Notes under the pieces: model-generated
The model's database searches: none
Told to the model about the DNA's origin: nothing
Seen by the model: the letters and a program-made list of their open reading frames with translations, nothing else
Translations under genes and position numbers: made by a program
Shown: positions 1-64,000 of the stretch, in pieces
Layout: each line of letters begins with the position of its first letter
Position numbering within the stretch: position 1 is the stretch's first letter
Assembly: GCA_963734545.1 (NCBI GenBank)
Contig: CAVTHO010000007.1
Coordinates: 672,001-736,000, forward strand
DNA: 64,000 nucleotides
Direction of reading: 5' to 3'
Origin: an uncultured Spirochaetota bacterium
GTDB taxonomy: Bacteria; Spirochaetota; Spirochaetia; SZUA-6; Fen-1364

Positions 1-573
1 CACGTCATATTTGACGCCCATGGCGGCGAACACCATGACGAACGGCTCATCCGACGTAAGGATTCTTGCCTGCCGGATGATCTGGGCGGCAAGCCTGTTG
101 TGCGGAAGGCCATTGCCGGAAAAGATGGGCAGCTTCTGACCCCGAATGAGGGTATTCATCCCGTCGATGCAGGAGATTCCGGTCTGAATGAAGTCCTTGG
201 GGTACGTGCGGGCATCGGGATTGATCGGCACTCCGTTCACGTCGAGCAGGAGGGAGCTGAAGGCCGCCGGGTAGCCGTCGATGGGCTTGCCGAGGCCGTC
301 GAAGATCCGCCCGAGCATGTCACGTGAGACACGCATTTCCATGGGCCGTCCGCTGAACTCGACCGAGGAGGTGTCCGTCGAGAGGCCCGTGTTGGTGCCG
401 AAGATCTGCACGGCGACAGCGTTTTCGGAGATCTCGATGATCCGTCCCGTGCGCTCGGCCCTGCTTCGATCGTATACCCTGACCAGCTCGCCCAGACCGA
501 CGTTCTCCGTTCGCGCAAGGATGATGATGGGGCCGTCCACTTTTGTCAGACCGCGGTGTTCCAGCCCTTTCAT
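1..573 (-). CDS. atpB: V/A-type ATP synthase subunit B (5' part; runs off window start)
   Basis: Manual translation from ATG at 573: [19 protein letters not shown]...[10 protein letters not shown]...[41 protein letters not shown]; ATGA overlap with the subunit A stop. Confidence 0.95.
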
Positions 574-2324
574 TTCCTGTAGCTCCTCTCCAGATCGTCC
601 ATCTCCGCCGTCATGAGAGATTCAATGTCCGTAAGCTTCGCAAGGTCGTCGTTCCTGATCGTCGACTTGGCCCGCACGATGCGTTCCTGGCAGGAGAGCT
701 CCCTGATCTTCAGAAGCGGCGCGCCGAGGTTGATGAGGGCCAGAGCGCGGAAATAGAAATCCATGATGAGCTTCAGGGTCCTCACCTGCTTGTCGGGCAC
801 ACAGAACATGTCGATCTCATCATACGCGTTCTGCTGGAGGAACCCGTTCTTGATCATCTCCGCCGCAAGGAGCACGAGTCTCTGGTTGTCGGGAAGGGCG
901 TCGGGGCCGATCAGCTTGACGATCTGGCTGAGCCTCTGCTCCCGCTTCAGAAGCTCGATGGCCTTTTCCCTGGCCGCGCTCCAATCCGGGTTGACCTTTT
1001 CCCACCACGGCCTGATCTCCTCCGCGTACTCACTGTAGGAATCAATCCAGGAGATCGCGGGATAGTGGCGCGCATTTGCCAGGTCCCTGTCCAGCGCCCA
1101 GAAGCAGCGGATGAACCGCTTTGTGTGCTGCGTGACCGGTTCGGAGAAGTCTCCGCCGGGCGGCGACACGGCTCCGATCACCGAAATCGATCCGAGCCGG
1201 CCTCCCAGGGCCTTCACTTTGCCCGCCCTCTCGTAGAATTCGGCAAGCCGGGTGGGCAGATACGCCGGGAAGCCTTCATCCGCCGGCATCTCCTCCAGGC
1301 GGCCCGAGAGCTCGCGCAGAGCCTCTGCCCAGCGTGAGGTCGAATCCGCCATTATTGCCACGTCGTACCCCATGTCGCGGTAGTACTCGGCCAGCGTGAC
1401 ACCGGTGTAGATCGAAACCTCCCGGGCCGCAACCGGCATGTTGGAAGTATTGGCAATGAGGATCGTCCGCTCCATGAGGGATTTGCCGGTACGCGGATCC
1501 TGGATCTTGGGGAACTCCGTGAGAACGTCGGTCATCTCGTTCCCGCGCTCGCCGCAGCCGATATAGACGATGATGTCGGCGTCGCACCATTTGGCAAGCG
1601 CGTGCTGCGTCATGGTTTTTCCGGTGCCGAACCCGCCGGGGATCGCAGCAGTCCCGCCGCGTGAGATGGGAAAAAACACATCGATGACGCGCTGTCCGGT
1701 GACCAGCGGCTCATCCATCCCCATCTTCTCGATGTAGGGGCGCGGCTTCCGTACCGGCCAGTACTGGGACATCGTCATTTCCCGGCCGCCTGGGAACTTC
1801 GCGACCACCTCGCCGAGCGTGTACTCTCCCTCCGCGGCGATCCATTCGACTCGGGACTCCTTCATTTCGGGGGAGGCGATGATCTTGTGCAGTATCGTCG
1901 CGGATTCCTGTACCTCCCCCACGATAAGTCCTGGGGCGGCCGTGTCGCCGCGGCTGCAGCGCGGCACGAAGCGCCATTTCCTCTCCATGGGCAGGGGCTC
2001 GATCTTGATCCCGGGAGTGATGAATCCACCAGACGTTTTCTTGATCTCCTCGAGGGGACGCTGGATCCCGTCATAGATCTGTCCGAGAAGCCCGGGCCCC
2101 AGGTGAACAGAGAGCGGCCGTTCCAGAGAATACGCGCTTTCCCCTATGCGCATTCCCGTGTTGTCCTCGTAGATCTGGATCGTGGCCTTGTCCCCTTCCA
2201 GGCGGATGATCTCGCCGATCAGCCGTTTCTCCCCGATCTCCACCACGTCATACAGTCCGCTGCCGCCCAGACCGGTGGCCTTGAGGATCGGGCCATTTAT
2301 CTGGATTACTCTGCCTTCGATCAT
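570..2324 (-). CDS. atpA: V/A-type ATP synthase subunit A
   Basis: 584 aa; P-loop [43 protein letters not shown]. Confidence 0.97.
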
Positions 2325-2965
2325 CTCTGCACGTCTCGGCGCGGTACTTCGCGCATTTCTTTTCCAAACAACGCGATCATGAGCTCTTCGCGACGCTCCT
2401 CGAGGAGGAGTCCCGTCAATTCATTCATCGTTCCCCGGTACCGTCTGCTGCCGTCAATCGTCTCCAGGATGATCCCCTTTCCCGCCAGCGCGGCCGCTTC
2501 TTCGGGAAGCTGCCTGACATCTTCCACGATCGCGCTCGGGATGCAGTCCTGGACGATCCGCCGCGCCTCGTCGGCGCCCATCCCGGTGAAGGAGACCGCC
2601 ACCCGCGCACCCTTGAATGAGTCCGACGCGCGCCTGAGCATCTGTCCGACGATCCGATTCAGCTCGAGGCTCGAGAGTCCTTCACATACATCCCGGAGCG
2701 CCCCCGCGACCGCCTCCTGAATGAATACAAGCCTCGTCCGCAGATATTCCAGGGGGAGCGAGGATGCAAGCTCCTGGCGCAGGGCGCCGAGACGGGCGTC
2801 ACGCGCGGCATCGAGCCGGTCGGTCTCCTCCTGGAAGCTGCGCTGCCACTCCGCGCGCAGCGCGCTGCACTCTTTGTCCGCTGTCTCCAGAAGCCGCCGC
2901 GCTTTGTTCCGTGTATCCTCGAGGATCTGGGATTCCATTGCATCGCTTGTTCTAAGGATTTCCAT
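2321..2965 (-). CDS. atpE: V/A-type ATP synthase subunit E
   Basis: N-terminal coiled coil, C-terminal GKGIILE motif, position just upstream of subunit A; start taken at MEIL. Confidence 0.8.
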
Positions 2966-2992
2966 TACCGTTCCCTTCGGCATCCGGTCGTC

Positions 2993-3298
2993 TCATACAT
3001 GGAGCCCGACGGCTTCGCGGATTGCGTCGATCAGGCCGGCGCGGCCGGCCACATGTCCCGCGATGCCGGGTATTTCCACCAGAAGCGGGTAGACGCCGCT
3101 CATTTGCCAGTCCATCACTTCGCGGGGAATCATGGCAGATACCTGCTCAGAGAGGATCAGTACCCTGACCTCGGGGGACGTCGTGGCAGCCCGAAACGCT
3201 GCGCGCGCTTCATCAGCTGTCTCCACGACGGTTCCCGGAACTCCGACGAAGCGGAATCCGATCACGAGCTCTTCCCCGCCTATGATATGGAACGCCAC
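2993..3298 (-). CDS. atpF: V/A-type ATP synthase subunit F
   Basis: IIGGEELVIGFRFVGV...PLLVEIP...IREAVG; GTG start at 3298. Confidence 0.9.
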   Translation of the reverse strand: MAFHIIGGEELVIGFRFVGVPGTVVETADEARAAFRAATTSPEVRVLILSEQVSAMIPREVMDWQMSGVYPLLVEIPGIAGHVAGRAGLIDAIREAVGLHV

Positions 3299-3418
3299 GC
3301 GACGAACTCCCCTAGACCGCACCGCCCGTAGGGCGGTATACGGGGGTACCCGTTCGGCGCGAACGCCGTCCACGCGCCGGGCGCGACCGTCTTTTGCTTG
3401 TCATCGCCCTGCACGCTC

Positions 3419-3724
3419 CTAGGCGGAAAGGATCATCAGCGCGACAATGAACCCCCAGAGGCATATTCCTTCCGCCAATCCGACAAAAGGCAGGGCCTTT
3501 CCCGAGAGATCCGGGTTCTCGCTCATCGCGGCCATGGCCGCGGCGCCGATCTGTCCCACTGCGATGCCGCCTCCAAGCGTTGCCAGCCCGACGGCAACCG
3601 CGGCAGCGATGTATTTGACGACCGGCGCGGGCGCCGCGCCCGGCGCGGCCTCGGCCTGCGCAAACGCCGCTGGCGCGGCACACATCACCAGCAGCGCAAA
3701 GAAGACAATGACTCTTTTCTTCAC
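3419..3724 (-). CDS. atpK: V/A-type ATP synthase proteolipid subunit K/c (signal peptide plus one hairpin)
   Basis: GLATLGGGIAVGQIGAAAM...SENP...FVGLAEGICLWG with the conserved Glu. Confidence 0.92.
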   Translation of the reverse strand: MKKRVIVFFALLVMCAAPAAFAQAEAAPGAAPAPVVKYIAAAVAVGLATLGGGIAVGQIGAAAMAAMSENPDLSGKALPFVGLAEGICLWGFIVALMILSA

Positions 3725-5718
3725 CTCAAACCTCCCGACGTGCGCAGAATAAAAGGCGTGAACTCCTCTCCCGTTTCGTTGAAGAACTTGGAGAAGAACT
3801 CGTAGTATTGAAGCCTGACGATCTGGATCGTCACGATAAGGCCCTCGAGAACGATGATGATGGCGTTCCCGATCAGTATGACAAGTATCTGAAAAACGAT
3901 TCCTGCCGGGGCGCCGCCCACCATGTCCGCCAGAAGGAACACGATGGAGCTGAGCACCGTGTGCGCGAGCCCGAAGGCGGCGACACGGAGAAAGGACACC
4001 GAGTTCGAGACGTAGTAGATCGTCGACTCGAGAATCTCGACGATGCCTTCCATGATGAAACTGAAGAGTCCGTCCTTCAGCACCGGCCGGTGCCCCTCCG
4101 CCAGGCGCACGAGGGGCTCACGGAAAAACAGCGCAAGAAGCGGGAGTGCGACTAGGATCGCGTCAACACCCGAGGCGTGCCCGCCGAGAAGGATCCGCAC
4201 CGCGACAAAGAGCACGTACCAGAAAAAAAGCGCCCCGGCCAGTCCTGTCTTGGAGAGAAACGCCTTTTCCCAGTTTCGGCGGGCCACATGGTTGACGATG
4301 TTGATGGCGAGACCAACCGAATTGATCACCGCACCAATGCCGACAGTCACGCCGAAAAACAGGATGATCTTCTGGAAACCTGCAAGAGAGAGAATGTGGT
4401 CCTGCGGGCGGCCGATGAGCAGCCGCGTCACCATCCGCGTTGCCGGTATGAGCACCTCCTCGTTTGCGAAAAACGATCCATACAGGAAGCCGGCCGCCAT
4501 GGAGGCAATACCGGCCAGGATGAACAGGGTGCCGAAATTCTTTCTGCGGTAAGCCTCGAATGACCGCACCCTCGCCGAATTGATGAGGACGCCGAGCGCG
4601 AGGCCTATGAATCCCTGCCCGACATCACCGAACATGATGCCGAAGAGCAGGACGAACATGACGGCGACAAATGGCGTGGGGTCGACTGTGCCGTACGGTG
4701 GTATGCTGTACGAGAAGACCATCCGCTCGAAAGCGCGAACGATCCTGCCGTGAGGGGTGGAGACAGGCACCCGTGTCTTTCCGGCCTTCACATCGGGAAG
4801 CTCTTCCGGGTCGAACGTGCGGAGGGCGATCGTGCCCCCCGTGAGCGACTCGATTCCCGCTGTGACTTCCGTGAGTCGGCCCCGTGGAATCCACCCGCTC
4901 ACCTTCTGCACGCTGCCCGTTGATGCGAAGCCCTGCTTGACCGCGTCAATCGAGACGTCAATCACGAGATTTGCCAGAAGAAGCCTTATTTCCTCCGACC
5001 ATCTGTCGCGGGCGCGCAGCTTCGATTCCTGGAGCTCCCGCAGTGACTCGTCCACCGAAGCCAGGTCGGCGCGTACCGCTGACAGCATGTCTGAGGGGAT
5101 TCCCTTCGTGCCCTCGGGAAACCTCTTCTCCTGGAAGCCGAGCTTCTTCAGCTCCGAATCCAGGGCCCAGCGGTATTTCTTCGGGCCAACGGCGAGAAAC
5201 TGGCCGGGAAGGTTCAATTTCAGCACGATTGCCCTTTTTTCGAGCCGGCGTCCGAGGACTTCGAGCTTCTCCGGCTCTACGACGCCCATGCGGTATGTAA
5301 GGTGGGTGAGCTGATCGATGTCGCCGAATGACACCTTCAGGTCCGAAAATGCGGAGAGCTCCTCAAGGGTCCGATTCAGGCTCAGCCGGCGCTCCAGCAG
5401 CTGGCGTTCCTGTTCCACGAGTCCCTTCAGATCATCAAGGAGCTTCAACGCGCGCTCCCGCAGCAATGGGCGCTCCGGCGCCGTGATCTGCGCAGTCCCT
5501 TCATCCCCCTCCGGCACTCCGAGGAAATGGGCGAGAGACTCGACCTTGACCTGGAGCTCGGCGACTTCACGCTCGTCCCGGGACAGCTCCCGCTGCTCAC
5601 CCATTTCGGAGATGAGCTGCACGCAGCCGGCATTTCCCAGGTAGCGCAAGACTGCGTCCACGTCGCTCTTCAGGACGAGGAGCTCCATCTTTTTCATTCT
5701 TTCCGTGAAAAGCATCAC
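3721..5718 (-). CDS. atpI: V/A-type ATP synthase subunit I (a)
   Basis: 665 aa; PYGTVDPT, FGIMFGDVGQG, SNSVSFLRVAAFGLAH, RLQYYEFFSKF. Confidence 0.95.
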   Translation of the reverse strand: MMLFTERMKKMELLVLKSDVDAVLRYLGNAGCVQLISEMGEQRELSRDEREVAELQVKVESLAHFLGVPEGDEGTAQITAPERPLLRERALKLLDDLKGLVEQERQLLERRLSLNRTLEELSAFSDLKVSFGDIDQLTHLTYRMGVVEPEKLEVLGRRLEKRAIVLKLNLPGQFLAVGPKKYRWALDSELKKLGFQEKRFPEGTKGIPSDMLSAVRADLASVDESLRELQESKLRARDRWSEEIRLLLANLVIDVSIDAVKQGFASTGSVQKVSGWIPRGRLTEVTAGIESLTGGTIALRTFDPEELPDVKAGKTRVPVSTPHGRIVRAFERMVFSYSIPPYGTVDPTPFVAVMFVLLFGIMFGDVGQGFIGLALGVLINSARVRSFEAYRRKNFGTLFILAGIASMAAGFLYGSFFANEEVLIPATRMVTRLLIGRPQDHILSLAGFQKIILFFGVTVGIGAVINSVGLAINIVNHVARRNWEKAFLSKTGLAGALFFWYVLFVAVRILLGGHASGVDAILVALPLLALFFREPLVRLAEGHRPVLKDGLFSFIMEGIVEILESTIYYVSNSVSFLRVAAFGLAHTVLSSIVFLLADMVGGAPAGIVFQILVILIGNAIIIVLEGLIVTIQIVRLQYYEFFSKFFNETGEEFTPFILRTSGGLR

Positions 5719-6710
5719 CGCGTCCCGACGAGGCCGAATATCTCCTGCTCGGACATCGAAAGCCAGATGGCCTCCGCGGCGGTCTTCAGAAGGGTCGTCT
5801 CGTATTCCTTCAATTTGAAAAAGGCAAAAAGCGGAGTCAGCGTGAACGGGTTCTGGTGAAAGAGCTGATGCGCCCTCGTGTACATCCGCAGGTCTGCGTG
5901 CCGCGCTGCGCGAATGGGGTCCGGCGCCTGAAAGGATTCACCGAACTGGTCCTCGATGAGCCAGGCGAACCTCCATTTGCGCCATTCCTCGATTGAATCA
6001 GGCGGGATCTCGAAGGCCCTGCCGACCGCCCTGCGCGGGGTGTCCACAAGGCCGGGAATCATGAGGGGGCGGGCATTCTCCCAGCTGAAGCCGAAGAAGA
6101 ATCGCAGCCGGAGAGCCCAGACCACGTTGGCGAGCGCGATCTCCCGCTGTACAAAACGGAGGATGCCCGTTCGGTCCACCGCGGGGAGCGCCCGCGCGAG
6201 CGCGAGCAGCCGGGAGTAGTACTCCGTATCCAGCATGTTTTCGACCAGCGCCAGGGGCTTTGTACGCGCATGGGGCAGGACCCAGGCATAGGGGCTGGCC
6301 CTGAGGGCCTTTTCGTAGTCTTCCGCAGCGTCGAGTCTTATTGCCGCGTAGGGCCCGAGATCCCAGATTCGCACGGATTCGGTCTTGCCATGTCCCATTC
6401 CGCGGATGAGGGTCTTCACGCTCTGGTATTCGAGCCTTCGGAGCAGGTGGACCAGGATTTCAACCGGTTTTCCCAGGGTCTCCAGGACATACGTCATCGA
6501 GTCGACGCCGGCCCTGACGATACGCGTTTCCAGCTCCCGTGCAAGCGCGCGAGGCAGAGCCTCCGGGCGCTCTCCCGGGAAGAGAAGGTCGTACAGGTCC
6601 GCTACCTTTTTCACCCTCAACAGGTCGCGGTAATTTCTGCCGACGTAGGACCGGGCAAGGATGCCGTAGAGCTTCGCGAGTATGAACGCGTAGCGGGACG
6701 TGCGGATCAC
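5715..6710 (-). CDS. atpC: V/A-type ATP synthase subunit C (d)
   Basis: 331 aa; YAFILAKLYG N-terminus, EIALANV, LKEYE; operon position. Confidence 0.8.
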   Translation of the reverse strand: MIRTSRYAFILAKLYGILARSYVGRNYRDLLRVKKVADLYDLLFPGERPEALPRALARELETRIVRAGVDSMTYVLETLGKPVEILVHLLRRLEYQSVKTLIRGMGHGKTESVRIWDLGPYAAIRLDAAEDYEKALRASPYAWVLPHARTKPLALVENMLDTEYYSRLLALARALPAVDRTGILRFVQREIALANVVWALRLRFFFGFSWENARPLMIPGLVDTPRRAVGRAFEIPPDSIEEWRKWRFAWLIEDQFGESFQAPDPIRAARHADLRMYTRAHQLFHQNPFTLTPLFAFFKLKEYETTLLKTAAEAIWLSMSEQEIFGLVGTR

Positions 6711-7012
6711 GCGCCGCCCTTTTCGATAAATGAAATCGCGGCGCGCGCGAATGCCTCGCGGTTCTTCGGCATACCGGCAAGCTCTTCCTTGTATGCCCGG
6801 ATCAATGCCTCCCGTTCGGCCGCAATGCGCTCCTTCTCCGCGGCGACAGCGGCATCCCCTTCAAGCGTTTTTTCCCTCAGAAGCTCCGCATGCTTCTTCT
6901 GCGCCTCCGCGCGCGCTTCAACCTTGCGCCGGTTGGCCTCGGCCTCCGCTTCCGTGAGCAGGCGCGCCGCGTTCTTTTCCACGGCGAGGAGTTTTTCCAG
7001 CATGTCGGACAT
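6707..7012 (-). CDS. V/A-type ATP synthase peripheral stalk subunit G/H
   Basis: 101 aa Ala/Glu-rich coiled coil at the head of the operon, translationally coupled. Confidence 0.7.
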   Translation of the reverse strand: MSDMLEKLLAVEKNAARLLTEAEAEANRRKVEARAEAQKKHAELLREKTLEGDAAVAAEKERIAAEREALIRAYKEELAGMPKNREAFARAAISFIEKGGA

Positions 7013-7024
7013 GATGATTCCTGT

Positions 7025-7507
7025 TCAGACTCCCTGCGAGTCCAGGACTTCCTCGTAGGCGCGGATGATCCTGTTCACCTTCTCAGGATCGACGGCCGCG
7101 AGGGCGTCCTTGTAGAAATCCGGATTCTCGACGAGCAGCGCGATCTTCTTCAATACGGCAAGGTGGGTTCCCGCGTCCTCCTCGGAGCTCACCAGCAGGA
7201 AAAGCATGTGCACCGGTTCGCCGTCCAGTGATTCGTAGTCTATGCCCTTGCCGGAGATTCCCAGGACGCCGATCACTCCCTTTGTGAAATCGGTCTTTGC
7301 GTGGGGGATGGCGATCCCCTTCTTGATGCCGGTCGACATCTTCTCTTCCCGCCGCAGGATCGCGGCAAGTATCTCGTCCCGGCAGTCCAGCCCGTATTGG
7401 GTGACGAGGAGATCCACCAGCTCCTCGAAAACCTCCGACTTGTCTTCCGCTTCGAGGCGGCACTTGATCCTGCCGGGCACAAAAAGCTCTTGGAGCAGGA
7501 GCGCCAC
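7025..7507 (-). CDS. Stand-alone PTS IIA domain protein (fructose/mannitol/Ntr family)
   Basis: REEKMSTGIKKGIAIPHA phospho-His motif; GGAGG RBS before GTG at 7507. Confidence 0.9.
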   Translation of the reverse strand: MALLLQELFVPGRIKCRLEAEDKSEVFEELVDLLVTQYGLDCRDEILAAILRREEKMSTGIKKGIAIPHAKTDFTKGVIGVLGISGKGIDYESLDGEPVHMLFLLVSSEEDAGTHLAVLKKIALLVENPDFYKDALAAVDPEKVNRIIRAYEEVLDSQGV

Positions 7508-7508
7508 C

Positions 7509-7958
7509 CTATTGACCTCCCTGTCCGGACGGCGGTGCCTTTGCGCCGGCGGGCGCGGTGCCGACCGAGCCGGGCCCGAATCCCCGGCAGGGGCGGTCAC
7601 TCCGCCAGGAGCGGAAGGAGTCGTGCCGCCAGGAGCGGACCGGTGTGGTCTGCACCCACCAGCTCTGCTGCTCCGTGGTCCCGAGGGCCTGCTGCCGTGC
7701 CCTGCCGATCACGTTCCCCGGCGCGGGCGTCCTGTTTATCCAGGCAACGCCAAAGCAGCACACCAGGAAAATGGTGGCGAGCACGGCGGTAAACCGCGTC
7801 AAGACGTTGCCCGAGCGTGATCCGAACGCGGTATTGCTGCCGCCGCCGAAAATGCCGCCGATGCCTTCACCCTGATCGTCCTGTACGAGCACGACGAGCA
7901 CCAGGAGAATGGCGCTGATGACGAGGATGATGAGGAGAATTATGCTGATAAGGCCCAT
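7509..7958 (-). CDS. secG: Preprotein translocase subunit SecG with Pro/Gly/Ala-rich C-terminal tail
   Basis: VLVQDDQGEGIGGIFGGG...FGSRSGNVLTRFT; tail probably contains compensating indels. Confidence 0.92.
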   Translation of the reverse strand: MGLISIILLIILVISAILLVLVVLVQDDQGEGIGGIFGGGSNTAFGSRSGNVLTRFTAVLATIFLVCCFGVAWINRTPAPGNVIGRARQQALGTTEQQSWWVQTTPVRSWRHDSFRSWRSDRPCRGFGPGSVGTAPAGAKAPPSGQGGQ

Positions 7959-7971
7959 TCAAAAAACCCCC

Positions 7972-8727
7972 TTAACGATCGTACTGCACTATGGGCAGGA
8001 AGGTCTCGAGCTTGAGGGAGGCACCGCCGACGAGAGCGCCGTCGATATTCTCCATTTTCATGAGCTCCCTGATATTATCGGGCTTGACGGAGCCGCCGTA
8101 CTGGATCGTCATGCCCTGCGCCGCCTCGGCGTTGTAGATGCCGGCCATGACTCGGCGGATGCATCTGTGCACCGCGTCCGCGTCCTGGGGAGTGGCGTTC
8201 TGCCCCGTGCCGATTGCCCACACCGGCTCGTAGGCGATGGTCACCCGGCCGAGGTCCTGCCCGGCCACCGAAGAAAGACCCACGCGGGTCTGGGCTTCCA
8301 CCACCTTCTCCGTCACACCCTTCTGCCTCTCCTCGAGGGTCTCCCCGACGCAGAGAATGACCTCGAAGCCCTCGGAGAGCGCCCGTATGACCTTGCGGTT
8401 CACGAGCTCGTCTGTTTCCCCGTAGACATGCCGGCGTTCGGAATGTCCCAGGATGACCACGGAAACACCCGCGTCGCGGAGCATGCGGAGGGAGATTTCC
8501 CCCGTATGTGCGCCCTCCAGCTCGGCGCAGGCATTTTGCGCGCCCAGGAGTATCCGCGATCCCCTGAGGGACTCCCTGACGGCATGCAATGCGGTGAACG
8601 GCGGGGCGATCATTACTTTCTTGCCCGTTTCCCCGGCCAGTGCGGCGGAGAGGGCCCCGGCCAGCGCGGTGGCCTCGCTCACCGTCTTGTACATTTTCCA
8701 GTTTCCGGCGATGAAGGGTTGTCTCAT
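7972..8727 (-). CDS. tpiA: Triosephosphate isomerase
   Basis: FIAGNWKM, GHSERR, AYEPVWAIGTG, LVGGASL. Confidence 0.98.
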   Translation of the reverse strand: MRQPFIAGNWKMYKTVSEATALAGALSAALAGETGKKVMIAPPFTALHAVRESLRGSRILLGAQNACAELEGAHTGEISLRMLRDAGVSVVILGHSERRHVYGETDELVNRKVIRALSEGFEVILCVGETLEERQKGVTEKVVEAQTRVGLSSVAGQDLGRVTIAYEPVWAIGTGQNATPQDADAVHRCIRRVMAGIYNAEAAQGMTIQYGGSVKPDNIRELMKMENIDGALVGGASLKLETFLPIVQYDR

Positions 8728-8737
8728 GGGTGTGCGC

Positions 8738-9919
8738 CTACTTGTCCTGGAGCGCGACCACGCCGGGAAGTTCTCTGCCTTCCAGAAGCTCGAGAGAAGC
8801 GCCTCCTCCCGTGGAAACATGGGTGATCCGGTCCGCAAGCCCGAACTGATTGACCGCGGCCACGGAATCGCCGCCGCCCACTACCGTGGTGCCCTTGCAG
8901 TCAGCGACAGCTTTCGCGATCTCCAGGGTCCCCTTGCTGAACTCCGGAAACTCGAACACGCCGACCGGCCCGTTCCACAGCACGGTCTTCGCCTTGAGAA
9001 TCCGCTCTCTGAAGAGCGCCGCTGATTTCGGGCCGATATCCATCGAGACCTTTCCTGCTGGAATATCCACGCCGTCCACCGGTTCCGCTTTCGCGGTTTC
9101 CGAAAACTCCGCGCCCACCCTGTGGTCAACGGGAAGAAGCACTTCGGCGCCGGAGCCCTTCGCTTTCTCGAGGAAGCTTTTTGCCGTTGCCAGCAGGTCT
9201 TCCTCGACGAGCGAATTGCCTACCGAGTGCCCCTGGACCTTGAGAAAAGTGTACGACATGCCGCCCCCGATGATCATCGTCGTGACACGGGGAAGCAGGG
9301 CCTCGAGAACGGCGATCTTCGTGGACACCTTTGCCCCGCCAATGATCGCAACGAACGGCTTGGCGGGATTTTCGAACACTCCCCCGAGGAACTTGATCTC
9401 TTTCTCCATGAGGAAGCCCGCCACGCCGGGGAGAATCTTCGCGACTCCCTCCGTGGAGGCGTGCGCACGGTGCGCCGTGCCGAAAGCGTCGTTGACGTAG
9501 ACGTCCCCCAGGCTCGCGAGCTTGCGCGCGAACTCCGGATCGTTCTTCTCTTCCTCGGGGTGGAAGCGCACGTTCTCCAGAAGAACCACGTCGCCGGGCT
9601 TCATGGCCCGCACCACCGCCTCTGTTTCCGCCCCTATGCAGTCGGGAGCGAGGGTGACTTTCTTGCCGAGCAGCTCGGAGAGTCGTTCGGCAACGGGAGC
9701 GAGGCTGTTTTCCTTGTCCGGCTTTTTCGGCCGGCCCAGGTGGCTCATGATGACGAGGGAAGCCCCCTTCTGGTCGAGGATGTAATTCAGCGTGGGAAGC
9801 GCCGCGGTGATCCGAGTGTCATCCGTGATCCTCCCTTCCTTGAGGGGGACATTGAAATCCACTCTGACAAGCACCCGTTTCTTCCTCAAGTCCACGTCGC
9901 GAACGGTCTTTTTGGCCAT
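8738..9919 (-). CDS. pgk: Phosphoglycerate kinase
   Basis: [42 protein letters not shown]; AAGGAG RBS. Confidence 0.98.
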
Positions 9920-9979
9920 ACGCATGCTCCTTGCACTGTTGACTGCATTTCAGCGCGGGGATGGGTTGAGTTCCGAAAA

Positions 9980-10008
9980 AATATACGTGAAAGCCCCGGG
10001 AGTGTCAA
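9980..10008 (-). promoter_or_regulatory. sigma70-type promoter for pgk-tpiA-secG
   Basis: TTGACA-17 nt-TATATT on the minus strand. Confidence 0.7.
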
Positions 10009-10070
10009 CGGCAACCGGGTGCGGGCACGCGGGAGGCACAACCTGACACGGCGCCCGGACAGCCGCTCCC

Positions 10071-12059
10071 CTACCCGCCGATTCTGAAAAGCCGCGTGAG
10101 GATGTTGCCCGTCCTCTGCGTCGCACCCACGTCGGGCTTCTCCGTTTTCTGCACGGGGAAGACCACCTGGTCACCGACATTCACGTAGTCGAAGTACCCT
10201 CGCCCGGTGACGGTGCCCTCCGATACGCCTTCATCGGGACCGGTCACCTCGAAATCTCCCACTATGTCCTTTTCGTTGTACGAGAGTCCGGGGGTATCCG
10301 GCTGCAGTCGTACCCCCCCCTGGCGCACGATCAACATCTTGTCGCCCTTCTTCAGGCCCTGGAAGGTCCCGAGGTCGACGAGGCCCTGCCCGAACTTCCG
10401 CACGAGAAGCGTTCCGCGGACCGGCAGGAGGCCGGCCATCTGCCCGCTCAGCCTCAAGAGCGAATCACGCACCCGGTCATTTCCCGTGCGAAACGCGGCG
10501 AAGCTTCCGATCCGGGCGCCGGTGCGCGTCAGGTAGATATCCGCCGAGGCGGAGAAGCTTCTCTCCGCCTCGTCCAACGCCAGCAGCACGAAGTAGTCCG
10601 TCTCGGCGACCCGGGCGGCGCGGAAAGCATCGTCGAATCCACCGACTCCCGGCGGCACGGCCGGCACCACGATCGCATCATCGCGGCCCAGCAGGGTGGC
10701 GAAATACCGCGCGACATCGTCGCTCGCCAGCGGATGAATCAGCCGATTTGCCGCGGTGACCGTGTACACGGGGATGCGGTAGCGGATCCGCTCCAGATTG
10801 TGCTGATCATACCCCCACACGCGCGAGATCCTGTCGGCGAGATCGCTCGTCAGCCCTTCGATCTCGTCCTGCACGAACGTGTCCTTCACGCCCAGCCGGG
10901 CAAGAACCTGGAGCTCGCTCAGGTACTTGTCCGGGAAGCCGAGGCTCCGGTAGATGCGCGCGTACGCAATCCGGCCGTCCCGCGAGGTTGCGTCAAGGAT
11001 GAGCGCCCTTCGGTATTCGGCCAGGGCCTTTTCCATGAAGCTTTTCTCCTCCAGCAATCTGCCCTGCGCAAGGTGAAAGACTGCCATCTTCTTTCGTTGC
11101 GCGTCGTCCATGGGCAGCGATTCGACGGCCGTCGATTCCTGCGCGAGCCGCGCGATCTCATCGTCCGGCCGGGCCTGCAGGGCGGCGGAAAGGCTGGAGA
11201 TTGCCATTGCCGCATCTCCCGATTTCCTGTACGCCAGGGCAAGTGAATACCAGGCGAGAGGATCCTTCCGGTCCTCCGTCACGATTTCTTTCAAAGTCGA
11301 TATCGCGTCGGGGTATCTCTGGGTCTGCAGGTAGATGCCGCCCAGCAGGATCTTTGCCGAGCTCATGTCCGGTTTCAGCGACAAGGCGATCTTTGCGCGC
11401 TTCTCCGCCGCGCTGAAATCTCCGCGTGATGCTGCCCATGACGCGGCGGCCAACTGGACGCGCGGGTCCGAGGAGTGGCTCTTGAGAGCGGCCTCGTAGT
11501 AGCGTGCCGCACCGCCCGCGTCCCCTGTCTCGTCGGAGAGCATTGCCAGGGAAAGAAGCGCTTTCGTGCTTTCCGGGGCGAGCTGCAGCGTCTGGCCGTA
11601 CAGGGCGAGAGCGTTTGTCGTCTTGCCTTCCGCAATCTCCGCTTCGGCCAGCCCCAGCCGCGCCTCTACGTTGTTGGGCTGCCGGGCGAGCACGCCGGTG
11701 AAAAGAGCCCGTGCCCGAGCAGTGTCCCCCTGACCCACTCGAATTCTTCCTTCCAGGACCGCGAGATCGGGATTGTTCCTGTCGTAGATCCGCGCGCGGG
11801 ACACGAAGCTGAATGCTTCGTCGTATTCTTCCATGAGAAGGAATGACTGCGCGAGACCGACCATCGGCTCAGGGTAAGCAGGGTTGAGCGAAAGCGCATC
11901 CTTGTAGCGCTCAATGGCGAGCTCGAAGTCCTCGCTTCCCTGCGCGGCGACGCCTGCCAGGTAGGCGGCGCGCGCGTTCGCGGCGAAAAGCCTCACGCTG
12001 CCCGCGGCAGCAAGAAGAAAGACGCACAGGAGGATTGTCTTGGCGGACGTTTTTTCCAC
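10071..12059 (-). CDS. Exported tetratricopeptide-repeat protein
   Basis: Signal peptide followed by many TPR-like helical repeats (ALSLNPAYPE, LARQPNNVEARLGLA). Confidence 0.8.
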   Translation of the reverse strand: MEKTSAKTILLCVFLLAAAGSVRLFAANARAAYLAGVAAQGSEDFELAIERYKDALSLNPAYPEPMVGLAQSFLLMEEYDEAFSFVSRARIYDRNNPDLAVLEGRIRVGQGDTARARALFTGVLARQPNNVEARLGLAEAEIAEGKTTNALALYGQTLQLAPESTKALLSLAMLSDETGDAGGAARYYEAALKSHSSDPRVQLAAASWAASRGDFSAAEKRAKIALSLKPDMSSAKILLGGIYLQTQRYPDAISTLKEIVTEDRKDPLAWYSLALAYRKSGDAAMAISSLSAALQARPDDEIARLAQESTAVESLPMDDAQRKKMAVFHLAQGRLLEEKSFMEKALAEYRRALILDATSRDGRIAYARIYRSLGFPDKYLSELQVLARLGVKDTFVQDEIEGLTSDLADRISRVWGYDQHNLERIRYRIPVYTVTAANRLIHPLASDDVARYFATLLGRDDAIVVPAVPPGVGGFDDAFRAARVAETDYFVLLALDEAERSFSASADIYLTRTGARIGSFAAFRTGNDRVRDSLLRLSGQMAGLLPVRGTLLVRKFGQGLVDLGTFQGLKKGDKMLIVRQGGVRLQPDTPGLSYNEKDIVGDFEVTGPDEGVSEGTVTGRGYFDYVNVGDQVVFPVQKTEKPDVGATQRTGNILTRLFRIGG

Positions 12060-12064
12060 TTTCC

Positions 12065-12520
12065 CTACTCCCCGATGATGCGCTCTGCCTTCAGGCGCTC
12101 CAGGAGATCTTCCTGGAGGGCGAGCATGGTCCTGCCCTTCCCCCGGCCATGGTCCATTCCCGCCAGATGGAGGATCCCATGGATGCTGAGCCGCTTCAAC
12201 TCCTCTTCCTCGGAGATACCGAACGCGTCGGCGTTCCTGCGCAGCGTGTCCAGTGATATGGCGATGTCCCCCGCGACGGCTCCACGCGTCCCTGCCTCAC
12301 TGCCCGGGAACGAAAGCACGTCGGTGGGACGATGCATGCCCCGATAGCGCCCGTTCAACGTCGTGATTCTGCCGTCGTCGCAGAGAAGGAGGCAAATCTC
12401 CCACTCCGCGAAGCCGGCGGCGGTGAGCGCCGCAGCGCAAAAACGCGAAAGTCTTTTCCGCCAGCGCGGGGCGGGGACACCATCGACTGCGATTTCGATC
12501 GAGCGCTTCGGCGCCTTCAC
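12065..12520 (-). CDS. ybeY: rRNA maturation endoribonuclease YbeY
   Basis: LNGRYRG, PTDVLSF, HGILHLAGMDH. Confidence 0.96.
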   Translation of the reverse strand: MKAPKRSIEIAVDGVPAPRWRKRLSRFCAAALTAAGFAEWEICLLLCDDGRITTLNGRYRGMHRPTDVLSFPGSEAGTRGAVAGDIAISLDTLRRNADAFGISEEEELKRLSIHGILHLAGMDHGRGKGRTMLALQEDLLERLKAERIIGE

Positions 12521-14796
12521 TGGCGTGCCTTGCGCGCTTTTCCCCCGGCTCCGTCCCCTGAAGCCTTGCGCGTCGACGCGGTGGCCTGCAGTCGTGCAAG
12601 CCGGGGGTACTCTATCCGGGTGTGGAAATACCCCTCCAGTATCTGGACAAAGCTCTTGCGGATAAGCTCCAGGTCGCGAAGGGTGAGAAGGGAATCCCCG
12701 AGCTCACCCGATGTGAACTTCGCCATGATCATGTCCTGTACAAAGGCCTCCAGCTTCGCCTCCGTCGGCCGTTTCAGGGTGCGTGACGCCGCCTCCACCG
12801 TGTCGGCGAGCATGAGGACGGCAGCTTCCTTTGTCTTCGGCCGTACACCCGTGTACGAGTAGTCGTCCCGCGAGACACGCGGGTTCTTCCCTTCCTTGAC
12901 GGCCCTGTCGTAGAAAAAGGTGATGAGACCGCGGCCGTGGTGCTGCGCGATGATGTCGATGATGGCCTGAGGGAGGTTCAGCTCCTGGGCCTTCTCGATG
13001 CCGATGCGGACATGGCTCTTGATGACGGCCACCGAAAGACTGGGCTTCAGCTCGTCGTGCCGGTTGAACGCTTTCTGGTTTTCCACGAAGTAGTCCGCCT
13101 GGTCCACCTTGCCGATGTCGTGATAGTACGCGCTCACACGGGCGAGGAGCGCATTCGCGCCGATGGCCTCGCACGCCGTTTCCGCCAGGTTGGCGACGCT
13201 GATGGAATGCGTGTAGGTACCGGGGGCCTGGGAGAGCATGCGCTTGAACGTGGGGGAGTTGAGGTCGGAAAGCTCCATGAGCTTGAACCGGGTGGGCGCG
13301 TTCAGGAGGAGCTCGAGGATCGGAAGGAACCCGAGAGTAAGGATTCCGCAGAGGAACCCATTCGCGACACCCCACCCGAGAAGCGACAGGAACATGCGAG
13401 ATTCGTAGTTCGCCAGGATTCCCTCGACGGACAGGATGAGAAGGTCCGCGAGTGACAGGAGGACGCCCGCCCTGACCAGGTCGATTCTTCTCTCCGCGTT
13501 CAGCACGACCGCCGTTGCCGCAATGCCGCTGAGAAAGGCGAAAAGGAATCCCTGGATGCTCATTCCGGTCAGGAGAAGGAGCGCAAGGGAGACCACCAGG
13601 GAGAAGGACACACCCACGGGCGTGGAAACGAGGATCGCGACGAGCATGGACATGGCGCTGGTGGGAATGGCGACCGACACCGGCACCCAGTCGGGCAGGG
13701 ACACGAGACGGACCACCAGCGCGCTGACGGCGAGATGACCCAGCCCCATGCCGAGAAGGAGGAGCACGTGGCTGCGCCGCAGCGGCACATTTGCGCCCTT
13801 TATGCTCAGCAGGTACAGGGCGATCACGAACGTGATGAGGAGGAAGAGAACGCTGCCGATGAGCTCATTGGTATCGACCGCACGCGTGTATTCCCCGAGC
13901 GCGCGGATCTTCTGCGCGGTGGATTCAGTGACGACATCGCCGGCGCGCACGAGCACCTCGCCCCGCGAGAGCTTTTCCGCCACCGGCTCCACTTCCGCCC
14001 GGGCCCTGCTCCTGCGAAGGACACTGCTCTCCTGGTCGTAGAATGTGTTGTTCACCGCGAATGCGCGGAGGAGCGCCAGGACCACACGCCGCTCGGCGTC
14101 ACTGTACGAACGCGGGAGCGCACGTGCCTCCGTCTGGACAGCGAGGTTTTCCAGCGTGGTCACCTGGTCCAGCGGGATTTCCTCCGATTGCACGCGTCCT
14201 TCCAGTATCCGTCTCACTTCTATCGCCCCCGCGCTGAGCGATTCGTCCCGGTGGGCAATGATGTCGACGATTCCGTGGGAGAGGGCCGCCTGCAGAAGGT
14301 CGCGCGCGTCTTCAAAGGCTTGCGCGATGTCGCTGTAGGCAAGGAGGAGTTTCATGTCGGCCCGGGACGTCTGCGCGGGGAAATCCTCGACCATGGCCAG
14401 GAGTATCTTCTCGTCGGAGCTGCCCTCCTTCACCCGCTGCAGGAAGGACTGGCTGAACCGGTCAAAATCGTCCAGGGCACCGGAGCTCACCACCGCATTG
14501 AGAGCGAAAACTGGAGGCACCCGCTTCTCCCGTGCGTCCCGCCGTGCCTGGGTTCCCTTCTCGTCCACATAGCGGAAATCTCTTTCGACGACGTAATCCT
14601 TCTGTGCGACGGCGCCCGCCTCCCACGTGGCAGTCCTGCTGCGGAGCATGATGCTGGGGAACAGCGTCGTCACGAGCACGATGCCCGTTGCCGCCAGGAA
14701 GGCAGCGGCAATTGCCAGGAGCGTCCAGCGCTCCAGGCGCGTGCGCCGCACGGACCCTGCCGCCCGCGCGAAGATCGAGAAGCGGCTATTCCTCAT
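12517..14796 (-). CDS. 7TM-HD phosphohydrolase (PgpH-like cyclic dinucleotide phosphodiesterase family)
   Basis: Extracytoplasmic domain, about 7 TM helices, APGTYTHS, YYHDIGK, QHHG, MLADTVEAASR; phoH-HD-ybeY synteny. Confidence 0.88.
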   Translation of the reverse strand: MRNSRFSIFARAAGSVRRTRLERWTLLAIAAAFLAATGIVLVTTLFPSIMLRSRTATWEAGAVAQKDYVVERDFRYVDEKGTQARRDAREKRVPPVFALNAVVSSGALDDFDRFSQSFLQRVKEGSSDEKILLAMVEDFPAQTSRADMKLLLAYSDIAQAFEDARDLLQAALSHGIVDIIAHRDESLSAGAIEVRRILEGRVQSEEIPLDQVTTLENLAVQTEARALPRSYSDAERRVVLALLRAFAVNNTFYDQESSVLRRSRARAEVEPVAEKLSRGEVLVRAGDVVTESTAQKIRALGEYTRAVDTNELIGSVLFLLITFVIALYLLSIKGANVPLRRSHVLLLLGMGLGHLAVSALVVRLVSLPDWVPVSVAIPTSAMSMLVAILVSTPVGVSFSLVVSLALLLLTGMSIQGFLFAFLSGIAATAVVLNAERRIDLVRAGVLLSLADLLILSVEGILANYESRMFLSLLGWGVANGFLCGILTLGFLPILELLLNAPTRFKLMELSDLNSPTFKRMLSQAPGTYTHSISVANLAETACEAIGANALLARVSAYYHDIGKVDQADYFVENQKAFNRHDELKPSLSVAVIKSHVRIGIEKAQELNLPQAIIDIIAQHHGRGLITFFYDRAVKEGKNPRVSRDDYSYTGVRPKTKEAAVLMLADTVEAASRTLKRPTEAKLEAFVQDMIMAKFTSGELGDSLLTLRDLELIRKSFVQILEGYFHTRIEYPRLARLQATASTRKASGDGAGGKARKARQ

Positions 14797-15746
14797 GGGC
14801 AGTTTCGTAGGCGTGCACGATCTTCCGCACCAGCGCGTTCCGCACCACGTCCCGTTCCTCGAAGAAGGTGAATCGGATTTCCCGGATCGGCGTGAGGATC
14901 GGGATCACCGTGAGGAGCCCGGAATCGGACTTGCGCGGAAGATCGATCTGCGTGATGTCTCCGGTGATGACCGTGCGCGCATTCTCCCCGATGCGGGTAA
15001 GGAACATTTTCATCTGCTCCCGCGTGGTGTTCTGCGCCTCGTCCAGGATGATGAACGCGTTGGAAAGGGTGCGTCCCCGCATGTACGCGAGGGGCGCGAT
15101 CTCGATCACCCCGTTCTCCTCCAGCCGGCGGAATACCTCCATGGGAATGAGGGATTCGATTGCGTCGTACAGCGGCCGCAGATAGGGGTGAATCTTCTGC
15201 GTCAGGTCCCCCGGCAGATAGCCCAGACTCTCTCCCGCCTCCACCACGGGCCGCGTGATGATGAGCTTGCGGCGCGTCTGGCTGAGGACCTGCTTCAGCG
15301 CCTGGGCAACGGCGAGGTAGGTCTTGCCCGGTGCCCGCGGGACCGACGCCGAAAACGATCTCGTGACGATTGATCGACTCGACATAGAGCGCCTGGTTGT
15401 ATGTGCGGGGATACACCTTGCGCAGCCCATTGGGAATGACGACGAGATTTCTCTTGAGGACCTCCACCTTTTCGTCCTCGCCGCTGGCAAGGGAACTGTG
15501 AATTGATCGAATGAGGTCCGGCCCCGGAAGCTGGCCGAGCCGAATGTGGTCCTGAAGCTGCTGCAGGAGCAGGGTAAAGGTCCGCTGCAGGGAATCGTCC
15601 AATGTGTCCAGCAGGATTTCGTTCCCGCGGGAGAAAACTGGCACACCGAGTAGTTCTTCGATCACCTTGAGGTTGCTGTCGTTCGCCCCGCAGATCTCGG
15701 GCAGGATGGTTTCGTCGCTTACGACGACTGTCAGTGGATTCTCCAT
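14786..15746 (-). CDS. phoH: PhoH family ATPase (apparent frameshift near 15328)
   Basis: GPAGTG|KTYLA split across two ORFs; RPVVEAGESLGYLPGD, AYMRGRT, DEAQN, GDITQIDL. Confidence 0.93.
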
Positions 15747-15763
15747 TCAGCTCCTTCATCTCA

Positions 15764-15793
15764 ATCGTAGTCGAAAAATCGGAAGAGCGTCAA
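15764..15793 (-). promoter_or_regulatory. Putative sigma70 promoter for the phoH operon
   Basis: TTGACG-18 nt-TACGAT, followed by AAGGAG RBS. Confidence 0.5.
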
Positions 15794-15794
15794 T

Positions 15795-15889
15795 GCGGTC
15801 ACAAATGTCGCCTAACTGCACGGAGTACCGTGCAAGGTACGGTGACCGCGGTACTCGGTGACATTCGCGGCCGGCGGCATTCACGCCGG
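15795..15889. repeat. Nested inverted-repeat (REP-like) intergenic element
   Basis: TGCACGG-AGTA-CCGTGCA; GAGTACCG/CGGTACTC; GCGGTCAC/GTGACCGC; CCGGCG/CGCCGG. Confidence 0.6.
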
Positions 15890-18800
15890 TCACTCCCCCC
15901 GAAGGAAGGTGCCGGTGTTGTCACCATGCACGTTGCTCTTGATCTCCGGCACCGCGTTCCACTGGATCTGAATGGCAAAAGTGGGAGACCACGTATACTG
16001 CGTTGTCTGCTTGGAAGTCGTTTTGTCAGTCGTGGTGATGAGCTGCGGCGATCCCTGGTACTGGAATGTCAGGTCCCAGTCGCCGAAATGCTGCACCGCC
16101 TTGGCCGTGATCGTCCGGATCTTGAATGACGAATTGGTCCTGGCCGTCTTGTCAAAGAAGTTGAACGAGTTTATCAGGTCGGTGATCGGATCGATCGGCG
16201 TCTGCCCGAGGGATCGTGCCATCGACGGGAAGTACAGATACGTCCTGCTGTTGTTGGACATGGAGGAAAATGAAAGATCCAGAAACTTGTAGATGGAAAC
16301 ATTGAAGGTGAGGGTAAAATCAAAGAGGTTGTCGGTGTACTTTTTCGGCTGCAAGTTCATATACCAATGGGTCTTCACCGACAGGTCGGTCTTTATCCTG
16401 TCCTTCCAGTACCACACCGGGTCGCCGCCCCCCTCGTAGCCCAGGCGGACAGTGGAGGGAACAAGCCCGTTCTGTGTGCGTTCTGCCACAAAAGCGCTGG
16501 AAAATCCGAACAGGGCAAGCTGTGAAGTCGATCGGGACATCGCTTGAGCGCTGAGGTCGAATTGCAGCTCTTCGGTTGCGGTCAGGGGTTTTCCGAAGTC
16601 AAGCGTCGCGCTTGTGACGAGGGGTTGGTACTGCCTGACCCCGGCGAGTTCGGCGAATCCCCCCTGGACCTTGCCCTTTGCCGGTCCCGCGGCGAGCAGG
16701 AGAAGGCCGGTGTATGTCGGCGTCAGGGGAGGAAGCTGCGCCGTCAGCGCCAGGCTGTCCGTGGTGAAGGGAGTGCTGAATACGAGTGACGACTGAAAAC
16801 TATGCTCGGAAACATTGCTCGGCGTCCAGGAAAAGTTCGTTGGTCCGAAGCCAGGATCGGGCGTACCGATTCCGAGATAACTGTACTGGTAAAGGCGGAG
16901 GCCCAGCCGGTACTGGAGGTTCGATGCGGCAAGCTCCGTGATCGCCGGGAGCGGCCGAAGGGTGCCCTGAAGGGCGCTGCGGAGCGTGATGCGGTCCTGC
17001 TGCAAGTCACTGTCCCGCAGGCTCTGCCAGTCCTGCAGCGCTGCATACGAAGGTTTCGGGTCGAACCTGCTGCGCCAGAGCCCATCGGCGCCGAGACTTG
17101 CGCTGAGATCGAAAAGCCTGTCCCAGAGCGAGGCAGCCGCCGTAATCGTGGTCGTGCCGCCTGTTTCGAACGTGCGATACAGAAGGCTGTAGTCGACGTC
17201 CTTCCTTGTGTTCCAGACACCCTGCCGGGCATCGAACGTGTGCTCGAGCGTTGCACGGGGCTGCACCTGATAGGACACCGTCAGGGTGGAATCGGCCTGC
17301 CCGGAGCCCACCGTGACGTCCTTCTGCGCCTCCGGAGCCCGAAAGGGAATCCGGGGCGGCTTGTCGCTGCTCTGCGTCGAGGCGGGGCTCGGCGTCGCGC
17401 GCGCGCGCAGGCCTTTGCCGGGGTCCCGGGGGCCTGCTGACTGAACGCCGCCCGCTTCTCCGGGAAGCGCAGCCGGCGGAGGAGGAGGCACGGGCTTCGC
17501 CGCGGTGCTGATGCTGAGAATATCGCCTGAAATGGAAAGAGAAACGTTGGGCGCGGTCAGGCTTGCCGGCAGATAGAAGGTGCGTCCCGGGTCGGCCGAC
17601 AAGGGATACGTGTTGTCCGGCGCGTCCCTGCTTTGCCACGTGAACTTGATGTCGAAGTTCGGCATCGTGAAGCTCTTTACGAACGGGAGACCGATTGCCT
17701 TTGTGAAATCGAGCTTGCTCGTAAAGTCCCAGGAAAGATTCGCCTGCTGGGGGGTTACCGCCCCGGTTGCCGTCGGAGGCGTCAGGACCGTGGAAATGAT
17801 GCCCGCTTCCGAGCGCGTGTAGAAATCGCTGGTGAAGGAAGGATCGGAAAAATACTGGAAATCAGCGCCTACCGAATAGGTGTCTCCGCTCGACTTGAAA
17901 GTCCCTTCCAGGCCGAACCGCAGCGGAATAACGGCTCCAAAAACCGACGATCTGTTCCAGAATTCCTGTCCCACGGAGTACGGACTGGTCACCGGGGCAG
18001 GCAGATACGGAGTGTACAGGGTCGTGTTCGGGTCCAGGAAGATGCTGCGGCTCAGGCCGACGCTCGTACGGAAGGTCGCCAGGGGTGAGAAATTCCCGTC
18101 CAGGCCCGCAAGGAATCCGAGCCGGGAGTATGCGTCCGCCATGAGCTTCAAGGTCTTCCCCTTGTCAGGGATCGGAGTGCTGACAGGGACCTTCCTGAGG
18201 AAAAGGCCGTTGAGCTCGAGGTTATAGCCGGCATCGCCCGACTCGTTGAGCTGAAGGAAGCCGAAAGGAGTGTCCTGCTTGGCCTTGCGCCCGACAAGGT
18301 ACGTCGTCGTCTGGAGGAACGAGCCTTCGCGGTTCTTGTAGCCGATATTCGGGTTGAAGAAAAAATCGTCCCCCGGCAGGAAGAACCCCGGGAGATACAT
18401 GATCGGTACCCGCCCGATCATCAGGACGGCGTTCTGTATCGCCCACTCCCCCGGCCCGAGCACCCAGACCTTGCTCGCACGCACCGAGTACAAGGGGTCG
18501 TCGGCATTTTCGCTGCTGGTGAAGCTGCCCTCATCGAGGATCACCGTGTCGTTCTGCATCCGGGAGATGGTCTGGCCCTTGAACGTATAGGGCACATCCT
18601 TTCCCCCCTTGGTGATCGTGCGCGTGGTGCGCCCGTCATAAAAGACCGCTTGGGAAGATTCTATGTCGAATGCGAGCCTCTGCCCCGTGAACGTGTCGGT
18701 CTTTCCGCCGCGCGTCAGCGTGTAGGTCACGTTTCCCTCCGCGCTGACGGTCTTTCTCGTCTGGTTGTACGTGACCGTGGCCGCCTTGATCACCTGCAGG

Positions 18801-19225
18801 GTGGCATTCGTCTCGTCACGCACCTCGATCACCACGTCACCGCGCAGGAGGACATACTTCTCGTTCACGTCGGGCACGGTGTAGTACTCGGACTCCCGGG
18901 CGGAGCGGACGGTGATGGTGCGCTTGGCCGCGGCGCCGGCGGCCGGCAGGGACACTTTGAAGTGCTGCGCAAGCCGGGCCTGCAGATCGGCCCGCGAGCC
19001 CGTATCGGGGAGCCCGAGCTCCTGACACCAGGCGACCAGCTCATAGTAGCTGTCCGTGGAGATGTCCTGGCCCAGCGTGGAGGAGACGAGGCTCTCCGCG
19101 GTCTGCGCGGAGGGGGTACCCGGCCCGGCGGCAGGAGACGCCGCGGGCGCGGAGGGCACGCTTTCCTGCGCGCCGACCAGGCACGGGATGAATACCAGGA
19201 TCAGCGCCAGGACGAGCGCGGTCAT
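15890..19225 (-). CDS. LptD/OstA-like outer-membrane assembly protein
   Basis: About 1110 aa; signal peptide, OstA-like region ([35 protein letters not shown]) and a long beta-strand-rich C-terminus. Confidence 0.72.
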
Positions 19226-22047
19226 TCTCTTTTCAGCGCTGGCTTCAGGTACTTGCCGGTCCACGAGCCCGCGGTCTTCGCAACCTGCTCGGGTGTGCCC
19301 TCCGCCACCACCCGGCCTCCCCTTTCCCCCCCCTCGGGGCCGAGGTCGATCACCCAGTCAGCGCACTTGATCACGTCGAGGTTGTGCTCGATGAGCGCCA
19401 CCGTATTGCCGTTGTCCACCAGGAGCTGAAGGACCTCCATGAGCTTTTTCACGTCCGCAAAATGCAGGCCTGTCGTGGGCTCGTCGAGTATGTAGAAAGT
19501 CCGTCCCGTGCCGCGCTTGGAAAGCTCCAGGGACAGCTTCACCCGCTGCGCCTCCCCCCCCGAGAGAGTGAGCGCGGACTGTCCGAGGCGCACGTAGCCG
19601 AGGCCCACGTCGGCGAGCGTCGTGAGCTTCGGAGCCAGGGTGGGGATATGGCGGAAGAACGGCAGCGCCTCCTCCACCGTCATCTCCAGGACCTCGTGGA
19701 TGTTTCTCCCCTTGTATCGCACTTCGAGTGTTTCCCTGTTGTAGCGTCTGCCCTTGCACACATCACAGGTGACATAGACGTCGGGGAGAAAATGCATCTC
19801 GATCCGGATGGTGCCGGCTCCCTGGCACTTCTCGCAGCGGCCTCCCTTGACATTGAATGAGAACCGGCCCGCCCGGTAGCCCTTGGCCTTCGCCTCCGGG
19901 AGCTGGGCAAAGAGCGTCCGTATCGGAGAAAAGAGACCGACATACGTCGCGGGATTGGACCGAGGCGTTCGACCAATCGGACCCTGGTCGATATTGATGA
20001 CCTTGTCGATCGCCTCGACTCCGTCGATGGAGTCGAAACAGCCCTCCGGGAGCCGGGTTGCACCGACCCTGTTCGACAGGATCGGGTAGAGGAGGTCCGA
20101 GAGCAGGGTGGACTTTCCCGAGCCCGAAACGCCCGTGATGGCGATGAACGTTCCCAGGGGAAAAGCGACGGTGATCTCCTTGAGATTGTGCTCCTTCGCG
20201 CCGCGGAGCACGATGCTCTTCCCGTTTCCGGTCCTGCGCTCCTTTCGGCGCTCGATGATGAGGGCGCCGGAAAGATACTGGCCGGTCAGGGACCGCGGGC
20301 TGGCGCACACTTCCTGCAGCGTCCCCGCCGCGACCACCTGGCCGCCGTGCACCCCGGCGCCGGGTCCCAGGTCGACGATATAGTCAGCCGTGCGCAGGGT
20401 CTGCTCATCATGCTCTACCACGATGAGCGTGTTGCCGATGTCGCGCAGGTGTTTCAGCGTCTCGATGAGGAGGGTATTGTCCCGCTGGTGCAGCCCGATT
20501 GTCGGCTCATCAAGGATGTACAGAACGCCCACGAGCGAAGAACCGATCTGGGTGGCCAGCCGGATCCTCTGCGCCTCCCCGCCGGAAAGCGTGCTTGCCC
20601 TGCGCTCCAGAGTGAGGTAGGAAAGTCCGACATTCCTGAGAAACGAGAGACGGGCCGTTATCTCCTTGAGGATCTGGCGCGCGATCTTCTGGGCCGTGGG
20701 CGAAAGGGGAAGCGCCTCGAAATACCCCAGCGCATCCTCCACGGACAGGCAGGTGACGTCGAAGATGCTCTTTTCACCCACGGTGACCGCCAGCACCTCG
20801 GGCTTCAACCGTCGTCCGCCGCACGCGTCGCATTCCTTCTGTGACATGAAGCCTTCCATCCACTCCTTCACCTGATCGGAGCTGGATTCGAGATAGCGTC
20901 TCTTCAATTCGTTCAACACGCCCCGGAACGCGGACTGGAACTCCCACTTGCCCCTTCCGTCCCTGCTCTCGTAGCGGAAGCCGATCTTCTCCTTCGTGCC
21001 ATGAAGAATGGCGTCGAATACCTCCCGAGGCAGCTCGTCCAGCGGCGTGTCCAGGGAGAACTTGAAGTGCGCAGCCAGGGATTCGAACTGGCTCCTGTAC
21101 CAGTTCGCCTTCGGGTTCGAAGTCGCGATGCCGCCCTGGTTGAAGGAAAGGCTGGGATCGGGGACGACGAGTCGGGGATCGAATTCGAGCTTGACACCCA
21201 GACCCGAGCACGAGGGGCAGGCACCGAACGGATTGTTGAAGGAAAAGAGCCTCGGCTGGAGCTCCGGGACGCTGATCCCGCACGTCGGACAGGCGTTCCG
21301 CTGGGAGAACAGCAATTCGCGTTCCGCGTTCCTCTCCTTGAGAAGGGCGACCAGGGTTCCGCCGGACGTTTCCAGCGCGCCCTCCACGGACTCGGCGAGC
21401 CGGCGGCGCGCGCCCGTCGCAATGCTGAGCCGGTCGACGACGATCTCGATCGTGTGCTTTTTCTTCCGGTCCAGGCTGATACTCTCATCGAGGGACACGA
21501 TCTCGCCGTCGACACGCACGCGCACGTATCCCATTCGCTTCGCATCCTCGAGGATCTTCTGATGTTCCCCTTTCTTTGCGCCCACGACAGGAGCGAGGAG
21601 GACCACCTTCGTCCCCTCGGGAAGGACCAGGAGCGTGTCGACGATCTGGTCCACGGATTGTTCCTGGATTTCCTTCCCGCAGTTCGGGCAATGCGGAATG
21701 CCCACGCGCGCAAAGAGGAGGCGCAGATAGTCGTAGACCTCCGTGACGGTGCCCACCGTCGAGCGAGGGTTGCGGTGCGTGGTCTTCTGCTCGATCGCAA
21801 TTGCCGGAGAGAGGCCCTCGATGTAGTCGAGGTCGGGCTTGTCCAGGCGGCCGAGAAACTGCCGCGCGTACGAGGAAAGCGACTCCACGTACCGGCGCTG
21901 GCCCTCCGCGAAAATGGTATCGAAGGCAAGCGAGGACTTCCCCGATCCGCTGAGACCGGAAACGACCACCAGGGAGTCCCGAGGCATTTCCAGATCAATA
22001 TTCTTGAGATTGTGCTCCCGCGCGCCCCGGATGACGATGCTCTTCAT
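19222..22047 (-). CDS. uvrA: Excinuclease ABC subunit A
   Basis: 941 aa; GAREHNLK, two Walker A motifs, LSGGEAQR twice, zinc fingers. Confidence 0.99.
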
Positions 22048-22286
22048 GTATCTTCTTCTGAACGCTCATCGCGCTGATGCGCGTTCTCATCTTCCGCAGG
22101 CCGGGGAGGCGGGGTGGCGGCAGGTTTTCTTGCACGAGGACGCGATCTCAGGACGCGCAGGGGAATCCGCCGGCGGCTCCTTGTCGATGCCAGGAAAAAG
22201 ACAAGAGGCAGCAGGAACATGACGAAGAGGCAGGCCGCAATCACTTCCCAGGATGAAAAGACGCTCAGGTAGAGCCCGGATTCCAT
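22044..22286 (-). CDS. Small single-TM hypothetical protein
   Basis: 80 aa; hydrophobic helix then basic tail; stop overlaps the uvrA start; -10 box TAGTAT 6 nt upstream. Confidence 0.6.
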
Positions 22287-22350
22287 CGGGCCATACTATC
22301 GTCCCCCATCACAGATGATCAAGGGCGAATGCGCCGACTGCGGTGCAGAC

Positions 22351-24702
22351 CTACTTCAGAGTGACGATCGTCTTTCCGAAACCGCCCTCCTCGGGCGCGG
22401 AGAACCGAAAATCAGCCACGACATTCGAGTCCCGAAGGTACGCATGGATCGCGGTTCTCAGGATCCCCTCCCCTTTCCCGTGCACGATGCTGAACTCGCG
22501 CAGACCGTGAATGACCGCGGCGTCGATCTGCTTCTCCACGAGGCGCATCGCTTCATCCAGGCGCATCCCGCGCACATGAAGCTCCAGCACAGGAGGATCG
22601 ATCGGCGAGGCGGGAGTATAGCTCACGGACACGAGGGGGGACGCCTCGGCGGCATCCGCGGGACGCATTTCTCCGGGCAGCAGGGACAGGCGCAGCGTCT
22701 CGGTTTCCACGACCCAGCGCTTGCCCTTGTCCCTCCGCACGACCTTTCCCCTGCGGCCCGGTGCGGACAATGACGACGTCCAGCCCTTCCCGGGGCTCGA
22801 ACGACTGGGCCGGGCAGAAGCGCCTCTCCCTCCTGCTCGATCCGGCTTTCCTCGCGCGCGATTCTCTCCTGTATGCCAGCCGCGAATCGGCCAAAATCAG
22901 CTCCTCCCGGAGACAGCGCCCTTTTCGCGCAGCGCGTCCCATTCCCGGCGCGCCTCGCCCAGGAAATCCCGCAGCTCCTTCAGGCCGTGCCTGCGCAGCT
23001 CCAGCTCCTTCTGCCGCAGCGTGAGCGCTTTCAGGTCCGTGGTCCGCCATTTTTCCCGCAGATCGTGCGCAAGCGCCTCGTGTTCCTCCTCCGCCTTGAC
23101 CAGCTTGTGATGACGCTCGGCGAGATTCGAAACGATCCGCGAAATGTCCGTCCGCTCGCCGTCCAGGTAGGAGGAGGCGTTCGACAGAACGCTTTCGGGC
23201 AATCCGCTCCTGCGGGCTATTTCGAGCGCGTGACTCTCGCCGGGAACGCCCATGAGGATGCGATACGTCGGGCCGAGGGTCTGCCGGTCGAAACCCATCG
23301 ATGCATTCTGGGCTCCGGGCCGGGTCGCCCCGTAATTCTTGAGGATCCCGTGGTGGGTGCTGACCAGCACGAGGCAGCCTGCCGTCAGGAAATGGTCCAG
23401 GAGGGCCATGGCGAGCGCCACACCTTCCTGCGGATCCGTCCCCGCTCCCAGCTCATCCAGCAGCACCAGGGAGCGCGGGGTGACGCGGCGCACGATCCGG
23501 GAAAGGTTGCCGATGTGCGCGGAGAAAGTGGAGAGAGACTGCTCGATGGACTGCTCGTCACCGATGTCCGCGAAAATCTCGTCGAAAAGCGGCAGCAGGG
23601 AGCCTTCCGCCGCGGGGATCTCCATCCCGAATTGATTCATGAGGGCAAGGAGCCCCACCATCTTGAGACTGACTGTTTTCCCACCGGTGTTCGGACCGGT
23701 GATGATGAGCACGCGATTATCCGCCCCCGCCGACACCGACACGGGCACCACCCGCTGCCCCAGGAGGGGATGCCGGGCATCGCGCAGCTCGATGCAGCCC
23801 GGGCTCCCCACCGCTCCCTCGGACATGTCCGCGCGCCGGCAGGAATGCTGCAGCGCGTATCGGGCCCGGGCGAGAATCGTGTCAAGGAACGCGGCCCTTT
23901 CAACCATGAGGCTGAGCTCCCCTGCCCGGGCGCGAAACCTCCGCGGTAAGCTCGCGGAGGATCCGCCTCACTTCCAGCCGGTAGAGGTTTTCCTCCTGCA
24001 CGATGGCGTTGTTCTTCTCCACCACTTCCAGAGGCTCGATGAAGAGCGTCGAGCCGCTGGCGGACATTTCGTGCACGATGCCCTTCACCCTGCCCTTGTA
24101 CTGGGACTTCAGCGGAAGCACGACCCTGCCGTCCCGCTGGGTGGGGGTCGTTGTCTGCCAGTACGCGTGATAGTCATGGTCTTCCAGCAGTCCGCGCACC
24201 GCGCGGTCCGCATCTGCGCGGTGCCGGCGGATGCGCTCCCGGATTGCCGCGAGCTCCGGGATCTGTTTCTCCTTCAAGAGGCCCTCCGGGTCGACGATGT
24301 GGAAGATCCGTCGGGAGAGCGGCGTGAGGTCGGGGATCTCCGAGGCAATGGCGCCCAGCCGGCGCGCGCCTGACTTGAGAACGATCCTTTTCAGCTTGAG
24401 CCCGGAGAGCACCCAGCGGCCGATCGCGGCAAGCTCCTCACCTTCGAGCTGCATGCCGGGCTTCCCCAAGGGTCGGGAGAATGCCGTCGAGATCGGGGAA
24501 ATCGAATCCCGGCAGTGATTCGCCGGATTCAAGAATCGCGCGGAACTCAAGAGCAAGGGCGTGCGCATCAGTCAGAGACTTCGGCTCCGTGAGGAGGGGC
24601 TGGCCGCGCAGGGCCACCGCTCCCTCAGGGCTCACGCACAGCGCGGCCAGCTCGTCGATGATCTTCGGGAACTCGAGAAGGGCGAGGCGTGTGCTCATCC
24701 AT
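22351..24702 (-). CDS. mutS2: Endonuclease MutS2 (several apparent frameshifts)
   Basis: Fragments in order: LLEFPKII, GIVHEMSASGSTLFIEP, ITGPNTGGKTV, IGDEQSIEQSLSTFS, LDELGAGTDP, Smr domain IVHGKGEGILR. Confidence 0.93.
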
Positions 24703-25631
24703 GCGCCGTTCTCCGTGCATCCCGAAGCTCGGACACTATGCGCAGGTAGCTTTCGTAACGATCCGGATGGATCTCTCCGCCCTCCACCGCGGAGGCGACC
24801 GCGCAATCCGGCTCGTCGACGTGGAGGCAGGGCTGATACGCACAGGCCTGCATGAAAGGGGCGAAATCGCGGAAGTGAAATCCGACCTCCTCCGGCAGGA
24901 TTTCGGCGAGCTCGAGCTCACGCACGCCGGGGGTGTCGACTATCCGAAGCCCCTCGCTCAGAAGGAACAGAACGGAGAAGTTGGTCGTGTGGTTCCCCCG
25001 GTCGTGCTTCTGGGACAGCTTCCCGACCCGCTGGCCCGAGTCCGGCGAGAGTGCGTTCAGCACGGAGGATTTCCCCACTCCCGAGTGCCCCACGAGCACG
25101 GCTGTCTTTCCCTTCAGCAGAGCGGCAAGCTCTTCCAGCCCCTCTCCCGTGAGCGCGGAACAGGAGTGCACCCCGTAGCCCATGCGCGAATAGTGAGCAA
25201 GCCTCTCCACGATCTCCGGCGGGGCACGGCAGGTCACATTTGTTGAGGAGCACGAGCGGAGTCACGCCGCCCGATTCGGCCGCCACGATGAGCCTGTCCA
25301 CGAATCGGGGCCGGAAGGGCGGCGAGCTCGGGCTGGTGACGCAGATGGCCAGGTCAACGTTCGCCGCGAGCACCTGCGGCGCCCTGCCCTTCTTGTTCCA
25401 CCGCTCGAGCCGGGTGCGCCGCGGCAGGACGGTGGCAATCATGCCCTCCTCGGGGCTCAGCCCATCGGGGATCACATCTACCAGATCACCCGGCGCGATG
25501 GGGTTGTAGCTTCGCGCGTCCTCCCTCAGCTTCTTGCCCTTGATCCTGCACTGGAGCCGGAGCCCGCCGGCGTTCACCGTGTAGATCGAGTTGATGCCGA
25601 GAAGGACTTCTCCCCTGATCGATTCCAGCAT
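24695..25631 (-). CDS. rsgA: Ribosome small subunit-dependent GTPase RsgA (frameshift near 25225)
   Basis: AANVD, NKCDL, GHSGVGKSS, RGNHTT, DTPG, CxxxxCxHxxEPDC. Confidence 0.95.
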
Positions 25632-25636
25632 GGGCG

Positions 25637-26432
25637 TCAGAGAGCGCCTTCCAGCCGAAGGTCGTATTGCCCGGCAAACCATCCATACCTCTCCTCCAGG
25701 GGAGCGGGGCCGGTGACGTGAAGCGAGGCCTCCCCGGGGTGACCGTTCGCCGAGGAGTGACCCTCGAGCAGGCGCGCCACCTGCCGCGACACTCCCTCGC
25801 GGGAATCCACGAGCGTGACGCCCTCCCGGTCGAGCAGGGTCCGGAATTCCGACTCCAGATGCAGGAAATGGGTGCAGGCGAGCACGAGCGCATCTATGCG
25901 CGCGTGGCGAAAACGATCGACCTCGCGCCTCACCCGATCCGCCCTTTCCGCTGGCCCGGCGCGGTACAGATCGCGCTCCACGAACTCGACAAGCCCCGCT
26001 GCGGGCAGGCTCACCACGGTGCATCCCGCCGCGTGCTTTTCGATCAGCGCGCGCAGGTAGTCGCCCTCCACGGTCTGGCGGGTGGCCAGGACGCCCACGC
26101 GGTGACTGCGGGAAAAGGACGCCGCGGGCTTGACCGCGGGGACCACGCCGACGAATGGGAGCGGAAATCGGGCACGCAGGGCTTCGAGCGCCACCACGGA
26201 GATCGTATTGCAGGCAACAACGATGAGAGCCGGATGGGCGCGCGCGATCAGGCGCGCAGTGACCGCCGATGCTCGCCTCGATGATCCGGGCCGGCTCCTT
26301 CTCCCCGTAGGGAAAGTTCTCCCTGTCCGCGACGTACACGTACCTCCTGTCGGGGAGCAGGCGCCGGGCGTGAGCAAGGTACGGGAGGCCTCCGACACCG
26401 GAGTCCAGGAATGCGACGGGCTCAGGAGTCAT
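25637..26432 (-). CDS. murI: Glutamate racemase (frameshift near 26270)
   Basis: FLDSGVGGL, FPYGEK, VACNT, VLACTHF. Confidence 0.95.
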
Positions 26433-26725
26433 TTCCGAAGAGCTTATCGAGCTTCCGTTTCGCCTGCTCCGATGCATCGGAGGGCGGAGCCCCGCGCTGC
26501 GCCGGCGGCGCCGGAGCGAAAAGAGAAAAATGTGCAGAAGTTCGCCCTGTCCTTGTCCTTCACAAGCTCATCCACTGATTCTGAGCAGTCCCAGTGCGCA
26601 CCGGGGCTGTAGAAACGACAATTCAGGCAGACCTTGAGGTCTTTGCCGCAGGAATCGCAGGTCGACGAGCGGTACACTTCTCGCGGGTTCTCGACGACGG
26701 CTCCGCACGAGTGGCACGCGTGCAT
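26422..26725 (-). CDS. Small Cys-rich (zinc-binding) hypothetical protein; C-terminus probably frameshifted
   Basis: CHSC...CDSC...CLNCRFY...CSE...RANFCTFF; the alternative frame ends AKRKLDKLFGNDS. Confidence 0.7.
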
Positions 26726-26799
26726 GGGGACAGGATATATCAATTGCCGGCGCCCGGCAAGCTTGCTCTCTCCGCGTGGGAGGGGTACCATTGCAGGGT

Positions 26800-27392
26800 A
26801 TGTTCACGCCGCGATCGTGCACGCACAAGAGCTGCGGGCGGCCCGCCCTTTCCGCCTCCGACTTCTGCATCGTTCACCACCCGGACCCGGAAGGCCATGT
26901 CATGGGCTCCTGCGGTCGCTGGGCAGCCCGCCCGCCCTGCGCGATCTCGATCTTCCCGGAATCATCCTGTCGGACGTGGACCTCAGCGCCGCGGAGATTT
27001 CGGGATGCCGGTTCACGGCCGCGACGTTTCTCCGAGTGAAATTCGGCGGCGCCCAGATCCAGCTCTCGTTCCTGGATCGGGCCACTTTCACGGAGTGCGA
27101 CTTTTCCGGAGCAAACATGCAGAACAGCGTGCTCGCCGGATCCACGGTCACCGGATGCTCTTTCGCAGGCTGTGAGATGGTGCAGGTCAACTTTCTGGGC
27201 CTCCGCTGCGTGCGGACCGGCTTCGATCATTCCAACCTGTACGGATCGCGTTTCGTGGGCTCCCTCATGGAGCAGGTCAGCATGAAAGACTGCAACCTCA
27301 CGCGGACAACCTTCGACGTGGGCCATCGAACCGCCGTGGACTTCCGCTCCTCCAATACGAACGAGGCCATATTCCTGGAGCCGATGCCGTGA
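26800..27392 (+). CDS. Pentapeptide repeat protein with N-terminal Cys/His knuckle (frameshift near 26910)
   Basis: CTHKSCGRPALSASDFCIVH followed by pentapeptide repeats (DLSAA, DFSGA, SNLYG, CNLTR). Confidence 0.8.
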
Positions 27393-27958
27393 GGTTTTTT
27401 TCCCTCTTTTCCAGCACGGGGTTCTCCAATACCTATCTGATCGGGCCTGACGGCGGCGGGGATGCGTTCCTGATCGATCCCGGCACATTCGATGCGCCGC
27501 TTCTCCAGGCCGTCGAGGGCAATGGTCTCTATGTCAGGTCGATCCTCGTCACCCACGCGCACAATGCGCACATCAACGGGATCCGGGCGCTGCTCAAGGT
27601 GTATGACGCGGTGATCTACGCCAACCAGCCCAGCGTGCTGGATTTCCCCGCCCGCCACATCCAGGAGGATGACGCGCTCTCCCTCGGGGAGTTCACGGCT
27701 CGGGTAATCGAGACGCCGGGGCATTCCATCGATTCATTGTCGTTCCTGCTCGGCCATATGCTTTTCACCGGTGACATACTTTCCGCCGGCGGGATCGGGA
27801 GCACGCGTGACGGCTACGCCCGCGGTCTCCTGCTGGAGACGGTGCGGCGAAAGCTGCTGCCCCTGGGAGACGAGATTCTGCTCTTCCCCGGTCACGGCCC
27901 TCCCTCAAAGATCGGAATCGAAAAGCTCTACAATCCGTTTCTGGGTGAAAAGCTCTGA
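27389..27958 (+). CDS. MBL-fold metallo-hydrolase
   Basis: LIDPG, THAHNAH (canonical Asp of HxHxDH replaced), TPGHS, FTGD, PGHG. Confidence 0.88.
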   Translation: MRFFSLFSSTGFSNTYLIGPDGGGDAFLIDPGTFDAPLLQAVEGNGLYVRSILVTHAHNAHINGIRALLKVYDAVIYANQPSVLDFPARHIQEDDALSLGEFTARVIETPGHSIDSLSFLLGHMLFTGDILSAGGIGSTRDGYARGLLLETVRRKLLPLGDEILLFPGHGPPSKIGIEKLYNPFLGEKL

Positions 27959-28885
27959 AGCTGCGTCAGGAGGGAACGGAATCTCGACGGCACCGGCGCG
28001 GTGAAAGTGCGCGGCTGGGCGTCTCCCGGGCAGCTTTATGACAAGGCTGCGTGCATGCAGCAGCAGTGATGCGTCTGGAAACCGCGGGTCCCGGCTCCCG
28101 TACAGGGGATCGCCGAGGAGGGGAGCCCCGAGGTGGCGCATGTGCACGCGAAGCTGGTGGGTACGGCCGGTGCGGGGTGAAAGAAGCAAATATGCATAGC
28201 TGTCCCTGCCCGCACCGAATGTACGCAGAACGCGGTACCGGGTGACGGCGAGCCGTCCGCCCGAGAGCACGCAGGTGAATCTCTTCCTGTCCCGCGGGTC
28301 GCGCGCGATCCGGGTTTCGATCCGCCCCTCTTCCGCGGGCATCCTGCCGTGCACGACCGCGATGTAGCGCTTGCGGGCGGTCCGGTCCTGGAATTGCCCG
28401 GCCAGGAAATGGTGGGCCGCGGAATTCTTTGCCACGATGATGACCCCGGATGTTTCTTTGTCGAGCCTGTGGACGATTCCCGGCCGCGGATCGCCCGGCG
28501 GAAAGCCGGCCGCGAGATGCGCAGCGTGAAAGAGGACCGCGTTCACCAGCGTGCCCGATTGGTTGCCGCTTCCCGGGTGCACCACGAGGCCCTGAGGCTT
28601 GTCGATCACGATCACATCCTCGTTTTCGAACAAGATCGAAAGGGGAAGGTCTTCAGGGCTCAGCTGCGAAGCCGGCGGGTCGGCGTAGGAAAGCGCCACG
28701 ACATCGCCGAGCTTCAGCTTCCGCCCCATGCGTGCCGGGGCGCCGTTTACCGCAAGGCTGACGACCCGGGACCGGGCCTGACTCCGCGTGAAGAGCCCGA
28801 GACGCTCCGTGATGAACACGTCCAGCCTGATCCCTATGTCCTGCGGGCGCTCAACCCTCGCCTCAATGGCGCGTGGCTGGCTCAT
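27928..28885 (-). CDS. RluA/RluD family pseudouridine synthase (C-terminal frameshift near 28025)
   Basis: S4-like RLDVF, KPQGLVVHP, HRLDKETSG, TGRTHQLRVH, GDPLYG. Confidence 0.93.
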
Positions 28886-29255
28886 TCGCCCGACCGATGA
28901 GATAGTCGATACCGGCAATCATGAGGGATATTGAAACGGCCGAGACGGCAAGCCACGCGGTCTCCTGCGCCGAATACGTTGTGGCGATGCCGGAGCCCAG
29001 GGGCCACGGCGCGTAGCTCGGGTCGAATCGGCGGGTGACGTATCGGTAGGTATCGTACACCTCGAGGGTGAGGAACAGCGCGAAGGGGAAGGCGCCCACG
29101 GTGATGGCTTCCGCCCTCCAGATATCCTTCAGCCAGGGGGCGACCTCGCCGGGAGCCAGGGGCTGCGGAACGTGCTCCTGCGCACAAGCGGCCGCGCCGC
29201 ACGCAGCGAGCAGGACGATGCAGACCACGGCAACACGGGGAAGGCGGCGGCTCAT
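28863..29255 (-). CDS. Hypothetical membrane protein
   Basis: 130 aa; signal-like N-terminus and two hydrophobic segments; coupled to its neighbours. Confidence 0.6.
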   Translation of the reverse strand: MSRRLPRVAVVCIVLLAACGAAACAQEHVPQPLAPGEVAPWLKDIWRAEAITVGAFPFALFLTLEVYDTYRYVTRRFDPSYAPWPLGSGIATTYSAQETAWLAVSAVSISLMIAGIDYLIGRANEPATRH

Positions 29256-29956
29256 TTCTGTTCCCTCCGGCCGAAGAGGGCGGTTCCGACTCTCACAAGG
29301 GTCGCCCCTTCCTCTATGGCGATCTCGAAGTCACTCGACATGCCCATGGACAGCGTATCGAAGAACGGCAGCCCGCCGCCCGCCCGCACCTCCTCGAATA
29401 CGGAGCGGAGGGCGGCAAATGAAGAGCGAACTCTCTGCGTATCCTCGCTGAGGGGACCCACCGTCATCAATCCCCTCACCCGGAGGTGCGTCAGCTTCCC
29501 GATCCACTCCAATCCGGCAAGCAGCTCGCTGCGGGACAGAAACCCTGACTTGGTGGGCTCGCCGCTCGTATTGAGCTCCAGCAGGATGTCCACTGTCCTG
29601 CCTCGCTCTTCGCACCGGGCATGGAGGGCTTCCGCGGTCTCCCGCTTGTCAATCGACTGAACGCACGCGAACAGGCCCGAGGCCGCGCGCGCCTTGTTTC
29701 TCTGCAGGTGCCCGATGAGATGGAGCTCGAACCCGCCGGGCAGGTCGAGGTATTTCTGCTCTGCTTCCTGCACCCGGTTTTCTCCGAACAACGACAGGCC
29801 TGCCGCCCGCGCATCGAGCACGACCTGCTGGGGAAAGCCCTTTGTCACGGCCATGAGCCTGACGGCCGACGCGTCCCGGCCCGCCCTCTGCGCGGCGGCG
29901 CTGATGCGGTCCCGTACTGCCGCAACGGCGGACGTGAGAGTTCCTACCATCTCCAT
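29252..29956 (-). CDS. yggS: PLP homeostasis protein YggS/PROSC
   Basis: MAVTK, FGENRVQE, HLIGHLQRNK, LSMGMSSDF, VRVGTALFG. Confidence 0.95.
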   Translation of the reverse strand: MEMVGTLTSAVAAVRDRISAAAQRAGRDASAVRLMAVTKGFPQQVVLDARAAGLSLFGENRVQEAEQKYLDLPGGFELHLIGHLQRNKARAASGLFACVQSIDKRETAEALHARCEERGRTVDILLELNTSGEPTKSGFLSRSELLAGLEWIGKLTHLRVRGLMTVGPLSEDTQRVRSSFAALRSVFEEVRAGGGLPFFDTLSMGMSSDFEIAIEEGATLVRVGTALFGRREQK

Positions 29957-30468
29957 TGCCGCACCGGAGGATATGCCCTGCTCACCGCTGCGGCGACAAG
30001 TATTCCGAGCAGCACGCCTACGCCGCCCTGCAGGAGATTGCCCGGCACGTCACCGAGTGACGCCCCGAACCCCGCAATAAGAGACCCGCCCGCCAGGTAG
30101 CCGCCAGCCATGACTGCAATGCCGACAAGGCCGGCGGCGATGCTCAAGCCCACGTTCGCGGGCCGGGCGCGCGCAATGAGCCCTACCAGCAGTCCCTGCA
30201 GACCGTGCACGACGAGGGAGATCGGCGCCCAGATGGCAAACGGGCTCAGGAGATCGGCGAGTGCCGTTCCGATCCCCCCGGCGAACATCGCCGAAACAGG
30301 GCCGAGGGTTATGGCGGTAAACACGATCGCGACGTCCCCCAGATTGATGTACCCCCTGGCGGGAGTCGGTATCTGCACGACCCTTGTCAGCACGGTCGTG
30401 ACAGCAGCGAGAATCGCAATGGAAGCAATCCGAAATGCCGGTGACATGACCGGCCGATCATCGCTCAT
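29944..30468 (-). CDS. ECF transporter substrate-binding S component
   Basis: Very hydrophobic; IPTPARGYINLGD, GGIGTALADLL; adjacent to T and A components. Confidence 0.85.
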   Translation of the reverse strand: MSDDRPVMSPAFRIASIAILAAVTTVLTRVVQIPTPARGYINLGDVAIVFTAITLGPVSAMFAGGIGTALADLLSPFAIWAPISLVVHGLQGLLVGLIARARPANVGLSIAAGLVGIAVMAGGYLAGGSLIAGFGASLGDVPGNLLQGGVGVLLGILVAAAVSRAYPPVRQWRW

Positions 30469-30594
30469 GCAGAGCCTCCCTGTGAGAGTATAGGCGAAAA
30501 ACAGCCGTCCGAAAAGAACATGCCGCGGCATCCGGCGGCGCTGCGCGATTACGGCGCGCGAGCATACGCGACAGCTGCGCGCGAGCCGGTGCGA

Positions 30595-31372
30595 TCAGGC
30601 CTGCCAGCGTACCAGCGCCGGACTGATGAACAGGAAGCTGAGACAGAGACACACGATCAGGTCGGCAACCAGGCGCCGGCCCTTTTTCAGTTCCGCGTAT
30701 ACGGTCCGGGGATTCCGTCTTCCGAATCCCCGGCTCTCGAGAGCCATGGCGAGCACCGGTATGCCCTTGACCGCCTCGATCAGCAGGGAGGTAAGAACCG
30801 GGCAGATAGGTATCGATGATCTTCTTTCTTCCCCGGGTCGCGGGCGGACCGGCCCGCAGCCGATGCGCGTCCAGCACGTTGTGCCAGGTCGACGCAAGGG
30901 AGGGCATGGTCCGCAGGGCGACGATCACCACCAGGCAGAACGTGTAGGGAAGACCGAACCATCTCAGGCTGAGGACAAGATCGTCGAGGGAGACGGTCCT
31001 GACAACCGCAAAGAACCCGAATGTGACTCCGATAAATCGCAGGAGCAGGATCAGGGTTTCGCGCACTCCGTCGCTCGTCAGGAGAACAAGGCCGAACAGC
31101 GTGACGACATTCGTGCCCGCCCGGTGAAAGGGCGGGGTCAGAAGGCAGATGAAGACGAGGACGGGCGCCATCGCCTCGAGCGGGGGAAGAAGCTGGCGGA
31201 GTCCCAGCGCCGACGCAGTGACGATCACCAGGGCCGCCGCGAATGGCGCAAGCACCAGGGGCGGAACGGGAAGGAAGAAGCAGATGAAGAGGGGAACAAG
31301 AAGGAGAAGCTTGGCCCGGGGATCGAAACGGTGAAGAAAGCTGTGCCCGGGCCGGAAAAAATCCACGCTCAT
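30595..31372 (-). CDS. ECF transporter transmembrane T component (frameshift near 30800)
   Basis: HRFDPRAKL, AHRLRA, ALESRGF. Confidence 0.85.
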
Positions 31373-32841
31373 GAAGCGGCCTCCCGGGAAACAGAGGGTC
31401 GGAAATCGCGGCTCAGCTTCCCGGATTCCAGGACGAGAATCCTGTCGGCCAGCGACATCGCCAGGTCCATATCGTGCGTGATCAGGATGATGCCCGGCGC
31501 GCGCGGGATCAGCGCGTCGAGCAGGCGCTCGACCTCCCTGCAGGAAAGCCCCGAGTCGATCTCATCGAGGACCAGGATCTCGCGGGGCAGCAGGTAGGAG
31601 ATCGCCGCCTGCAGTCTCCTGCGGCCGCCATAGCTCATGAGCGCGGGAGGAGAGGCCGGGTCGGGCAGCGAAAAGAGCCCGACGGCTTCTTCGATTTTCT
31701 GTTCGATCTCGTCCCTGCTCATGCCCTGCCGCCGCAGGCCGAGGGCAAGCTCGTCGCGGACAGTGGGAAGGTAGATCTGGTGGTCGGGATTCTGAAAGAG
31801 ATATCCCACCCTCCCATTGAGCTCGTTCGCGGAAGCAGGGGAGAACCCCGAGCCCGAGCGCAGCGACACAACGCCGGTCTGCGGCGTCAGAAGGCCGCAG
31901 AGGATCCTTCCAAGAGTCGTCTTTCCCGATCCATTCCTTCCGAGGAGCGCGCATACCTCGCCGGCGCGCACGTCGAGAGAATCAATGGCCAATGAAAAGC
32001 TGTCCCGACCGGGGAAGCGAAAACTCACTCCTTCCACCCTGAGCTGGACCTGGGCAGACCCTCCGCGGGAGGGCCCCTTTTCCTTGCGCGGGAGGATACC
32101 TTCGCCGGACAGCGCGCGGTGGAGCTCGGGCGCATCTCCGCTGTCCGCAGATGAGACTATCCGGCCCTGCGAGAGGAGCGCGAAATGGCCGCCCCTGTCC
32201 GCCAGGAGCGGGGACCACCTCGAAGCAAGCGCAAGCACGGTCCTTCCCGTTTCAGCGAGAAGGTCCAGCGTGGCGGTTTTCCAGGCCTGATCGAGCTCGT
32301 CGAGGGACTCGTCGAGGATCCAGAGCGCGGGCCCGATCGCAAGAAGACACGCAAGGAGAAGTCTCTTTTTCTCCCCTCCCGAAAGAGTGGACGGATTTCT
32401 GTCTTTGAATGCAGAGAGACCCATTTTTCGGAGGCTCTCCTCCACCCGGTCGACAATTCGAGGCCGGGGCACTCCAAGGGATTCAAGGGCAAATGCCAGC
32501 TCAGTGTCACAACGGGTCGTGAAGATCTGCTCATCAGAATCCTGGGAGACGAGCCCGACTTTTTCCATGAGCTCGAACGGCGCGGATTTTCGCACATCCT
32601 GGCCGTCGAGAATGATCGTCCCGTCCAGCGTGCCCCCCGAGAAGCGCGGCACGAGTCCCGCCACGATCCGCGCAAAGGTGGTCTTGCCCGCGTCGGCTGC
32701 CCCGAAAAGCACGGTCACACCGCCCGTCCTGATTGTCAGCGTGAACCCGTCATGCACCGGGGCGGCTTTCTCCACGCCCATGCGGGGGTAGCGGAATGAC
32801 AGGTCCTTCACGATGAGCAGCGGAGTGTCCGGGAGGTCCAT
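31369..32841 (-). CDS. ECF-type ABC ATPase with two fused nucleotide-binding domains
   Basis: GAADAGKTT/LSGGEKKR and GRNGSGKTT/FQNPDHQI/ITHD. Confidence 0.9.
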   Translation of the reverse strand: MDLPDTPLLIVKDLSFRYPRMGVEKAAPVHDGFTLTIRTGGVTVLFGAADAGKTTFARIVAGLVPRFSGGTLDGTIILDGQDVRKSAPFELMEKVGLVSQDSDEQIFTTRCDTELAFALESLGVPRPRIVDRVEESLRKMGLSAFKDRNPSTLSGGEKKRLLLACLLAIGPALWILDESLDELDQAWKTATLDLLAETGRTVLALASRWSPLLADRGGHFALLSQGRIVSSADSGDAPELHRALSGEGILPRKEKGPSRGGSAQVQLRVEGVSFRFPGRDSFSLAIDSLDVRAGEVCALLGRNGSGKTTLGRILCGLLTPQTGVVSLRSGSGFSPASANELNGRVGYLFQNPDHQIYLPTVRDELALGLRRQGMSRDEIEQKIEEAVGLFSLPDPASPPALMSYGGRRRLQAAISYLLPREILVLDEIDSGLSCREVERLLDALIPRAPGIILITHDMDLAMSLADRILVLESGKLSRDFRPSVSREAAS

Positions 32842-32889
32842 CCTGGGAAGCGCCTTTCTGACACTATAGTGGTGGTCGACTGATCCGCG

Positions 32890-33006
32890 TCAAGGCCGAC
32901 GAACGCGCCGATGGCGCCGCAATCTCAGGATCCAGTACCCGGCCCAGGACACCGACAAGAGGGCCGGGATCCCGACGATGAGCACTTTTGCAAGCGTATC
33001 ACTCAT
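32890..33006 (-). CDS. Putative 38-aa single-TM small protein
   Basis: MSDTLAKVLIVGIPALLSVSWAGYWILRLRRHRRVRRP; preceded by TTGATG-17-TATGGT. Confidence 0.45.
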   Translation of the reverse strand: MSDTLAKVLIVGIPALLSVSWAGYWILRLRRHRRVRRP

Positions 33007-33045
33007 TGACACAGCCACCATACAGGATCGCGCACCGGGCATCAA

Positions 33046-33185
33046 TCGCGGTCGCTCCTGGCGACATTCGCGGTCGCTTCTGGCGACATTCGCGGTCGCT
33101 CCTGGCGACATTCGCGGTCGCTCCTGGCGACATTCGCGGTCGCTCCTGGCGACATGCGCGGTCGCTCCTGGCGACATTCGCGGTC
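33046..33185. repeat. Tandem array of 6 full plus 1 partial copies of the 22-bp unit TCGCGGTCGCTCCTGGCGACAT
   Basis: Read directly; only 2 substitutions across the array; each unit contains the inverted repeat GTCGC-N5-GCGAC. Confidence 0.97.
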
Positions 33186-33627
33186 ACGCGTCCAGGACGA
33201 CCTCCGCTTCCCAGCCGTCCTGCACCGCCTCCACCCGGTAGCGATAGAGACTGACCGCTTTCACGTCCGCGGCCAGCTTGTGCCTCATGGGATCGATCCG
33301 TTCTCCCCTGAGCACGGCGGACAGGGAGGCGACGGGAAGCGCGTTGCCCGCGCCTTCCGCGATCCGCACGGATTCGATTCTCAGCAGCAGGCCTTCGGTG
33401 TCCTTGGAAACGATCACCCACTGCAGGAGCTCGAAGAGCAGCATCTCGATTCCCTCGGCGGACAGCTGGATCTCCCTTTCCTCACGGGGAGTGATGGAAA
33501 AGAGATCGTAGACCATCGCGTTGACCAGCGCATCCACGGACGAATGAAACAGCTCCTCCAGCGTTTCTCCCGTTGCCGAGAACGCGACATCCGCGATTGC
33601 CCGGTCATCAAGATAGCGCCAAGGCAC
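33184..33627 (-). CDS. Archease family protein
   Basis: WRYLDD..ADVAF.A.G.TLEELF, GE.IDP..H, DVKAVS, EVVLD. Confidence 0.88.
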   Translation of the reverse strand: MPWRYLDDRAIADVAFSATGETLEELFHSSVDALVNAMVYDLFSITPREEREIQLSAEGIEMLLFELLQWVIVSKDTEGLLLRIESVRIAEGAGNALPVASLSAVLRGERIDPMRHKLAADVKAVSLYRYRVEAVQDGWEAEVVLDA

Positions 33628-33680
33628 GCCGCTCGCCCCTTGGGGAGAATATACTCAAAAAGCTTCGGCAGGTGCCTGTT

Positions 33681-34648
33681 TCAATACCGGCGATGCAGCA
33701 GCTTTTCCGTCACCCCGACCAGCGTGTCGATTGAAGGGTGGGACGGCAACCGACGAATTTCCCGCAGAGACCTTTCCGTGTACTGCTGGGCACGCAGGCG
33801 CGCCCCTTCGAACCCGCCCCTTTCCTCTATCAGGCGCGCGGCGCGGGACAGCGCGCGGCGCCCCCGGGGCCGCCGCGCCAGCGCGGCAGCCAGCTTGTCG
33901 TCATCACCGCGCAAGGCGATGATGGTCGGAAGCGTGTAGATCCCCTGCGAGATGTCGCTTCCCGTCGGCTTGCCGGTTTCCGCGCCGTGCCCTCTCGAAA
34001 TCCAGGATATCATCGATGATCTGGAAGCCCATGCCCAGGCAGTAGCCGAGTCTCCTGAATATGCTGCACACCTGGGCGGTACATCCGCTCTCGTGCGCCC
34101 CGACGTAGAAGGACAGGGAGAACAGCGCGGCGGTCTTTCCCGCGATCCTTCGAAGATACCGGCGGATGCTCGTGCTGGGCGTCATAGCGATCGGCGGACT
34201 GGCTGATCTCGCTGCCGCAGATACGGGCAACCAGCCGGGAGAGGGCCTGCGCATTGTCCACCTTTGCCAGGTCTGCAATCAGCGAAAAACACGACGCAAA
34301 GAGCCAGTCTCCGACAAGAACCGCCTTGCGCGGCCCGTGCAGGACATGCAGCGTGGCGACTCCCCGGCGGGTCGGTGCACCGTCGATGACGTCATCATGC
34401 ACGAGTGTCGCCATGTGCAGCATCTCGACGGCCGCGCCTATGCGGATCATCCGCGCCGCATCCGGGGTACCGAAGCGCGAGGACAGGAGGACAAACGCGG
34501 GACGCAGCATCTTTCCGCTCGCATCCAGAAGCTGACGGACCGCGCCATGCACCTCCGTGTCGTCCGTGGCGGCGCGCGAGAGGATCGTCTCCCGCACGCA
34601 GTCGAGCTCACGCGCCAGCTCCGGATGCCCGTCCCAGAAGGGCCTCAT
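33681..34648 (-). CDS. Polyprenyl diphosphate synthase (HepT/DmkB-like; frameshifts near 34170 and 33995)
   Basis: GKMLRP, LVHDDVID, GKTAALF, FQIIDDILD, GKPTGSDI..GIYTLP. Confidence 0.92.
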
Positions 34649-34651
34649 TTC

Positions 34652-36711
34652 TTATTTCGTTGGTTCATCCGCGTAGAACCGGGTCTTTCTGGCGAACCGG
34701 GTGCCGTTCCACCATCTCTTGAAAAACGGCACAACCCAGGTGTCGAGCCCGAACGCCCTGCCTGCCCCGCCCATCATGAGGATAGCGGCGAAGAAGAACC
34801 AGAGCTGATTCCACGCGAACATGCCGGAGAGCGTGAAGATCAGGCACATCCCGATCGAGGCCACCGCCGCCCACCAGGTGAACAGACCGCCGAAGAGCGC
34901 GAGCCCGATGAGCAGCTCGGCGAAGACAATCATCACCTGAAACCAGGAATACGGCAGATAGGCGAAGATCCCGTCCATGAAGGTCTGCCGGAACCAGGTC
35001 ACGAGGCCCGAGCCGGGATCCAGGATGGTCTTTGTCGTGTCGAGCCAGGGCCCGTGCACCGCCGGGGCGGCCGCGCCAGCCGCACCGGAGGCCGCGGACG
35101 CTGCGGAGGTGACATCCACCGCAGCGGCGGCGCCGGCCGCGGCGCCGGCCGCCGCAGCCCCTGATTGCGCGGCAGAGGCGGCCGTGGTGGCGTCCGGGAT
35201 TTTCAGCCCTGCCTGGATGACACCCGGGGAAAACATCCAGCCTGTCTGGCTCTTGCCGGTGGAAAAATCGAGCCATCCCTGCGTGATCTTGTTCGTCGAC
35301 TCCACGACCCACATGAATCCGAGCCATAGTCTCAGGAGCAGGGGCCAGTAGCCGCGCACCTTGTACGAGGCCAGCGCTCCCACGAAAGACCGCCCGTTCT
35401 TTACGTCGAGGAATTCGTGCTTGACGTACTCCCACACCTGATTGACGCCGGCCGTGCCGAAGAGATGCACCACGTTGATCAGGTGTTTCACCGCAATGGC
35501 AAAGATTCCCGTCAGCGAGATGCCCATGACATGGGCCACGCCGGAGAATGCTCCCAGGGAAACCATGATCCCGTGGTAGCGCGAGCGGAAAGCCTTCATT
35601 TGTCCGTTGGTGATGTCCGCGATGATATTGTGCGCCGCTGTCTCCGCGGTCTGCACGGCGGCCTCCACGATCTGGGGATTGACCCTCTTGCCTTCCAGGT
35701 GCCACGCGACGTCCCCGACGATGTAGACGTTCGGATAGTCGACGGACTGCATGTATTCGTTGGCAAGCAGGCGGCCCCTTTTGCCCTCGATATAGCGGTC
35801 CTTGGAAAAAGTGCAGTTCTTCACGCCGCAGGTGCCCTGAGTCGTGGCGAACCGGCACATTCGGTTGCCGCATTTTCCCTTTGTGAGCGCCAGGTTTGCC
35901 GCAAACTCGCAGCCCTGGATTCCGCAGGTCCAGATGAATGTCCGGGTGGCGATGGACCTGTTCCCGGCCAGGAGCACTCCATTCTGGTCCGCGCCGATGA
36001 TGGGAGAGCGCAGCATGATCTGCACCCCCCGTTTTTCCAGTGAGCGCTTGTGCTTTCTGCTGCAGCTTCTGGGGAAGATTCGGAATGATCGCGTCCAGTG
36101 CCTCCACGACGATGATGCGGACTTCCTTTTCATCGATGTGGTGCGCGCGGCACAGCACGCGCCGCTGGTCCTTGAGCTCACCCGCGAGCTCGATACCGGT
36201 AAAGCCCGCTCCGGCTATGACGAAAGTCAGGAGCTCCGCCCGCTTCGCCGGGTCCTTCTCCGCGGCCGCCCGGCGGAAAACATCCTCGATATGGCGGCGA
36301 ATCTCCAGCGCGTCCTCGAATGACCAGATGGTGAAGGCGTGTTCCTTGATGCCCGGGATGCCGTAGTACTCCGGCTCTCCTCCCACCCCGAGCACGATGT
36401 AGTCAAACGCATACTGCCCGGTGTCGGAAATGGCCTGACGCGCCTCGAAATCTATCGTGCGTATCCTGTCAGTCACAAGGGAGACCGGTCGGGCGCCGAA
36501 GATCTTTTTGAAGCTGATCTGAACGGAAGCGGGGTCCACACGGCCGCCCGCCACTTCGTGCAGCTCGGTCATGAGCGTGTGGTGCCGCGTTCTTGTCTAT
36601 CAGCGTGATCTCGATGTCGCGACGCATCCCGATCTTGCGCGCGAGCACTTTGGCGGCTTCGACTCCGCCGTACCCTCCGCCCAGAACGAGGATGCGGGTA
36701 ATGTCTGGCAT
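34652..36711 (-). CDS. Type II NADH dehydrogenase fused to a C-terminal DoxX-like membrane domain (frameshifts near 36585 and 36040)
   Basis: GGGYGG, LHEVAGG, GAGFTGIELAGE, VGDVA, PQIVEAAVQTA, then LRLWLGFMW...AELLIGLALFGGLFT...AGRAFGLD. Confidence 0.88.
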
Positions 36712-36734
36712 GTTTGTCCTCTTAGGTTCACCCC

Positions 36735-36762
36735 ATCCTACTAAGGCGAGGGGAATTGTCAA
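36735..36762 (-). promoter_or_regulatory. sigma70-type promoter for ndh2 and the polyprenyl synthase
   Basis: TTGACA-16 nt-TAGGAT on the minus strand; AAGAGG RBS. Confidence 0.55.
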
Positions 36763-36834
36763 TACTGAGGGGTGTGCGCCCGACAGAAAGGCCGCAATTG
36801 CGCCGACCGGCAGCGGCGTGCTATAAAACGTTCC

Positions 36835-37872
36835 ATGGCTCGGTCCTTGCGGTGGCCGCGGCGCGCGGCCGCTGCCGCCCTTCTCATCCTGGCCGGCGTC
36901 TTTCCCACGGCAGCCGAACCACTCAAGCGTTCCGTCCTCAATCTCCTGGGAACCACTTCGGAGATCACGCTGTATGCCGGCGGCACGGAGTCCGCCTTCG
37001 ATGCCGCATTTGCCCGGATCGCCGAGATAGACTCGGCCATGACGATCAACAAGCCCGACAGCGAGGTGATCCGGGTGAACAAGGCAGCCGGTCTGCATCC
37101 GGTCAAGGTGGCGCCCGATGTGTTTTTTGTCATCAAGCGCGGTCTTGAGTTCTCCCTCCTGGGGAACGGCGCCTTCGATATCACGGTTGCCCCCCTCGTG
37201 GCGCTCTGGGGAATCGGCACGGCGCACGCGCGCGTTCCCCGCCCGGATGAGATCAAGGAAACACTCGCCCTCGTCGGCAGCAGAAATCTCGAGCTTCAGG
37301 AGGCCGGCTCCACCGTGTTCCTGAAGAGGCCGGGCATGGGAATCGACCTCGGTTCCATGGCCAAGGGATATGCCGCGGACGAGGTGGCGCGTGTCCTGAG
37401 GGAGCACGGAGTCACGAGTGCCTTGATCAACCTCGGCGGCAATATTCTCACAATGGGACAGAAGCCGGACGGCACCCCGTGGCGCATCGGCATCCAGAAT
37501 CCCGAGGAGCCGAGAGGCACCCCGGTCGGCGTCGTCGAGATCCCGCGCGGCTCGGTCACCACCGCCGGCACCTACGAGCGGTATTTCACTTCGGGGGGAA
37601 AGAGATACTTCCATATCCTCGATGCAAGGACCGGATACCCTGCGTGGAACGGGCTTGCGGCCGTTTCAATAGTTGCCGGTGATTCCATGAGCGCGGACGG
37701 ATATGACACGGTTGTTTTCACCCAGGGGCTGAACGCCGGGCGCGCGCTCGTCGAGGCTGCGCATGGCGCAATCGAAGCGGTCTTCATTACGGAGAAGCGC
37801 GGGATCTATGTCACTCCGGCGCTGCGCCCGAGATTCAAGCTCAGCGATTCACGGTTCACGATGATCAACTAG
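36835..37872 (+). CDS. apbE: FAD:protein FMN transferase (ApbE/Ftp/FmnB family)
   Basis: LGT, FDITVAPLVALWG, IDLGSMAKGYAAD, NLGGN, TAGTYERYF, HILDARTGYP, ADGYDT; N-terminal signal peptide. Confidence 0.95.
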   Translation: MARSLRWPRRAAAAALLILAGVFPTAAEPLKRSVLNLLGTTSEITLYAGGTESAFDAAFARIAEIDSAMTINKPDSEVIRVNKAAGLHPVKVAPDVFFVIKRGLEFSLLGNGAFDITVAPLVALWGIGTAHARVPRPDEIKETLALVGSRNLELQEAGSTVFLKRPGMGIDLGSMAKGYAADEVARVLREHGVTSALINLGGNILTMGQKPDGTPWRIGIQNPEEPRGTPVGVVEIPRGSVTTAGTYERYFTSGGKRYFHILDARTGYPAWNGLAAVSIVAGDSMSADGYDTVVFTQGLNAGRALVEAAHGAIEAVFITEKRGIYVTPALRPRFKLSDSRFTMIN

Positions 37873-37893
37873 CTTCCGTCTTTCGCGCCTCCC

Positions 37894-38832
37894 CTACCTC
37901 CCGGGCAGGAGCAGCGAGATGCAGAAGAGAACGCCGAACACGAGATGGTGGAGCATCACGAGCGGGATGACCGGCTTCCTCTTTTCCGGCGCCCGGGGCA
38001 TGAATAAAAACGGGGGCACGGTGAGGGGCAGCGCGAGGTAGATCAGCCAGGGAGGAGGATAGAGGCCTCCCAGCAGGAGCAGGACGGGACTCGCATACGC
38101 GCACCCCAGAAGCACGCAATATACGCCTATGGCGCGCCGGTAGCCGATACGCACGGTGAGTGTCCGCAGAGCGTATCGACTGTCTGATTCGAAATCCCGA
38201 AGCTCATTTGCCAGGAGGATGAGGGATACGAGGAAGCTCACGGGAATCGAAACCAGCACGACCTTCCAGGAGAAGGCCCCCGAGACGGCGGAGTAGGCGC
38301 CCGCGACCATGCACACGCCCATCAGGAAGAAGACGATCACCACGGCGAGCCCCCGCCGTTTATAGTTGAGAGGCTCCCCGGTGTAGAAGAATCCGCCGGC
38401 GAATCCCACGAGCCCCAGGATGATGAGAGCCCAGCCGCTCCGCCATGCCAGGAACAATCCGAGAAGTCCGGCAAAACCGAAAAACGCGAGTCCGACAAGG
38501 AAGATGAGCCACTCCAGCAGCTCGCGATCGGCCTTTGTGAATCCGAGATGCGCGACCTTGTCCCCTACCCTTTTCTGACGAAACTCGAAGAAATCATTGA
38601 CGAGATTCACACCGGCCTGCAGCGCGAGCCCGTCTGCCATCACGCAGATCGCGTTCAGGAGATCGCCGCGGCCGTCGCGGTAGGCGAGCAGCACTCCCAG
38701 CGAGCACGAGAATGCGGCGATCACCAGCGAGGGGAAGCGCAGGGCAATGAAGCCCGCGCGCCACGCGCGCAGGTCGAAAGCGAGGCGCAGCGAGTCCCGT
38801 ACGAGGGGGCGCAGGAGGGCGATGAGCTTCAT
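37894..38832 (-). CDS. UbiA-family prenyltransferase, MenA/DmkA-like
   Basis: QAGVNLVNDFFE, YTGEPLNYKRRGL, NELRDFESD, TLTVRIG; multi-TM. Confidence 0.88.
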   Translation of the reverse strand: MKLIALLRPLVRDSLRLAFDLRAWRAGFIALRFPSLVIAAFSCSLGVLLAYRDGRGDLLNAICVMADGLALQAGVNLVNDFFEFRQKRVGDKVAHLGFTKADRELLEWLIFLVGLAFFGFAGLLGLFLAWRSGWALIILGLVGFAGGFFYTGEPLNYKRRGLAVVIVFFLMGVCMVAGAYSAVSGAFSWKVVLVSIPVSFLVSLILLANELRDFESDSRYALRTLTVRIGYRRAIGVYCVLLGCAYASPVLLLLGGLYPPPWLIYLALPLTVPPFLFMPRAPEKRKPVIPLVMLHHLVFGVLFCISLLLPGR

Positions 38833-38842
38833 CCGCGCCCGC

Positions 38843-39508
38843 TCACATGCCCCAGAAGGGCCGGGGACGCACCAGCGTGTACACGAGAGGTGCCCAATTG
38901 ACACAGACAACCACGGCCAGCGCGAGAATTCCTTTGAGCGTGGAGCGGACCGGGGCGCGAGGGTCCCGCGAGACCGACCCACCGGCGGCCTGGATTTCAA
39001 TGAGAATCCGATCGATGCTGCCGATGATGTCTTTTCGATCCATCTCCCGCCTTTGGCTCATGATCGATTCGAAATAGTAGAATGACCTGCCGAGGAGCCC
39101 GCCCATTCGGCCGGGAAGCCGGAGATCGGACCTCAGGGAGAATTGGGACAAGGCGATGAGCCCGATCATTGCCGTTGCCTTGGAAACCCCTGTTTTCAAC
39201 GCCCCCTCGGTAAGCGGAAGCCCGAGCACATCCACAAGCACTTTTCCCGTGGGAATTGCCAGGTTGAATAGAACTATGCCGGCAGCAATGACCAGGAACT
39301 GCAATGGCCTTACCCGTCGGCCGGTGAGCGCATTCAGGCTGGCGACAAAAACGATCAGCAGCCCCCGCAGCACCAGGTCCTGCTGGAGCAGGAAAGCGGG
39401 AAAAAGCAATGCTCCCGCGGCGAGAAGGGCTCCCGGAGTGACATGTGCCTGCAGGAAGACGCCGAGGCTCCGGTCCTTCACGTGATTTCTCTCGCTGACG
39501 CCAGCCAT
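38843..39508 (-). CDS. Membrane protein, distantly EcfT/FmnA-like
   Basis: 4-5 TM segments, PTGKVL...LTEGALKTG motif; coupled to the Gx transporter gene. Confidence 0.5.
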   Translation of the reverse strand: MAGVSERNHVKDRSLGVFLQAHVTPGALLAAGALLFPAFLLQQDLVLRGLLIVFVASLNALTGRRVRPLQFLVIAAGIVLFNLAIPTGKVLVDVLGLPLTEGALKTGVSKATAMIGLIALSQFSLRSDLRLPGRMGGLLGRSFYYFESIMSQRREMDRKDIIGSIDRILIEIQAAGGSVSRDPRAPVRSTLKGILALAVVVCVNWAPLVYTLVRPRPFWGM

Positions 39509-40011
39509 CGGGACCGCGACGCGAACTTTTCGGCAAAGGCGCCCAGGACAGCGGCGGTCACAGTGCCGAGGGCGATGAAAGGAGGCGCGATCAGCCAGGC
39601 TCCCTCCCCGAATATCAAGGCGCGCGCCAGCCAGAGCTGCATCGTGTTGCTGAAAAGCGCGCCGAATACTCCCACACCAATCAGCGAGATGTGTCTGCCG
39701 CACACCCGCCGGAAAAACAGCATGGAAAGCGCGCTTGCAAGCGAACCGACCGCGGAAAAGAGAAAGACGTAGGACAGGAGTGTCCCTCCCAGGAGGGCCT
39801 GTCCGAGGATCTTCAACATCACCACGAGAAGGACGAGGGGCACGGGAAGCAGATCGAGGCTGATGAGGACCGGGAGGTTGGCAATTCCCACGCGGAGAAA
39901 GGGAACCGGCTTGGGGATCATGTACTCGATTGCCGAGAGAAACAGGCACATTGCGCCAAGGAGCGCGACCAGGTCGAGTCTCCTAGTAAGAGATGTCGTC
40001 GATTTTCTCAC
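39478..40011 (-). CDS. Gx transporter / heptaprenyl diphosphate synthase component I family (EetB-like)
   Basis: LSAIEYMIPKPVPFLRVGIAN, SLIGVGVFGALFSNTMQL. Confidence 0.88.
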   Translation of the reverse strand: MRKSTTSLTRRLDLVALLGAMCLFLSAIEYMIPKPVPFLRVGIANLPVLISLDLLPVPLVLLVVMLKILGQALLGGTLLSYVFLFSAVGSLASALSMLFFRRVCGRHISLIGVGVFGALFSNTMQLWLARALIFGEGAWLIAPPFIALGTVTAAVLGAFAEKFASRSRWLASAREIT

Positions 40012-40348
40012 CGCTCGTTCCTCGTACCCGCACGAAAACCCGATTCGGCAGGCAGGCGATCCATTGCCCCGGCCTCGAGATGGCGGGCATGTGGACACAC
40101 AGCTTGTCGGGGCAGGGAGAGTCCACGACCGAGGCGCTCCCGTCCTGTATCGCGACGATCGTCCCTCCCAGGGGGCCCATGACCGTCTCTCTTCTGTCCT
40201 GGTCCAGCGGGTAAATCCACCGGGCACCGGACGCCTCGATCACCACCTCCCCGGCGCCGGCCCTCCCCGCGTACGCGTATAGAGAGAATCCTCCGATGGC
40301 AAGGAGAGAAATCAAGACGGCGAGAAAATCCACTGCTCTGAGCTTCAT
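39983..40348 (-). CDS. NusG domain II-containing exported protein (EetA-like)
   Basis: N-terminal TM helix, GPLG, SPCPDKLCV, IACLPNRV. Confidence 0.9.
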   Translation of the reverse strand: MKLRAVDFLAVLISLLAIGGFSLYAYAGRAGAGEVVIEASGARWIYPLDQDRRETVMGPLGGTIVAIQDGSASVVDSPCPDKLCVHMPAISRPGQWIACLPNRVFVRVRGTSGEKIDDISY

Positions 40349-40387
40349 GTGAGCAAAAAGATCGGTTCCGCTTCAGACTGCGAAGAA

Positions 40388-40462
40388 TGGGCGGCACAAG
40401 AGTTGAACTTGTGACCCCCAGCGTGTCGAGCTGGTGCTCTAACCAAACTGAGCTAGCCGCCC
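40388..40462 (-). tRNA. tRNA-Val(GAC); CCA end not encoded
   Basis: GGGCGGCTAGCTCAGTTTGGTTAGAGCACCAGCTCGACACGCTGGGGGTCACAAGTTCAACTCTTGTGCCGCCCA folds as a cloverleaf with anticodon GAC; TTGACA-18-TAGAGT upstream. Confidence 0.96.
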
Positions 40463-40563
40463 CTCGGGCGGACAATTGTCCCGCCCCTGCGCAAAGGACT
40501 CTATCCAATCGACGGGCGAAGTGTCAAGACAACTCTTCCACGAAACTCCGTGGAGCGGGATGC

Positions 40564-41682
40564 TCATGAAGAGGTCCCGCGGATTTTCCATGCCGGGAGG
40601 TGACCGTGCGTCTGTTCGTTCCATTCGCTCGCCGGCAGCTTCTCGTGCACGCCCGTGATCACGCACCCTCCCGGGCGGAGCGCGCGTCTGAATCCTGCGA
40701 TTGTGATTTTCTGGGCGCGGGCGTCGAGGTACGAGAGCCGGTCGCGATATAAGATCAGGTCGAAGGATTCCGGGACGGGAACAAAGGCATCCGAACAGAC
40801 GAGAACGATCCTTTCGCGGACCGCGTCGTTTCCAGAGAACCGCCCGTCCTTTTCCTCCAGCACTCCGGACCTTTTCAGGTATTCCGGCACGTCTGAATGG
40901 GGCAGCGAGCAGTCCTGGGCTTCCACGATCGCCTCCAGCCTGTCAACGGCCCAGATTTTCGCACGCAGCCTGGGCCGGTCCATTGCGAGGATGCATGCGA
41001 GTGAGAGGGCATCAAGCCCTCGGCCGCATTCAGGGTTCCAGACCGAGAACTGCCGAGCGGATGAGCCGGGCATCAGCGGTTTCAGCCCCGCCCGGAGGCT
41101 TTCATTCCAGAGCGTATCGATGCAGGGCGAGCCGAAACCTGCAAGAAACTCCGCTGCACGCTCCCGGGTGGCAGGGAGTGCGCGGCCCCATTTCGCGCTC
41201 CGATACCGTCTCGTGACCCACGCGATGTTCACATCTGACACCGTGTAGGACGCGTGCTTCCCCAGGGCGTCACGAAGGTCGGTCCATGCGTCTGCGGCGC
41301 GGGGAACGGGGTGGTCTCCAAAGAAAGTGCCGGGATCCAGCATGTGTCGATCAGGCTTCGAGTCCGCGAAAGGCCCTGATATGCTGTCGACTGCGATGGC
41401 AACATTCGCTCCCGCTGTCTGAACAACCACTGCCGTGCCGGGAGGTGTCGCCTCTCCGCGGCGGGGGAGCATGCCAAGACGGGGGAGCGGATCGAGAACC
41501 GGCAGCGGCGCTCCCTTCCAGGTGTGCAATCCGAGAACATCTGCGGAGGCTCCGTTCAAGCGTGCGATTCGTTCGATGGCGAATGTCCCCGCCACGTTCG
41601 CGGATTCGATTCCGAATTCGACGCCGGCAATGGAAACCGTATAGATCAAACCTTCCGGTCCGTGCACACCTTGCGCGGGCAT
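40564..41682 (-). CDS. CheW-CheR-like fusion protein (start uncertain)
   Basis: CheW domain (FGIES, LGLHTWKGAPLPVLD, AIAVDSI) plus degenerate CheR domain (VWNPECGRGLDALSLA, FDLILYRDRLSY, ALRPGG). Confidence 0.72.
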   Translation of the reverse strand: MPAQGVHGPEGLIYTVSIAGVEFGIESANVAGTFAIERIARLNGASADVLGLHTWKGAPLPVLDPLPRLGMLPRRGEATPPGTAVVVQTAGANVAIAVDSISGPFADSKPDRHMLDPGTFFGDHPVPRAADAWTDLRDALGKHASYTVSDVNIAWVTRRYRSAKWGRALPATRERAAEFLAGFGSPCIDTLWNESLRAGLKPLMPGSSARQFSVWNPECGRGLDALSLACILAMDRPRLRAKIWAVDRLEAIVEAQDCSLPHSDVPEYLKRSGVLEEKDGRFSGNDAVRERIVLVCSDAFVPVPESFDLILYRDRLSYLDARAQKITIAGFRRALRPGGCVITGVHEKLPASEWNEQTHGHLPAWKIRGTSS

Positions 41683-41704
41683 TGCATGGTCCGGCACGGG
41701 GGTC

Positions 41705-43373
41705 TCAGCTTCTCCGCTTCCGGGCAGTGGTCGCCGCAGCGATGTACGAAGCGACATCGATAATGAGCGCAACCTCCCCGTCCGCCCGGGCAGCCGCCGC
41801 GGCGATGCCGGGCGTCCGGGCCCCCGCGTAGTCGATGGCCGCGGGAGCAAGTCTCCCTTCCCCCTCCAGCTTGTCGAAAACAAGGACCGCATTCAGACCA
41901 CCCGCGCTCACCACAACGCCCGCGTGAGGGACATCGCCGCCGGGCGCCGCTATGACCTGCAGCTTTTCGCTTCCTGAAATGTACTCCTGCCCGGGCGGGG
42001 AGCCGGGATGCACTTCACAACTTCATCGACTGGGATCGCATAAACAGAGTCTCCGGCCCTGCCCAGGATGAAGCTTCCATCGATTCTCCCCTTCCCCCGC
42101 GGGCGGGGAAGCTCCAGTGAGAAGACGGTTTTCTCTCCGTTCTCGGATTCTATCTGGAAGCCGATGCCTTTGCGTGCGAGCCTCGGGCGTATGCCCGAAA
42201 GAGCCTCTTCGAGCTTCTGTTTCGATGAGACACGCCCCAGGTGGCGGAGACTCAGCCGTACCTTTTCTCCCTCGGCGTCAGCCTGCAGGTGAAGCCGGCT
42301 GACAGGGGCTCGAGTCTTTTTTTTCAGGCTTTGCGGTCGTCTTGTTTCAGCATCCAGCGAGGCGCGCACGCACCGATTTATCGTGGTGGCTGCCGTGTCC
42401 GCAAGCGCGGCGTCTATCTCGAGATCCTGCAGGTCAACGGCTGTCTCTACCGGGAATGACAGCTTCACCGCATGCCTTCGCACGAGCCGGGGAAACCGGC
42501 GAACAGTGCGGCGAGCCGGACGCTTCCGATCCGCGCAGCAGCCTCCCGGGCAGCCGCTGAGGCTCGCTCCCCTTTCTTCGCCGCCTCCCGCAGCCTGGCC
42601 GTGAAACCCGAGAATGATTCCTCGAACTCCGATGCGATCCTGCCAAAAGCGGCGACACGCGCGGACAGCTCGCCCGCAATGCTCGTGGTCGGCTGGCCGC
42701 GCGCCGCAGCGGCGAGCCCGCCGGGGATGGCCTCGAGAAGCTCACGAACACCGCGCTCCTGCTGCGCGGCCAGGGTGCGAAGCCCCGAAAGAAGGGCGAG
42801 GGATTCTTCCGCGGTCCGGGCAGCCAATGCGGCGGCCGCTCCGGATTCACCCGCTGCCGCCTGCGCCGCACGCAGGCGGCGCGCATCGACTCTCGTGAGC
42901 ACGAGGCCGGCCTGTCCCCCGGACCCTTCCGCGTCCTGCAGGCGCGCCGGCTGCGCGAGCAGGGTTTCCAGGGCGCGCGCCGCGGATTCACACGCGCCCG
43001 AGTCCGGGGCGCCCGCGACGTGCGCCTCCAGGAATTCAAGCGCGCCCCGGGCGGCGAAGTCGAGCATCGACCCCACCTCTGCACCCGCGGGTATCCGGCC
43101 TGCGCGAACCGCCCGCACGACATCCTGGACAAGCCGGGCGATCCGCACGACTCCCGGCATCACCGCCTGATCGAGCTCCCCCTTCAGGGAATGGGCCGCG
43201 CGGTATGCCTCGTCGAGCACGGCGCCCGGGTCCCGTGTCTTCCGCAGCGAACCGGCGCTTTCCGCCAGGAACGTGAGCAGACGGCGGGCCTCGTCCAGGG
43301 AAGCCTCTTCCATCGGGCCTGTCCGCGAATCAGTGCCATCGCCGGGAGGTGCGTCCTCGCGCGGGAAATCCAT
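41705..43373 (-). CDS. CheA-like protein: HPt, degenerate kinase core and CheW domain (frameshifts near 42490 and 42000)
   Basis: YRAAHSLKG; FPRLVR after frame repair; IESENGEKTVFSLELP; YAIPVDEV; DGEVALIIDV. Confidence 0.7.
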
Positions 43374-43438
43374 AGCTATTCCATAGTACAGGCGAGTGAT
43401 GAGCGGCGCAATACGCCGTGCCGCAATACGCGACATAA

Positions 43439-43467
43439 TTGACGGGGCCGTGCTTCCTGTGTAGTAT
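43439..43467 (+). promoter_or_regulatory. sigma70 promoter for REC-PilZ gene; a divergent TTGCGC-17-TACTAT promoter at 43383-43411 serves the cheA-like gene
   Basis: TTGACG-17 nt-TAGTAT. Confidence 0.65.
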
Positions 43468-43513
43468 GGGGCCGCGGTGCGGTGCCCGCGTCATTCATCG
43501 AGGGGAGGTGCCG

Positions 43514-44227
43514 GTGGTCTTCCTTGTAGTGGAGAGCTCGCTCTCGGTGCGCGAGTCCCTGTGCCACGTTCTCCTCGCATTCGGGATCAGGGGCATCCCG
43601 GTTCCGAGCCGCCTCGCTGCCCTCGACGCCCTTTCTTCGGGTGATCAGATCGAGGGCGCGATAATCGACATCGACAACAGGGACGTCGAGGGTATTCAGC
43701 TCGTCGAAGAGCTCAAAAAGAACGAGCGCACGGCAGCCATCTCGGTCATCGTGCACACCGTACAATCCAGCAAGGGCTTCGTGATGCGGATGATCGAGCT
43801 GGGTGTCGTGGGATACCTCCTGAAGCCGTTCAGCGATTCGAATGCCAAGATCAAGCTCTCCGCGATCTTTTCGAAGATGGCCACGCACAACAGCCAGAGA
43901 AAACATATCCGGGTCAGGCCGGATCCGGGCGAGCTCGCGCGCGCGAGCTTTCGCGTCCCCAACTCGCCCCAGCTCGTTTCCGGCCGGATCGTCGATATCA
44001 GTCTCAGCGGGCTGGCCATTGAGTTGTTCAACCCGCCCGCGGCCGAGCTCCTTTCCCCGGGAACCTCGGTCAGCAGGCTGCAGTTCTCCCTCTCGGGGAA
44101 GGAGCTCTCCCCTTCGGGAAGCGTCGTGCTGTACAAAGCGAAAGTCCTCGCGCTGAGATTTGACATCATCAATCCCGCTGATAAAAAGGCCCTGGAACGC
44201 TATATTTTCAAGAGTATATCATCGTGA
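43514..44227 (+). CDS. Response regulator with REC and PilZ domains
   Basis: REC motifs IIDID, VHT, YLLKPF; PilZ motifs RKHIR (RxxxR) and DISLSG (DxSxxG); GGAGG RBS. Confidence 0.88.
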   Translation: MVFLVVESSLSVRESLCHVLLAFGIRGIPVPSRLAALDALSSGDQIEGAIIDIDNRDVEGIQLVEELKKNERTAAISVIVHTVQSSKGFVMRMIELGVVGYLLKPFSDSNAKIKLSAIFSKMATHNSQRKHIRVRPDPGELARASFRVPNSPQLVSGRIVDISLSGLAIELFNPPAAELLSPGTSVSRLQFSLSGKELSPSGSVVLYKAKVLALRFDIINPADKKALERYIFKSISS

Positions 44228-44258
44228 TAGCCTCGCGCAGTCAGAGGAGGAACCCGGC

Positions 44259-45390
44259 ATGATGAAAAGCACCCACGGGACTGTCAGGGCCGCTGCCCTG
44301 GGGCTTTTCCTGTTCATGTGCACCCCCGTGTTCCCCGCCAACATTGTGATTCCCACCATGGAGCTCATTACCCACGGCGTCAGCTCCGGGGGGTTGTTCA
44401 CTCTGCAGACCTACGGCAACATGGCCCTGGAAGTGCAGGGCGGGTACAAATTCGGGGGAAGCATTTCATTCGGGCTTCTCAACGAGCTGGACCTCGAAAA
44501 CGTCAGCATCCCCATCAAGTTTCTTTCGGCCAGCATGACCATCCGGGAAGCGTTCTCCCTGCCGCTGGACGTCGTCTATTTCGTGGGTCGAAACGATATA
44601 TTCGGGTCAGGAAGCGGATTTGCCGCTTTCGGCGCTCCGCCCATCATGACCCGGTACCGCGGTTTCCTGTACTTTCCGACTGATCCTCTCCTCCCCGGCG
44701 CCGATCTACGACGGGATCTACCAGGTGCAGGGCACCGGTGCGGAGCTGGCATTCACCCCCGTTGCCGGGACGTTCGGTGTCAATCTCTATCTCTACGAGG
44801 ATACGCACCAGGCATTCCCCGATCTCGGTTCCTACTCGGGGGACCTGAGGTTTCTTCTCAACTCGAGCGCCGTGAAGCTGGAGGGATTCGTGGGCGGGAC
44901 GGCAAGCCCCACCGCGCACAGAGGGATCTTCCGGGGAGGGCTCCTCTTCTACGCGGCGAACAACGATGTCGAGTTTCTTGCCCAGATCGGCATCCCCCGG
45001 TGGGACCCGAGCGTCGACTCGTCGCTGAACGTGAATCTCTTCTATCTCCTGTTCGAACCGCGCCTCCACCTCGGCCTGTTCAACATTGTGCCTACTTTCT
45101 TCTGGCACCCCGCGTATTACGATCAGACAGCGTATCCGACCGAGTCGGGTACCTTCGACGTGAACCTGAACCTCTATCTTGGCGACCAGACAAGCACGCC
45201 TTTGCAGGGCGGAATGGAAACAAATTTCCGTTTCCAATCCTCGGCGGGCGAAATGACGTTCAAGCTGTCTCCCTGGGTGGGTTTCAGCACCCCGGGCGTC
45301 CAGTGGACCATCAAGGTGAACACAAAGCTGTGGCCGTTCAAATGGAGTGACCTGCTGGACGGCTTCGTGGGCGTCCGCGCGGAGCTCTGA
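44259..45390 (+). CDS. Exported hypothetical protein, possible outer-membrane beta-barrel (frameshift near 44690)
   Basis: Signal peptide; amphipathic beta-strand pattern rich in aromatics and Gly; two ORFs join into one gene. Confidence 0.55.
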
Positions 45391-45406
45391 GCTTCCGGCC
45401 TGAACG

Positions 45407-45436
45407 AAAAGGGGCTCCCTCGCGGGAGCCCCTTTT
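45407..45436. terminator. Bidirectional intrinsic terminator
   Basis: AAAAGGGGCTCCC-TCGC-GGGAGCCCCTTTT between convergent genes. Confidence 0.9.
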
Positions 45437-45460
45437 GAATTTCTGACTGGTGAATATCGT

Positions 45461-46487
45461 CTACTGCGCCGGCTTCGTTGTCGCGTCCATCTTCTGCTGC
45501 TCGAGGAAGCGGAGGACCTGGATGTTCCCCAGGCGCTTGAGCTCGGCCAGACGCCGCGCCTCGTTGCGCTGCTGCAGGATGCCCCAGATCGCTTCGTCGT
45601 TGATGTCCCGCTCGGTGTCGATGATGGCCTTGTCGTAGGTGATCTTGATGTCCTGGACGTAGGTGACGAAGTCACCGCCTTCCTGCGCCGCGTCTCGATA
45701 CACGATGATTCCGACGATCTTCAGGTACGGCATGCCCTTCGGGTAGAGAGGGAACTTGCGCAGCTCGCGGTTCCTGACGTCCACGATGTAGTTGGGGTTG
45801 TCCCAGGTCAGGGTGCGCCAGCCGTCGAATGCCAGGTAGTCCATGAACATCGTCTGCTCGTTGCCGTCCTGGTCCGCGACGACAACACCGAGACCGTTGG
45901 GGAAGTTCGCGCCGTACACGGTGATGGAAAGGCTCTTCAGGACGCCGACGTTCTTCACGACGCCGTAGCCGTTGAACTTTTCACCCTTTCCCTTGTCCGC
46001 GTCCGCCACCACCATCTTGCCGGACGTGCAAGGAGTCCTTGTCCGCGTAGGCGGGGATGTCGAACGGCGGCTGGATCATGGCCCAGGAGTTGAACGGTTC
46101 CGTGGGGAAATGGATACGCACGCCCAGGATCTTCTTGCTGGCCATGTCCTTTCCGCCGAACGGCTTTGCCGTTGCGTTGGTCATGGCTTCCTTCGTCATG
46201 GTCACGCTCTGGTTGGCGACCGACCGGGCGGAGGATGCAAGCACCACCTGCCAGTTGTTCAGGGCAAGGGAGGACTTCATCGCGGCCTTGTCCTGTTCGG
46301 AGACCGAGGCTCCCGCGACATTGCTGTAGTCCACCAGCGTTGCCGCGTTCTCCGTCGGGGTCTTGTTTGCACCCATGACCTGATCTGCGCCCAGCTTGGT
46401 GAAATCGATGAGCACGGATTGGTCGGCAAAAAGTGCTGTTCCGCCGAGAAGAAGCCCAACGACAACAAAAACGAACAGCCGTTTCAT
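45461..46487 (-). CDS. flaA: Flagellar filament outer layer (sheath) protein FlaA (frameshift near 46020)
   Basis: Signal peptide, VLIDFTKL, NWQVVLASSAR, LGVRIHFP, PPFDIPAY, GYGVVKNVG, FDGWRTLTWDNPNY, YDKA. Confidence 0.92.
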
Positions 46488-46532
46488 GCATTGCTCCTTT
46501 CGCTGCTAAATCCTTTCGGAGTTACATTCACA

Positions 46533-46560
46533 AGTATAGCGACAGGTCGCCTTTTGTCAA
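46533..46560 (-). promoter_or_regulatory. sigma70 promoter of flaA
   Basis: TTGACA-16 nt-TATACT; palindrome GCGAC-CT-GTCGC in the spacer; AAGGAG RBS. Confidence 0.7.
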
Positions 46561-47066
46561 ATATTTTTCTTTTCCGGGAACCGCGGCAATTGTCCATCGA
46601 TAAAGAAGACGATCTGGCGCACGCGGGGGAAATTGAACCGTATGGAGCGGGCAAGGGCGGCGAGCGCGTCCTCTCCCTTGAGCGGAACCTCCGGGTCATC
46701 CACGAGAAGCCGGGGGGAGAGATCGATGTACAGCGTCCTGCCGTGAACCAGGGAGGAGAGCACGGAGCCTCCCCGCGGGAAGATTCGGAGCGCGTCGTGC
46801 CGCGTCGGCCCCAGGAGTACTCCTTCTGCGAGCTCGGCGACGTCCTGTTCCAGGATGCGGTGCCGCGGGAGGAGGCGCTCTTCCGCGACCATTCCTCTGC
46901 CCGTCTGCGCCGGGAAAAAGAGCACGCGCACTGCTTTCCCGTTCCCTGCCAGGAGGAAGAGGAGCAGGGAGAAGAAAAGGACCCCCAGAAATGCCGCTCC
47001 GAGGACCAGGGGCCGGCCCCGAAGCCGCGTGCGGAGTATGAAATCCAGTCTATCGAGCACCTGCAC
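46557..47066 (-). CDS. GerMN-domain membrane-anchored protein
   Basis: TM helix, VLFFP, EERLLP, LLGP, LYIDLS, IVFFIDG; follows the amidase. Confidence 0.7.
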   Translation of the reverse strand: MQVLDRLDFILRTRLRGRPLVLGAAFLGVLFFSLLLFLLAGNGKAVRVLFFPAQTGRGMVAEERLLPRHRILEQDVAELAEGVLLGPTRHDALRIFPRGGSVLSSLVHGRTLYIDLSPRLLVDDPEVPLKGEDALAALARSIRFNFPRVRQIVFFIDGQLPRFPEKKNI

Positions 47067-48097
47067 TCCCGTCTTGTTCGAATCGCCCTATGAACGCCTG
47101 CACGCCACTGTACATACCCTGCGGCGAGGTCTTTCAAGTATCCGTCATCGGACAGGCGCGCCGCTTCGTCGGGATTGCTGACGAACCCCACCTCCACGAG
47201 GACGGCCGGCATCCGCGCGTTGCGCACCACGTACCAGTCGTTCTGGCGCAGCCCCCGGTCGGCGCTGAGCCGTCCCACCTTCCCATTGAGCCCGGAAAGG
47301 ATCTCCTGCGCCAGAACGGTGCTCTCCAGCGAGATTTCCTCCTCGAGCATGCCGTTGAGTATCGGCAGTATTTCGTGGTTTTCCTTCCCGGCGCTGTTCT
47401 CGTCGAGGAGTGTCCGCTTGTACTCGGGCGGGAGGCACCACACCTCGAATCCTGATGCGTTCTTGTTGAAGGGCGAGGTATTTGCATGGATGGAGATGTA
47501 CAGAACCGTGTCCTTTGATTTCTCGAGGAGCGAGTTCGCGACGACGACCCGGTCCTCGAGGGAGACAAACGAATCGGCGGTACGCGTGAAAAGTATCTCC
47601 TTGTCCGGATACGTGTTCTTCAACATTTCAGAAAGCATGCGGGCGACGCTCAAAGTCACGTCCTTCTCCATGACCGTGACGCGCCGCTTGCCCACCACGA
47701 CACTGCCGACCGCGCCGCCGTCCTTTCCGCCATGTCCCGGATCAATCAGGATGGCCGCCACGCGAAGGTGATTCCCCGCATGAGCGAGCCGGTCTCTCTG
47801 TACCGCCTCGCTCAACGCCGTGACCGACGCGGCAGTGAGCCAGACCGCGCCTTTCTTCCGCTGGGGCGCGTCGATACTCACCTTCATCCGGTAGTTGATG
47901 ACGGCCAGATCAATCCCGACCCCCAGGGCTATCCTGTCGGCTCCGAAGGAGATGATGCCGACATCGCGGAGCGGGTCCCACTCGAGCACACCCCCCAGGT
48001 CCCCCGCGAGCGACAGGAGATCCTTCTCCTGGGCCGCAGAGGTCGCGGCAAGCAGCACGATGAGAATGGCGCCCGCCAGTACACGTGCCTTCCTCAT
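47050..48097 (-). CDS. N-acetylmuramoyl-L-alanine amidase (Amidase_3; C-terminal frameshift near 47115)
   Basis: IDPGHGGKDGG, EKDVTL, YISIHAN, MPAVLVEVGFVSN. Confidence 0.92.
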
Positions 48098-49695
48098 AGC
48101 TCTGCAAGGAACTCCATGAGCCGCCCCCGGCTCGCCGCGAGCCGAACGCTGTCCAGCAGGTAGACCGCGCCCTGGACGCTTCCCCGAATCATTGCTTTCC
48201 AGAAAAGGCCCGAGAGAACGAACATATTGTCTGGCCGGCCGGTGCGCAGCGCCGCCTCGCCATGGAGGAAAGCAAGGCGGACCGCCTCCGCGAGCCGGAT
48301 GCCGTGCCAGTCCCTCGCCTCGCTCCGCTCGAAGCCCGGAACCGGCTGCACGGGAAGGGCCTTCCGGAAGGCCACGTGCCCGGGATCCCCGCTGAAGGGA
48401 GGCATCCTGTCGACCGCGGAGAGCAGGTCGACGGACGCCGCTCCGTAGGCGCTGTGACCGGATTCATGAAACAGAAATCGCGTCGTTGTTCCATTGAGCG
48501 GCCGGAGGCGGATGCCGATGGCGGCGATGCCACGCTCGGCAGCATCGACGGCCTCCCGACGGGTGTCGGCTGCCGCGATCACATTGCCGCACTTCTCGAC
48601 ATTGTTCGAAGGAAATACAACCTCACTGCCCGGCGCAACCCGGCTAAAGACCTCGGCCACGCCGGCGGATCTTTTCGCGTCCTCCACTCCCCATACCTGC
48701 TCCACCGTGCCGGGGATCGAGATGAATGCCCGCTCGGCGCAGGTGCGGTGGTGCCGCGGAGCGAGGTCCCCGGGAGGAAGACCGACGGCAATATTCATGG
48801 CCGCCTCCGTGACCTCGATCCCGGAGGAAAGGGGAAATGTCCATCCCGACATGTACCCGCCGGAGAGTCGGGCCGCGATCTCCCCGATCATGGGGCCGCG
48901 GGGGGTCATCTTGATGTCGCCCTTTGCCGCCCCATTGTCGATTCCGATGGCACGGATACCGGCGCGGAAGACCTCCTCCGCCTTCCGTACCACGGCCTCG
49001 TCAAGGTCTGTGGGCATTGTATGGCCCATCTCCACAAAGCTGGGGGGAAAAAAGATATGCCTGTCCGCGACACCGCACACGGTGATCCCGCCGCGATATA
49101 CAACCGCGTCGAGGCTCAGCTCTCTTCCCTCCATGAACTGCTCGACGATGACCCGTGAGGAGCGCGAAAGCCGGAGCGCTGCCCGGCAGGCGTCGGCCAG
49201 GCCCGCTTCATCGTCCACCCGGATCACCCCCCGCGAACCCATGTTGTCCACGGGTTTCACCACCAGCGGGAAAGTCATGCCTGAATCCAGAGCAGCTGCC
49301 GGATCGCCTTCACCCGTCCAGGCAGCGAAGCGAGGGCTGGGCACACCTGCCTTCATGAAGGCTTCACGCATCAGAGACTTGTCGGTCGCGCGCATGGCAA
49401 CGGCGTAGGGCATGCCGGGAAGGCCCATTTTTTCCGCCACCCACGCGACCGAAGAAGAAAAATCCGTGCCGGCCGTGAAGACGCCGTCCAGCGGGGTGTT
49501 CTCCGCGCAGCCGCGCGCCACCGTCAGGAGGCCTTCCCTGTCCTTGAGGTCCACGACCTCGAATCGGTCGGCCAGCTCCCTGGCCATCGCATGCGGATTG
49601 CCGTCCGCAACGATCACCCGCCAGCCCTTGCTTTTTGCAATGCGGATTGCGGGAACCTGCATGAGGCCCGCGCCGAGTATGAGGATGGTCTTCAC
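48094..49695 (-). CDS. ATP-grasp domain ligase
   Basis: LGAGLMQ, DKSLMR, VVKPVDNMGSRGV, EQFMEG, EIAARLSGG; C-terminal extension. Confidence 0.88.
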   Translation of the reverse strand: MKTILILGAGLMQVPAIRIAKSKGWRVIVADGNPHAMARELADRFEVVDLKDREGLLTVARGCAENTPLDGVFTAGTDFSSSVAWVAEKMGLPGMPYAVAMRATDKSLMREAFMKAGVPSPRFAAWTGEGDPAAALDSGMTFPLVVKPVDNMGSRGVIRVDDEAGLADACRAALRLSRSSRVIVEQFMEGRELSLDAVVYRGGITVCGVADRHIFFPPSFVEMGHTMPTDLDEAVVRKAEEVFRAGIRAIGIDNGAAKGDIKMTPRGPMIGEIAARLSGGYMSGWTFPLSSGIEVTEAAMNIAVGLPPGDLAPRHHRTCAERAFISIPGTVEQVWGVEDAKRSAGVAEVFSRVAPGSEVVFPSNNVEKCGNVIAAADTRREAVDAAERGIAAIGIRLRPLNGTTTRFLFHESGHSAYGAASVDLLSAVDRMPPFSGDPGHVAFRKALPVQPVPGFERSEARDWHGIRLAEAVRLAFLHGEAALRTGRPDNMFVLSGLFWKAMIRGSVQGAVYLLDSVRLAASRGRLMEFLAEL

Positions 49696-51473
49696 TCACT
49701 CTCCCCTTACCGCGTAGGCCTCGAAAGTGTCCCCCCATCCCAGCAGCCTGCTCGCGGCGTGCACGAGCGCGAAAGCGCCGCCCGACTTGTCCGCCATGCG
49801 GCCGATCCATCCCGGGAACCTTTCCGGATGGTGTCCTGTCACGCGTATCCGCCTCAGCTCCAGGCCGTATCCGGAAAGCAGCTTCCTCAGTCCCCGGGGA
49901 GAAAGTATCGTGAAATGATCGGCGGGACTGTTCAGAAGAAAGTCCCGCATTTTCCTTCGTGCGGATATCCCCCTCCCGTTGGGAGTGGAGAAGGCCAATA
50001 CCCCGCCGGGCGGAAGAAGAGCGGCCGCCTTGCGGATCGCCAGCTCGGTCTGCTGAAAATGCTCGATCACGTACCAAAACGTCACCGCTGAAACCCGGTG
50101 CGGAAGAGCTTTTCTTTCCATGTTCTCGAATGCCGCGCAGACAGCGGGGATACCCAGCTTCTTCCTCACGTATGTGACAGCTCCCGGAGAGACGTCCACT
50201 CCATACCCGGGCATCGCCGCTTCCTTCAGGGCATCCAGGAAAGGCCCGTAGGCGCACCCCACGTCAACCACCACGCCCTCGGATTGCTCCCCCAGCAGCT
50301 CACGGATGATCCGGACCCGGGCCGGGATGCCGCTTTGATTGAATCGAAGTCCTGCAGATAGGTGCGTCCGTACTGCGCGCGATAGTCCGTAAAGAAGTAT
50401 CGCTTGTCGTACGCTTTCTCTTCTGCCGCAAAGCTCTCCAGGTAGGCCGTGCCGCACTTCCTGCATCGCCGATAGGTCCTGTCAGGAAAGCGGGCAATGA
50501 CCCTGTTGCCCGAAGTGCCGCACAGGGGGCATCGCGGGGATCCTCGCCGGGCAAGGGATCCCAGGAGCTTTGCGAGAGACTGTCCGCGGTTCCTGGGCAG
50601 GAAAGCGTTGAGGCTCTCCACGGGCGCCTGCAGCCTCCCCGGTGCAAGAAGCAGGCCGCGCAAAGCGTGCAGGTCAGGAGAACGAACCCCGATTCGCGGC
50701 ATGCCCACGGCGGCAGCAAGTCGTCCGTGGTAGCGGCTCGGGTTGAGCAGAATCGTGGGAATGCCGATCGCCAATGCGTCGAATGCGGTGGTCCCAAAAT
50801 GGGTAAACAGGAGGTCATAGTCGGGGAGCAGGGCGCAGAGGTCAGGGACGCCCTTGAGCACCGCAACGCCCTCCGGCCATTCGTGCGTGGAGAAGAGGGG
50901 GCCCTCAACCACGGTCAGTTGTGAGGGAGCAAACACTTTCTCACGGATGAGAGCATTGAGGAGCTTCCCGCTCAATCGAGCGCGGTCCTCGCCCCCGAAG
51001 CTCACCAGTACTTTTCTTACAGGAAGGCCGGCGCGCTTTCGCGCCCGCGCGGGAAGCTGGAGGTAGGCCAGGGACGAAAGGTTCGGCTGGAATGAGTCGG
51101 GTACCCGGGGAAAGGCGTCCACCAGAAAGGAAGCATGGTCCCTCGCCTCCCCCCCCTCGTCCAGGCACACGACCAGGCCATGCTCCATCAGGGCGTCCAC
51201 CTCGCCGCGTGAGGTCCGGCGCGCATCGATGAGCACGAGGTCCCAGCGCGTGCCGGAGCCGGGTTTCGCGATTGCCGCCGGGCGCCTGCGCTTTGGAAAC
51301 CTCAGGATCTCGCGGGCGAGATATGCGCGGGCCGCGGGATCCAGGCGCGCGGTCAGGAACGTCACAGGTCCTTCGAGCGTTCTCGCCAGCCGGAGGCACC
51401 GGGCAAGATGCCCCACGCCTTCTCCCGCTCCCGCAGCCGGAACGAGCAGGTAGGCGCGATTCCTTTTACCCAT
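49696..51473 (-). CDS. SpsG/PseG-like GT-B domain fused to Zn-ribbon and class I SAM methyltransferase (frameshift near 50320)
   Basis: GVGHLARC, VSFGGED, GTTAFDALAIGIP; CPLC...CRKC; VDVGCAYG, YVIEH, STPN. Confidence 0.8.
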
Positions 51474-52155
51474 GGCGCCCGCCCCCGGCCTGCCGCGCAA
51501 GCCAGTCGACGACCTCATCCGCCTCGAGAGGTCTGTCGACGTACAGCGCTTCAAAGATCGATTTGACCCGGTCAAAGTCATCAGGCGTGTCGACGGAAAC
51601 GTGGGCCTCGGCCAGCCTCGCGCGGGCCGGTGCCATGGGCTCGAGGATTGCAAACCGCTCAGGGTGGCGGTAGAGAAAGGTCGTCATGTGCTCTCGCTCG
51701 TCCGGTGCCTTTGCGTCCTTTTCCGCCGCATAGAGGGCGTCGGCCTCGACAACCTCGACGCCCGTGCCCAGCGGGCAGCCGAGGTAGTGGCTCAGGTCCG
51801 CGCGGGCACCTGCATGGATGCCGAGAATCTCCCGGGCCAGGGACGCGGAGGTGAGCGGATTGTCTCCTGTCGCGCGCACGACGCGGCTCACCGCGTACTC
51901 CCGGCAGGCCATGCAGTAGCGCGCAAGCACGTCCTGCGCGGGACCGATGAAAAGGGCGTAGCCTTCGCCATCCGCAAACGGAATGAGCTCCTTCGCGCTG
52001 GCCTCGTCCGTGAGCAGCGCGCGTACGTCAGCGGGCACGCTGACCAGCGACCTCATGACGTGCTGGATGATGTTTCCACCGGGGAGCGGCAGGGTGGCCT
52101 TCCGCGGAAGCCGGGTCGAGCCGAGCCTCACCTGGACGAATATCCCCGTGCGCAC
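51466..52155 (-). CDS. SpsF-like cytidylyltransferase (KdsB/NeuA superfamily)
   Basis: QVRLGSTRLPRK, DVLARY, RATGDNP, EREHMT, SVDTPDD. Confidence 0.88.
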   Translation of the reverse strand: MRTGIFVQVRLGSTRLPRKATLPLPGGNIIQHVMRSLVSVPADVRALLTDEASAKELIPFADGEGYALFIGPAQDVLARYCMACREYAVSRVVRATGDNPLTSASLAREILGIHAGARADLSHYLGCPLGTGVEVVEADALYAAEKDAKAPDEREHMTTFLYRHPERFAILEPMAPARARLAEAHVSVDTPDDFDRVKSIFEALYVDRPLEADEVVDWLARQAGGGRHG

Positions 52156-53121
52156 TCAGAGAACCTCCCATCTCTCGACGACGTCCCGCGAGTCCCTCCG
52201 GAACCTGAATCGGTGCGTGTGCACCCATCCGCGGACGGCCTGGAACTCCCGGAGAGCGTACAGGGGGCCGGTATCGGAGTGCACGATGTAGTCGAGCACC
52301 CTCCTGGCAGGCAGAACTCCCATCTCCCTGCGCAGGCGGACAGCCATGTTCTTGAGCCAGAAAAGCTTGTACCCGCGGTCAGGAGTCGTGTTCTCTTCGG
52401 GAGGCGCGCCCGTGTACGTGAGGGCGATTCCCGTCGTGCCGCGCACGCTGTCCCCCCACAGGAAGCAGCGGAACCCGAAGTCGAGCTTCTGCCAGTAGGG
52501 GTTGGCGATGCCGGGGTCGAAGCCGCCGGACTGGGCGAACTTCTCCCGGTTGTAGACGCCGCAATAGTCGAAGGGAAAGAGGGTGTGCTCCCCGTCACGA
52601 CGAGGTGATCGGTAGGAAAGGGAGAGCCGGCGCCTCTTCCAGACGGGCGATTGCCAGGACGGGATAGGCTCGAGCCGGGTATTGCGCGCAACAGGGACCG
52701 TGCAGACGGCCCCGGATTTTTCGATGGGTGCGAGAAGGGACGGAGAAAAGACGGAGAGGCGCGTGTCGCTCCAGAGACTCAGGACGACCGGCGCGCGCGA
52801 CTCCTCGATCCCGATATTGAGCATTTCCCCGACCGTGCTCGGCGCCTTGATCAGGAGAAAACGCACGTCGGGAAAATCACGCGAGAGGGCATCCACGTCG
52901 GCCGACGGCTCGAAGCGCTCCACCCAGAGGATTTCGCCGATTCCGCGGGACTGGAGGTCCTTGAGAAGCTCGGTTCGGAAGAGCCTGTCCCCGCGGCTCA
53001 ATACCAGGAGGGTGAGAGGGAACGAGTAGCGTCTGACCCTGTCCCAGCGGGGGCCCCCGATCACCGTGTAGGGTATTCGCGCATCGCGCAATGCCTCAGA
53101 AATTGTACGTGTAGTATTCAT
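52156..53121 (-). CDS. Glycosyltransferase-like (GT-A fold) hypothetical protein
   Basis: GEMLNIG, SGGFD...YWQKLDFGFR resembling a GT2 C-terminal motif; DxD not evident. Confidence 0.55.
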   Translation of the reverse strand: MNTTRTISEALRDARIPYTVIGGPRWDRVRRYSFPLTLLVLSRGDRLFRTELLKDLQSRGIGEILWVERFEPSADVDALSRDFPDVRFLLIKAPSTVGEMLNIGIEESRAPVVLSLWSDTRLSVFSPSLLAPIEKSGAVCTVPVARNTRLEPIPSWQSPVWKRRRLSLSYRSPRRDGEHTLFPFDYCGVYNREKFAQSGGFDPGIANPYWQKLDFGFRCFLWGDSVRGTTGIALTYTGAPPEENTTPDRGYKLFWLKNMAVRLRREMGVLPARRVLDYIVHSDTGPLYALREFQAVRGWVHTHRFRFRRDSRDVVERWEVL

Positions 53122-54586
53122 CGCACGCCGCGCAGATTCCCGGGTACACACCCGACAAGTGGGAGCGATACGCCTCCTCTGCCCTGTTCCAGATGAGTCC
53201 CAGATCCTCTTCGAAAGCGTTTCCCAGCCGCGTGCCCGCGCGGACGTCCTCTTTGCAGAGCGGCACGGTGCCGTCCAGCAGGACCGCCATGTCACGCTTG
53301 AGGTGCCAGCAGGGGAATCGCCGTACCGGCGAGAGGTCCGCAACCTTTCGGTCCGGCAGCAGTCCGCTGAAGGAATCGTATTTCTGCACGATGACGTTCT
53401 CGGTTCGGGCTTTCCAGGATTTGAAAAATTTCTCCAGGTCGTCCTCGTTCTCCTTCATGCGCACCGCCTGGACCCAGGCGTGAGCGGGAAACAGGGAAAT
53501 GAGCTCTTCTGCGGACCGGTGGGCTTCCGCGAATCCGTTGCCCCGCAGCGTGCGGTACAATTCTTCATTTGTTGCATCAAGGGACACGATCCAGGTGGGA
53601 GACCGGGGCAGGGTCGTGCCGATCTTCGAGAAGATCCCGGGCTCCCATCCCACGCCGGAAGTCTCTATGACGAGGTCGAGGCCCGGGTGCGCGAGCACGG
53701 CGGCAACCATGTCGTAGATCCCGGGGTGAAGCGCGGGCTCTCCCCAGAGAGAGATGTCAATGACAGCCTCTCCGGCAAAGGAGGCGATCTTGCCGAGGAG
53801 GGCGGAGAATGATTCCACCCGCATGAATCCGGACTTCGACAGGATGTCACCCCCGACTACCGGGTAAGGACAATACGCGCACGCATGGGGGCACCGCTCG
53901 ACGATCTGGATGGGGAAAAAGGCGGGAAGAGTCCTCAGGATTTCCGGTTTCTCACCGAGCAGGGCGCATGCGCTTTTCGCGTCCCGCCCTCCATTATCGA
54001 CGATTCGCCGAAGGAGCAGGAAATTCCTTTCCGTGTCCGCACAGAGCGAGACCCGCAGCATGCGCATGTCCACGGGGGAGATCTCCGTTTCGATATCGAA
54101 TGAGTTGATGTCCTTTTTTATCAGGGTGAAAATCGCCTCCCTGTCCGGGACGCCCTGGCCCTCACCGGCAAGCGCTTGGAGTCTCCCGATCGTGTCTTTC
54201 GTGAGTATTTCCGGCGTGAGACCATAAGGAAAGCCGTCGGCAAACGTGTAATCCGCGAAGTAGCGCCGGTGGTTGGCGTGCATCCGTCGGCTGACTTCAA
54301 TGTCCAGGAAAGGACAATCCGCGAAGAAGTAGAAGACGTCATCCACACCCTCGCCTGCCCTGGCGAGCTCGCGCACGAAGTCCGCGATGGTCCAGCGGTC
54401 CCGTACGATGGCGCGGCAGCCCTGCGTGTCGTCCAGGGGACGTGAAAGAAGAAGCACGCAGTCCTCGACGCCGGGAAGCTGTCTCGCGAACGAAAGGGCG
54501 CGCGCAAAAGAGGACGCGCCATCCAACAGGGGACGGAACGCGGAGGCGCGCAGACCTGTTCCATTGATCACGGCGATATTTTTCAT
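53096..54586 (-). CDS. Spiro-SPASM-like protein (cytidylyltransferase-like, radical SAM and SPASM domains)
   Basis: ADCPFLD/YTFADGFPYG N-domain; CPHACAYC; WGEPALHP; CWHLKRDM...VPLCKED...CAACDE. Confidence 0.85.
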   Translation of the reverse strand: MKNIAVINGTGLRASAFRPLLDGASSFARALSFARQLPGVEDCVLLLSRPLDDTQGCRAIVRDRWTIADFVRELARAGEGVDDVFYFFADCPFLDIEVSRRMHANHRRYFADYTFADGFPYGLTPEILTKDTIGRLQALAGEGQGVPDREAIFTLIKKDINSFDIETEISPVDMRMLRVSLCADTERNFLLLRRIVDNGGRDAKSACALLGEKPEILRTLPAFFPIQIVERCPHACAYCPYPVVGGDILSKSGFMRVESFSALLGKIASFAGEAVIDISLWGEPALHPGIYDMVAAVLAHPGLDLVIETSGVGWEPGIFSKIGTTLPRSPTWIVSLDATNEELYRTLRGNGFAEAHRSAEELISLFPAHAWVQAVRMKENEDDLEKFFKSWKARTENVIVQKYDSFSGLLPDRKVADLSPVRRFPCWHLKRDMAVLLDGTVPLCKEDVRAGTRLGNAFEEDLGLIWNRAEEAYRSHLSGVYPGICAACDEYYTYNF

Positions 54587-54697
54587 GTTCCCCGCTGATA
54601 ATATCGACAGATTGAGGCGAAGTTCAAGAAAGCGAGGGGATCACCCTCGTGGAAATGGCGCTCTGCCTCACGGGTGAGGGGCGGGATGGCGCTTCCC

Positions 54698-54724
54698 TTG
54701 TCATTCGGTACCCAGCGGTATAAT
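54698..54724 (+). promoter_or_regulatory. Putative promoter of xseA
   Basis: TTGTCA-15 nt-TATAAT, ending 9 nt before the ATG; spacer is short. Confidence 0.45.
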
Positions 54725-54733
54725 CTGCCCCGT

Positions 54734-55954
54734 ATGCCCGGGCAGCAGGCTGAGCGGATCTACACTGTTTCCGAGATCACCCAGCTCATCAAGATGACCC
54801 TGGAAGACGGCTTTCCCTGGATCACCGTCAAGGGCGAAATATCCAACTTCCGCCCGTCCAGCACGGGGCACTGGTATTTCAGCCTCAAGGATGTCGATGC
54901 GGTGATCTCCGTGGTGATGTTCCGCGGCAGGCTCGACGGGGTGCGCTTCACTCCGGCTGACGGCATGCTGGTCAAAGCCGCCGGCAGCGTTTCGGTGTAT
55001 GCCAAGAGAGGCAGCTACCAGCTCATCTGCGAGTCGCTCGTCAAGGCGGGCGAAGGGGATCTTCTTGCCATGCTGGAGGAGCTGAAGCGGAAGCTCGCTG
55101 CCGAGGGCCTGTTCGACGTGGATCGCAAGAAGAAACTCCCGCTTTTCCCCTCCCGCATTGCGGTGATCACCTCACCCACCGGGGCTGCCGTGCGGGATAT
55201 TCTGCGGATTCTCCGGCGTCGCAACGCGGGCATGGATGTCGTCATACTGCCCACGCCGGTTCAAGGGGAAGGCGCCGACGAGCGGATCGCGCGTGCCATC
55301 GAGCTCGCCAATCGCCACGGCCTGGGAGAGGTGATTATCGTAGGCCGCGGGGGCGGCTCCCTCGAGGACCTCCTGCCCTTCTCCTCAGAGCGAGTCGTGC
55401 GCGCAATCGCGGCGTCCGATCTGCCGGTGATCTCCGCCGTGGGACATGAAACCGATGTCACCCTCTCCGACCTCGCCGCGGACATCAGGGCCCCCACCCC
55501 ATCCGCGGCAGCAGAGCTGGTGGCGGCCCCCCGCGTGGAGCTGGTGGCCCGCGTAAACGGCCTGCGGTCAATGCTGGAGCGCGATATGCGCCAGCGCCTG
55601 GAGAGAGTCAGGCTCCTGCTCGGTCAGTTCGCCGCCGAAAGCCTTGAACGGAACGTGCGCATCTTTCTCCAGCCCATTGCGCAGCGGGTGGACTACGCGG
55701 CGGACGAGCTGCTCCAGGGCTTTCGCAACATGACGTCGAGCCGCCGCCACAGGTTCGAGCTCGCTTCCCGGGAGCTGGCCTCCTATTCGCCCCTCGCCAT
55801 TCTGAAGAGGGGGTATGCCGTCGTCACTCATGAACGCACTCGGACAATCCTGCTTTCCCCGCAGACCGTTCAGCAGGGCGACTCCCTGTCGATCAAGCTG
55901 TCGCAGGGCGGGCTGCGCGCCACCGTGGAGGACACCCATGCCGTCGAAAAGTGA
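54734..55954 (+). CDS. xseA: Exodeoxyribonuclease VII large subunit
   Basis: GEISNF, GHWYFSLKD, ITSPTGAA, RGGGSLEDL, SAVGHETD, TPSAAAE. Confidence 0.97.
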   Translation: MPGQQAERIYTVSEITQLIKMTLEDGFPWITVKGEISNFRPSSTGHWYFSLKDVDAVISVVMFRGRLDGVRFTPADGMLVKAAGSVSVYAKRGSYQLICESLVKAGEGDLLAMLEELKRKLAAEGLFDVDRKKKLPLFPSRIAVITSPTGAAVRDILRILRRRNAGMDVVILPTPVQGEGADERIARAIELANRHGLGEVIIVGRGGGSLEDLLPFSSERVVRAIAASDLPVISAVGHETDVTLSDLAADIRAPTPSAAAELVAAPRVELVARVNGLRSMLERDMRQRLERVRLLLGQFAAESLERNVRIFLQPIAQRVDYAADELLQGFRNMTSSRRHRFELASRELASYSPLAILKRGYAVVTHERTRTILLSPQTVQQGDSLSIKLSQGGLRATVEDTHAVEK

Positions 55955-56297
55955 TGAATCGCGCAAGGTCGCGCGGGATGATGAATCGCGCAAGATCGCG
56001 CGGGATGATGAATCGCGCAAGGTCGCGCGGGATGATGAATCACGGAAAAAAACATCCGGCTTCGAACAGCGCCTGGAGCGGCTTGAAGAGCTGGCCGAAA
56101 AGCTCCGGGAGGGAAACATCCCCCTTGACGAGGCAGTGCTGCTTTTCGAGGAAGGAATGAAGCTCTCCAGGTCCCTGGAAAAGGACTTGTCGCGAGTGGA
56201 ACGCCGGGTGGAGATCCTCACCGGGGAGCCCGAATCGGCTCAGGAGGAGCCGGGCCTGGAGTTGTTTCCCGAGCTCTCAGAGGAAGACACGGAGTAG
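55938..56297 (+). CDS. xseB: Exodeoxyribonuclease VII small subunit with N-terminal repeat extension
   Basis: FEQRLERLEELAEKL...LDEAVLLFEEGMKL...VERRVEIL; GGAGG RBS. Confidence 0.92.
   Translation: MPSKSDESRKVARDDESRKIARDDESRKVARDDESRKKTSGFEQRLERLEELAEKLREGNIPLDEAVLLFEEGMKLSRSLEKDLSRVERRVEILTGEPESAQEEPGLELFPELSEEDTE
55952..56041 (+). repeat. 27-bp in-frame tandem repeat, 3.3 copies (encodes DDESRKVAR)
   Basis: Unit TGATGAATCGCGCAAGGTCGCGCGGGA, with one substitution. Confidence 0.95.
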
Positions 56298-56308
56298 GGG
56301 GGGCGGCG

Positions 56309-56800
56309 TCAGGGAAAGCCCGCGGGGAAAGTGATGATCGTGCCCTCGGTGATGCGCAGATCGGCAAAAGCGCCCTGCCGCATCTCCAGGGCATAGCGGG
56401 CGGAGAGCCGCGAGCGCGTGATTTTCTCCGAGAATGGCTCCATGTCCTCGATCTGGAGCACCTTTCCCTCGCCGGAAAGGAAGGCGATGGAGAGTGCCGC
56501 CGGCGTATTCTTCATCCAGAAGGAGAGATGCTCGTCCCTGTCGAAGACGAATATCATCCCTTCGCGCGGGCCCAATTCCTTCCTCCCCATGAGCCCTTGC
56601 TCCCTTTGCGCTTCGGTGCGCGCGACCTCCACGGTCAGCTCCTGCCCCGCCGCCTGGAGAGTCACGCGCGGCAGCCGTGTCTGGCATCCGGAAAGGCTCG
56701 CTGCAATCAGGATGCCCAGGAGGCCGCACAGCCCTGCGCGGTACCCGGCGAGATCCAGGCATCGGATGAGCGGCGACGCGCTGATTCTGCTATTCGGCAT
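56309..56800 (-). CDS. DUF192 family putative lipoprotein
   Basis: Lipobox LSGC; EVART...GLM, GMIFVF, FWMKNT, YALEM. Confidence 0.88.
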   Translation of the reverse strand: MPNSRISASPLIRCLDLAGYRAGLCGLLGILIAASLSGCQTRLPRVTLQAAGQELTVEVARTEAQREQGLMGRKELGPREGMIFVFDRDEHLSFWMKNTPAALSIAFLSGEGKVLQIEDMEPFSEKITRSRLSARYALEMRQGAFADLRITEGTIITFPAGFP

Positions 56801-57983
56801 GCACCATCCATCCTTTAAGGTATTCCCCCTCCGCATGAGCCGCCGCAACCGGATGATCGACATCGGCGTGCAGCTCCTTCAGCAGCCGCACGGAGCGCCC
56901 CGAGCGAAGTGCTGCTTCCACCACGACCTGCTGGAACGTGGGCCGGTCCACGGCCCCCGAGCAGGAAAACAGGAACGCAAGCCCCCCGGGAGAGAGGATC
57001 CGGATGCATTGCTGAAAGAGCGTGAGGTATCCTTTGAGCGCGCCCTCCAGCTCGGCCCGCCGGCGGGCAAAGGGCGGCGGATCCGCCACCACGATGTCGA
57101 ACTTTTCCGGCTGCTCCAGAAATGTGAACACATCCTGCTGCACCCACGAGAGAATGTCCTCGCGCAGCTGCGGGTTGAGCTTCACGCTCTCCCTGCCCGC
57201 TTCCAGGGCTTTCCTGGAGCTCTCCACGGACACGACACGCGCCGCGCCTGCCGCCGCGGCGAGAAGCGCAACCGCTCCCGTGTAGGAAAACAAGTTGAGA
57301 ACGATCTTCCCCGGACTGCAGAGCGCGATCGCGCTCCTGTTTGCCCGCTGGTCGAGGTAGAACCCTGTCTTTTGTCCCCTCTCGAAGTCGACGCGCAGCC
57401 TTATACCGCCTTCACGAATCGTGCACGTCCCGTCCCCCGCACCATGCAGATAGCCGGAAGGCCGGGAAAGCTTTTCGATTCTCGCGTAATGCTCGTCTCT
57501 CTTGAGGTAGATGTCCGCCGAAGGAAACAGCTCGTGAAGGCACTGCACGATCCTGTCGACCAGTCCCTCGATGCCGCGTATGTGCAGTGATACCACCGCC
57601 GTATCGGCGTAAAGGTCGACGATGAGCCCGGGAATATAGTCCCCCTCGGCATTGACGAGTCTCACCGCGTCCGAGTCCAGATGGAGCGAGTCCCGCAGGG
57701 ACTTCGCGGCGCGCACCCGGCGCTCGATCCAGTCCACGGGAGGCCTCTCGGGGCTGAAGCTGACCATCCTCACCGCAATCAGGCTCCCGGGGGAATAGAA
57801 CCCCCAACCGATGACCGCACCGTCGGCAGCCCTGACAGGGAGGAGGTCGCTCCCCGCCGGCCCCTCGCTGACATCGGCGATTGCCTGGCTGTAGATCCAG
57901 GGGTGGTGGCGCTTTCGAGCCGGCCCGTCGCGGCCGGGCTTCAGCACGACACCGGCGCCGGCGGATCCGTCAGAACTGCTCAA
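56790..57983 (-). CDS. RlmI-like class I SAM-dependent rRNA methyltransferase
   Basis: HPWIY PUA domain, AEGDYIPGL, GQKTGFYLDQR, LNLFSYTG, DPPPFA, SCS, EGEYLK; start uncertain. Confidence 0.9.
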   Translation of the reverse strand: MSSSDGSAGAGVVLKPGRDGPARKRHHPWIYSQAIADVSEGPAGSDLLPVRAADGAVIGWGFYSPGSLIAVRMVSFSPERPPVDWIERRVRAAKSLRDSLHLDSDAVRLVNAEGDYIPGLIVDLYADTAVVSLHIRGIEGLVDRIVQCLHELFPSADIYLKRDEHYARIEKLSRPSGYLHGAGDGTCTIREGGIRLRVDFERGQKTGFYLDQRANRSAIALCSPGKIVLNLFSYTGAVALLAAAAGAARVVSVESSRKALEAGRESVKLNPQLREDILSWVQQDVFTFLEQPEKFDIVVADPPPFARRRAELEGALKGYLTLFQQCIRILSPGGLAFLFSCSGAVDRPTFQQVVVEAALRSGRSVRLLKELHADVDHPVAAAHAEGEYLKGWMVHAE

Positions 57984-58608
57984 TAAACTTCTCCCGGGAA
58001 AGCTGATCCAGGTCCTTCTGCGCTCCACCCTTGGCGAGGACAGCGGAGAAGGTCTTGTTGTCGAGGTATTTCACCGTGAGCGGGCGTTCCAGGGAGAAGC
58101 GCACCGTATCGGACTGCCATACGGATTCCTGCGGGTCAAGGCTTGCCGGCGGACCGTATTTCGTCGTGAGGGCGCTGAAAATCGAATAGTGGTCGAGCCT
58201 TTGCGTATCGAGAACCAGAATCATTATGAAGAGCCGGCTGTCGGCGAACTGAAAATACGCGCGTCGGAGGTAAGTGGAGCCGGGGCACTCGATGAGATAC
58301 TGGTTCGTCTGGGGAAGGAAACTGACATCCGGGTCGCCTCGGTAAAGGAAAAGCGGATCGGAGGCGAGCGCCTGCTTCACCTGCTCGAGACCCATTCCCA
58401 GAGAAATGGAGCGAAAACCAGCCGGGAGGGGCTGGACCGGGCGAGGGGCGGCCTGTGGGAAAACGGAAACCGGGGCAAAGATCGCGGACGCCAGGATGAT
58501 GCATGCAGCAGCAAGAACTTTGCCGATCTGCACATTCGAGCCGGACCGCCTGCGCACATGCATCCCGCCTCTTTCTCCGCGAGCAATCCGTACGATCAAC
58601 CGTTTCAT
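57970..58608 (-). CDS. Exported hypothetical protein
   Basis: Signal-like hydrophobic stretch; GFRSISLGM, YRGDPDVS, KYG motifs; start uncertain. Confidence 0.6.
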   Translation of the reverse strand: MKRLIVRIARGERGGMHVRRRSGSNVQIGKVLAAACIILASAIFAPVSVFPQAAPRPVQPLPAGFRSISLGMGLEQVKQALASDPLFLYRGDPDVSFLPQTNQYLIECPGSTYLRRAYFQFADSRLFIMILVLDTQRLDHYSIFSALTTKYGPPASLDPQESVWQSDTVRFSLERPLTVKYLDNKTFSAVLAKGGAQKDLDQLSREKFIEQF

Positions 58609-58720
58609 ACTCCCCCTGCTCTCATATCGGCGGTTTTTGCCTGCCGCTCAAAGCAGCCCCCAGTCCTGAAAATAATCCTTCGGCGCGCGCCGAGCCGGGG
58701 CTCCAAATCCCTGCCTCGAC

Positions 58721-58749
58721 TTGATCGCCGTGTTCCGCGGGGGTACACT
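58721..58749 (+). promoter_or_regulatory. sigma70 promoter, probably giving a leaderless transcript
   Basis: TTGATC-17 nt-TACACT-6 nt-ATG. Confidence 0.6.
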
Positions 58750-58755
58750 GTGGAG

Positions 58756-60450
58756 ATGACGACGAAATCCGGCCGGGCTTTTGCGGCCCTTGCCCTGTGT
58801 GTCGCAGCCGGCTTGCTCCTTTCCTCATGCGCCACCTCGAAGGGCGCGACCCTCGGCAAAGTGATGGCGGCGGAATCAGGAAGCAGGACAGGCGGAAATG
58901 CCCCGTCAAGGCCCTCTGAGCGGCCGGCGCCGAACCCGCCGGAAAGCAAACAAGGCCTGGAGATCGTCACCGATCCTGACAATGCGGAAGTGTGGATAGA
59001 CGGCGCGTTCAGGGGGCTCTCCCCCTACATCGCGGAGGACCTTCCCGCGGGCTGGCACAAGATCACGCTGCGCAAGACCGGGTACTACGAAGCATCAGGT
59101 TGGGCCGACTTCGAGAGCGACTACATGCTCTATCAGGCAAGCCTCGTGCAGATGATCGGCTATCTCCAGATTGCAGTGACACCGCCGAACAGCATCGTCT
59201 CGGTCGACGGCCGGGAGATAGCGACCGGCCTCAATACGCTCCCCGTCGGCGACTACTCGCTTCTCGTACGATCGTTCGGATATTCCGACTACCAGGAGTC
59301 CGTCACGATACAGGAAAAGGCCGTCACCTCTCTTTCAGTGGCCCTCCCGCCGGCCGAATTTTCCATCAGTTCCTTCTCGGTGCCCAAGCCCGGCATCAAT
59401 CCTGACAATCCCGGGCTTCTCGGCGTCCTCGACGTGAGCCTGTTCGTCACGGGTCCGGGCACGGGCGAGCTGCGAGTTCTCAACGAGGGATCGGTCGAAG
59501 TCTTCAGCAAGGCCCTGCCGGAGTTCACCACCTGGGATCAGTCGTTTTCCTGGAATGTGCGTGACAGCTCGGGAAACGCCCTGCCGGACGGCACCTATAC
59601 GCTGGCGGTGAAGACACGCGGGGACGGATCGGAATCGCAGGTCGAGCGGGAAGTCTCCATCCGCGTGGATCGCACGCTGAAGATCGCCCCCCGGTCCCTG
59701 TGGAGCGGCAGCGCGGGACTCCTCTACGCGCCGGTAGCGGAAGTGCTTCCGGCAGGAGATTTCCAAGTCTCATTCCTGGGCGCCGGCATTGCCGCCGGCG
59801 CGGATTTCCGGGCGCCGGTCCAGCTCGGCGCCCGCGTCGGAATCGGTGAAAGCCTCGAAGTCGACGCATCGGCGGGCCTCATCATCGGAGCGGCGACGAC
59901 TCCTTTCACCGCCAGCGTCTCCGCGAGATGGAACTTCCTGAGCCCGCACAGCTCGTACAGCACATCAAGCGCCGTGCTGGCGAAGCTCACCGTGCAATAC
60001 AACCCGCGCATCACCGGCGGCGATGTGCTCATGACGGATACCTTCGCCAATTTCACGGGGCTGAGCGTCGAGGTGCCGTTCCAGGTTACCCTGGGAGCCA
60101 TGAATCTCATGCTGTCCGCCGGAGCCACCGGCTCCTTCTGGTACCCGTACCGATTCAGGTCGGACGGCATCACGCCCCTGCAGGGCGCCGTGGGGTGGCT
60201 ATACCTTCGCGGCGGCGCGTTCCTCGAGACAGGCTCCCTCATGCTCGGAATATCCGCAAGCACGCGCACCGAGCCGCTGCCGGGCGGCATCGCATTCCTC
60301 TCGTCGCCGATTCCCTTTCAGCTCGGCGCGGAAGCCCATTGGCTGATCCCGGGAACCCGGCTCGTGGCCACTGTCTTGATGGCGGGAGAATACGAGGATT
60401 CGCACAACTACTACCTCATGGGCGGCGGAGGGCTGGCTTTCCTCTATTGA
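58756..60450 (+). CDS. PEGA-domain lipoprotein with FlgD-Ig-like and beta-rich C-terminal regions
   Basis: Lipobox LSSC; two PEGA repeats (TDPDNAEVWIDG...G.HKITLRKTGY); WNVRDSSGNALPDGTY. Confidence 0.75.
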   Translation: MTTKSGRAFAALALCVAAGLLLSSCATSKGATLGKVMAAESGSRTGGNAPSRPSERPAPNPPESKQGLEIVTDPDNAEVWIDGAFRGLSPYIAEDLPAGWHKITLRKTGYYEASGWADFESDYMLYQASLVQMIGYLQIAVTPPNSIVSVDGREIATGLNTLPVGDYSLLVRSFGYSDYQESVTIQEKAVTSLSVALPPAEFSISSFSVPKPGINPDNPGLLGVLDVSLFVTGPGTGELRVLNEGSVEVFSKALPEFTTWDQSFSWNVRDSSGNALPDGTYTLAVKTRGDGSESQVEREVSIRVDRTLKIAPRSLWSGSAGLLYAPVAEVLPAGDFQVSFLGAGIAAGADFRAPVQLGARVGIGESLEVDASAGLIIGAATTPFTASVSARWNFLSPHSSYSTSSAVLAKLTVQYNPRITGGDVLMTDTFANFTGLSVEVPFQVTLGAMNLMLSAGATGSFWYPYRFRSDGITPLQGAVGWLYLRGGAFLETGSLMLGISASTRTEPLPGGIAFLSSPIPFQLGAEAHWLIPGTRLVATVLMAGEYEDSHNYYLMGGGGLAFLY

Positions 60451-60451
60451 A

Positions 60452-60761
60452 TCACGGCCTCAGAAAAAGCAGGGCAAGAAGCGCGATGAGCAGGACAAGA
60501 AGGACCGCGCCGGCAATCCGGTAGAACCGGGCCGAGGGAAGGGGCCGTCTCTGCGGCCGCGCCGGCGCGGCGGGAGCCGCGGCGCGAACCTCCTGGTTGA
60601 AGCCGCAGGCATGGACAACCTGCCCTGAAATCAGCGGCTTTTCCTTCAAAGCCGCACTCGGGGCAGCGTACCGCGGTGAATACCCGCCCGCACCAGGGGC
60701 AGGTGGATGCTCCGGGGCGGACTTCCTTGCCGCAGTTTTCACAGAAATAGCGTGTCTTCAT
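60452..60761 (-). CDS. Double zinc-ribbon membrane protein (frameshift near 60612)
   Basis: CENC, CPWC, CPEC, CPxC motifs; C-terminal TM helix in the second frame. Confidence 0.72.
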
Positions 60762-60832
60762 TCGATTGTCATCAGTCGAGGTCTCATTTATACTTCCGGG
60801 ATCGCGAAGGCGCAAGCAAACAAGGAGAGGGA

Positions 60833-61885
60833 ATGGAAACCGTGCTCATCGGTCTGGCCCGTTCCGGGAGAACGACGATATTCAACGCTCTGACAGGACA
60901 GACCGCCGCCACGGGTGACGCGGGTGGAGGAAAGAAGCAGGCCTACCTGGCCGAGGTCAAAGTGCCTGACGACAGGCTGGACAAGCTCGCCGCGTTGTAC
61001 AAGCCGAAAAAGCTCACGCATGCCCCTGTCCTCTTCAAGGACCTTCCCCTCGATCATGACGAGGAAGGCGGGATCACGGCCGCGAGCCTCGCCGACATGC
61101 GCAGGGCGGACGCGGTGGCCATCGTGATCCGGGCTTTCGCGAGCGATGCGGTCATCCACCCTCTCAAGGATCCGAAACCCCTCCGCGATTTTCGCAAGGT
61201 GATGGATTCCCTGGTGTTCGGAGACTACGAGATTGCCGAAAAGCGGGCCGCGCGGCTCGACAAGGAAGCGAAGCGTGAGGGAAGGGAGTACCACGTGCTT
61301 CAGCAGATCGTGGCGCGGCTGGGAGCGGGAAAACCCCTGGGCGCCGACTTCTTTCCCCCGGATGACGAGAGGCTTTTTTCAGGATTCGGCTTTCTTACCG
61401 CGAAGCCGATTTTTCTCGTCATCAACACGGGAGAAGAGACGATCGATCATGCGGAGCTCCTGACGGAAGCCGGTGGCATGGGGATCCACGCCTTCCCGAT
61501 CAGGGGTGACATGGAGATGGAGATCGCGCAGCTTGCGCCGGAGGACCAGAAGGATTTTCTGCGCGATCTCGGTCTGGAGGAGCCTGCCAAAAACCGCTTC
61601 CTCCGCCACGTGTACGCGACGTTGCGGCTCGTGAGCTTTTTCACGGTCGGAGAGGATGAATGCAAGGCGTGGAGCATCCGCGAGGGCACGACAGCCGTGG
61701 CCGCGGCCGCTGAAATCCACTCCGATCTCGCCAAGGGCTTCATCAGGGCTGAGGTCGCGGCGTGGCAGGACGTGCTTGCCGGCGGCGACTTTGCCGGCGC
61801 CAAAAAGGCAAACAAGCTTCGACTGGAAGGAAAAGAGTACGTCGTGAAGGACGGCGACGTGCTCCTCATCAGGTTCAACGTGTGA
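60833..61885 (+). CDS. ychF: YchF/OLA1 family protein with degenerate nucleotide-binding motifs
   Basis: VPDDRLDKL, FLTAKP, FFTVGEDE, IHSDLAKGFIRAEV, RLEGKEYVVKDGD, RFNV. Confidence 0.85.
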   Translation: METVLIGLARSGRTTIFNALTGQTAATGDAGGGKKQAYLAEVKVPDDRLDKLAALYKPKKLTHAPVLFKDLPLDHDEEGGITAASLADMRRADAVAIVIRAFASDAVIHPLKDPKPLRDFRKVMDSLVFGDYEIAEKRAARLDKEAKREGREYHVLQQIVARLGAGKPLGADFFPPDDERLFSGFGFLTAKPIFLVINTGEETIDHAELLTEAGGMGIHAFPIRGDMEMEIAQLAPEDQKDFLRDLGLEEPAKNRFLRHVYATLRLVSFFTVGEDECKAWSIREGTTAVAAAAEIHSDLAKGFIRAEVAAWQDVLAGGDFAGAKKANKLRLEGKEYVVKDGDVLLIRFNV

Positions 61886-62951
61886 CGGCGATGTCCCCGA
61901 TCGAGAAGGTCGTGTAGTAGAACTCTTCCCAGGTGCCCAGCCCCTTGTCGAACCATCCCGCGGTAAGATCGACAGTCGCCGTTTGCCCGATCCCGGAAAT
62001 AAGGGCCGGCGGGAACTGCCCGGCCGCGGTGTCCAGCTCGACGGTGGTGTCGGTGGCTTTCACGCTTCCCACCAGGGTCGGTGTCCGAATCCCTTTCTGC
62101 CACAGAAGACAGGCCGCCCGCCTGCCGTCGGCCCGGGGCTGGAGCTCGAGGGTGAAATGGTTGTCCTTGCCCGGGGACCGGGACCCGAACACATAGAGGA
62201 AATACGAGACTCTCTCCGCGAATCCGCCCTCGACTGAAAGCGAGATCTTGAGGGTGCCGTCTTCGAGCGAGCCGGAAATCGCGTCGATTCGCGTGCCGGT
62301 AAGGGCCCAGGCGCGCGAGTCTGATATCGGCAGCACCGTGAAGTCGCCCTGCTTTTCCTTCGTGAAGAAAGCCGGAGTGAACCCGGTGGAAAATGTTGCC
62401 ACGGCCCGCATGCCGGGGGGCGGAGTCTCTGCGGCAGCCTGCGATGAGACGGCTGCCGCCTGCGCGCCGGAGGGCGAAGAAGCCGGTTCCCCGAGACCTG
62501 CCTGCGCCGCCGTTGTCTCTGCGCGCGCAAAGCCGGCGATACGCGGGGAATCCGGGGCAATGCTGAGAAGCGCCGGGCTGGCAAATATCGCGTAGAACCT
62601 GTCCCCTACCCTGCTGTCCGCCTGCAGGGTGATGACGCGCACGGGGTATTCGTTCAGGTCCTGCACGGCAAAGAATCCCACCAGGAGATGGGTCCCGTCC
62701 GCAAGCCCGTCGAGCTTCACCGTCGCGTTGGGGGCAAGCGAGGCAAACGGTACTCCGTCATGCGCGGCAAAAAACCCCGCGATCCTGCTCGCAAGCAGAG
62801 GGCTCCCCACAGTGAGGTCCGCGAGCTCCCCGGGGTCCACCGCGTAATAGAATGTCGCGTTCTCCTGGTTCTGCAGAAACACACCGCTCTGCGCGAAGGC
62901 AGCGGCACATACCGTCAGGGCGATTGCCGCACCCAGCATGATTCTTTTCAT
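61875..62951 (-). CDS. Exported hypothetical protein
   Basis: Signal peptide (AFA-Q); two beta-rich domains joined by an Ala/Pro/Ser linker; GGAG RBS. Confidence 0.65.
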   Translation of the reverse strand: MKRIMLGAAIALTVCAAAFAQSGVFLQNQENATFYYAVDPGELADLTVGSPLLASRIAGFFAAHDGVPFASLAPNATVKLDGLADGTHLLVGFFAVQDLNEYPVRVITLQADSRVGDRFYAIFASPALLSIAPDSPRIAGFARAETTAAQAGLGEPASSPSGAQAAAVSSQAAAETPPPGMRAVATFSTGFTPAFFTKEKQGDFTVLPISDSRAWALTGTRIDAISGSLEDGTLKISLSVEGGFAERVSYFLYVFGSRSPGKDNHFTLELQPRADGRRAACLLWQKGIRTPTLVGSVKATDTTVELDTAAGQFPPALISGIGQTATVDLTAGWFDKGLGTWEEFYYTTFSIGDIAVTR

Positions 62952-63005
62952 CGCTTCTCTCCCCTTTTCCTATCGGCACAATCCCGCCAAATGCCTTCTT
63001 TCCGC

Positions 63006-64000
63006 TCATTTCCTGCGCACGACGAGGATGGTGAGGTCGTCTCGCTGCTCATCCTCCAGCAGGTGAGAGAAATGCACGTACGGGTCATCCGGCTGCCCTT
63101 CCAGCCGGTGGGAAAAGTACCGTGGGTATTGCAGGAAATGCTTCTGTAGGAAGGCGTCGATTTTCGCGTCGACCGCGACCTTGTTGCCGTCTCCGGCCGT
63201 CGGCGCCAAGACCAGCCGAAACACCTTCTCCGCGGACACGACCGAGAGGACCGCCTCTTTCACGGTTCCTTCGCAGCTTGAAAAGTCGAACTCAAGCTCT
63301 TCGTTCGGTATCGGATTATGGTGGCGAACGAGCTTGACCCGCGACTTGCTGAAGACTCCCGTAATGAACTCGTCCATTCGATCCTTGCCGAAGTCTTCGT
63401 TGTCGGTTCCCCACTTGTGGGTGCCGAGATGATAGTCCCCTTCCTTCAGCCCTGGTTCCTGGCAGGTGATCACCTCGAACGAGGCGTCTCGCAGGAATCT
63501 CTTTGCCTCATCGACACCGTCCGTGGGGAGGAAGAGAACGTCACCGTGGTCGAGGGTGAGGGGAAACTGGGGAAATCCGGATTTCATTTCCACGAGCATG
63601 GAGGGAAACACGCCCGCCGCCGGGGACCCCTTTTCCTTCGGTGTCAGCTCACGGTGCACCATGCGCTTCTCGCTGACGTCATAGATATTCAACTCGTTGT
63701 CTCCGGCCGGGCAGACGGTGATCGCACCGGTCGCGGTGTTGAAAAGGCAGATGGTGAAAGCCGCAAACAGACCCTTGAACCCCCGCTCCTCCAGCATGTC
63801 GTTGATCGTGTAAACGAGCGTATCCAGGCGCTCCAGGTCCTTGAGGAGACGCTGTCTTTCTCCGGCATCCTTGATCTGGGCGAGGCTGTCTTTCCGCCGC
63901 TTCCAATCGCGGCAGTGATTGATGAAAAGAGTTGCCACCTCGACCATGATGAGACCGGCGGAGACCCCGTGGCCCGAGACGTCGCACTTGATGAGCGCAT
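63006..64000 (-). CDS. SpoIIE/PP2C-family phosphatase (3' part; runs off window end)
   Basis: CDVSGHGVSAGLIM, LPTDGVDEA, EQRDDLTILVV. Confidence 0.85.
   Translation of the reverse strand, partial: ALIKCDVSGHGVSAGLIMVEVATLFINHCRDWKRRKDSLAQIKDAGERQRLLKDLERLDTLVYTINDMLEERGFKGLFAAFTICLFNTATGAITVCPAGDNELNIYDVSEKRMVHRELTPKEKGSPAAGVFPSMLVEMKSGFPQFPLTLDHGDVLFLPTDGVDEAKRFLRDASFEVITCQEPGLKEGDYHLGTHKWGTDNEDFGKDRMDEFITGVFSKSRVKLVRHHNPIPNEELEFDFSSCEGTVKEAVLSVVSAEKVFRLVLAPTAGDGNKVAVDAKIDAFLQKHFLQYPRYFSHRLEGQPDDPYVHFSHLLEDEQRDDLTILVVRRK

Follow-up and report, generated by a model that had tools for sequence, protein, structure and literature searches.

The locus described here is probably a Listeria-type (FLEET) system for flavin- and quinone-based extracytosolic electron transfer in a double-membraned spirochaete, judging by its gene families and their arrangement. 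The FLEET locus of Listeria monocytogenes, which Light and co-workers reportedly described in 2018, is said to comprise dmkA, dmkB, ndh2, fmnB, fmnA, eetA, eetB and pplA. Profile searches and translated comparison confirmed all seven EET families that an earlier sequence-only reading had placed at 33681-40348 of the window (the whole 64,000-nucleotide stretch of DNA analysed), so that 7 of the 8 Listeria families are packed into one 6.7-kb block. The view that this is a Listeria-type flavin EET gene set was also strengthened, as the ApbE is nearest to FmnB, the NDH-2 has a DoxX-like domain and EetB belongs to PF07456. The clustering of the genes is not chance, since the same genes occur in the same order in five related spirochaete loci (L006, L008, L011, L018 and L060) and four of the families lie in a row in six clostridial loci. 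The proposed spirochaete host is likewise supported by FlaA encoded in the same window and by the non-Firmicute relatives of the locus, nearly all of which carry a spirochaete label, a few having another or no phylum label.

The ndh2-like gene (34652-36711, minus strand), traced across three frames with the intact L002 orthologue (702 aa) as tblastn query, encodes a type II NADH dehydrogenase whose C-terminal membrane domain is DoxX-like and which also has an Ala-rich loop. The DoxX match has an E-value of 0.0054 in the L002 orthologue and 8.7e-5 in that of L063, and the same C-terminal domain is found in the NDH-2 of Firmicute EET loci and of published rows flagged EET. The gene starts with ATG at 36711 with an SD sequence, and a promoter-like site lies at 36762-36735, from a scan whose total was not above chance. 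On the same strand are the dmkB-like gene for a long-chain polyprenyl diphosphate synthase (33681-34648; TIGR02748, with an intact 321-aa orthologue in L002) and the dmkA-like gene for a MenA-type DHNA polyprenyltransferase of the UbiA family (37894-38832; PF01040, E 5.1e-26), which starts 10 nt past the fmnA-like stop and scores 130 bits against NF004751, under the cut-off of 264. Elsewhere the genome encodes two more MenA-like paralogues and a MenG-like gene adjoining a second polyprenyl synthase, and the quinone genes of the cluster therefore look like extra copies, apparently dedicated. MenB and MenD were not found in the genome, the best scores being far under the cut-offs (68.6 vs 342.7 and 69.7 vs 244.2 bits), and neither MqnA nor lumazine synthase (RibH) was found in this 89%-complete assembly. 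DHNA and riboflavin are thus probably scavenged by the cell.

The fmnB-like gene (36835-37872; PF02424, E 3.2e-90) encodes an ApbE FAD:protein FMN transferase and lies on the plus strand, convergent with dmkA and divergent from ndh2. Its product has an N-terminal signal or anchor sequence without a lipobox cysteine, and the nearest solved structure is Listeria FmnB (7esa) with 262 bits, followed by a match of 165 bits. The sequence-only reading was right that PplA is missing from the window, where no FMN_bind gene was found, but the different terminal flavin carrier that it proposed was not borne out. The genome has two FMN_bind genes, both on contig C5, and one of them encodes a secreted PplA-like protein (P0001; G000:C5:91158-92039) that has a signal peptide and carries an S-G-A-S site in each of its two FMN_bind domains. 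An RnfC-D-E-A locus is also present; the substrates of ApbE would not be limited to Rnf subunits. P0001 has no lipobox in the source genome. It shares 40% identity with the FMN_bind protein encoded in the Firmicute EET locus L077 and, in the best segments, 33-34% with the product of the gene that immediately precedes ndh2 in L063 and L074; its only NCBIfam match is the PplA model, far under the cut-off (29.6 vs 325 bits). In the spirochaete genome G094 its orthologue adjoins dmkA, dmkB and ndh2 (PplA-like and MenA-like genes, then polyprenyl synthase and NDH-2), and in G225 it adjoins eetA and eetB, with FMN_bind, PplA-like, NusG_II, PF07456 and fmnA-like genes on one strand beside a reductase gene with FMN_bind + FAD_binding_2 domains. 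The source genome yielded no terminal reductase with an FMN_bind domain.

The remaining genes of the cluster are on the minus strand. The eetA-like gene (39983-40348; PF07009, E 8.4e-23) encodes a NusG_II domain behind an N-terminal membrane anchor, and has a promoter-like site upstream (40527-40498), the scan total again not being above chance. The eetB-like gene (39478-40011; PF07456, Hpre_diP_synt_I or 'Gx transporter', E 2.5e-34) occurs in one copy in the genome and likely starts with GTG at 40011, preceded by GAGGA. According to passages of PMC9973259, EetB (PF07456) and an ECF-T protein form a FAD exporter in Listeria, and by analogy the eetB-like product may be the ECF-S-like FAD-binding subunit of a flavin exporter. 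The fmnA-like membrane protein (38843-39481 or 38843-39508) starts either with GTG at 39481, where GTGA overlaps the stop codon of eetB, or with ATG at 39508. It had been called EcfT-like, and this stands for the predicted fold and not for the sequence: the protein had no match in Pfam or NCBIfam, and profile-profile comparison (hhalign) with the EcfT of the window's own lineage was not significant. With its AF2 model (pLDDT 77.7), ECF-T/CbiQ proteins made up all of the top 10 in Foldseek and all of the top 11 in structure comparison, where the next match had Z 5.1. About 200 residues align with known T components (8bms chain C, 5d3m chain D and 4huq chain T) at Z 8.7-13.8, the best being 8bms_C (Z 13.8, rmsd 3.7 over 200 residues). 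The protein is shorter than these (~212 vs ~260 residues) and has no Pfam CbiQ match, and it is ECF-T-like only by predicted fold; PF07456 is in the same chain in 7 of 112 homologues, which are thus fused to EetB. Complex prediction weakly supports a pairing of EetB with the fmnA-like protein. The score was 0.54 against 0.00 for the best of 3 controls, with a partner pLDDT of at least 68 and at least 94% of contacts shared by the runs, on a mark that 116 of 157 solved complexes attained, as did 2 of 215 mismatched pairs; at scores of 0.60 or lower, only 18 of the 157 attained it, along with both passing mismatches. As solved ECF S-T complexes exist, resemblance to these may account for the pass.

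The full ECF module expected nearby, at 29944-32841, is present on the minus strand. It consists of a riboflavin (RibU) type S component (29944-30531; PF07155 ECF-ribofla_trS, E 1.8e-31), an ecfT of the CbiQ family (30610-31372; PF02361, E 9.1e-15, profile positions 2-170 only) and a fused ecfA-A' ATPase of 490 aa with two ABC_tran domains in one protein (31369-32841; TIGR04520 E 6e-72, under the cut-off). Comparison by tblastn with the L002 EcfT places ecfT in two frames with a break near 30840, and no second EcfT matched in the genome at E 1e-4. By analogy with the sharing of the ECF ATPase in Listeria, taken over from passages of PMC9973259, the fused ATPase likely energises the riboflavin importer as well as the EetB exporter.

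The Listeria locus, also covered in passages of PMC9973259, has the same eight families as the spirochaete genome, including the two-site FMN protein, and apparent riboflavin auxotrophy together with a RibU-type ECF importer is common to both. In contrast to Listeria, the spirochaete has two membranes, an unlinked pplA-like gene without a lipobox, an ECF-T partner too diverged for any sequence model and an ApbE gene set between dmkA and ndh2 in the opposite orientation, and a second NDH-2, the DHNA pathway and a flavinylated FrdA-type reductase were not found in its genome. The clostridial loci (L063, L065, L067, L070, L074 and L077) likewise have NDH-2::DoxX, NusG_II, PF07456 and polyprenyl synthase consecutively, preceded by a divergent PplA-like gene or ApbE. 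Their PplA-like proteins are 33-40% identical to P0001 (best segments) but have lipoboxes, and they differ from the spirochaete also in the placement of eetA/eetB between ndh2 and dmkB and in a separate NDH-2 clade. The statement that such systems were described in Gram-positive bacteria needs a caveat, as a published supplement labels a Spirochaetota cluster 'EET'. In the rows of Data Set S1 of Rivera-Lugo et al. 2023 (PMC9973259) concerned, the cluster of GCA_003559765.1 is flagged with a polyprenyl synthase, a 644-aa NDH-2 (Pyr_redox_2 + DoxX + DoxX) and ApbE, and PMDT01000410.1 (family Fen-1364), which has the WGS prefix of a relative of the window (L024), is listed with the NMT1/ABC/UbiA genes of an eetB neighbourhood. 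These clusters are table rows alone, in which the ECF-T-fold partner has no annotation, and the neighbourhoods span +/-5 genes, outside which an unlinked PplA-like gene falls; the main-text passages of the paper matched by term do not discuss spirochaetes.

Among 301 sampled Spirochaetota genomes we observed the long NDH-2 in 11, the PplA-like protein in 8 and EetB in 144, and 7 of the 8 genomes with the PplA-like protein belong to the 11 with the long NDH-2. In 64 of 65 non-Firmicute loci polyprenyl synthase comes after ndh2, and NusG_II followed by PF07456 is an order common to the five related spirochaete loci, which have an additional three-gene ABC transporter between MenA and ApbE, and the six clostridial ones. 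Conservation was nevertheless partial: the cluster is kept in some relatives, but the search of the two nearest (G301 and G302, NDH-2 91% and 87% identical to the source) did not yield its eetA/eetB/ApbE part. These two and G303 retain MenA, NDH-2 and polyprenyl synthase, whereas PF07456 was not found in their whole assemblies and their ApbE is of another type only; in G304 the cluster is present and a PplA-like match was not found. Thus, the parts of the system do not co-vary cleanly among relatives.

It is possible, although we consider it unlikely, that the genes are mainly housekeeping. NDH-2, the MenA-like protein and polyprenyl synthase would then supply naphthoquinone and reduce it for use by cytochrome bd, Sdh/Frd and further quinol users, and ApbE, EetA/EetB and the ECF-T-fold protein would serve general periplasmic flavinylation with Rnf among the targets, in which case the position of ApbE/EetA/EetB beside ndh2 says nothing on electron export. 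The ndh2-like gene is the sole NDH-2 in the genome, and two cytochrome bd loci and an Sdh/Frd flavoprotein with an Fe-S subunit are possible quinol sinks, so NDH-2 and the quinone genes may mainly serve ordinary respiration. The Rnf locus, the retention of the quinone genes without a PF07456 match in G301-G303 and the occurrence of EetB in 144 genomes vs the long NDH-2 in only 11, non-adjacent in 10 of them, point the same way. However, the quinone gene copies elsewhere in the genome make those of the cluster look dedicated, the NDH-2 architecture is of the EET type as in the Firmicute loci, and the neighbourhoods of the PplA-like gene tie it to ndh2/dmkA/dmkB (G094) and eetA/eetB (G225). A housekeeping share is possible. 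The two roles are compatible, and one NDH-2 may feed both branches.

Four single-base breaks in 3 kb divide the NDH-2 and polyprenyl synthase genes into three reading frames each. They are single extra bases at 36583-36584 and 36047-36050 in ndh2 and near 34175 and 33989 in dmkB, where TIGR02748 profile positions 11-156, 157-219 and 220-319 are spread over the three frames. If these breaks and that in ecfT were real, the system would be a decaying relic in the process of being lost in this strain, which seems very improbable. Contigs of public wetland runs X1-X4, from 90-99% identical strains that are not certainly the same strain, have exactly one base fewer at all four ndh2/dmkB breaks, which the check covers (at both dmkB places in runs X1 and X2), and the extra bases are thus most likely assembly insertions rather than decay. 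In addition, orthologues with 87-91% identity are intact, and genes are often split in other parts of the assembly, among them some that the cell can probably not do without (FlaA, also in the window; subunit I of cytochrome bd, on contig C8; the Sdh/Frd flavoprotein; and RnfE), a pattern that fits consensus errors in an assembly only 89% complete. A foreign origin, by recent transfer from Firmicutes or as a binning artefact, is hardly credible. In its favour, the first description of the system came from Firmicutes, and the proteins share 30-45% identity with their clostridial counterparts, but the G+C of the cluster (0.61-0.64) is the same as in the remainder of the window, the 1.03-Mb contig carries a CheW-CheR fusion as well as FlaA, and in a tree of 68 NDH-2 rows a single branch (SH-aLRT 100%) separates 12 Firmicute rows from the 56 others, which are nearly all labelled Spirochaetota and group broadly by taxon.

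For the preferred reading, electron export, we infer the biochemical steps, the periplasmic location and the acceptor as follows. Ndh2 would oxidise NADH and reduce a demethylmenaquinone-like naphthoquinone, made from scavenged DHNA by the cluster's MenA-like prenyltransferase and polyprenyl synthase. From the quinol, electrons would pass to the secreted PplA-like protein in the periplasm, to the two sites of which ApbE/FmnB would attach FMN. The FAD needed for this would be exported by EetB and the ECF-T-fold protein, powered by the neighbouring ECF ATPase, and the same module with its RibU-type S component would import riboflavin, which the cell apparently cannot make. Candidate acceptors are soluble Fe(III) chelates, humic quinones or free flavins crossing the outer membrane, or a periplasmic reductase. 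Such an electron-export system is of an already known kind, already tabled for spirochaetes, and not a new one. By its gene content, a wetland spirochaete carries nearly the whole set of genes with which Listeria leads electrons from NADH via a membrane quinone to extracytosolic flavin proteins.

The gene set that the sequence-only reading had recognised at this place was confirmed, and its naming of the system as a Listeria-type set for flavin-based extracellular electron transfer (EET; FLEET) was right. A run of minus-strand genes spans from 40348 down to 29252, and the ApbE gene alone lies on the plus strand. The run starts with the NusG_II gene (eetA-like, 39983-40348), continues with the PF07456 'Gx' gene (eetB-like, 39478-40011), a gene for an fmnA-like membrane protein without a family match (38843-39481, or to 39508) and a MenA-like UbiA prenyltransferase gene (37894-38832). 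These four abut or overlap: the fmnA-like gene has a possible GTG start that shares a GTGA with the eetB stop, and 10 nt separate its own stop from the start of the MenA-like gene. The fmnB-like ApbE gene (36835-37872, plus strand) points towards the MenA-like gene and away from ndh2 (34652-36711, minus strand), whose stop is 3 nt from the start of the polyprenyl synthase gene (33681-34648, minus strand). An archease gene follows, and then a fused ECF A-A' ATPase (31369-32841), EcfT (30610-31372), a RibU-type ECF S component (29944-30531) and finally a YggS-like gene, all on the minus strand. The G+C content of the region is even. A promoter scan gave two sites against 1.5 expected by chance; their positions suit operon starts and are given no weight. 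A tandem repeat lies between the ECF ATPase and archease genes (33046-33185; 6.4 copies of a 22-nt unit with 96% matches). The cluster is immediately preceded by a CheW-CheR fusion gene (40564-41892, minus strand), which an Hpt-domain gene follows; these belong to chemotaxis and are no part of the electron-transfer cluster. A FlaA gene is found in the same window. FlaA is the sheath protein of periplasmic flagella, and its presence fits a spirochaete with two membranes.

The ApbE protein matches PF02424 (E 3.2e-90) and has a hydrophobic N-terminus, as would an extracytosolic FmnB. Its best solved relative is Listeria FmnB (7esa, identified as such in PMC8906456), with 262 bits versus 165 for the next, a match that does not single out the cluster copy since the other ApbE in this genome resembles FmnB just as closely. 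According to passages of Rivera-Lugo et al. (2023, PMC9973259), Listeria EetB is a PF07456 protein, an FAD-binding ECF-S-like subunit that works with the ECF-T-like FmnA and shared EcfA/A' ATPases in FAD export, FmnB flavinylates PplA at two sites, and eetB is co-localised with eetA (NusG_II) in 3,328 genomes. By their family matches, the adjoining NusG_II and PF07456 genes of the window are an EetA-like and EetB-like pair.

It was further noted from the sequence alone that PplA is absent from the window, and proposed that a different flavin carrier ends the chain. The proposal was not supported: a secreted PplA-like protein with two FMN_bind domains (P0001) is encoded at 91158-92039 of contig C5 of the same genome, unlinked to the cluster. 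A genome-wide search for FMN_bind gave two matches, both on this contig. The signal peptide of P0001 is cleavable and lacks a cysteine (no lipobox), and both FMN_bind domains terminate in D-A-I-S-G-A-S. P0001 is homologous to genes that occupy the PplA position in Firmicute loci: identity is 40% with the FMN_bind protein encoded in one Firmicute EET locus (L077) and, over the best segments, 33-34% with the gene that immediately precedes ndh2 in two others (L063 and L074). The only NCBIfam match of P0001 is the PplA model NF041941, at 29.6 bits versus a cut-off of 325. The MFS transporter, AAT-like and GH77 genes that neighbour it were not found beside its orthologues in four other loci, which places them outside the system. 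Searches relying only on gene neighbourhood would wrongly score a PplA-like protein as missing in this genome. The other match, P0002 (C5:554598-555239; L083:7599-8240), is a membrane protein whose FMN_bind domain, with an S-G-A-T site, is at the C-terminus. Its gene immediately precedes a HAMP histidine kinase gene and overlaps with it, and a sigma-54 response regulator gene comes next. P0002 could be a flavinylated sensor of redox state in the periplasm, or else an RnfG that has been displaced.

Among 301 sampled Spirochaetota genomes, EetB was found in 144, a long NDH-2 in 11 (two more had a short NDH-2 only) and a PplA-like protein in eight, seven of them among the 11 with the long NDH-2. 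The gene orders of two other spirochaetes tie all eight families by neighbourhood across the phylum. In one (G094), a PplA-like gene with a lipobox is followed by a MenA-like gene and then by polyprenyl synthase and NDH-2 on the opposite strand; in the other (G225), the order is FMN_bind, PplA-like, NusG_II, PF07456 and fmnA-like, adjoining a gene for a 795-aa FMN_bind and FAD_binding_2 reductase of the fumarate/urocanate-reductase type (L104 136-2523, minus strand). Within that spirochaete's system, this enzyme is a candidate for the periplasmic terminal reductase. The operon also has as a neighbour a gene (L104 5671-8688, plus strand) for a protein of 1005 aa that carries a Chlamydia-PMP repeat.

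A DoxX-like C-terminal membrane domain is present in the NDH-2 of the window as well as in an intact orthologue of 702 aa, and in the window the ApbE gene is adjacent, in agreement with the definition of EET by K03885 plus a transmembrane helix within a flavinylation cluster, as given in passages of Meheust et al. (2021, PMC8238504). The DoxX match of the C-terminus has an E value of 0.0054 in the close relative L002 and 8.7e-5 in the clostridial locus L063, and NDH-2 rows flagged EET in Data Set S1 of PMC9973259 have the same DoxX architecture. Flavinylation of the outer loop of the window NDH-2 itself was considered and rejected, because no canonical [S/T]-G-[A/V/S]-[S/T] site is present in its C-terminal loop, which has S-G-A-A only, twice. 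A loop site matching this pattern occurs in 16 of 68 full-length NDH-2 orthologues, in some of them repeatedly, and as the loop is low in complexity chance matches are likely. Several loci (L007, L013, L016 and others) carry two to four A-A-T-S-G-A-S copies in an Ala-rich NDH-2 C-terminal loop, and A-E-A-T-S-G-A-S is common to the loops of five Treponemataceae/Rectinema-type loci. Within the loop of the window's NDH-2, a 36-nt insertion at 35137-35148 was seen in two public wetland sequencing runs (X1 and X3). The MenA-like and polyprenyl synthase genes flank ndh2 and apbE, and by gene content they would correspond to DmkA and DmkB.

The fmnA-like membrane protein had no Pfam or NCBIfam match, including none to PF02361 at E 0.01, and hhalign against an alignment of seven EcfT proteins from related loci was not significant (probability 1.5%, E 0.033). 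Membership of the ECF-T/CbiQ family was therefore not found with sequence models, and support for it comes from the fold alone. Its AlphaFold model (pLDDT 77.7) is predicted to have the ECF-T fold: the ten best Foldseek matches were all ECF-T or CbiQ (best E 4.6e-3), and in VIA-align the eleven best chains were likewise all ECF-T/CbiQ, from Z 13.8 (8bms_C, rmsd 3.7 over 200 residues) down to 8.7, the next chain having Z 5.1. A database search returned 112 homologues, most of about 212 residues; the few with a source name are spirochaetal. PF07456 is in the same chain in seven of the 112, and in one of the seven NusG_II as well. A complex prediction of EetB with the fmnA-like protein scored 0.54 versus 0.00 for the best of three controls (partner pLDDT at least 68, at least 94% of contacts shared), which lends weak support. 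Among solved complexes, 116 of 157 pass the same mark, as do two of 215 mismatches, and passes with scores up to 0.60 comprise 18 of the 157 and both passing mismatches; likeness to solved ECF complexes may explain the pass. From the predicted fold and the PF07456 fusions, we read the gene as a putative diverged FmnA analogue. The locus thus offers a candidate diverged ECF-T partner of the EetB flavin exporter that sequence models have missed.

In the related loci, polyprenyl synthase follows NDH-2 in 64 of 65 non-Firmicute cases, the exception stopping at a contig edge, and a MenA-like gene precedes ndh2 in 17. Locus L058, of the cultured spirochaete Rectinema subterraneum, has the ndh2-dmkB pair. 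The full gene order is found in five loci (L006, L008, L011, L018 and L060), in each of which MenA and ApbE are separated by three additional genes, for an NMT1-type binding protein, an ABC ATPase and a permease, that are not in the window. These NMT1/THI5 and ABC genes are of the NitT/TauT type (L006 3690-6110, L011 4632-6187; also in L008, L018 and L060), and the transporter could import a quinone precursor. The two nearest relatives, L001/G301 and L002/G302, have NDH-2 proteins 91% and 87% identical to that of the window. PF07456 was not found in the whole assemblies of G301, G302 and a third relative, G303, each of which has one ApbE; G301 and G302 retain a PplA-like gene. In a fourth, G304, the cluster is present and the PplA-like protein was not found. 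The flavin-export module therefore seems variable among close relatives.

It is likely, on balance, that the genes form a functional chain of the FLEET type, with a periplasmic two-flavin protein at its end. Decay or a foreign origin of the cluster has little probability. Decay would be suggested by the frame breaks: polyprenyl synthase profile positions 11-156, 157-219 and 220-319 lie in three consecutive frames, and tblastn with the intact L002 orthologues (702-aa NDH-2, 321-aa synthase) found three frames for NDH-2 and two for EcfT, the latter with its break near 30840. We compared Logan contigs of four public wetland runs (X1-X4) with the window over 33600-37900. At each of the four breaks in ndh2 and dmkB a contig had exactly one base fewer: at 33989 and 34175 (X1 and X2), at 36047 (X1) and 36050 (X4), and at 36583 (X1-X4) and 36584 (X1). 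These contigs are 90-99% identical to the window and may represent sister strains. Split genes are frequent in the assembly, including cytochrome bd subunit I (contig C8), the Sdh/Frd flavoprotein (C1), RnfE (C7) and FlaA in the window (45464-46505, minus strand; two overlapping frames, profile 3-102 and 102-229), the last likely another single-base assembly error; a GroEL-ApbE read-through frame belongs to the same list. The simplest reading is that the breaks are single-base insertion errors in the consensus, with the independent check covering the four in ndh2 and dmkB, and they should not be taken for gene decay. As for origin, a midpoint-rooted tree was built from 68 NDH-2 rows, after removal of 10 of the 78 loci for their truncated genes. 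It has one branch, with 100% SH-aLRT, that splits 12 Firmicute rows from 56 rows nearly all labelled Spirochaetota, and the 15 rows of the window's lineage form one group, which argues against recent transfer.

A less probable alternative, although one with a good deal more weight than decay, is that the NDH-2 and quinone part is mainly housekeeping. The window NDH-2 is the only one in the genome, which also has two cytochrome bd loci, an Sdh/Frd flavoprotein and an Rnf locus (C7:363000-366700; L100:5018-8696) with RnfC, RnfD, a split RnfE and RnfA, leaving no space for RnfG between RnfD and RnfE and with no RnfB visible on either side; together these count against a purely dedicated role of the cluster. 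On the other side, two more MenA-like genes and a MenG-like gene (itself split) adjoining a second polyprenyl synthase are found elsewhere in the genome, and these separate quinone genes resemble the Listeria split of housekeeping versus EET quinone genes. MenB and MenD were far below cut-offs and MqnA was not found, nor was lumazine synthase, which was found in one of six genomes of the same genus; as the genome is 89% complete, these count as not found rather than absent. This pattern points to scavenging of DHNA and riboflavin.

Flavin-based EET is, to our knowledge, understood by experiment in Firmicutes only. The kind of system is already known, and the window adds a further member. EET clusters have been defined across 31,910 genomes according to passages of Meheust et al. 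(2021, PMC8238504), and 'Spirochaetota' is mentioned at least 542 times among the eetB neighbourhoods tabulated in Data Set S1 of PMC9973259. One of these neighbourhoods is from family Fen-1364, in a record sharing a WGS prefix with locus L024, and in one Spirochaetota genome of the data set the polyprenyl synthase, a 644-aa NDH-2 (Pyr_redox_2 + DoxX + DoxX) and a lipoprotein ApbE are all labelled 'EET'. The spirochaete version was not discussed in the matched titles and abstracts or in the passages of PMC8042283 and PMC13599477, subscription journals lying outside this coverage. Three features set this member apart: a cryptic candidate partner of the ECF-T type, a PplA-like protein that is soluble and unlinked, and what looks like a double auxotrophy.

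With a complete set in spirochaetes, one may ask what such a chain would do in the periplasm, and whether iron or humics can take up electrons from the fermenters that abound in peat and fen soils. Tentatively, and with clearly less confidence than for the chain itself, it is possible that this lineage of fermentative spirochaetes from wetlands disposes of electrons from NADH on humic quinones or chelated Fe(III) via a soluble periplasmic two-flavin protein, loaded through a hitherto unrecognised, highly diverged ECF-T partner of EetB, with quinone and flavins wholly from scavenged DHNA and riboflavin. If this is true, bacteria with two membranes in peat and fen soils would have in FLEET a functioning electron sink akin to respiration.

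Follow-up and report, generated by a model that had tools for sequence, protein, structure and literature searches.

[quoted passage not shown] Ferric EET in E. faecalis requires Ndh3, demethylmenaquinone (DMK), EetA and EetB and proceeds without PplA; the donor acting after the quinol is given as unknown in the available text of that study (PMC9864754). Anode EET in L. plantarum depends on Ndh2 and is independent of PplA, L. lactis without pplA still produces current, and the Lactococcus FLEET locus is reported to be complete but for pplA (available text of PMC8837199). EetB, an FAD exporter feeding FmnB, is still required, as far as the accessible parts of these reports go (PMC9864754; PMC8837199; PMC9973259). 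In the text available, Ndh2 and Ndh3 are treated as NADH:quinone reductase only, not as a flavinylated protein.

[quoted passage not shown] Seven residues are sufficient for ApbE, and tags placed in termini or loops are flavinylated; in one substrate-enzyme pair a Gly-to-Ala change cut flavinylation to about 50%, and an Asp-to-Ala change had a minor effect (available text of PMC12052999). Flavinylation of an NDH-2 is not described in the parts of the literature that were searched, including the main text of Meheust 2021, Huang 2024, a 2025 ApbE review and a 2025 preprint on NDH-2 evolution, and it may have been published elsewhere.

Here we describe a gene in the window, that is, the whole stretch of 64,000 nucleotides of Spirochaetota DNA that was analysed. 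Its product is probably an EET-type ('FLEET') NDH-2, in which a cytoplasmic NADH:quinone oxidoreductase domain is joined to a DoxX-like domain with four transmembrane (TM) helices, and a loop of the latter, predicted to be extracytoplasmic, carries candidate ApbE motifs of an Ala variant.

The locus and its NDH-2 gene

The genes around NDH-2 make up a locus that appears FLEET-like in content, with EetB, UbiA, ApbE, NDH-2, a polyprenyl synthase and an ECF flavin transporter.

29944..30531, minus strand: ECF riboflavin S component (RibU-like); Pfam ECF-ribofla_trS, E 1.8e-31
30458..31372, minus strand: ECF-T component (CbiQ family; FmnA/EcfT-like); Pfam CbiQ, E 9.1e-15
31369..32841, minus strand: fused double ABC ATPase (ECF-A/A'-like); Pfam ABC_tran on two stretches, E 2.9e-43
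33184..33627, minus strand: Archease; Pfam Archease, E 5.5e-30
33681..34648, minus strand: polyprenyl diphosphate synthase (DmkB/HepT-like), split by frameshifts in the window; Pfam polyprenyl_synt on two pieces
34652..36710, minus strand: NDH-2 fused to a C-terminal 4-TM DoxX-like domain; Pyr_redox_2 and a weak DoxX match
36772..37872, plus strand: ApbE/FmnB-type flavin transferase with an N-terminal signal-like segment; Pfam ApbE, E 4e-90, 302 bits
37894..39000, minus strand: UbiA-family prenyltransferase (DmkA/MenA-like); Pfam UbiA, E 5.1e-26
38843..39949, minus strand: membrane-protein open frame with no Pfam family, overlapping the genes on both sides, so that its start is provisional
39478..40227, minus strand: EetB homologue (ECF-S-like FAD exporter family); Pfam PF07456, E 2.5e-34

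PF07456 is the family that defines eetB in the available text of PMC9973259. The FLEET set (membrane-domain ndh2, fmnB/apbE, eetB, ECF-T and dmkA/dmkB-type genes) is complete at the locus except for pplA, and Pfam searches of the locus genes found no pplA or FMN_bind substrate gene. As the sequence-only reading had noted, apbE is the divergent neighbour of NDH-2; the start codon of NDH-2 is at 36710, and apbE begins 61 bases away from it. The polyprenyl synthase is directly downstream of NDH-2 in 80/80 and 15/15 related loci. The frame at 38843..39949 has tblastn matches of 28-58% identity in 6/80 loci, including five of the six ApbE loci (L053, L068, L070 and L075 at 46-58%, L116 at 28%); L107 matches it (34%) without ApbE, and L090 has ApbE without that frame. 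Its product may be EetA-like, and it co-occurs with ApbE in related loci.

The assignment to NDH-2 rests on Pyr_redox_2 (PF07992), found on both NDH-2 pieces (E 7.6e-12 and 1.7e-5), and on an N-terminus that reads ILVLGGGYGG and thus contains the GGGxxG of type II NADH dehydrogenases. Homologues of the protein carry PF07992 and PF00070. In the window the gene spans three frames of the minus strand (36711-36589, 36581-36027 and 36073-34655), and what splits it is the insertion of a single base at each of two places, one near 36583, the other near 36047-36050. A tblastn search with P0001, an intact homologue of 681 aa, gives three pieces on it at 91-93% identity, and the frame is open apart from the two shifts. 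In public wetland metagenome contigs, 90-99% alike, one base fewer is found at both sites; the base is absent at 36583/36584 in 4/4 runs and at 36047 or 36050 in 2/4. Because the genome, in addition, consists of 10 contigs, yet is only 89% complete, the frameshifts fit the pattern of indel errors of assembly, and both insertions are probably such errors.

The membrane domain and the two motifs in its loop

The C-terminal part of the protein is laid out as follows, with residues numbered in the 463-aa fragment translated from window positions 34655-36043 on the minus strand.

35282..35350, minus strand: first TM helix (TM1) of the C-terminal domain, residues 232-254, oriented outward from the cytoplasm; AlphaFold2 helix, pLDDT 88-95
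35054..35203, minus strand: disordered Ala/Gly/Ser/Thr-rich insertion, residues 281-330 (AlphaFold2)
35174..35194, minus strand: motif copy 1, DATTAAS, residues 284-290, its last Ser a candidate FMN site
35096..35116, minus strand: motif copy 2, DVTSAAS, residues 310-316, its last Ser a candidate FMN site
34772..34951, minus strand: TM2-TM4, residues 365-424; AlphaFold2 helices 365-385, 389-405 and 411-424
34655-34771, minus strand: K/R-rich cytoplasmic tail, K+R 8/39

The membrane domain had been called DoxX-like. The 4-TM bundle and a resemblance of fold agree with the term, whereas the Pfam score does not reach the family: the window protein scores 19.5 bits against DoxX (PF07681), under the curated cut-off of 23.6 and hence below the gathering threshold. 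This match spans TM2-TM3, and precomputed PF07681 is present in some homologues. A sequence-profile search of solved structures gave no match below E 0.4. The top fold match of the domain is NACHO/TMEM35A (9h9e_C), which we take to be a member of the DoxX family, with Z 10.4 and rmsd 3.4 over 116 aligned residues; for helical bundles, Z values under about 13 do not settle the matter. Thus, 'DoxX-like' denotes resemblance rather than membership.

In the AlphaFold2 model, one of the four TM helices stands between the cytoplasmic NDH-2 domain and the loop, and K+R are found at 4/20 residues before TM1, 4/110 in the loop and 8/39 in the C-terminal tail. From this single preceding helix and the positive-inside counts, the first loop of the membrane domain is predicted to lie outside the cytoplasm, where the sequence-only reading had placed it. 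Translation reproduces DATTAAS and DVTSAAS exactly at the coordinates and on the strand that had been claimed, and in the model both fall between TM1 and TM2. pLDDT is below 50 over residues 294-326, and the means of 10-residue blocks are 32-56 over 281-330. The flanks of the insertion (255-280 and 331-364) are confidently modelled extracytoplasmic segments with block means of 82-95, and a model of the C-terminal domain alone gives the same picture. No flavin-binding fold or pocket is visible around the motifs in the structure models, and a PF04205 (FMN_bind) search of the NDH-2 fragment, with E allowed up to 0.01, found no match.

Each copy conforms to D-x-x-[S/T]-A-A-S, a variant in which Ala takes the place of the Gly of D-x-x-[S/T]-G-A-[S/T], and the strict form is absent from the window copies. 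They fall within the relaxed ApbE motif, the tolerance of which was measured on one other substrate-enzyme pair. A count of D..[ST][GA]A[ST] over all open frames of the genome of at least 150 aa (14,465 frames with 4.31 million residues in total) gives 46 occurrences, and DATTAAS/DVTSAAS is the sole pair no more than 40 residues apart. It is improbable that the pair arose by chance. A recent tandem duplication of DNA was considered as the origin of the two copies and ruled out, because their codons differ (gac gcc acc acg gcc gcc tct for DATTAAS, gat gtc acc tcc gca gcg tcc for DVTSAAS) and the 7-residue unit is unrepeated in Tandem Repeats Finder. The repeats that the program did find are all small, GC-rich and 24-26 bases long (35086-35109 and 35124-35152), and the first of them overlaps the DVTSAAS codons.

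Homologous loops and the company of ApbE

Nearly every homologue has the motif in its loop, in one to about seven copies, and apart from the motif these loops cannot be aligned. For close homologues, 98 distinct loops, delimited by sequence anchors, were taken from 107 full-length proteins. [ST][GA]A[ST] is found in 90 of these 98 loops, with 310 copies where shuffled loops have 54.6 on average and 74 at most, and [DENQ]..[STA][GAS]A[ST] in 84/98, with 189 copies against 16.2; such shuffle comparisons overstate significance, since the homologues are related by descent. The loops are about 50% Ala and about 18% Ser+Thr, so that motif cores are expected by chance at an appreciable rate. Position counts give a fixed register: -6 is Asp/Glu, -5 Ala, -4 Thr/Val, -1 Ala and 0 Ser/Thr. 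Cleavage by signal peptidase where the loop reads A-x-A was also considered and rejected, as it leaves Asp at -6, Ser/Thr at 0 and the Gly-type cores unexplained.

Loop length and copy number vary widely. The shortest loops keep a single copy (DSVTAAT in L037, DAVSAAS in L040), and the AT-rich L034, the loop of which is not Ala-rich, still has VTGAS, SSGAS, VTSAS and VSSAS. The strict D..[ST]GA[ST] occurs in 0/98 close-homologue loops. Further away, the metagenomic L123 mixes a canonical DAATGAS with the Ala-type DVVTAAS, DTVTAAS and DTVAAAS; P0172 has TTSGAS and DATSAAS, and P0174 and P0202 have DATTGAS. Loops could be recovered from 20 of 36 full-length representatives at 50% identity, and 17 of them carry the motif. 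P0136, a natural homologue of 625 aa, has a loop without it. The C-terminal domain is also homologous to those of a 667-aa Lactococcus protein and a 648-aa E. faecalis protein, the latter presumably Ndh3. In Lactobacillales (Lactococcus, Enterococcus faecalis) the motif is present in 37 of 38 distinct loops and the Gly core [STA]GA[ST] in all 38 (45 copies; shuffle mean 3.0); the Lactococcus NDH-2 has two DAAAGA[ST] copies in the corresponding loop. In one row of this comparison, labelled L. monocytogenes (P0415), the sequence is identical to that of E. faecalis over the C-terminal 250 residues. Homologues from two phyla keep the motif, in a loop whose sequence is variable in other respects.

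In GTDB the C-terminal domain is present in 216 genomes. ApbE accompanies it in all 16 genomes of the phylum that have the domain, against 293/401 genomes overall. The genome studied here has two ApbE genes, the divergent neighbour of NDH-2 and one elsewhere. Of the 56 Spirochaetota loci that extend far enough upstream, 6 have ApbE adjacent, as do 4/15 phylum loci, and UbiA takes its place in L042 and L043, the two closest relatives (90% and 85% identity). In L122, a 29%-GC contig with the exact P0237 sequence, ApbE is again the divergent neighbour, independently; members of the P0237 cluster are labelled Halanaerobiales or Bacillota.

The same genome encodes other candidates for modification. 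On contig C5, to which all matches of a genome-wide PF04205 search are confined, lies a gene for a PplA-like secreted protein of 273 aa that contains two FMN_bind domains and, twice, the canonical motif DAISGAS. The genome also encodes a membrane FMN_bind protein of 212 aa with DAVSGAT and an RnfD/NqrB-like protein. These three would justify the presence of an ApbE without NDH-2 as a substrate. The sequence-only reading had supposed that a flavinylated NDH-2 would replace PplA; this fails for the present genome, since the PplA-like protein, as well as the 212-aa protein, is encoded elsewhere in it. Moreover, a PplA-like gene adjoins a motif-bearing NDH-2 in L035, L038-L040, L107, L116 and L123-L125. 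The idea fits Lactococcus, judging from its FLEET locus, reportedly without pplA, and its 667-aa NDH-2 with two DAAAGA[ST].

Readings of the motifs and comparison with known systems

DATTAAS and DVTSAAS are, on the sequence evidence, probably real ApbE sites. Their rarity and conservation, the mixture of Gly and Ala copies, the topology, the flavinylation-kit locus, the co-occurrence with ApbE and the reported sufficiency of seven residues argue for this reading. Against it stand the lack of a strict Gly form close by, the lack of a flavin pocket, the rare adjacency of ApbE, the other canonical substrates in the genome, the motif-less P0136, the potential of FMN and the two frameshifts in the window gene. 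Beyond what was observed, namely the motif, its conservation, the predicted topology and the gene content of the locus, we infer that ApbE would modify these sites and that the flavins would carry electrons. FAD would be exported by the EetB/ECF system encoded at the locus, and the neighbouring secreted ApbE would move FMN onto the last Ser of each motif. The tethered flavins could then move back and forth from the membrane domain's quinol site to acceptors on the outside, such as free flavins, Fe(III), and PplA-like or other flavoproteins, so that one polypeptide would link NADH, FAD, demethylmenaquinone and covalent FMN. A solvent-exposed FMN has a potential much lower than that of demethylmenaquinol, and electron flow onto it is therefore not obviously favourable.

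The loop could instead be a mere flexible spacer of low complexity, joining TM1 to the structured periplasmic segment, in which [ST]-A-A-[ST] is kept for some other purpose (for example solubility, O-glycosylation, protease resistance or a helical Ala-rich linker), and which carries no flavin. The composition of about half Ala and the pLDDT below 50 suit such a spacer, as do the widely variable length and copy number, the rare adjacency of ApbE and the absence of the strict Gly form from every close homologue. However, composition does not explain the fixed register from Asp/Glu at -6 to Ser/Thr at 0, nor why the motif survives in the non-Ala-rich L034 and why the shortest loops retain one copy of it. 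Also counting against a spacer, which we consider unlikely, are the Gly-type cores, present in Bacillota representatives and in each of the 38 Lactobacillales loops, and the occurrence of canonical and Ala-type copies together in one loop (L123).

It is quite improbable that the sites are genuine but that their flavin is no conduit from the quinol site, serving instead as a local reservoir or shuttle source, or as a mark by which ApbE or PplA-like partners dock or assemble. Such roles would agree with the lack of a predicted pocket and with the PplA-like genes next to motif-bearing NDH-2 in several loci, but the insertion sits within a conserved, confidently modelled extracytoplasmic segment of a quinone-type 4-TM domain, and the motif persists in Lactococcus, the FLEET locus of which reportedly has no pplA (available text of PMC8837199). 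That NDH-2 is a dead pseudogene in this genome, its motifs without present function here, is very improbable. Three reading frames and a split polyprenyl synthase next to it would fit decay; the missing bases in the metagenome contigs at both sites (4/4 and 2/4 runs), the combination of 10 contigs with 89% completeness, and an otherwise open frame close to the intact P0001 speak for errors of assembly.

Beyond the window, and only tentatively, the EET NDH-2s of Bacillota (including Lactococcus and Enterococcus) and Spirochaetota may be substrates of ApbE/FmnB, with one to about seven FMNs on a disordered extracytosolic arm of the quinone-handling membrane domain as the missing electron outlet after the quinol. 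A flavinylated arm on NDH-2, if true, would give a concrete and cheaply testable answer for that step. It would explain why EET needs Ndh2/Ndh3 and EetB while PplA is dispensable, and how electrons are exported without this usual flavoprotein. The loop would then amount to a natural 'flavin swinging arm' without a dedicated flavin-binding fold. If confirmed, the disordered loop of a membrane enzyme, not a folded domain, would be a new class of ApbE substrate, and the system would be extended to Spirochaetota of wetlands and sediments.

Among known systems, the NDH-2 of Gram-positive FLEET loci (Listeria Ndh2, L. plantarum Ndh2, E. faecalis Ndh3) shares the extra C-terminal membrane domain, and those loci share ApbE/FmnB, EetB, ECF parts, UbiA and polyprenyl synthase with NDH-2. 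The present case differs in its Spirochaetota host, the long Ala-rich loop, Ala in place of Gly and a locus without pplA. The DoxX/DoxD and NACHO/TMEM35A proteins are likewise 4-TM helical bundles, but a first loop of 110 residues with a motif insertion is no described feature of DoxX. Substrates of the PplA/FMN_bind (PF04205) type, such as NqrC and RnfG, resemble NDH-2 in an extracytosolic position (predicted here) and in a motif of the D-x-x-[S/T]-G-A-[S/T] type, often in several copies. In PplA, NqrC and RnfG, however, the motif belongs to a folded flavin-holding domain of about 120-160 aa (consulted part of the Huang 2024 preprint), whereas in NDH-2 it lies in a disordered insertion. NqrB/RnfD are also integral membrane proteins, and take FMN from ApbE on a Thr of an electron-transfer polypeptide; unlike NDH-2, they have an unrelated fold (PF03116) and a single ordered site, and belong to multi-subunit ion pumps. 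The engineered Flavin-tag offers a further parallel, as ApbE needs no more than the seven residues of the motif, placed in a flexible terminus or in a loop at the surface (available text of PMC12052999). That tag is artificial and has the canonical Gly form, and the loop of NDH-2 would be its natural equivalent.

NDH-2 gene and its surroundings

The gene of NDH-2 (type II NADH dehydrogenase) lies in a locus that, pplA apart, matches the Gram-positive flavin-based EET (FLEET) locus in gene content. Its EetB homologue belongs to PF07456, the family given as defining eetB in the consulted part of PMC9973259.

29944-30531, minus strand, RibU-like ECF-S
30458-31372, minus strand, ECF-T
31369-32841, minus strand, fused ECF ATPase
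33184-33627, minus strand, archease
33681-34648, minus strand, polyprenyl synthase
34652-36710, minus strand, NDH-2 with fused C-terminal membrane domain (Pfam Pyr_redox_2)
36772-37872, plus strand, ApbE (flavin transferase)
37894-39000, minus strand, UbiA prenyltransferase
39478-40227, minus strand, EetB homologue (PF07456)

Between the ECF ATPase and archease genes, at 33046-33185, TCGCGGTCGCTCCTGGCGACAT is repeated in tandem (22-base unit, 6.4 copies, 96% identity), each unit with a short inverted repeat GTCGC...GCGAC. Genes adjoining the locus (40564-41892 and 43439-44227) encode a CheW-CheR fusion and a PilZ-domain response regulator.

Aligned with its 681-aa homologue P0001 (91-93% identity), NDH-2 is split over three frames (36711-36589, 36581-36027 and 36073-34655). 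Contigs with near-identical DNA have one base fewer at 36583/36584 in all four public wetland-metagenome runs, and one base fewer at 36047 or 36050 in two of the four. Because of these contigs, a marker completeness of only 89% despite 10 contigs, and a neighbouring polyprenyl synthase that is frameshifted too (the two genes have about one frameshift per kb), the two NDH-2 frameshifts are read as probable assembly indels and not as decay. Indel errors may thus be spread over the whole assembly, and other "pseudogenes" of this genome therefore need careful reading.

Motifs in the membrane-domain loop

The C-terminal part of NDH-2 is intact (34655-36043, minus strand, 463 aa), and its translation places two candidate flavinylation motifs exactly where the sequence-only reading had put them.

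35174-35194, minus strand, DATTAAS, residues 284-290 of the 463-aa fragment
35096-35116, minus strand, DVTSAAS, residues 310-316 of the 463-aa fragment

A scan of every open frame of at least 150 aa in the 5.14-Mb genome, 4.31 million residues in all, finds D..[ST][GA]A[ST] 46 times, and no other two copies lie 40 residues or less apart. The two are encoded with different codons; the loop DNA has small GC-rich repeats, one of them overlapping the codons of the second copy, and none repeats the 7-residue unit. The pair is far from chance.

An AlphaFold2 model of the fragment, built on 66 sequences, has helices at 232-254, 365-385, 389-405 and 411-424. Confidence is high in 255-280 and 331-364 (pLDDT 82-95) and low in 281-330 (block means 32-56), home of both motifs. 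A model of the C-domain alone agrees. The domain resembles DoxX, but with a Pfam score below cut-off; by fold, NACHO/TMEM35A comes first (116 residues aligned at rmsd 3.4, Z 10.4), leading the next row by 2.8 Z units yet staying under the decisive level for helical bundles. The motif loop is predicted to be periplasmic, as had been expected: the NDH-2 domain has to be cytoplasmic, just one TM helix lies between it and the loop, and K+R make up 4/20 residues ahead of TM1, 8/39 in the C-terminal tail and 4/110 in the loop.

A word-indexed search gave 478 homologues of NDH-2; the best 120 are fusion proteins of 645-793 aa, the named ones among them from Spirochaetia MAGs. Their loops are unalignable save for one unit, [D/E/A]-A-[T/V/A]-[S/T/A]-[A/G]-A-[S/T], that occurs one to five times or more. 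The expected conservation within an otherwise variable loop was found for a relaxed motif.

Relaxed motif [DENQ]..[STA][GAS]A[ST] in loops whose limits were set by sequence anchors (proteins of full length; distinct loops; those with the motif)
Close homologues: 107; 98; 84
50%-identity representatives: 36; 20; 17
Lactobacillales: 120; 38; 37

Among close homologues, [ST][GA]A[ST] is found in 90 of the 98 loops (310 copies vs 54.6 in composition-preserving shuffles, maximum 74) and the relaxed motif in 189 copies (16.2 shuffled), and all 38 Lactobacillales loops have [STA]GA[ST] (45 copies vs 3.0), figures that are not probabilities because the sequences are related. The shortest loops hold exactly one copy (DSVTAAT in locus L037, DAVSAAS in L040). 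In the AT-rich relative L034, where the loop abounds in Ser, Lys and Asp and not in Ala, VTGAS, SSGAS, VTSAS and VSSAS are still there. Short loops with one canonical-looking site each (DATTGAS, DTTSGAT, DATAGAS, LVSGAS) occur in representatives named Clostridiales, Halanaerobiales or Bacillota, and the metagenomic protein L123 has DAATGAS followed by DVVTAAS, DTVTAAS and DTVAAAS within one loop. A C-domain profile search found a 667-aa NADH dehydrogenase of Lactococcus lactis/cremoris with ADAAAGAS and ADAAAGAT; a related 648-aa Enterococcus faecalis protein has QVTTGAS and ATTAAS. The loop of P0136, a natural protein, has no motif of any kind, and that of P0036 is garbled by a frameshift.

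In P0124 (L036:9873-10805), DTVTAASGAAQAVA recurs nearly unchanged about seven times in the loop, which would make a possible multi-flavin arm. In many homologues of Treponemataceae/Rectinemataceae type (L027-L032, P0059-P0093 and others), an acidic-aromatic tail, e.g., DAVSAASEEWVEGG, comes after every copy of the motif; its conserved Trp might form a stack with a tethered isoalloxazine. This tail is missing from the window's clade.

The loop motifs as proposed ApbE sites

The consulted part of PMC12052999 gives the ApbE motif as D-x-x-[S/T]-G-A-[S/T], with seven residues being enough; tags in termini or surface loops are modified, Gly-to-Ala cuts flavinylation to about 50%, and Asp-to-Ala has only minor effects. 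The conserved loop positions, Asp/Glu at -6, Ala at -1 and Ser/Thr at 0, are those of this motif, to which, judged by sequence, the Ala forms are tied by the Gly forms in Bacillota. Against such sites stand the absence of the strict Gly motif from all close homologues, the Ala/Ser/Thr-rich composition of the loop, which inflates chance matches, and the lack of a visible flavin pocket around the motifs in the models. Described natural ApbE sites also lie within folded domains, as far as the consulted part of the preprint goes (Huang 2024).

Gene neighbourhood counts against them as well, since ApbE is usually not adjacent to NDH-2 in relatives. The constant partner is polyprenyl synthase (15/15 phylum loci, 80/80 GTDB loci); ApbE appears in the fetched flanks of 4/15 phylum loci and of 6/56 GTDB loci that have 3.6 kb or more of upstream DNA, and PplA-like genes are nearby in 4/15 and 2/56. 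In the closest relatives, L042 and L043 (C-domains 90% and 85% identical), the gene immediately upstream of NDH-2 is UbiA, without an intervening apbE; the window's apbE would therefore be a recent gain or would have been lost in these two. The divergent ApbE/NDH-2 pair occurs independently in the 29%-GC contig L122, which holds the exact sequence of P0237, a protein clustered with sequences labelled Halanaerobiales or Bacillota. ApbE is present in 16/16 Spirochaetota genomes with the C-domain vs 293/401 overall, which fits ApbE sites weakly because kin are not independent.

Other ApbE substrates in the genome likewise weigh against the loop sites. Contig C5 encodes a PplA-like secreted protein of 273 aa with two FMN_bind domains and two DAISGAS (L002 1105-1926), away from the EET-like locus; its neighbours are a membrane protein that resembles transporters and a protein of 357 aa from an unknown family. 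It also encodes a 212-aa membrane FMN_bind protein with DAVSGAT, and the genome has an RnfD/NqrB-like gene. A second ApbE with a lipoprotein-like N-terminus (C8:63232-64056; L005 1408-2427), probably a housekeeping copy, is directly downstream of groEL, within one long open frame of 941 aa.

On balance, we lean towards real ApbE sites in the loop, and the best reading is that the NDH-2 family may be covalently flavinylated on a flexible extracytosolic arm. EetB/ECF would export FAD, ApbE would move FMN onto the last Ser of the motif, and the tethered flavin would move to and fro between the quinol site in the 4-TM domain and acceptors outside. A point against such an electron arm is that FMN exposed to solvent accepts electrons only poorly from demethylmenaquinol. 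Of the sequence-only reading, the motif observation thus stands and its interpretation is partly supported; its proposal that NDH-2 replaces PplA fails for this genome, given the PplA-like protein on C5.

Comparison with known EET systems

We hypothesize that the NDH-2 loop is a new ApbE substrate class within a known modification system. EET NDH-2 is treated as an NADH:quinone reductase only, in the parts of the literature covered, and flavinylation of it is not stated in the full-text literature searched or the main flavinylation papers. Going by the consulted parts of the reports, ferric EET of E. faecalis needs Ndh3, DMK, EetA and EetB but not PplA, its carrier beyond quinol being stated as unknown (PMC9864754); anode EET of L. 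plantarum needs Ndh2 but not PplA; and FLEET genes except pplA are found in 68/68 Lactococcus genomes surveyed, two L. lactis strains still producing current (PMC8837199). EetB is described as the FAD exporter for FmnB (PMC9973259, consulted part). Presumably, Ndh3 is the 648-aa protein of E. faecalis, and the 667-aa one of Lactococcus is the product of FLEET ndh2. A flavinylated NDH-2 arm, if true, would reconcile PplA-independent EET in E. faecalis, L. plantarum and Lactococcus with the FAD export by EetB.
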